The notes beneath the pieces are model-generated. The model saw only the letters and a program-made list of their open reading frames with translations. It searched no databases and was not told the DNA's origin. Source: a virus (taxonomy: Duplodnaviria > Heunggongvirae > Uroviricota > Caudoviricetes). From it: DNA of 6,354 bases. The translations under genes and the position numbers were made by a program. Positions 1 to 6,354 of this stretch are shown piece after piece (positions within the stretch are counted from its first letter, which is position 1; the number at the start of each line of letters is the position of its first letter). The DNA lies in the IMG/VR virus record IMGVR_UViG_2778261419_000005, one strand, 5' to 3'.

Positions 1-423
1 TCACTGCGCCACGTCCTGAAAATTACCCTGATAGAAAGCCAGTATGCGCTGCATAACTTCGCTCTTCCGGCACTCGCGACAGATTATGTTTAGGCGACTG
101 TCGTAGCGACGTATTTCTCCGTCAGGTGATGACCAGATAAGGTCCGGATCAACCACAGCAGGTTTCTTCACCTTTGCCCTCGAGAGTTTTTTGCGGGCGT
201 TTTGCCAGTCCTTACGCGCCTGTTCAGAGGGGAATAACCCGTAGCCGGAGTTGTATACATCGCCACTGGCTACCAGCTCTCTGGCAAGAACGCTCATCAG
301 ATATCTAGTCGCACCTGTTTTAGCTTCCAGTTGCCGTAACGTCTCACGGCCGCTCTGGCGCACGAGTTCCACCACCTGCCATTTAATTTTTTCCCGCTCT
401 TCTTGTGTAAAAACTTTTGCCAC
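1..423 (-). CDS. Hypothetical protein (140 aa), possible helix-turn-helix DNA-binding protein
   Basis: Complete minus-strand ORF: GTG start at 423-421 preceded by a G-rich Shine-Dalgarno (AAGGGGGA, reverse complement of 425-432, 4-nt spacer), TGA stop at 3-1. Segment ETLRQLEAKTGATRYLMSVLAREL looks HTH-like; C-terminal CxxC (CRECR). No family recognised with confidence. Confidence 0.55.
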   Translation of the reverse strand: MAKVFTQEEREKIKWQVVELVRQSGRETLRQLEAKTGATRYLMSVLARELVASGDVYNSGYGLFPSEQARKDWQNARKKLSRAKVKKPAVVDPDLIWSSPDGEIRRYDSRLNIICRECRKSEVMQRILAFYQGNFQDVAQ

Positions 424-463
424 AAGTCCCCCTTAAAATTACCTCATGACCTGAAATCAACAC

Positions 464-1096
464 TTATCCTCTGAAACCAGGCGGAATTTCTGTATCCGGT
501 TCAGAAATATGATTAACACAACGCTGTACAGGTGAACGTCCCAGGCGGATGACCAGTTCGTCCCATTTTTCGCGGAGCTTTGACGGGCTCATGATGTTTT
601 TTACCCAGAATGGATCTCGCTGAACCCGACCAAACATTTCGCAAATTTGTCTGTGGCTTCTGCCATCCAGCATCCGCATTGTGCGCACGTCATTGGCCCA
701 GGCAGTCCAGTTAGGCTCTTTTGGTCGCATGATCTCGCCATCATCACTGGCTGCCTGTTCGTAGAGACCCACGATCCGCCCCCAGATCCACTGCGCACAC
801 GCCAAATCCTCCCTGCTACCCCACTGGCGTTTTTTCGCACTAAACACAACCGCGTCGGAGTTCCGGGTTAAAGAATCCTGTTCAGTCGTCTGCGGGTCCG
901 GTTGCGAAGCTTCCGGACGAAAAGTGTTTTTATTCTCTGTAGTAATCTCTGTTGTATTCTCTGTAAGATCATCAGGCCATTTTGACCCGATGACATTGGG
1001 TCGTTTTGAACCAATGGAGCGTTTCATTTTGACCTCTTCCATCGTGTCATTTTGACCTGATGGAGCGGCGCATTTTGAACCGATGGATTCGCTCAA
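464..1096 (-). CDS. Replication protein with DnaT-like (primosomal protein I-like) C-terminal domain; possibly the C-terminal part of a split lambda-O-like initiator
   Basis: Minus-strand ORF with TAA stop at 466-464. C-terminus ...VNHISEPDTEIPPGFRG matches my recollection of the E. coli DnaT C-terminus (...VNTVSEPDSQIPPGFRG), and the preceding ~80 aa align plausibly with the DnaT C-domain. N-terminal ~60 aa are low-complexity and encoded by the repeat arrays. Start uncertain: ORF-track start is TTG at 1096; in-frame ATG at 1042; in-frame ATG at 1027 has a strong SD (GGAAGAGG, 5-nt spacer). Confidence 0.6.
   Translation of the reverse strand: MSESIGSKCAAPSGQNDTMEEVKMKRSIGSKRPNVIGSKWPDDLTENTTEITTENKNTFRPEASQPDPQTTEQDSLTRNSDAVVFSAKKRQWGSREDLACAQWIWGRIVGLYEQAASDDGEIMRPKEPNWTAWANDVRTMRMLDGRSHRQICEMFGRVQRDPFWVKNIMSPSKLREKWDELVIRLGRSPVQRCVNHISEPDTEIPPGFRG
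930..964. repeat. AT-rich block with three 12-bp-period direct repeats (TATTCTCTGTA / TAATCTCTGTT / TATTCTCTGTA) flanking the iterons
   Basis: Read directly at 930-940, 942-952 and 954-964; encodes the low-complexity peptide TENTTEITTENKNT on the minus strand. Position relative to the iterons matches an origin-type AT-rich unwinding region. Confidence 0.45.
978..1093. repeat. Five iteron-like direct repeats, consensus CATTTTGA(A/C)C(C/T)GATGGAGCG, period 23-24 bp; candidate replication origin
   Basis: Copies begin at 978, 1002, 1025, 1048 and 1071 on the plus strand (CATTTTGACCCGATGA; CGTTTTGAACCAATGGAGCG; CATTTTGACCTCTTCC; CATTTTGACCTGATGGAGCGGCG; CATTTTGAACCGATGGATTCGC). They lie inside the 5' coding region of the DnaT-like ORF, immediately downstream of the initiator N-domain ORF. 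Confidence 0.55.
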
Positions 1097-1107
1097 TTTG
1101 CCACCAT

Positions 1108-1407
1108 CTAAAAGTAGAAATTGGTCATATCGCGCTTTGATTTATTGAGCTTTTCACAACGCAAAAGCCCCAGCGTTTTCAGACTTGCAAACGCGCGCTT
1201 TAACGTTGACTCTGACCAGAATGGGAACTGTTCCAGCCATTGTTCCGTTGTGTTATAAATCCAGCGAACACCATCACATTCCATGCCGGAGTTGGTATCT
1301 CTCAACCAGTAGTGCAGTTGTTGCAAAACAATGGCTTCGTTTAAGCCAATTTTCATTGCCAGCTGCGTGTTTATAACCAGTGGGCGTTCAGCAAAAAGAA
1401 GGCTCAT
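1108..1407 (-). CDS. Replication initiator N-terminal winged-helix DNA-binding domain protein (O-like / replisome-organiser-like)
   Basis: Minus-strand ORF with TAG stop at 1110-1108. Preferred start is ATG at 1407-1405 with SD-like GGATGGA 3 nt upstream; the ORF track extends to a TTG at 1461. Product MSLLFAERPLVINTQLAMKIGLNEAIVLQQLHYWL...WSESTLKRAFASLKTLGLL has the wHTH signature common to phage/plasmid initiator N-domains. Different reading frame from the downstream DnaT-like ORF. Confidence 0.55.
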   Translation of the reverse strand: MSLLFAERPLVINTQLAMKIGLNEAIVLQQLHYWLRDTNSGMECDGVRWIYNTTEQWLEQFPFWSESTLKRAFASLKTLGLLRCEKLNKSKRDMTNFYF

Positions 1408-1651
1408 AATTCCATCCAGCTTTTTGTTGGTATTGCTGTCGATACGCAAGCTTGAAAGCAATTGCTTTTTCTATAAGTTCGTCAGTTTCACGATCCACTA
1501 CGGCAGGATCAGCAAAAAGCAGTCCGGACTCCACCACATCGCCATATTCTTTGTTTAACCCGGCGATCATGCACGTGATGCTTTTTCCGTCAGTAATTTC
1601 ACGATACAACCTGAAATCACTAATCCGGATAGCCTCCATAATCGCAGGCAC
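1388..1651 (-). CDS. Hypothetical protein (83-87 aa); possibly a 5'-truncated gene remnant
   Basis: Protein-like composition, but only GTG (1651) or a weak-context ATG (1639) as start. The frame is open upstream to 1705 without any ATG, as expected for a 3' fragment of a longer gene. Overlaps the next gene by ~20 nt. TGA stop at 1390-1388. Confidence 0.3.
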   Translation of the reverse strand: MPAIMEAIRISDFRLYREITDGKSITCMIAGLNKEYGDVVESGLLFADPAVVDRETDELIEKAIAFKLAYRQQYQQKAGWNYEPSFC

Positions 1652-1773
1652 TAGCGCCGTGAACTTTTCACGCTTATCCCTGGTGTCGATATCCGGCGTT
1701 AATTGTTAACTGGTTAACGTCACCTGGAGGCACCAGGCACTGCATCACAAAATTCATTGTTGAGGACGCGATA
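1652..1773. promoter_or_regulatory. Divergent intergenic control region with candidate operator palindrome GTTAAC-TG-GTTAAC (1705-1718) and adjacent CCTGG...CCAGG dyad (1723-1737)
   Basis: Only sizeable non-coding gap between the two oppositely transcribed gene sets; dyad symmetry read directly. No confident -35/-10 assignment. SD GAGGA at 1762-1766 serves the first plus-strand gene. Confidence 0.3.
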
Positions 1774-1962
1774 ATGAAAACGTTATTACCAAACGTTAAT
1801 ACGTCTGAAGGTTGTTTTGAAATTGGTGTCACTATCAGTAACCCAGTATTTACTGAAGATGCCATTAACAAGAGAAAACAAGAACGGGAGCTATTAAATA
1901 AAATATGCATTGTTTCAATGCTGGCTCGTTTACGTCTGATGCCAAAAGGATGTGCACAATGA
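1774..1962 (+). CDS. Small hypothetical protein (62 aa), first gene of plus-strand operon
   Basis: ATG at 1774 with SD GAGGA 7 nt upstream; TGA stop at 1960-1962 overlaps the next ATG (ATGA), indicating translational coupling. Basic protein with hydrophobic/amphipathic C-terminus (LLNKICIVSMLARLRLM). Confidence 0.55.
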   Translation: MKTLLPNVNTSEGCFEIGVTISNPVFTEDAINKRKQERELLNKICIVSMLARLRLMPKGCAQ

Positions 1963-2150
1963 ATTCAGCATTTGTGCTTGTTCTGACAGTTTTTCTTGTT
2001 TCCGGAGAGCCAGTTGATATTGCAGTCAGTGTGCACAGGACAATGCAGGAGTGTATGACTGCAGCAACCGAACAGAAAATTCCCGGTAACTGTTACCCGG
2101 TCGATAAAGTTATTCACCAGGATAATATCGAAATCCCGGCAGGTCTTTAA
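1959..2150 (+). CDS. Small exported/membrane protein (63 aa), YebW-like (DUF1482-like) by recollection
   Basis: ATG at 1959 with SD AAGGA 9 nt upstream; the ORF-track start at 1905 has no SD. Hydrophobic N-terminus AFVLVLTVFLVSG (signal peptide or TM helix), two Cys (C31, C44); size and pattern resemble E. coli YebW as I recall it. TAA stop at 2148-2150. Confidence 0.6.
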   Translation: MNSAFVLVLTVFLVSGEPVDIAVSVHRTMQECMTAATEQKIPGNCYPVDKVIHQDNIEIPAGL

Positions 2151-2243
2151 AACAGTTCCGTAATAAATATCCGGTTTCATTCTTATATGCCAGCAATGGC
2201 AGGGATTTGTTCATCCTTAAATCTGTCATGAGGTTAAAACAAA

Positions 2244-4715
2244 ATGAGTAAAGTCTTTATTTGCGCCGCTATTCCTGACGAACTGGCAACAAGGGAAGAA
2301 GGCGCTGTGGCTGTAGCCACAGCCATTGAAGCTGGCGACGAACGCCGTGCTCGAGCAAAATTTCACTGGCAGTTCCTGGAACATTATCCGGCTGCTCAGG
2401 ACTGCGCTTATAAATTTATTGTCTGCGAGGATAAACCTGGCATACCCCGCCCTGCCCTCGATTCATGGGATGCTGAATATATGCAGGAAAACCGCTGGGA
2501 TGAGGAGTCTGCTTCTTTTGTCCCGGTTGAGACTGAATCCGATCCGATGAACGTCACTTTTGACAAGCTGGCCCCTGAAGTACAGAACGCTGTCATGGTT
2601 AAGTTCGACACATGTGAAAACATCACCGTTGATATGGTTATTAGCGCACAGGAATTGTTGCAGGAAGACATGGCAACATTCGACGGACATATCGTTGAAG
2701 CGTTGATGAAAATGCCAGAAGTTAACGCCATGTATCCGGAGCTTAAGTTGCACGCCATTGGGTGGGTTAAGCATAAATGTATTCCTGGTGCTAAATGGCC
2801 CGAAATTCAGGCAGAGATGCGCATCTGGAAAAAACGTCGCGAAGGTGAACGCAAGGAAACCGGAAAATACACGTCTGTTGTTGATCTCGCCCGCGCCAGA
2901 ACCAATCAACAGTACACTGAAAATTCAACAGGAAAAATCAGCCCGGTCATTGCTGCCATTCATCGCGAATACAAGCAGACATGGAAAACACTGGATGACG
3001 AACTGGCCTACGCTCTCTGGCCTGGTGATGTGGATGCCGGAAACATTGACGGCAGCATCCATCGCTGGGCAAAAAAAGAAGTTATCGACAACGACCGCGA
3101 AGACTGGAAGCGTATCTCGGCATCAATGCGCAAACAGCCTGATGCCCTTCGCTACGACCGCCAGACTATTTTTGGCCTTGTCCGTGAGCGTCCGATCGAC
3201 ATTCACAAAGATCCCATAGCACTGAACAAATATATCTGCGAATACCTGACGACAAAGGGCGTGTTTGAGAATGAAGAAACAGACCTGGGCACTGTTGATG
3301 TTCTCCAGTCATCAGAAACACAAACTGATGCAGTGGAAACTGAGGTATCTGATATCCCAAAAAATGAAACCGCGCCGGAAGCTGAACCATCTGTAGAGCG
3401 TGAGGGGCCGTTCTATTTCCTCTTCGCAGATAAGGACGGAGAAAAATACGGTCGCGCAAACAAACTTTCTGGTCTGGATAAGGCACTGGCTGCTGGCGCC
3501 ACTGAAATCACAAAAGAAGAATATTTTGCCCGAAAAAATGGCACATACACGGGCTTACCGCAAAATGTAGATACCGCTGAAGATTCAGAACAACCAGAGC
3601 CGATAAAAGTTACCGCTGACGAAGTAAACAAAATTATGCAGGCAGCCAATATCAGCCAGCCTGACGCCGATAAGTTGCTTGCTGCATCACGTGGTGAATT
3701 TGTTGAAGGGATTAGTGACCCGAATGATCCGAAATGGGTTAAGGGGATCCAGACCCGCGATTCTGTGAACCAGAACCAGCATGAATCGGAACGGAACTAC
3801 CAAAAAGCGGAACAAAACAGCACAAATGCGTTACAAAACGAGCCAGAAACGAAACAGCCTGAACCAGTGGCGCAACTGGAAGTGGAAAAAGTCTGCACCG
3901 CCTGCGGTCAGACCGGCGGCGGCAACTGCCCTGATTGTGGCGCGGTGATGGGCGACGCAACATACCAGGAAACATTCGATGAAGAGTATCAGGTTGAAGT
4001 TCAGGAAGATGATCTGGAGGAAATGGAAGGCGCTGAACATCCACACAAGGAGAACACTGGCGGCAATCAGCATCACAATAGCGATAATGAAACTGGCGAG
4101 ACGGCAGATCACTCAATTAAGGTGAACGGTCATCACGAAATCACATCCACCAGCAGGACGTGTGACCATCTAATGATCGACCTTGAAACCATGGGAAAAA
4201 ATCCTGATGCCCCGATCATCTCAATAGGTGCAATATTTTTCGATCCGCAAACCGGAGATATGGGACCGGAATTTAGTAAGACTATCGATCTGGAAACTGC
4301 TGGCGGAGTCATTGATCGGGACACCATTAAATGGTGGCTTAAGCAATCACGCGAAGCGCAATCTGCCATTATGACCGATGAAATCCCGTTAGATGATGCA
4401 CTGTTACAATTGCGGGAATTTATCGACGAAAACTCCGGTGAATTTTTTGTTCAGGTTTGGGGAAATGGAGCCAACTTCGACAACACGATTTTGCGCCGTT
4501 CATACGAACGGCAGGGGATCCCCTGCCCGTGGCGTTACTACAACGATCGCGATGTACGCACAATCGTTGAGCTGGGGAAAGCCATAGACTTCGATGCCAG
4601 AACGGCTATTCCATTCGAAGGTGAGCGCCATAATGCACTTGATGACGCCCGTTACCAGGCAAAATACGTTTCAGTTATCTGGCAAAAACTGATCCCGAGT
4701 CAGGCTGATTCTTAA
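2244..4715 (+). CDS. Large modular protein (823 aa) with C4 zinc ribbon and C-terminal DEDDh (DnaQ-like) 3'-5' exonuclease domain
   Basis: ATG at 2244 with SD GAGG ~10 nt upstream; TAA stop at 4713-4715. Exo motifs read directly: Exo I MIDLET (D646/E648, nt 4179-4187), Exo II GNGANFD (D746, nt 4479-4481), Exo III HNALDDARYQAKY (H796/D801, nt 4629-4646). CxxC-x7-CxxC zinc ribbon at aa 551-565 (nt 3894-3938). N-terminal ~340 aa have no motif I recognise; aa ~341-630 are acidic/polar low-complexity linkers. Confidence 0.88.
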   Translation: MSKVFICAAIPDELATREEGAVAVATAIEAGDERRARAKFHWQFLEHYPAAQDCAYKFIVCEDKPGIPRPALDSWDAEYMQENRWDEESASFVPVETESDPMNVTFDKLAPEVQNAVMVKFDTCENITVDMVISAQELLQEDMATFDGHIVEALMKMPEVNAMYPELKLHAIGWVKHKCIPGAKWPEIQAEMRIWKKRREGERKETGKYTSVVDLARARTNQQYTENSTGKISPVIAAIHREYKQTWKTLDDELAYALWPGDVDAGNIDGSIHRWAKKEVIDNDREDWKRISASMRKQPDALRYDRQTIFGLVRERPIDIHKDPIALNKYICEYLTTKGVFENEETDLGTVDVLQSSETQTDAVETEVSDIPKNETAPEAEPSVEREGPFYFLFADKDGEKYGRANKLSGLDKALAAGATEITKEEYFARKNGTYTGLPQNVDTAEDSEQPEPIKVTADEVNKIMQAANISQPDADKLLAASRGEFVEGISDPNDPKWVKGIQTRDSVNQNQHESERNYQKAEQNSTNALQNEPETKQPEPVAQLEVEKVCTACGQTGGGNCPDCGAVMGDATYQETFDEEYQVEVQEDDLEEMEGAEHPHKENTGGNQHHNSDNETGETADHSIKVNGHHEITSTSRTCDHLMIDLETMGKNPDAPIISIGAIFFDPQTGDMGPEFSKTIDLETAGGVIDRDTIKWWLKQSREAQSAIMTDEIPLDDALLQLREFIDENSGEFFVQVWGNGANFDNTILRRSYERQGIPCPWRYYNDRDVRTIVELGKAIDFDARTAIPFEGERHNALDDARYQAKYVSVIWQKLIPSQADS

Positions 4716-4726
4716 TGTTCAACTGT

Positions 4727-4758
4727 CGCCGGTTGTGACTGGTATTCTGCAACCGGCG
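4727..4758 (+). other. RNA stem-loop (9-bp perfect stem CGCCGGTTG / CAACCGGCG, 14-nt loop) between the exonuclease gene and xis
   Basis: Inverted repeat read directly at 4727-4735 and 4750-4758; no downstream U-tract, so not a canonical intrinsic terminator; could be a processing or attenuation element. Confidence 0.3.
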
Positions 4759-4787
4759 CTCGTCTAATGTAAGAGATAAAGAAATCG

Positions 4788-5039
4788 ATGAGCGAAGTAA
4801 TCATGATTGTCTCTCCCGGCAAATGGGTATCCGAAGAGCAGTTAATTGCGCTGAAAGGAATAAAAAAAGGTACGTTAAAAAAGGCCCGGGAAAAATCGTT
4901 TATGGAAGGAAGGGAATATAAGCATGTCGCTCATGACGGTATGCCATGGGATAACAGCCCATGCTTTTACAACCTGGAAGAAATTGATCGCTGGATTGAG
5001 CGCCAGGCATCAGCGAGACCAAGACGTCATCTTACTTGA
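4788..5039 (+). CDS. xis: Excisionase-like protein (Xis)
   Basis: 83-aa ORF immediately upstream of and co-oriented with the integrase; purine-rich SD (AAGAGA) upstream of ATG 4788 (alternative ATG at 4803); N-terminal KWVSEEQLIALKGIKKGTLKKAR and C-terminal YNLEEIDRWI fit the small excisionase pattern of enterobacterial prophages (recollection, not searched). Confidence 0.65.
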   Translation: MSEVIMIVSPGKWVSEEQLIALKGIKKGTLKKAREKSFMEGREYKHVAHDGMPWDNSPCFYNLEEIDRWIERQASARPRRHLT

Positions 5040-5073
5040 CTAAAAGCCACACTAACTAATGAGAGAAGTTGAA

Positions 5074-6354
5074 ATGAAATATCCGACAGGCGTGGAAAAC
5101 CATGGAGGGAAATTACGTATCTGGTTTGTTTATAAAGGCGTAAGAGTCAGGGAAAATCTGGGGGTTCCTGACACAGCAAAAAACAGGCGCGTTGCAGGTG
5201 AACTACGCGCCTCTGTTTGTTACGCAATAAAAACTGGTGTTTTCGACTATGCAAAACAGTTTCCCTCCTCACGCAATCTGGAAAAATTTGGTGAGGCCCG
5301 ACAAGATTTAACCATAAAAGAACTGGCTGAAAAATTTCTGGCACTGAAAGAAACTGAAGTCGCAAAAACATCACTCAACACATACCGTGCCGTCATCAAA
5401 AATATCCTGAGCATAATCGGTGAAAAAAATCTTGCCTCATCGATTAATAAAGAAAAATTACTGGAGGTTCGTAAAGAGCTACTGACTGGATACCAGATCC
5501 CCAAAAGTAACTATATTGTTACACAACCAGGGAGATCGGCTGTAACTGTAAATAATTACATGACAAATCTTAACGCCGTGTTCCAGTTTGGTGTTGATAA
5601 CGGTTACTTGGCAGATAACCCGTTTAAGGGGATCTCGCCATTAAAGGAATCAAGAACCATTCCGGATCCTCTTTCGCGGGAGGAATTCATCCGTCTTATC
5701 GATGCGTGCAGAAATCAGCAAGCCAAAAATTTATGGTGTGTTTCTGTTTATACTGGCGTTCGCCCTGGTGAGCTGTGTGCACTTGGATGGGAGGACATAG
5801 ATCTGAAAAATGGAACAATGATGATCAGGAGAAATTTAGCAAAAGACCGTTTCACGGTACCAAAAACACAGGCGGGAACCAATCGGGTCATTCATCTTAT
5901 TAAGCCAGCAATCGACGCTCTCCGGAGTCAGATGACATTAACGAGACTGAGCAAAGAGCATATCATTGATGTTCACCTCAGAGAGTATGGCAGAACAGAA
6001 AAACAAAAATGCACCTTTGTTTTTCAACCTGAAGTGTCAGCGAGAGTAAAAAATTATGGTGACCATTTTACCGTTGACTCAATAAGGCAGATGTGGGACG
6101 CAGCGATAAAACGTGCCGGACTCCGCCATCGAAAATCATATCAGTCGAGACATACTTATGCCTGCTGGTCGCTGACAGCTGGTGCTAACCCGGCATTTAT
6201 AGCAAACCAGATGGGCCATGCAGATGCGCAAATGGTATTTCAGGTATACGGAAAATGGATGTCTGAAAACAATAATGCACAGGTAGCTTTGTTAAATACA
6301 CAGTTAAGCGAGTTTGCCCCAACCATGCCCCATAACGAAGCAATGAAAAATTAA
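5074..6354 (+). CDS. int: Phage-type tyrosine integrase / site-specific recombinase
   Basis: Start chosen at ATG 5074 (SD GAGAGAAG upstream); ORF-track start 5059 lacks an SD. N-terminus MKYPTGVENHGGKLRIWF resembles the arm-binding N-terminus of Rac-type prophage integrases as I recall them; C-terminal catalytic region has tyrosine-recombinase signatures (RHTYACW...GANPAFIANQMGH...QVYGKW). TAA stop at 6352-6354 coincides with the window end. Confidence 0.93.
   Translation: MKYPTGVENHGGKLRIWFVYKGVRVRENLGVPDTAKNRRVAGELRASVCYAIKTGVFDYAKQFPSSRNLEKFGEARQDLTIKELAEKFLALKETEVAKTSLNTYRAVIKNILSIIGEKNLASSINKEKLLEVRKELLTGYQIPKSNYIVTQPGRSAVTVNNYMTNLNAVFQFGVDNGYLADNPFKGISPLKESRTIPDPLSREEFIRLIDACRNQQAKNLWCVSVYTGVRPGELCALGWEDIDLKNGTMMIRRNLAKDRFTVPKTQAGTNRVIHLIKPAIDALRSQMTLTRLSKEHIIDVHLREYGRTEKQKCTFVFQPEVSARVKNYGDHFTVDSIRQMWDAAIKRAGLRHRKSYQSRHTYACWSLTAGANPAFIANQMGHADAQMVFQVYGKWMSENNNAQVALLNTQLSEFAPTMPHNEAMKN

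Follow-up and report, generated by a model that had tools for sequence, protein, structure and literature searches.

That a replication origin can lie inside the gene of its own initiator is textbook biology. RepA_N plasmids have theirs within the rep gene, and the lactococcal phage TP901-1 carries the repeats required for replication within the gene for its replication protein (rep, ORF13). In phage lambda, ori-lambda is situated inside gene O, where the in-gene array is the origin, and binding of lambda O to single strands has been reported (PMC7466680). The iterons of RepA_N initiators are semi-palindromic direct repeats converging toward a poly-A tract (PMC7145576). RK2 TrfA and F RepE are winged-helix initiators that bind double-stranded iterons and also bind one strand of the repeated 13-mers of the unwinding element in a sequence-specific manner, with every repeat being required (PMC4081077).

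Here, we consider a stretch of 6,354 nucleotides (IMG/VR record IMGVR_UViG_2778261419_000005; the window), which is a Qin-type (dicB-type) lambdoid prophage of E. coli in a degraded state. An initial annotation of this DNA had described a lambda-like origin with iterons and AT-rich repeats embedded in coding sequence. Our analysis leads us to the view, with a probability of roughly 0.85, that this array is the replication origin of a lambdoid phage of the Qin/mEp460/PhiR42_1 type and that it lies where its own initiator gene encodes the linker. The genes and gene parts referred to below are:

1-423, minus strand: DUF977 gene
464..1096, minus strand: second ORF of the broken O gene, with the iteron-encoded linker and the C-domain, in a frame that differs from that of the N-domain ORF
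467..517, minus strand: C-terminal tail VNHISEPDTEIPPGFRG, near-identical to the C-terminal 17 residues of E. coli DnaT, VNTVSEPDSQIPPGFRG
548-862, minus strand: lambda-O-like C-domain core, within ORF 464..1096
1108..1407/1461, minus strand: remnant ORF with the initiator N-domain (winged helix-turn-helix), premature TAG at 1108-1110
1113..1116: position of the 22-bp deletion, as judged against the intact O gene (966 nt), breakpoint ambiguous by 2-3 nt
1207-1209, minus strand: codon of the putative specificity residue S67
1388-1651, minus strand: fragment of a YdaT-family gene
Plus strand: dicB, ydfD, a gene for an 823-aa exonuclease, excisionase and integrase

The initial annotation missed that the N-domain and C-domain ORFs are two frames of one gene, and for annotation purposes they should be read as a single broken O gene. 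The cause is the 22-bp deletion, which lies just upstream of the iterons in gene sense and frameshifts the O gene into two frames. It is present in the window and in its source genome, and is rare: none of the 64 close IMG/VR relatives with locatable sequence (80 loci fetched) carried it. Intact relatives encode one protein of 321 aa, named 'phage replication protein O' by PGAP, in which the iterons correspond to residues ~107-153. The array sits in the linker-coding part of the O gene, between the winged helix-turn-helix N-domain and the C-domain, as had been noted at the outset. A search of viral contigs for related loci returned near-identical E. coli copies only, and the array was invariant among them.

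With at most one mismatch, the GGTCAAAATG core (gene sense, minus strand) occurs at 978, 1025, 1048 and 1071, and there is one unrelated match at 4367; these 5 matches in the whole window compare with 0.67 expected, and none of 200 shuffles reached 5. The copy at 1002 reads CGTTTTGAAC and has 2 mismatches. TRF and a repeat search both gave a period of 23 with a first step of 24, which is in agreement with the positions (978, 1002, 1025, 1048 and 1071) and the period of the initial annotation. Its count of five was too low, as we find six in-register 23-bp units between 970 and 1108, and its 20-nt consensus holds for the first ~10-15 nt only, the true unit being a 23-bp imperfect palindrome around an A-tract (CATCrGGTCAAAATGACCyGATG). 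Three units have both arms of the palindrome and the remaining ones have one. The origin features of the window are:

931..966, minus strand: three tandem 12-mers, ACAGAGAwTAc, in gene sense TTACAGAGAATA CAACAGAGATTA CTACAGAGAATA
970..992, minus strand: iteron 6, adjoining the 12-mers, both arms present, CATCGGGTCAAAATGGCCTGATG
994..1016, minus strand: iteron 5, both arms present, with a 1-nt spacer at 993 that gives the 24-bp step, CATTGGTTCAAAACGACCCAATG
1017..1039, minus strand: iteron 4, intact core and degenerate arms, GAAGAGGTCAAAATGAAACGCTC
1040..1062, minus strand: iteron 3, best palindrome of the six (inverted repeat), CATCAGGTCAAAATGACACGATG
1063..1085, minus strand: iteron 2, CATCGGTTCAAAATGCGCCGCTC
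1086..1108, minus strand: iteron 1, degenerate in the window and in register, GATGGTGGCAAATTGAGCGAATC

Iteron 1 has a good copy in Klebsiella and Citrobacter relatives. In the intact homologue the core is read as IGSK, SGQN and EVKM, so the argument of the initial annotation that one DNA unit is read in different frames is correct. The three AT-rich 12-bp repeats beside the iterons were likewise recovered, with their coordinates now set at 931-966 instead of 930-964. ACAGAGAWTA occurs three times in the window against 0.01 expected, and the block falls at the GC minimum of the gene (27.5%). The order in gene sense, iterons and then 12-mers, matches that of annotated ori-lambda. No DnaA boxes were found near the array, and an Rfam search of the window gave no match.

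To place the protein, we compared its two halves with described families. PHROG 391 ('replication initiation O-like') matches the protein over residues 17-321 (E 5.6e-91), and in BLASTP the C-domain shares 34% identity with lambda O over 148 residues (E 5e-26; lambda O residues 135-270). For the N-domain, no Pfam or NCBIfam family was matched. Lambda O itself matches the Phage_rep_O (PF04492) and TIGR01610 models (5.7e-36 and 5.4e-39), whereas the intact homologue gave no match to them at E up to 1 or 0.1, and membership of the N-domain in the lambda O family was rejected on this ground. Pfam RepA_N (PF06970) was not matched at E up to 1 either. Homology with TP901-1 Rep was rejected as well (hhalign probability 0.2 for the N-domain), and TP901-1 differs further in having other repeats and no ACAGAGA 12-mers. 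A profile of the N-domain run against PDB sequences returned noise only and did not recover RepA chains, so that a fold search was needed. The AlphaFold (AF2) model, for which the alignment was built from short homologous protein fragments, is a winged helix-turn-helix (pLDDT 83.7) with a recognition helix at residues 66-79. This predicted model has a DnaD-NTD-like winged-helix fold, and its nearest solved folds are RepA_N plasmid initiators. Since the sequence models of both the lambda O N-domain and RepA_N fail, the comparison of structures depends on an AF2 model in which confidence is moderate.

The locus shares with ori-lambda (phage lambda, Stx phages) an origin in the linker-coding middle of the initiator gene, tandem iterons ~20-24 bp apart with an inverted repeat around an A-tract (lambda TCCCTCAAAACGAGGGA; window GGTCAAAATGACC), an AT-rich, purine-skewed block directly downstream in gene sense, and a homologous C-domain. 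It differs in its N-domain, which is not Phage_rep_O/TIGR01610, in the number and length of units (four of 18-19 bp in lambda, six of 23 bp in the window), and in its AT-rich block, which consists of precise 12-mer repeats conserved across phyla. Moreover, P lies immediately downstream of O in lambda, whereas the window has the DUF977 gene in that place, and lambda O is without the DnaT-like tail of the window protein. Among RepA_N initiators, the RepA proteins of pSK41, pTZ2162 and Vibrio cholerae PLE were the best fold matches. Here the common points are the anatomy of the iterons, with arms that run onto a poly-A tract, and a design in which the DNA-binding N-terminal domain is conserved and the C-terminal domain is host-specific and can be exchanged; the differences are the phage context of the window and the lack of a sequence match to Pfam RepA_N or to solved chains. 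To our knowledge, no 12-mer block has been described for RepA_N origins. For 12-mers of conserved sequence beside iterons, the best precedent is that of TrfA and RepE, the proteins and sequences of which are unrelated to those of the window. These comparisons support the view that the origin would work in a manner resembling ori-lambda and RepA_N plasmid origins, with an N-domain that by sequence falls outside both families. A literature search of incomplete coverage found no description of this origin family; the review of Weigel & Seitz from 2006 (FEMS Microbiol Rev, 'Bacteriophage replication modules') may cover modules of this kind.

Comparison of homologous loci, which the initial annotation had suggested, used one genome per species. 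It covered 80 loci (76 distinct) belonging to Enterobacterales, Pseudomonas, Campylobacterales, Bacillales, Lactobacillales and Chloroflexi; in total, 323 genome loci and 562 viral loci gave matches. The N-domain was seen in phages as well as prophages of Enterobacterales, Pseudomonas, Xanthomonas, Staphylococcus and Bacillus, and it is paired with at least five C-domains (lambda-O-like, Phg_2220_C, DnaB_2, DnaT and a type without assignment). In the 180 nt after the N-domain, autocorrelation was 0.386 at lag 23 and 0.349 at lag 46, compared with ~0.25 in flanking coding sequence, and these peaks were confined to that segment. Repeat spacings were 23 bp (146 times), 24 bp (34 times) and 22 bp (19 times), with 3-9 copies per locus. 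The iteron core varies by lineage (GGTCAAAATGACC, GGGCAAATTGCCC, GTGCAAAATGCAC, GGACAATTTGTCC, GGATCAAAATGATCC). Period and position are thus kept across phyla, and it is the iteron sequence and the encoded peptide that change. In relatives that have the same N-domain and origin and another C-domain, divergence begins just after the 12-mers, which would make the N-domain, the iterons and the 12-mers one recombination module.

The variation of the iteron core made it possible to relate DNA and protein. The loci were sorted into classes according to x, the variable base of the palindromic core xCA(N3-4)TGx', and residue 67 (S in the window), which lies at the start of the predicted recognition helix, predicted this base without exception. 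Base T went with S/T and a few other residues (23 loci), base G with D (23/23), base A with K (4/4) and base C with N (1/1). The mutual information of residue 67 was 1.44 bits, equal to the full class entropy, and the next-best alignment column reached 0.80. In a neighbour-joining tree built without column 67 there were at least 7 independent class switches, and residue 67 followed each of them. This covariation is a strongly positive indication that the N-domain reads the iterons; it speaks to recognition, not to initiation.

Across the family, the 12-mer motif ACAGAGAnTAC is kept between phyla with fixed synonymous positions, usually in 2-4 copies that are 12 bp apart and directly follow the last iteron. 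CAGAGA is found at 6.9 per kb in the origin segment versus 0.20 per kb elsewhere (34-fold). For a codon test, loci were anchored on the first 12-mer copy only and the later copies were counted. In these later copies the Glu codons were GAG 71 times versus GAA 2 times, and Thr was encoded by ACA in all 73 cases; the remainder of the same ORFs had 457 GAA versus 380 GAG and used all four Thr codons. The bias was present in genomes of 36% to 58% GC, and in 8 loci 11-bp spacings moved 12-mer copies to another reading frame. From this pattern of codons and frames we conclude that the 12-mers are a DNA element, and we propose that they could serve as DNA-unwinding element and as second recognition site. 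Given that the C-domains vary, the family-wide common partner of the 12-mers would be the N-domain, or else universal host machinery.

According to the initial annotation, homologues with a conserved protein and no DNA periodicity would speak against a DNA element. About 16 Bacillaceae homologues seemed to be of this type, as they have no in-gene periodicity, but nearly all of these loci carry similar 12-mers (CAATACCAGAGAnTAC or CAAAGAnTAC) upstream of the gene at a distance of 190-290 bp, in DNA that no consistent ORF covers. The presence of a similar cassette upstream of the gene makes the DNA-element reading stronger, and judging from these loci it appears that the cassette sits inside or outside coding sequence depending on the locus. 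When the Bacillaceae sequences were read by eye, a terminator-like hairpin was seen downstream of the 12-mers in several of them. In a few loci, such as L139, iteron-like repeats precede the 12-mers, again as read by eye.

The cis element of the window is 100% identical to that of PhiR42_1, a complete Qin-like lambdoid phage of 48.7 kb, the record of which names a host. In that genome O is the sole recognisable replication protein, the gene after O is DUF977/'LygF', and the annotation lists neither P nor DnaC nor a helicase gene. Exact copies of the iteron core and of the 12-mers form a cluster in the O gene only. The same module is carried by mEp460_ev081, a derivative of mEp460, a focus phage reported to go through lytic and lysogenic cycles in E. 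coli (PMC9836094). We next consider how the origin might work in an intact phage. Dimers of the N-terminal winged-helix domain would bind the six 23-bp semi-palindromic iterons, as the covariation suggests, with the start of the recognition helix (S67) reading the variable base that adjoins the A-tract in the centre. By analogy with lambda O, TrfA and RepE, the resulting nucleoprotein complex would then strain and melt the 36-bp ACAGAGAnTAC block, the AT-richest spot of the gene, and the N-domain would probably read the 12-mers sequence-specifically, for instance as single strands. As neither P nor a DnaC protein is encoded by the phage, we speculate that the C-terminal half, with its lambda-O-like domain and DnaT-like tail, may recruit host DnaB-DnaC.

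The tail in question is a speculative candidate, chosen for its likeness to DnaT, for a motif that recruits the host helicase-loading machinery. The (I/V)PxGFRG tail was found again on unrelated C-domains. Among 20 sampled loci, 8 had the tail, and all of these were followed by small proteins (PerC/wHTH, DUF1627, DUF977-like or without Pfam match), with a recognisable loader in 0/8. The other 12 were without the tail, and 7 of them were followed by a lambda P-like or DnaC/IstB-like loader, 3 being confirmed by Pfam (L100, L107, L109) and 4 assigned by reading of the sequence; for the remaining 5 the downstream proteins were without assignment. According to a review (PMC5778457), it is not known how DnaB-DnaC is recruited by DnaT, and the binding partner of the tail bears on this question.

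Recognition of the iterons by the N-domain is compatible with more than one function, and we therefore weighed the origin reading against other explanations. One is that the initiator-bound repeats serve autoregulation or control of copy number and incompatibility (operator or handcuffing) and that replication starts elsewhere. Plasmid iteron arrays often act in control too, and since the covariation speaks to recognition only, the signal would be no different for an array that acts in autoregulation or copy control. A pure operator, however, has no role for the adjoining AT-rich 12-mer block that is conserved at the DNA level, the complete phage genome is without a second cluster of sites, and the layout is that of lambda and of RepA_N plasmids, where the in-gene array is the origin. 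For these reasons we regard this explanation as unlikely, though the most serious competitor of the origin reading.

Less probable still are two further explanations. The periodicity could reflect a repetitive linker selected as protein, or low-complexity coding sequence produced by slippage, without DNA function; the linker encoded by this region is indeed flexible and poorly conserved, and in most loci the 12-mers keep the frame and are translated as TExT peptides. Against this, the 23-bp unit is read in three frames, the 12-mers keep their synonymous positions from 36% to 58% GC and shift frame in 8 loci, a similar block lies outside any consistent ORF in the Bacillaceae loci, and changes in iteron sequence are matched by a residue that belongs to another domain. 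This idea is effectively refuted by the analyses of frames and codons. It is just as improbable that the array is some other cis site (packaging, recombination or transcription-factor) or a chance cluster. No specific point speaks in its support, and it is opposed by the shuffle statistics, by the distance of ~15 kb to the lambda-type terminase genes in PhiR42_1, and by the linkage across phyla, which is with the initiator N-domain and not with packaging or recombination genes.

Going one step beyond the origin reading, the observations can be joined in a wider and more tentative proposal, which we hold to be somewhat likelier to fail than to stand. The N-domain, the 23-bp iterons and the ACAGAGAnTAC 12-mers might together form one ancient portable origin cassette, present in phages of Proteobacteria, Firmicutes, Campylobacterota and Chloroflexi. 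Iteron specificity would largely reside in one residue at the start of the recognition helix (S/T, D, K and N for T, G, A and C, respectively), and the invariant 12-mers would be a second, sequence-specific site, recognised upon melting by that part of the same domain which is conserved, probably in single-stranded form. Variants without a downstream loader gene, that of the window included, would recruit host DnaB-DnaC via a copied DnaT C-terminal tail. Further attention is merited by the specificity code, by the 12-mers shared across phyla and by the DnaT-like tail.

The copy of the origin in the window is very probably inactive. NZ_CM194533.1 is 100% identical to the window apart from a clean 2,103-bp deletion in the window at 1691/1692, which takes out the ydaT start, dicC, the dicA-like repressor, ydfABC and dicF, and with these the promoter/immunity region of the O operon is also gone. 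With the O gene frameshifted and its promoter region lost, the origin in the window would be a stranded relic. Since the initiator is broken and the promoter/immunity region deleted, it would fire only if a related prophage gave O in trans, and it could thus still answer to O from a co-resident prophage. The initiator/origin family, with its N-domain that has no Pfam family, is very common in E. coli. When complete E. coli genomes were searched with the replication-gene segment (1.35 kb, window 400-1750), some part of it matched in 4,459 of the 5,426 genomes, and at least 80% of the segment was present in 1,707.

The replication initiator gene O is disrupted in the window. Relative to intact O genes, a 22-bp deletion at 1113-1116 shifts the initiator out of frame, and the ORFs at 1108-1461 and 464-1096 are therefore to be read as a single pseudogene. 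In the RefSeq record of the genome NZ_CM194533.1, the two O-gene ORFs were entered as separate proteins, namely a 'hypothetical protein' and a 'phage replication protein O'. The window equals this genome record minus a clean 2,103-bp segment, with the junction at window 1691/1692 and a microhomology of 2 bp. Since the missing segment carries the start of ydaT, dicC, a dicA-like repressor, ydfA/B/C and dicF, the ORF at 1388-1651 represents the C-terminal part of YdaT only, and the O operon in the window is without its promoter region.

Within and around O, we considered three further features, one of which lies in relatives from the Bacillaceae:

968-971 (window): GATC (Dam) site, at the exact boundary of the last iteron with the first 12-mer; GATGATCTTACAGAG
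467-517 (window, minus strand): C-terminal tail of O, almost the same as the 17 C-terminal residues of host DnaT; VNHISEPDTEIPPGFRG
about 1215-1315 (locus coordinates, L133-L171): upstream cassette with CA[GA]AGAnTAC 12-mers

The GATC site at the iteron/12-mer boundary was retained in many enterobacterial relatives, and a role in methylation or SeqA control is possible. In one E. coli relative (L013, IMGVR_UViG_2563366940_000001), the second 12-mer is interrupted halfway, where the sequence gives way to TGTGAACCGCCCCGGGAATCC..., which looks like the end of a candidate IS3-family element. It appears that an IS has inserted within the putative unwinding element of this locus.

The N-domain and origin cassette of the window recur in loci from Izhakiella and Trabulsiella (L100 and L103). 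L100 is 67% identical to the window over residues 1-185, but in this locus they are joined to another C-domain, which resembles neither lambda O nor the C-domain of the window. Downstream of the L100 initiator lies a lambda P-family helicase-loader gene (PF06992, 1.1e-56), and this pairing with a dissimilar C-domain indicates that a lambda-O-like C-domain is not required beside a P-family loader. L103 has the C-terminal tail of L100, and the proteins encoded downstream in the two loci are nearly identical. The DnaT-like tail of O, with the motif (I/V)PxGFRG, was present on unrelated C-domains in other family members, and among 20 sampled loci its presence coincided with the lack of a downstream P or DnaC-like gene. 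This tail may be a host-mimicking recruitment peptide.

Among the Bacillaceae loci L133-L171, in homologues that have no repeats inside the gene, a similar cassette lies upstream of the initiator gene, at a distance of 190-290 bp. Iteron-like repeats precede the 12-mers in the loci that we inspected by eye, and a terminator-like hairpin often comes after the cassette. Three contigs (L093, L094 and L138) are assigned to metagenome-assembled genomes of Gram-positive or anaerobic bacteria, whose record titles name Veillonella parvula, Bacillota and Collinsella, and encode an N-domain with the same protein sequence as that of E. coli; the cause is most likely contamination during binning, and not host range. 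L093 carries four 12-mers, compared to three.

Finally, for the 823-aa protein annotated as 'exonuclease VIII' (window 2244-4715), the first ~640 residues gave no Pfam match, and only the last ~180 residues match a family, that of Rv2179c-like 3'-5' exonucleases.

What the first reader, a model, noticed from the sequence alone, without database searches (positions are those of the whole stretch)
1094..1141. Initiator gene appears split between its DNA-binding domain and its ori/linker by a frame break
The wHTH N-domain ORF ends at TAG 1110-1108, and the DnaT-like ORF continues in the -1 frame. That frame is open from 1141 but has no ATG until 1042/1027. A single -1 shift within 1108-1141 would fuse the two into a ~314-aa O-like initiator (N-domain, ori-encoded linker, C-domain). 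Alternatives are a pseudogenising frameshift in a decaying prophage, a sequencing error, ribosomal frameshifting at the stop (CUU-UUA-G context, not a classical slippery heptamer), or a genuine two-gene arrangement using the ATG at 1027 with its strong SD.
Basis: partly seen in the sequence, partly recalled or inferred. Interest (0 to 1): 0.6.

Follow-up and report, generated by a model that had tools for sequence, protein, structure and literature searches.

The report
Replication initiator gene broken by deletion
The replication-initiator gene of a decaying Qin-type prophage in E. coli is cut into two reading frames by a 22-base deletion, so this is an ordinary pseudogene and not a special coding mechanism.

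Summary
On the minus strand, one ORF (ATG 1407 to TAG 1110-1108) encodes the winged-helix N-domain of a phage O-like replication initiator. The rest of the protein continues in the -1 frame, which is open from 1141 and stops at 466-464.

The cause is a 22-bp deletion (CACGATCAACTATGGGAGCGAG) at window 1115/1114. Intact relatives in E. coli, E. albertii, Citrobacter and Salmonella all carry one ORF of 321-330 aa, and PHROG 391 "replication initiation O-like" matches it end to end.

- **Frequency:** the deletion junction is in 1 of 5,426 complete E. coli genomes. The intact sequence is in at least 660.
- **Not an artefact:** the 99-aa truncated product was called on 143 contigs from independent projects.
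- **Damage:** the deletion removes seven conserved residues (TINYGSE) from the last wing strand of the DNA-binding domain.
- **Second lesion:** this haplotype also has a 2,105-bp deletion that removes the repressor, cro, DicF and the 5' end of ydaT, so the upstream regulatory region is gone.
- **Origin:** the iteron and A+T-rich origin inside the gene is intact.

Programmed frameshifting and a functional two-gene arrangement are not supported. Interest is low.

The parts
1114..1115 (-). Junction of a 22-bp deletion (missing CACGATCAACTATGGGAGCGAG; placement is ambiguous by 1 nt because of a shared C). This is the cause of the frame break.
   Evidence: Alignment with three loci, two of them intact. 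The 40-mer across the junction is in 1 of 5,426 complete E. coli genomes. The intact 44-mer is in 660.
1108..1407 (-). 5' fragment of the initiator gene: 99 codons plus a premature TAG (1110-1108). It encodes the winged-helix N-domain, but the second half of the last wing strand is missing and the product ends ...DMTNFYF*.
464..1141 (-). 3' fragment of the initiator gene in the -1 frame, encoding the disordered linker and the helical C-domain. Possible restarts are TTG 1096 (chosen by PGAP), ATG 1042 and ATG 1027 (chosen by other gene callers; SD-like GAAGAGG upstream).
   Evidence: PHROG 391 positions 102-298, E 1.9e-70. 34% identity to the lambda O C-domain, E 1e-27.
970..1101 (-). Iteron array inside the gene. 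Five copies of GKTCAAAAYG lie at 978-987, 1002-1011, 1025-1034, 1048-1057 and 1071-1080, spaced 23-24 bp apart. A possible degenerate sixth copy lies near 1090-1101. This is the presumed origin-binding site, and the deletion does not touch it.
   Evidence: Repeat families D1 and D2. Five pattern matches against 0.14 expected, with 0 of 200 shuffles reaching five.
931..966 (-). Three tandem 12-bp A+T-rich repeats (TACAGAGAATA type; local GC 0.275) next to the iterons. They are the likely DNA-unwinding element and encode TENTTEITTEN.
   Evidence: Repeat family D3. Composition. The peptide motif is conserved across the family.
467..529 (-). C-terminal tail ...VNHISEPDTEIPPGFRG, which resembles the extreme C-terminus of host DnaT.
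   Evidence: NCBIfam NF002770 positions 160-179, E 0.004, far below the family cut-off. PDB chains 2ru8, 6aep and 9zbt match over the last 21 residues.
1388..1651 (-). 3' remnant of the ydaT-family gene. In intact elements it overlaps the initiator start by 20 nt, which suggests translational coupling.
   Evidence: L014: 87-aa ORF with a weak YdaT_toxin match.
1690..1691 (.). Junction of a second deletion, 2,105 bp long with 2-bp microhomology. It removes the 5' end of ydaT, dicC (cro), the dicA-like repressor, ydfA/B/C and DicF. The regulatory region upstream of the initiator is therefore gone.
   Evidence: window against L005. DicF is found only in the undeleted locus.
1..423 (-). DUF977 / Ren-like gene immediately downstream of the initiator. 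No P- or DnaC-type helicase loader is present.

Best explanation
The window is the early region of a Qin-type cryptic prophage of E. coli, integrated next to rspB. Its replication initiator normally is one 321-aa protein with three parts: an N-terminal winged-helix domain that binds iterons, a disordered linker whose DNA carries the origin (five iterons plus an A+T-rich repeat), and a helical C-domain related to the C-domain of lambda O that ends in a DnaT-like tail.

In this lineage a 22-bp deletion at 1115/1114 removed seven codons (TINYGSE) from the end of the N-domain and shifted the frame. Translation from ATG 1407 therefore stops at TAG 1110-1108 after 99 residues. The linker and C-domain are stranded in the -1 frame.

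An initiator of this type needs origin binding and replisome recruitment on the same polypeptide, so the gene is inactivated. It is a recent pseudogene in a prophage that is also losing other parts.

Shown here: the deletion, its rarity, its presence in independent assemblies, the single-ORF state of relatives, and the domain layout. Inferred: loss of function, and iteron binding by the N-domain.
For: - **The deletion:** there is a clean 22-bp gap relative to intact alleles and no other indel. The window differs from an intact allele (L002) by only 3 substitutions plus the gap over 1.7 kb, so the event is recent.
- **Intact alleles:** they are annotated as one 966-nt CDS.
- **Single-ORF state in relatives:** homologues down to 67-69% identity in Citrobacter and Salmonella are single proteins of 321-330 aa covering 100% of the query. 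More distant representatives (35-57% identity) also span both domains.
- **Profile match:** PHROG 391 matches the intact protein end to end at E 8.6e-92. The two window ORFs match its two halves.
- **Rarity:** the junction is in 1 of 5,426 complete genomes, against at least 660 with the intact sequence.
- **Independent observations:** the 99-aa product ending NFYF is on 143 contigs from NCBI, ENA, JGI and Logan. Nine fetched loci from different samples all carry the junction, and three are 100% identical to the whole window.
- **Purifying selection on intact alleles:** dN/dS is 0.10 between two intact alleles, with 13 synonymous and 0 non-synonymous differences in the N-domain.
- **Conserved residues lost:** the deleted residues lie in the conserved D-x-TN-x-Y-x-INY motif (Y98 is at least 90% conserved) and in wing strand 96-100 of the model.
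- **Other decay in the same element:** there is a 2,105-bp deletion of the immunity region, and the undeleted relatives show a frameshifted methyltransferase and an IS remnant downstream.
Against: - No expression or activity data exist, so loss of function is inferred.
- The downstream fragment has usable starts: TTG 1096, and ATG 1027 with a good Shine-Dalgarno sequence. It could therefore be made as a separate protein.
- The allele has persisted long enough to be found in many isolates and on two backgrounds, with and without the 2.1-kb deletion. That is compatible with neutrality but does not prove it.
Confidence: 0.93

Rival explanations
1. Functional two-gene arrangement. The 99-aa N-fragment and a separately initiated C-fragment (from TTG 1096 or ATG 1027) are both made. 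They either cooperate, or the N-fragment alone acts as an origin-binding blocker or regulator.
For: The SD-like GAAGAGG lies 5 nt before ATG 1027, and gene callers do call a 187-aa or 210-aa ORF there. N- and C-domains of this family are modular and occur with other partners. The allele is present in many isolates.
Against: - No relative in any genus shows this split.
- The SD and ATG 1027 also exist in intact alleles, where they are simply codons inside an iteron.
- The deletion cuts a conserved strand of the DNA-binding domain.
- In the window's haplotype the upstream promoter and regulatory region is deleted, and promoter-like sites are no more frequent than chance.
Confidence: 0.04
2. Programmed -1 ribosomal frameshifting at UUU-UAG restores a ~314-aa fusion protein.
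For: A stop codon in the A site right after UUU could favour low-level P-site slippage. The downstream RNA folds somewhat better than shuffles (z -2.4).
Against: - There is no X-XXY-YYZ heptamer. tRNA-Phe would have to re-pair on CUU.
- The folding signal is explained by the partly palindromic iterons.
- The two-frame layout exists only in this rare deletion allele and in no relative, so there has been no selection for a recoding signal.
- Any fusion product would still lack seven conserved residues.
Confidence: 0.015
3. Sequencing or assembly artefact.
For: Frame breaks in single assemblies are often errors.
Against: A 22-bp loss is not a homopolymer error. The identical junction occurs in one complete genome and in at least nine fetched loci from different projects and technologies. 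The truncated product is indexed on 143 contigs.
Confidence: 0.01

Closest known systems
Intact 321-aa initiator of Qin-type lambdoid prophages (e.g. WP_000054509.1; PHROG 391 'replication initiation O-like')
   Same: Apart from the deletion, the sequence is 99% identical. The gene order is the same (dicC, ydaT, initiator, DUF977), as are the iterons and the chromosomal site.
   Different: The window allele lacks 22 bp, so it is read as two ORFs of 99 aa and up to 225 codons.
Bacteriophage lambda O protein and ori-lambda
   Same: Both have a three-part design with the origin (iterons followed by an A+T-rich stretch) inside the gene's linker. The C-domain is homologous: 34% identity over 148 residues, E 1e-27.
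   Different: The N-domain does not match Pfam PF04492 Phage_rep_O, which lambda O does match. No P-type loader gene follows. The tail is DnaT-like, which lambda O's is not.
RepA_N-type plasmid initiators and DnaD/DnaB-type winged-helix domains (PDB 4pta, 4pql, 5kbj, 5wtn)
   Different: Sequence identity is only 12-19%, there is no Pfam match, and the C-terminal parts differ.
E. coli DnaT (primosomal protein)
   Same: The last ~20 residues (SEPDxxIPPGFRG) are nearly identical in pattern.

Membership tests
Qin-type O-like initiator (PHROG 391) | One polypeptide matching the profile end to end | tested here: not met
   The intact homologue matches positions 11-298 of 298 at E 8.6e-92. The window ORFs match 11-86 and 102-298 separately. 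The window therefore holds a disrupted copy of this family's gene.
Qin-type O-like initiator (PHROG 391) | N-terminal winged-helix domain | tested here: met
   In the AlphaFold model of an intact homologue, residues 10-108 have pLDDT >90, and the fold matches winged-helix initiators. The window copy lacks the end of the last wing strand.
Qin-type O-like initiator (PHROG 391) | Iterons and A+T-rich repeats inside the coding sequence | tested here: met
   There are five iterons at 23-24 bp spacing, against 0.14 expected by chance. A 3 x 12-bp repeat has GC 0.275.
Lambda O (Pfam PF04492 Phage_rep_O) | N-domain matches PF04492 | tested here: not met
   Neither the window ORF nor the intact homologue hits PF04492, even at E up to 10. 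Lambda O itself scores 123 bits.
Lambda O (Pfam PF04492 Phage_rep_O) | C-domain homologous to the lambda O C-domain | tested here: met
   BLASTP gives 34% identity at E 1e-27. tblastn hits lambda, 434, phi80 and Stx phages at about 1e-16.
Lambda O (Pfam PF04492 Phage_rep_O) | Adjacent P-type helicase-loader gene | tested here: not met
   The next gene is DUF977 / Ren-like, both in the window and in intact loci.
DnaT | Whole-protein match to NF002770 above the cut-off | tested here: not met
   The score is 16-17 bits against a cut-off of 201. Only profile positions 160-179 are matched.
Programmed -1 frameshift site | Slippery X-XXY-YYZ heptamer at the frame junction | tested here: not met
   The sequence at the junction is UAC-UUU-UAG.
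Programmed -1 frameshift site | Two-frame arrangement conserved among relatives | tested here: not met
   Relatives are single ORFs. The junction is in 1 of 5,426 genomes.
Programmed -1 frameshift site | Downstream stimulatory RNA structure | tested here: inconclusive
   The fold z-score is -2.4, with 5 of 200 shuffles folding as well. The iteron palindromes explain this.

The most novel reading that the evidence does not exclude
The split allele is retained because the stand-alone 99-aa N-fragment, or the stand-alone C-fragment with its DnaT-like tail, has a use of its own. It might occupy the iterons of incoming Qin-type phages, or titrate a host primosome partner, and so interfere with superinfecting relatives.
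Probability: 0.04. Interest if true: 0.4.

Novelty: already known. Interest (0 to 1): 0.1.

Why it matters
It matters little beyond correct annotation. The two CDSs that pipelines call here ("hypothetical protein" and "phage replication protein O") are halves of one inactivated gene and should be marked as a pseudogene. The case shows how cryptic prophages lose replication functions step by step. It also provides a natural allele that separates the origin-binding and recruiting domains of an O-like initiator, which could be used as a ready-made control in replication assays.

Tried and rejected
- **Pfam:** neither half gave a significant domain, so the family assignment rests on PHROGs, pairwise comparison with lambda O, and structure.
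- **NCBIfam and PDB sequence search:** both found only the 20-residue DnaT-like tail. I therefore rejected "DnaT-like" as a description of the whole downstream ORF.
- **Rfam:** nothing was found in the window.
- **Promoter scan:** promoter-like sites were no more frequent than chance.
- **First iteron pattern:** it was mis-specified and matched only two copies. I corrected it.
- **RNA folding downstream of the stop:** it gave no convincing frameshift stimulator.
- **Microhomology at the 22-bp deletion:** I looked for a direct repeat flanking the deletion and found only a single shared C.
- **Literature:** searches on the Qin prophage and on the DnaT tail found nothing about this initiator or about what the tail binds.
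- **Phage PhiR42_1:** this record carries the intact gene, but it looks like a predicted Qin prophage region that includes flxA and relBE. I do not count it as proof of a replication-competent phage.

Full report
**What the window is.** The window matches the Qin-type cryptic prophage that sits next to rspB in many E. coli chromosomes.
- On the plus strand it carries dicB (1774-1962), ydfD (1962-2150), the 823-aa YdfE exonuclease (2244-4715), an excisionase (4788-5039) and an integrase (5059-6354).
- On the minus strand it carries a 3' remnant of a ydaT-family gene (1388-1651), the two ORFs of the finding, and a DUF977 gene (1-423).
- The window is 100% identical over all 6,354 bases to contigs of three independent draft assemblies (L010, L013, L014). 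It is therefore a natural sequence.

**Checking the observation.**
- The upstream ORF stops at TAG 1110-1108.
- The -1 frame has TAA at 1144-1142 and is open from 1141 to the stop at 466-464. ATG codons lie at 1042 and 1027, a TTG lies at 1096, and GAAGAGG sits 5 nt before ATG 1027.
- The true start of the upstream ORF is ATG 1407, not the TTG at 1461. PGAP uses it, and M-S-L-L is the conserved N-terminus across the family.

**The cause of the break.** I aligned the window with the same region of other E. coli genomes. The only length difference is a clean 22-bp gap at 1115/1114: the window lacks CACGATCAACTATGGGAGCGAG.
- In the intact alleles the region is one 966-nt CDS encoding 321 aa.
- Twenty-two is 21 + 1, so the deletion removes seven codons (TINYGSE) and shifts the frame by one.

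**How common each state is.**
- A 40-mer across the junction occurs in 1 of 5,426 complete E. coli genomes (NZ_CM194533.1). A 44-mer of the intact sequence occurs in 660.
- 1,707 complete genomes carry at least 80% of the 1.3-kb region.
- In the large protein collection, the 99-aa product that ends in NFYF, which only this deletion produces, was called on 143 contigs from NCBI, ENA, JGI and Logan.
- Nine loci fetched from different samples all contain the junction.
- The intact 321-aa sequence sits in a 90% cluster of 3,664 member sequences, and one exact sequence is on at least 1,000 contigs.
- The deletion is therefore real and heritable, but it is confined to a minor lineage. It is not a sequencing artefact.

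**The state in relatives.**
- Homologues down to 67-69% identity in Citrobacter, Salmonella and E. albertii are single proteins of 321-330 aa covering the whole query.
- Representatives at 35-57% identity also span both domains.
- PHROG 391 "replication initiation O-like" matches the intact protein over positions 11-298 of 298 at E 8.6e-92. The window's two ORFs match positions 11-86 and 102-298.
- Two intact alleles that differ by 5% have dN/dS of 0.10, with 13 synonymous and no non-synonymous changes in the N-domain. The undisrupted gene is, or recently was, under purifying selection.

**Anatomy of the protein.** I built an AlphaFold model of an intact homologue (P0033) from a 40-sequence alignment. 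Mean pLDDT is 79.
- **N-domain:** residues 10-108 are confident, with wing strands at 82-85 and 96-100.
- **Linker:** residues 111-170 are disordered.
- **C-domain:** residues 179-297 form a confident helical domain.
- **C-domain homology:** it is homologous to the C-domain of lambda O, with 34% identity over 148 residues at E 1e-27. The N-domain does not match Pfam's Phage_rep_O, which lambda O does match.
- **Deleted residues:** they fall in the conserved motif D-x-TN-x-Y-x-INY, which is the second wing strand. The 99-aa product is thus a damaged DNA-binding domain, not a cleanly excised one.

**The origin.**
- The DNA encoding the linker carries five copies of GKTCAAAAYG at 23-24 bp spacing (978-1080). 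Chance expectation is 0.14, and none of 200 shuffles reached five.
- Next to them are three 12-bp A+T-rich repeats (931-966, GC 0.275).
- This is the layout of ori-lambda inside gene O, which I state from established knowledge of lambda.
- The deletion lies just upstream of the array and leaves it intact.

**Most likely mechanism and consequence.** An initiator of this design has to bind the iterons with its N-domain and bring in host replication proteins with its C-domain on the same molecule. This is inferred from lambda O and from the domain layout. The deletion separates the two functions and damages the first, so the gene is inactivated.

Other lesions in the element fit this reading:
- This haplotype has a second deletion of 2,105 bp at 1690/1691, with 2-bp microhomology. 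It removes the 5' end of ydaT, dicC, the dicA-like repressor, ydfA/B/C and DicF, and so removes the regulatory region that would drive the initiator.
- The undeleted relatives carry a frameshifted methyltransferase and an IS remnant downstream.

I put the pseudogene reading at 0.93.

**Rivals.**
- **Functional split (0.04):** it has usable restart codons in its favour. Against it, no relative is split, those codons exist identically in intact alleles, and the haplotype has no promoter.
- **Programmed frameshifting (0.015):** there is no slippery heptamer, and the layout is not conserved. The modest RNA-fold signal (z -2.4) is accounted for by the partly palindromic iterons.
- **Artefact (0.01):** the many independent observations exclude it.

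**Comparison with known systems.** The gene is a disrupted copy of the Qin-type O-like initiator (PHROG 391).
- It works like lambda O in having the origin inside the gene and an O-type C-domain.
- It is not a member of the Phage_rep_O Pfam family, has no adjacent P gene, and ends in a tail that resembles the last 20 residues of host DnaT.
- "DnaT-like" is not a valid description of the whole downstream ORF.

**Novelty.** A frameshifting deletion in a cryptic prophage gene is ordinary. The result is useful mainly for annotation.

Noticed in passing
window 1690-1691 (compare L005 7692-9796): A 2,105-bp deletion with 2-bp microhomology removes the 5' end of ydaT, dicC, the dicA-like repressor, ydfA/B/C and the DicF sRNA. 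It leaves dicB without its known promoter region. The identical junction is also in strain MLI105 (L004).
   Followed up: yes
window 1114-1115 and 1690-1691; loci L002-L014: All four combinations of the 22-bp and 2,105-bp deletions exist: both (window, L007, L010, L011, L013, L014); 22-bp only (L005, L006, L008, L009, L012); 2,105-bp only (L004); neither (L002, L003). The two sites are 575 bp apart. This implies either recombination between prophage alleles or recurrence of one of the deletions.
   Followed up: partly
window 467-529 (-): The last ~20 residues of the initiator (VNHISEPDTEIPPGFRG) closely resemble the extreme C-terminus of E. coli DnaT. The motif IPxGFRG is kept in the Citrobacter and Salmonella homologues. 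No P- or DnaC-type loader gene follows the initiator, so the tail may recruit a host primosome partner directly. What it binds is unknown.
   Followed up: partly
window 978-1080 (-); protein P0044: Some E. coli alleles are 290 aa because 31 codons (93 bp, equal to four iteron units of 23+23+23+24 bp) are missing in frame. This leaves a single iteron and an intact reading frame.
   Followed up: partly
window 931-966 (-): The A+T-rich 12-bp repeats encode TENTTEITTEN. A T-E-x-T-T-E motif is conserved at the same place in relatives as distant as about 35% identity. This suggests that the DNA element, not the peptide, is what is conserved.
   Followed up: no
window 1388-1407 (-); proteins P0031, P0032, P0034: In intact elements the ydaT-family gene and the initiator overlap by 20 nt. 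Some genomes carry 448-aa YdaT-initiator fusion ORFs, presumably from another frameshift.
   Followed up: no
L004 2026-3308 (strain MLI105): The same initiator gene is independently disrupted by an IS66-family insertion. This is a second, unrelated way in which the gene has been inactivated in a Qin-type prophage.
   Followed up: partly
window 1-423 (-): Pfam classes the DUF977 gene after the initiator as unknown. PHROG 142 calls it a 'Ren-like exclusion protein' (E 1.6e-47). It occupies the position where lambda has P and ren.
   Followed up: no
window 2244-4715 (+): The 823-aa 'exonuclease' has a C-terminal Rv2179c-like 3'-5' exoribonuclease domain (E 2.3e-67). One prophage record labels it exodeoxyribonuclease VIII, which this domain content does not support.
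   Followed up: no

Follow-up and report, generated by a model that had tools for sequence, protein, structure and literature searches.

In the Qin family of lambdoid prophages, the two arms normally enclose a lambda-type immunity region (cI-OR-cro plus PL/OL). In Escherichia coli, dicA and dicC form a lambda-like switch, with DicA in the role of CI, DicC in that of Cro, dicCp corresponding to PR and dicBp to PL (PMC10448788). DicA represses dicBp, which is located upstream of ydfA, and the dicBF operon is expressed as one polycistronic transcript that is processed to DicF, with no internal promoter detected; because induction of these genes inhibits growth, dicBp was studied, also in a dicA deletion background, in strains from which the operon had been deleted (PMC10448788). 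YdaT proteins, which are CII analogues, consist of an N-terminal HTH (POU-like) domain and a C-terminal tetramerisation/oligomerisation helix (PMC9986795), and the STnc100 RNA family has been described as prophage-associated (bioRxiv 10.64898/2026.05.13.724894). Among phages, PhiR42_1 (PV340562), HannyBb and mEp460 possess cI/cro (dicA/dicC), a full-length cII-like ydaT, an intact O gene and structural genes.

The DNA described here (the window, 6,354 nucleotides) is collinear with these three phages, with 95-99% identity on both sides of a short gap between two divergent gene sets, but it lacks 2,105 bp, its O gene is frameshifted and the immunity region is absent. This short divergent gap is, with high confidence, the scar of a 2,105-bp deletion by which a Qin-type defective prophage lost its repressor switch.

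Identity of the locus

The window corresponds to the integrase-proximal (left-operon) arm of a Qin-family lambdoid cryptic prophage of E. coli, adjoining rspB. Every full-length match, in E. coli chromosomes and a few lambdoid phages, was made up of two pieces spanning about 8.46-8.48 kb, versus 6.35 kb for the window. The best match, NZ_CM194533.1 (hereafter L001), is undeleted and was used as the coordinate reference. Its annotated gene order is DUF977, replication protein O (split), a YdaT-family protein, DicC, an HTH protein (DicA), ydfA, ydfB, ydfC and dicB, followed by ydfD, the exonuclease, the excisionase, the integrase and then rspB. PhiR42_1 exhibits the same order, under the labels cI, Cro and cII, and rspB is annotated 3' of int in L001 as well as in L003 and L011-L013.

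Pfam analysis of the window identified DicB, DUF1482/YdfD, exonuclease, excisionase, integrase and DUF977 domains, and left two minus-strand ORFs unassigned. On the plus strand, the cell-division inhibitor gene dicB (1774-1962; Pfam DicB, E=1.9e-40; annotated WP_000854559.1) and the DUF1482 lysis gene ydfD (1959-2150; PF07358, E=3.9e-26) are both intact. They are followed by the gene of an 823-aa exonuclease, the full-length form of K-12 YdfE (2244-4715; Rv2179c-like 3'-5' exonuclease domain, E=2e-67, with YdfE_N/YdfE_C domains also listed), an excisionase gene (4788-5039; DUF1233, E=1.6e-31) and a tyrosine integrase gene of the IntQ type (5074-6354; Arm-DNA-bind_2 and Phage_integrase), the frame of which is open from 5059.

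On the minus strand, the DUF977 gene (1-423; PF06163, E=5e-29; annotated in L001 and L002) is known as LygF in PhiR42_1 and lies 3' of the replication gene in the rightward, PR-like operon. Alignment to the O gene of PhiR42_1 and the annotation of L001 both identified the replication gene at 464-1407, as two ORFs (464-1096 and 1108-1407). Compared with the intact 966-nt O of PhiR42_1, a 22-bp deletion near 1113 splits the reading frame. The gene is also annotated as split in L001, a genome that still has the immunity region; since this frameshifting deletion is common to both, the prophage was defective before the switch was lost. Four iteron-like CATTTTGA(C/A)C repeats, at 978, 1025, 1048 and 1071, lie inside the O gene, placed as for a lambda-type origin.

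Two observations concern the DNA beyond this arm. A sok antitoxin RNA was detected at L001 1056-1227 (Rfam, 104 bits), upstream of the region matching the window and within the same prophage remnant, where IS fragments and pseudogenes adjoin. In GCA_018023135.1, QueH and KwaA/KwaB (Kiwa defence) genes occupy 7852-10365, just beyond DUF977, which suggests that this position is a cargo slot in these prophages.

By its site, integrase arm, dicB, ydfD and leader, the window is thus a member of the Qin/dicB prophage family. It has the tyrosine integrase and excisionase at the prophage end adjoining rspB (Pfam, 4788-6354), and dicB and ydfD behind a conserved leader identical to that of K-12. The Qin (Kim) prophage of K-12 shares the site adjoining rspB, the integrase arm and the dicB leader, and its dicB, ydfD, exonuclease (ydfE), xis and int are 97-99% identical to those of the window. 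The two have decayed differently: K-12 Qin keeps dicC, dicA, ydfABC and DicF, which the window lacks, whereas the window keeps the 3' part of ydaT, O and DUF977, which K-12 Qin lacks; likewise, K-12 has an IS2 in ydfE and a truncated intQ, whereas the exonuclease of the window is full-length.

A single deletion separates the window from its intact relatives

Base-by-base comparison with L001 revealed 100% identity over window 1-1691 (L001 3001-4691) and over window 1690-6354 (L001 6795-11459). The two sequences differ solely by a clean deletion of 2,105 bp (L001 4692-6796), with its junction at 1690/1691 (GATA|TC), the 2-bp TA at 1690-1691 being common to both parental sites. A sequence-only reading of this DNA had noted the absence of a repressor and proposed, as one of two options, a cryptic prophage that had lost its immunity region; that option is borne out, and the loss can be mapped to the base.

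The deleted segment contains ydaT codons 1-73, dicC (cro-like) and dicA (cI-like), both within L001 4893-5609, ydfA/B/C and the DicF sRNA (Rfam, 76.7 bits, at L001 6653-6704), according to the L001 annotation and Rfam. It also includes the PR-like dicCp, the PL-like dicBp and the 5' half of the leader RNA described below. Three operators of the form TGTTAGA-N4-TCTAACA (L001 5135, 5646 and 5682) all fall in this segment, the first being overlapped by a promoter-like match (10/12) for dicC; this operator was found nowhere in the window, even with up to three mismatches allowed. Neither an ORF nor a Pfam match for a divergent HTH repressor pair (cI/cro-like dicA/dicC) was detected in the window, nor any Rfam match to DicF. 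The earlier remark that no regulator gene flanks the gap therefore agrees with the Pfam results for the window ORFs, and the comparison with intact relatives that it had called for places cI/cro between the arms in PhiR42_1, HannyBb and mEp460.

An assembly or scaffolding artefact was considered, given that the closest complete genome, NZ_CM194533.1, is identical yet undeleted and that the window's own sources are draft contigs. However, two natural draft assemblies, GCA_012908425.1 and GCA_028436325.1, contain the window letter for letter, which means that the arrangement is natural. The identical junction occurs in two independent drafts and in the complete genome of MLI105 (L003, L012 and L013), the latter in a SNP background that differs from the window's, and related junctions occur in 187 complete genomes. 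An artefact consequently has a negligible probability. The sequence-only reading had regarded homologues with the identical junction and a functional 87-aa gene as an argument against its interpretation; the identical junction does exist in MLI105 and the two drafts, but they represent the same deletion allele, and the ydaT remnant of MLI105 is annotated as a pseudogene and not as a functional gene.

The remaining minus-strand sequence next to the junction (1388-1691) corresponds to residues 74-173 of the 173-residue YdaT, as established from its identity to L001, in which the full-length gene spans 4388-4909 (Pfam YdaT_toxin, 23.9 bits). The break lies in codon 73 and leaves these residues without their native start. 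The 87-aa ORF at 1388-1651, which begins with GTG, is the longest start-bearing piece of this remnant, in a frame that stays open upstream to 1705 and meets a stop at 1706-1708. The 5' truncation that had been proposed from this open frame is thus confirmed by the full-length protein of the otherwise identical L001. No Pfam match, YdaT_toxin included, was obtained with the 87/105-aa window product. Judging from the domain layout of YdaT proteins, most of the DNA-binding part has probably gone from the remnant. A PDB sequence search with YdaT gave no match, the Qin YdaT being too diverged to align to the solved structure. The ydaT gene of E. coli C is also broken, at a point unrelated to that of the window.

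With the exception of O, all retained ORFs are intact, which could reflect either a recent deletion or continued use.

The gap and the dicB leader

The 122-bp gap (1652-1773) ends where dicB starts, at 1774, and contains GTTAAC-TG-GTTAAC (1705-1718) as well as CCTGG (1723-1727) and CCAGG (1733-1737). The sequence-only reading had described these palindromes, the dyad, the 87-aa ORF and a gap of about 120 bp, all of which were found in place when the sequence was checked. Its view of the gap as a divergent promoter/operator region did not hold. Alignment to L001 shows the gap to be ydaT coding sequence, of which the last 100 codons remain, fused to the final 84 nt of the dicB leader, and not a promoter region; window 1692-1773, on the plus strand, is identical to L001 6797-6878 and represents the 3' part of the native leader. 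In intact relatives, dicBp lies about 1.1 kb upstream of the dyads, which are part of the transcribed leader.

By motif statistics, the GTTAAC repeat does not stand out: of 200 shuffled sequences, 39 gave at least one match with no more than two mismatches, the window site being an exact match. Its weight comes from conservation. A 50-nt block comprising both dyads (TCCGGCG...CACCAGGCAC, window 1692-1741) is nearly invariant, with at most one substitution per sequence in the relatives examined. It is kept in K-12, PPompW, vB_EcoS-640R1 and two E. coli prophages that are only 82-89% identical in their flanks, as well as in phage Evi, where kil is found in place of dicB just downstream. With kil in this position in Evi, the leader block behaves as a separate conserved module.

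RNA folding predicted two hairpins separated by one base, hairpin 1 at 1695-1721, which includes GTTAAC-TG-GTTAAC, and hairpin 2 at 1723-1737 (CCTGG-AGGCA-CCAGG); these are followed by the dicB ribosome-binding region and a third predicted hairpin. The fold as a whole, over 101 nt, had a z-score of -1.7. In Rfam, the intact leader (L001 6702-6911) matched STnc100 (RF02076) with 34.4 bits (E=5.5e-6), below the gathering score of 47, versus 20.5 bits for the window copy, in which about the 3' half of the element is left. From the DicF terminator to just inside dicB, the intact leader aligns end to end with positions 1-206 of this model of a prophage sRNA (STnc100/PasD type). Both central hairpins are reproduced with compensatory changes, the consensus CCGGG/CCCGG being CCUGG/CCAGG here, and the AGGCA loop of hairpin 2 is identical to that of STnc100. 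This is a resemblance with compensatory pairs and not membership at the curated threshold; moreover, STnc100 is an sRNA family, whereas the element here precedes dicB (kil in phage Evi) as a 5' leader and is not a demonstrated free sRNA. The leader dyads would thus fit as the two hairpins of a predicted STnc100-like RNA element, not as operators.

The other option of the sequence-only reading was a helper-dependent or satellite-like element, in which a repressor from another locus, binding GTTAACNNGTTAAC, would control divergent promoters within 1652-1773. The lack of a regulator gene in the window and the near-invariance of the dyad block are in keeping with it, as is the fact that many E. 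coli carry several dicB-type prophages (median of 2 matching places per genome), the DicA-like repressors of which could act in trans. However, the window is a precise deletion derivative of a prophage that had its own switch, the promoters and the TGTTAGA-N4-TCTAACA operators went along with the repressor, and nothing is left for a repressor to act on. The dyads lie inside a transcribed leader far from the promoter in all intact relatives, they match the RNA family better than an operator, and the gap has no promoter-like hexamers. Nothing in the scar resembles the lambda-type operators of the Qin-family switch. As a DicA-type operator, GTTAACNNGTTAAC was rejected, having only its TGTTA/TAAC ends in common with TGTTAGA-N4-TCTAACA and a spacing 2 bp shorter; binding of DicA or DicC to the leader palindrome, GTTAACTGGTTAAC, is not expected. 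Satellite hallmark genes are also absent, and the genes present are those of a lambdoid early-left arm: the window contains no compact satellite/PICI-like regulatory module with a helper-responsive repressor, replication module and helper-hijacking genes. Control in trans is therefore very unlikely. The locus illustrates that an inference from absence, here of a repressor, can be right while the operator reading that accompanies it is wrong.

Transcription after the loss of the switch

In terms of mechanism, the scar arose by a single illegitimate deletion of 2,105 bp, with 2 bp of common TA, fusing the 3' part of ydaT to the 3' part of the dicB leader. This event took the whole switch (dicC, dicA, dicCp, dicBp and the three operators) together with ydfA/B/C and DicF, and orphaned the genes on both sides from their native promoters. 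On one side dicB, ydfD, the exonuclease gene, xis and int, and on the other the remnants of ydaT and O and the DUF977 gene, would then be silent or read only adventitiously. The element is presumably locked in, with no induction, no DicF and no DicA immunity. A deletion of dicA only would derepress the toxic dicBF operon; survivors would therefore be expected to lose dicBp (or dicB/dicF) as well, as the window allele does.

A crude consensus scan found no sigma-70-like hexamer pair in the gap (1652-1773) on either strand, and none on the plus strand upstream of dicB; in the intact locus, dicBp itself escaped the same scan. A weak or non-canonical promoter may be present in or near the scar. 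According to PMC10448788, Cam et al. proposed in 1988 that a promoter lies upstream of dicB. Near the scar, a single promoter-like match was located, at 2151-2122 on the minus strand (TTTAAA-18-TATTAT, 9/12). Starting just beyond the 3' end of ydfD and overlapping the last codons of this gene, it faces left, antisense to ydfD and dicB; in principle, it could feed transcription into the side of the ydaT and O remnants.

Recurrent breakpoints and GATATC junctions

Deletion alleles of this region were found in 187 genomes in all. Six junction types were distinguished in natural strains, with three breakpoints reused: L1 (L001 4691; window 1690/1691), L2 (L001 4631; window 1630/1631) and R1 (L001 6795). 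The L1-R1 junction is that of the window and MLI105. L2-R1 was observed in MSB1_9I as well as in a large group of near-identical genomes, UK_Dog_Liverpool among them; this group accounted for 53 of the best 60 matches. The remaining types were L2-R2 (R2 at 6645, DicF kept) in the LR-58-1 group, L1-R5 (R5 at 5025, dicA kept) in GCA_019981815.1, L3-R1 in MB06234, formed via a 5-bp CTGTA repeat, and L1-R4 in GCA_018023135.1, formed via CCTGGTG..TA, with R4 in the exonuclease gene.

In four of these types (L1-R1, L2-R1, L2-R2 and L1-R5), a top-strand GATA is joined to TATC through the common TA, giving GATATC; at the L2-R1 junction, the product is a 12-bp palindrome, CCGGATATCCGG. L1 was paired with three right ends, R1 with three left ends, and L2 with two right ends in addition to the truncation of ydfX in K-12. 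This pseudogene, a 5' remnant of ydaT, was cut at the same TA as L2 but with the opposite side kept (K-12 MG1655, L023, 6363-6364, equivalent to window 1630-1631), its partner sequence being GGTA|TAGGCTCC versus GGATA|GCCTCC at L2. Only 2 of the 14 GATA and 3 of the 11 TATC sites of the region were used, and both left sites read GATAGCCT. SNPs in the flanks showed that the same junction can lie in several backgrounds, and that one background can have more than one junction. This pattern favours recurrence over descent. The constant GATATC junction and the reuse of three breakpoints across unrelated strains constitute an unexplained regularity in prophage decay.

R1 coincides with the 5' edge of the nearly invariant leader block. 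As a boundary between mosaic modules it was rejected for most relatives, since alignment with L001 showed homology running on beyond R1, on its upstream side, in five out of six intact relatives; strain A36 diverges exactly there. The sequence of E. coli A36 (L026) directly left of R1 (…AAATAC|TCCGGCG) is unlike that of every other relative, so that R1 is also a natural variation boundary in that strain, and A36 carries a diverged DicF-like sequence at about 560-700.

A sequence-specific process, such as a nuclease, topoisomerase or recombinase acting at 5'-GATA-3' steps, could repeatedly remove the immunity/DicF module, and would be compatible with the reading of the gap as a deletion scar. 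In its favour are the four junction types giving GATATC, the use of L1, L2 and R1 with several partners each, the distribution of junctions among and within SNP backgrounds, the small share of GATA and TATC sites used, with GATAGCCT at both left ones, and the fact that the other deletions in these prophages occurred at ordinary 5-9-bp microhomologies. Against this, only about 10 independent events are known, and neither a candidate enzyme nor a longer common motif was found. In IMG/VR, the predicted junctions L1-R2, L2-R5 and 6481-Rx gave 0 relevant matches (20 16-mer matches were unrelated), although this was a weak, low-power test. Recombination between prophages could also spread a junction, though with a tract of less than about 70 bp. 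On balance, such a process is rather unlikely.

Several known activities were compared with the breakpoints and rejected. Secondary-site recombination by Int was not favoured, the att core (L001 ~11490-11512, as inferred from where phage/prophage homology ends) having no GATA or TATC motif. PhiR42_1 encodes a serine invertase of the Pin/Hin/Gin type. The gix/hix sites of such enzymes have an AAACC-NN-GGTTT core, which the breakpoints appear to lack; like the att core, Pin-type crossover sites seem unlike the breakpoints, which counts against a sequence-specific process. XerCD/dif, Rci/sfx, Cre/lox, the TrwC nic site, Chi, the gyrase consensus, IS target sites and EcoRV exhibited, by eye, no more than partial and unconvincing resemblance. 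Template switching or hairpin bypass predicts inversion junctions or loss of a repeat arm, unlike the observed product. Our search of the literature on deletion hot spots returned nothing relevant.

More specific, and somewhat more doubtful still, is the proposal that Qin-type prophages carry fragile or targeted 5'-GATA-3' sites, at which a sequence-specific cut-and-join activity would repeatedly excise the immunity/DicF module and always leave GATATC; these sites would be the two in ydaT (GATAGCCT), the 5' edge of the leader block, and one site each in dicC and directly upstream of DicF.

Significance for Qin-type prophages

The reading of the locus as the scar of a deletion makes the loss of the switch an ordinary step of prophage decay in a known system. 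All of the genes and RNAs involved have already been described, and the window represents a further decayed copy of a cryptic prophage that has been well studied. The recurrent deletions with GATATC junctions are the only part that might repay further work, and they are cheaply testable. If targeted sites of this kind did exist, prophages would be domesticated recurrently, and in a quasi-programmed manner, by losing the switch; such sites would also explain the point at which ydfX is truncated in K-12. Carriers of the L1-R1 allele are natural strains that are null for dicA, dicC and DicF but positive for dicB, and as such they are relevant to the effects of DicB and DicF on division, metabolism and phage resistance.

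Follow-up and report, generated by a model that had tools for sequence, protein, structure and literature searches.

What do two very small, overlapping genes do in a lambdoid prophage, and have they been seen before? The question is raised by a 6,354-nt stretch of tailed-phage DNA (IMG/VR record IMGVR_UViG_2778261419_000005), hereafter called the window. Two plus-strand open reading frames lie in it, both starting with ATG: ORF1 at 1774–1962 (62 aa) and ORF2 at 1959–2150 (63 aa). A prediction made from the sequence alone described them as a translationally coupled pair of small membrane-targeted proteins at the head of a plus-strand operon, and proposed that they form a host-interaction or exclusion module. 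The gene structure it described is present. The two frames share an ATGA at 1959–1962 on the plus strand, an arrangement kept in relatives, and RefSeq annotates the same two coding sequences there with the same 4-nt overlap.

Both start sites carry recognizable ribosome-binding signals. A Shine-Dalgarno sequence read directly from the window, GAGGA at 1762–1766 (plus strand), stands 7 nt before the ORF1 start codon, and this position holds GAGGA or GAGGG in 9 of 9 Escherichia loci. The Shine-Dalgarno sequence of ORF2, AAGGA at 1946–1950 (plus strand), is embedded in the 3' end of ORF1, 8 nt before the ORF2 start. In every locus compared, either AAGGA or GGAGA is kept 7–9 nt before the corresponding start codon. 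An in-frame ATG at 1905 would lengthen ORF2 to 81 aa; we rejected this start, which extends the protein with no gain in family match and departs from the 63 aa annotated in RefSeq.

Curated protein families identify both frames. ORF1 matches Pfam PF05358 (DicB) at an E-value of 1.9e-40, with 136.8 bits against a cutoff of 27 and residues 1–62 aligned to profile positions 1–62. It also reaches 132.8 bits against NCBIfam NF049927 (cell division inhibition protein DicB; cutoff 100). ORF2 matches Pfam PF07358 (DUF1482) at 3.9e-26, with 91.1 bits against a cutoff of 25 and residues 4–61 on profile positions 1–57, and matches phrog_1092 at 6.8e-36. The suggestion that the second protein is YebW/DUF1482-like was therefore right, and source databases name its relatives "DUF1482 family", "YebW family" or "lysis protein YdfD".

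The match extends to the nucleotide level. Taking strain 7FA as the K-12-type Qin reference, we found no nucleotide difference in ORF1, which is annotated as WP_000854559.1. ORF2 differs from the K-12-type gene by a single synonymous change (GTG/GTT), and its product equals WP_001083297.1, "lysis protein YdfD". Nucleotide identity in one gene and a synonymous-only change in the other mean that both proteins are identical to those that have been studied experimentally. In a megablast search with 1500–2300, 4,402 of 5,426 complete E. coli genomes gave a match, and among the matches listed, those covering the pair are annotated as dicB followed by ydfD (the latter as "lysis protein YdfD" or "DUF1482 family protein").

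The genomic setting is that of the Qin prophage. The window represents the int-proximal arm. Downstream of the pair come genes for an 823-aa exonuclease, an excisionase and an integrase; in close relatives these adjoin rspB, just as in K-12-type Qin. We conclude with high confidence that the pair is dicB–ydfD, located distally in dicBF, the early-left (PL-like) operon of a lambdoid prophage of the Qin type next to rspB. The pair is already known and characterized, and is not a new candidate module. Its frames should be labelled dicB, for cell-division inhibition protein DicB, and ydfD, for lysis protein YdfD, rather than carried forward as a discovery lead. The proposal of a host-interaction or exclusion module captured the functional class (division inhibition, exclusion, lysis), but it left DicB unrecognized and took a characterized pair for a candidate.

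At 62 and 63 codons the frames are short enough to raise the thought that one or both are chance reading frames. This is vanishingly improbable given the full-length matches to curated families and the selection acting on both genes. Six diverged alleles, separated by dS values of up to about 2, give pairwise dN/dS of 0.10–0.53 for dicB and 0.15–0.58 for ydfD, well below 1. Searches recovered 150 and 226 homologous protein clusters, and both DicB and YdfD have published phenotypes. The minus-strand frames beneath the pair (1674–1910, 1965–2180 and 2110–2229), by contrast, match no PHROG family. Non-coding status of the first frame had been named as grounds for abandoning the original prediction; that frame is conserved at the protein level.

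The two genes also travel together. DUF1482 lies directly downstream of DicB in 20 of 20 DicB-encoding phage records, so the co-occurrence across prophages that had been put forward as a check is strict. All nine Escherichia loci keep the 4-nt overlap (ATGA or GTGA), down to 61% and 48% identity in the respective proteins. Counting these together with five loci in which DUF1482 occurs without DicB, a start/stop overlap of the form ATGA, GTGA or TGATG is present in 14 of 14, which bears out the overlapping-pair architecture. Wherever their source is named, DicB homologues belong to no genus other than Escherichia, Shigella, Citrobacter and Salmonella. Among 1.84 billion representatives DUF1482 accounts for 38 clusters when grouped at 50% identity, and its distribution is somewhat wider than that of DicB, though still small.

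What DicB does is well documented. It binds MinC, the complex reaches the septum via ZipA and depolymerizes the FtsZ ring, and cells filament (PMC6832061). By the same MinC interaction DicB inhibits the inner-membrane proteins ManYZ and blocks DNA entry of lambda-type phages that depend on them (PMC6832061). DicB lowers the efficiency of plating of lambda vir to 0.04, a resistance given as about 100-fold in the abstract of that study, and blocks growth on mannose (PMC6832061). Phage exclusion belongs to DicB alone, without YdfD, because deletion of ydfD had a minimal effect on lambda resistance (PMC6832061). The DicB encoded in the window has the sequence of the studied protein, and should carry the same MinC, ZipA and ManYZ activities.

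The physical description of the first protein as basic and amphipathic holds in part. This allele is basic (pI 9.0), with a net charge of +6 in its C-terminal half, but basicity is not a property of the family: the first 37 residues are nearly invariant among DicB proteins, and a second type of C-terminus is neutral or acidic. The C-terminal amphipathicity is only moderate, with a hydrophobic moment (muH) of 0.33. DicB has no hydrophobic segment of transmembrane strength, its best 19-residue Kyte-Doolittle mean being 0.95. Sequence searches of the PDB with DicB and with YdfD returned no match at E-values up to 1.

YdfD supplies the lysis function. Expressed alone it lyses cells, and it binds IspG by pull-down, SEC, ITC and FRET (PMC8835842). 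Its residues 1–28 contact IspG's N-terminal domain, and cysteine mutants still bind (PMC8835842). YdfD reportedly cuts the supply of isoprenoid precursors that the MEP pathway provides for the envelope, such that dividing cells lyse, and either ispG overexpression or HMBPP rescues them (PMC8835842). In the account that PMC8835842 gives with reference to Masuda 2016, co-expressed DicB or SulA prevents YdfD lysis, so lysis depends on ongoing division. Lysis and IspG binding would be expected of the YdfD encoded here, which is sequence-identical to the studied protein.

The IspG mechanism comes from the binding and rescue data of one laboratory, without enzyme kinetics, as the authors state (PMC8835842). 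One could instead suppose that YdfD lyses cells through an envelope or division-machinery target, and that its interaction with IspG is secondary. The strict need of lysis for ongoing division would suit such a target, dozens of proteins appeared in the pull-down, and no enzyme-inhibition assay was possible (PMC8835842). In addition, the hydrophobic N-terminal strand of YdfD could bind non-specifically. We nevertheless consider this unlikely, given that both the enzyme gene and the metabolite rescue the cells and that binding was seen by four methods (PMC8835842). IspG remains the preferred target.

How does the N-terminus of YdfD serve a cytoplasmic partner if, as first proposed, it resembles a signal peptide? 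There is indeed a hydrophobic run at residues 4–14, with a Kyte-Doolittle mean of 3.17 (2.0 in a 19-residue window). However, the run spans only about 11 residues, no Lys or Arg precedes it, and Gly16-Glu17 follows. It is also conserved in sequence, as FALVLTV, with Leu7 and Gly16 invariant; such conservation is unusual for signal peptides or simple anchors. The cysteine pair noted in the second protein proved to be conserved: Cys32 and Cys45, spaced as C-x12-C, are present in every member of a 23-sequence alignment whose identities go as low as 31%. In a separate 16-sequence DUF1482 alignment, Cys45 is kept in 15 sequences.

Structure prediction recasts the hydrophobic run. An AlphaFold2 model of YdfD built from the 23-sequence alignment (mean pLDDT 83, pTM 0.61) places residues 4–12 in a strand paired with residues 18–26, followed by a helix at 29–38 and a strand at 44–48, a predicted beta-beta-alpha-beta domain. 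In the region of strands 4–12 and 18–26, pLDDT is about 90. In the model, Cys32 falls within the helix and Cys45 within the last strand. The run may accordingly be an edge or core beta-strand rather than a membrane helix, in a prediction that had no membrane present. A Foldseek search of the PDB with the model gave no hit at E-values up to 0.001 (best 0.9).

These observations bear on the idea that the pair is an uncharacterized membrane-targeted module, whose second member is exported by a cleavable signal peptide and forms a periplasmic disulfide between its conserved cysteines. The hydrophobic run is followed by V-S-G, a possible signal-peptidase site, and the invariance of Cys32 and Cys45 would suit a disulfide. 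YdfD was also reportedly proposed by Masuda in 2016 to associate with the cytoplasmic membrane. Yet this reading is very unlikely. Both proteins are already characterized, the short conserved run has no basic residue ahead of it, the model pairs it confidently with 18–26, and DicB has no segment of membrane-spanning strength. Moreover, the partner bound through residues 1–28 is cytoplasmic, and the cysteines are dispensable for that binding.

Membrane targeting is thus unsupported for both proteins, and a signal peptide at the N-terminus of YdfD is doubtful. That N-terminus may instead be a strand, and a model computed with no membrane present leaves room for some membrane association. Purified, cleaved YdfD binds cytoplasmic IspG (PMC8835842), and a beta-strand N-terminus and a cytoplasmic partner held through residues 1–28 are mutually consistent. 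The predicted strand goes slightly beyond the literature, and bears on how YdfD may grip IspG.

The overlap suggests how a division inhibitor and a lysis protein would be deployed together. With the ydfD start on the dicB stop codon and the ydfD Shine-Dalgarno sequence inside dicB, a single message would yield both YdfD and its antagonist DicB. YdfD would probably be made in step with DicB, and the division block would be in place when the lysis protein appears. Given a shared message and probable in-step synthesis, lysis should not outrun the division block. A comparable model of DicB/YdfD balance was proposed by the authors of PMC8835842. Translation of ydfD is probably coupled to that of dicB, and the good Shine-Dalgarno sequence of ydfD itself would make independent initiation possible as well.

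Neither protein is without functional parallels. Lambda Kil, the analogy already drawn in the original prediction, and Rac KilR are small proteins of PL-type operons that block FtsZ-ring formation, as DicB does. No sequence relationship between them and DicB was detected, DicB matching only PF05358. They also differ in route: Kil and KilR act directly on FtsZ/ZipA, whereas DicB acts via MinC and ZipA and inhibits ManYZ in addition. YdfD finds its parallels among single-gene lysis proteins that hit one envelope-precursor target, namely phiX174 E (MraY), Qbeta A2 (MurA) and phage M Lys (MurJ); IspG has been presented as the fourth target of lysis proteins that block envelope precursors (PMC8835842). 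Like them, YdfD is small and phage-encoded, needs its host to be growing or dividing in order to lyse it, and is reported to act on a single host enzyme of envelope-precursor supply. Unlike them, it belongs to the early operon of a tailed temperate phage rather than to a small lytic phage, targets a cytoplasmic enzyme of the MEP pathway, and has an antagonist in DicB.

Comparison with other loci reveals what sets the window apart. The dicBF operon of K-12 Qin shares with the window identical DicB and YdfD, the 4-nt overlap, an 84-nt leader, the rspB site, and downstream exonuclease, xis and int genes. Upstream of dicB it differs, with dicC, dicA, dicBp, ydfA, ydfB, ydfC and dicF present in K-12 Qin and not in the window. 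Downstream the contrast is reversed: in K-12 Qin the exonuclease gene is disrupted by IS2 and the integrase truncated, while the window has an intact gene for the 823-aa exonuclease, xis and a full-length integrase.

Viable temperate phages carry the same module. Tritos, PhiR42_1, mEp460 and PPompW all keep the overlap between dicB and the DUF1482 gene, within the order cI/dicA, small ORFs, DicF (annotated in Tritos), dicB, DUF1482, exonuclease, xis, int. In Tritos the pair follows three small ORFs and DicF. The PPompW alleles are the more distant, at 61% (DicB) and 48% (DUF1482) identity, with a GTGA overlap and the second type of DicB C-terminus. Unlike the window, these phages retain both the immunity region and the promoter.

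A deletion lies upstream of dicB. By blastn and alignment, the window is homologous to K-12-type Qin from 1690 onward, which leaves dicB a retained leader of 84 nt at 1690–1773 (plus strand). Positions 1–1691 of the window match 5001–6713 of the corresponding locus in strain G6/7, and 1690–6354 match 7943–12606 of it. Strain G6/7 holds a fuller version of the same prophage. Blastn and the junction sequences place the deletion junction at 1690–1691, with a 2-nt "TA" microhomology and 1,229 bp of the G6/7 sequence missing. The missing segment comprises the 5' part of a ydaT-like gene, dicC, dicA, the dicA-dicF spacer and dicF; in the K-12-type locus that spacer is the site of the DicA-repressed promoter dicBp. 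A 120-nt query spanning the junction found it in 2 of 5,426 complete E. coli genomes.

The loss is evident in what the window retains. The features that precede dicB in the dicBF operon (dicBp, ydfABC and the DicF gene) are absent here, and the identities of the two proteins are unaffected. DicF, which in the K-12-type locus gives an Rfam match of 76.7 bits ending 174 nt upstream of the dicB ATG, has no Rfam match in the window even at E-values up to 1. We rejected a hit to STnc100 at 1654–1747 (20.2 bits against a gathering score of 47, E-value 0.39) as chance or a shared hairpin. The fold of the leader region (1690–1790, 101 nt) has a z-score of -1.74, with 8 of 200 shuffles as good, and makes no case for a structured element.

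The deletion fused the 84-nt leader to the truncated, oppositely oriented ydaT-like (CII-like) gene. Only the C-terminal part of that gene remains, at 1388–1694 on the minus strand, matching positions 84–152 of the 168-position phrog_163 profile. The gene is annotated as "toxin YdaT family protein" in relatives and as an incomplete pseudogene in MLI105. The DNA upstream of dicB is now the antisense strand of decayed rightward-operon genes, among them a DUF977/Ren-like gene and an O-like replication gene that a 22-bp deletion interrupts at 1113/1114. The pair does stand at the head of the plus-strand operon in this window, as first described, but it does so because the 1,229-bp deletion removed the genes upstream; in intact relatives it comes after ydfABC and dicF.

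The deletion raises the question of how a cell tolerates the result. In the intact operon, dicBp lies upstream of ydfA, is repressed by DicA, and is derepressed by the antirepressor Rem, urea and heat; no other promoter was detected (PMC10448788). When dicA is lost, dicBp is derepressed 22-fold, and the products of the operon are toxic (PMC10448788). In a pattern scan of 1300–2400 in the window, the plus-strand stretch 1300–1773 contained no sigma-70-like promoter. To judge from these sequence features, the pair is probably promoterless and mostly silent here, with both frames intact. Its silence would explain how the cell tolerates the loss of DicA. Because losing dicA would otherwise derepress dicBp and release toxic products, we infer that loss of the promoter along with dicA is what made the deletion survivable. 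The locus is in keeping with the notion that cells can lose DicA only if the promoter is lost too. What is unusual about this natural variant is that both toxic genes have stayed intact while dicA, the promoter region and DicF are gone.

The pair might still be expressed, from a minor promoter in the leader or by read-through, giving constitutive low DicB and ManYZ-dependent exclusion without lethal filamentation. Both frames are intact and encode no amino-acid change relative to the K-12-type proteins, and leaky expression from Plac-dicBF has been reported (PMC6832061). The chief doubt about silence comes from a promoter immediately upstream of dicB, able to transcribe dicB–ydfD, that is on record in RegulonDB (cited in PMC11430063); were it to fall inside the 84 nt that are left, expression could continue, now without DicA. 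Set against this are the experimental search that found no promoter besides dicBp (PMC10448788), the lack of a plus-strand sigma-70-like hexamer pair at 1300–1773, and upstream DNA that is the antisense strand of decayed replication genes. The junction is rare, and intact frames may simply reflect a recent event. Low-level expression is a real but lesser possibility, and a largely silent pair remains the reading we favor.

DUF1482 genes also occur without DicB, in three Klebsiella phages, Salmonella phage SW-37 and Citrobacter phage Omnitron. Each of these five DUF1482 genes has a start codon that overlaps the stop codon of a small ORF upstream, as ATGA or TGATG. The upstream partner belongs to phrog_22279 (37–40 aa) in the Klebsiella phages and to phrog_3722 (66 aa) in the Salmonella and Citrobacter phages; these two families and DicB are unrelated to one another. 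It is conceivable, if doubtful, that DUF1482 genes are always hooked by overlap to a small partner that differs by host genus, as a general "brake plus lysis" cassette. Were each partner to restrain its DUF1482 protein, the two-gene early-left cassette would be general in enterobacterial lambdoid phages, and the phrog_22279 and phrog_3722 partners would be new division inhibitors or YdfD antagonists. The conserved overlap with variable partners, a pattern from five loci, may represent a modest step beyond the literature.

Two features follow the pair downstream. In the gap between ydfD and the exonuclease gene, a pattern scan found a plus-strand hairpin at 2188–2201, TGCCAGCAATGGCA, with GGGATTTGTT coming after it, which we regard as a candidate weak terminator-like site. 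We make no claim for a terminator here from the published 1,146-nt and 1,608-nt transcripts (PMC10448788), whose arithmetic does not fit the DicF coordinates. All 9 Escherichia loci have the hairpin, including those with diverged flanks. Beyond it, at 2244–4715 on the plus strand, lies the gene for the 823-aa exonuclease, which has a C-terminal Rv2179c-like 3'-5' exonuclease domain (Pfam PF16473, 2.3e-67; phrog_2082) and corresponds to an exonuclease gene that is truncated in the K-12-type locus, where it likewise lies downstream of ydfD; the copy here is intact.

Relative to strain G6/7, which carries a more complete version of the same prophage, the window lacks 1,229 bp at a junction located at positions 1690-1691. 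The absent segment (6714-7942 of the G6/7 locus, L003) holds the 5' part of a ydaT-like gene, dicC, dicA, the dicA-dicF spacer and dicF, and the junction itself bears a 2-nt TA microhomology. Only 2 of 5,426 complete E. coli genomes contain this junction as a contiguous sequence. Strain G6/7 has a separate deletion of 876 bp relative to the K-12-type Qin locus (L003 7637-8026 versus L002 3818-5084) that removes ydfA, ydfB and ydfC and retains dicA and dicF; trimming of the dic region has thus taken place independently in separate lineages.

A second, smaller lesion lies upstream. At 1113-1114 the window is missing 22 bp that are present in strain G6/7 (L003 6114-6135), and this deletion shifts the frame of the O-like replication gene, which is thereby broken into two minus-strand open reading frames of 117 aa (1108-1461) and 210 aa (464-1096). 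Within the gene, direct repeats of the CATTTTGA(A/C)C type recur at ~23-bp spacing across 970-1101 and look like lambdoid origin iterons; three tandem 12-bp units resembling TATTCTCTGTAG occupy 931-966.

Between ydfD and the exonuclease gene lies a hairpin, TGCCAGCAATGGCA (2188-2201), followed by GGGATTTGTT. It is kept throughout the nine Escherichia loci, including those whose flanking sequence has diverged, and a simple scan flags it as a candidate terminator-like site. Upstream of the pair, the dicB leader contains a CCTGG-AGGCA-CCAGG hairpin, around which Rfam gives a match at 1654-1747 to STnc100, a Salmonella sRNA family; at 20.2 bits (E 0.39) it falls short of the gathering score of 47. 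Because this match is centred on the leader hairpin and spans the 1690-1691 deletion junction, it is probably not meaningful.

Residues 1-37 of DicB are nearly invariant across the family, and the C-terminal 25 residues (38-62; window 1885-1959) come in two types: a basic, K-12-type sequence ending in …ARLRLMPKGCAQ, and a neutral or acidic one ending in …ALLELGIFGEQQ. A few alleles appear to mix features of both. For YdfD (1959-2147), AlphaFold2 predicts a beta-beta-alpha-beta domain (pLDDT 83) in which the hydrophobic N-terminus is placed as a beta-strand (residues 4-12), not a membrane helix, with the invariant Cys32 in the helix and the invariant Cys45 in the last strand. A fold search of the PDB with this model returned no significant match.

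The DUF1482 gene also occurs without DicB in phages of Klebsiella, Salmonella and Citrobacter, where its start lies on the stop codon of a different small open reading frame through an ATGA or TGATG overlap. These upstream partners belong to phrog_22279 (37-40 aa; Klebsiella phages) or phrog_3722 (66 aa; Salmonella and Citrobacter phages), and the paired loci span L005 2891-3192 (Klebsiella), L014 1391-1692, L015 1382-about 1690, and 1301-about 1700 in both L012 (Salmonella phage SW-37) and L013. In the database, P0085 (108 aa) and P0128 (92 aa) each combine the DicB and DUF1482 Pfam domains on a single chain, and these two proteins have probably arisen by fusion over the ATGA overlap, through a frameshift or read-through, or by assembly error.
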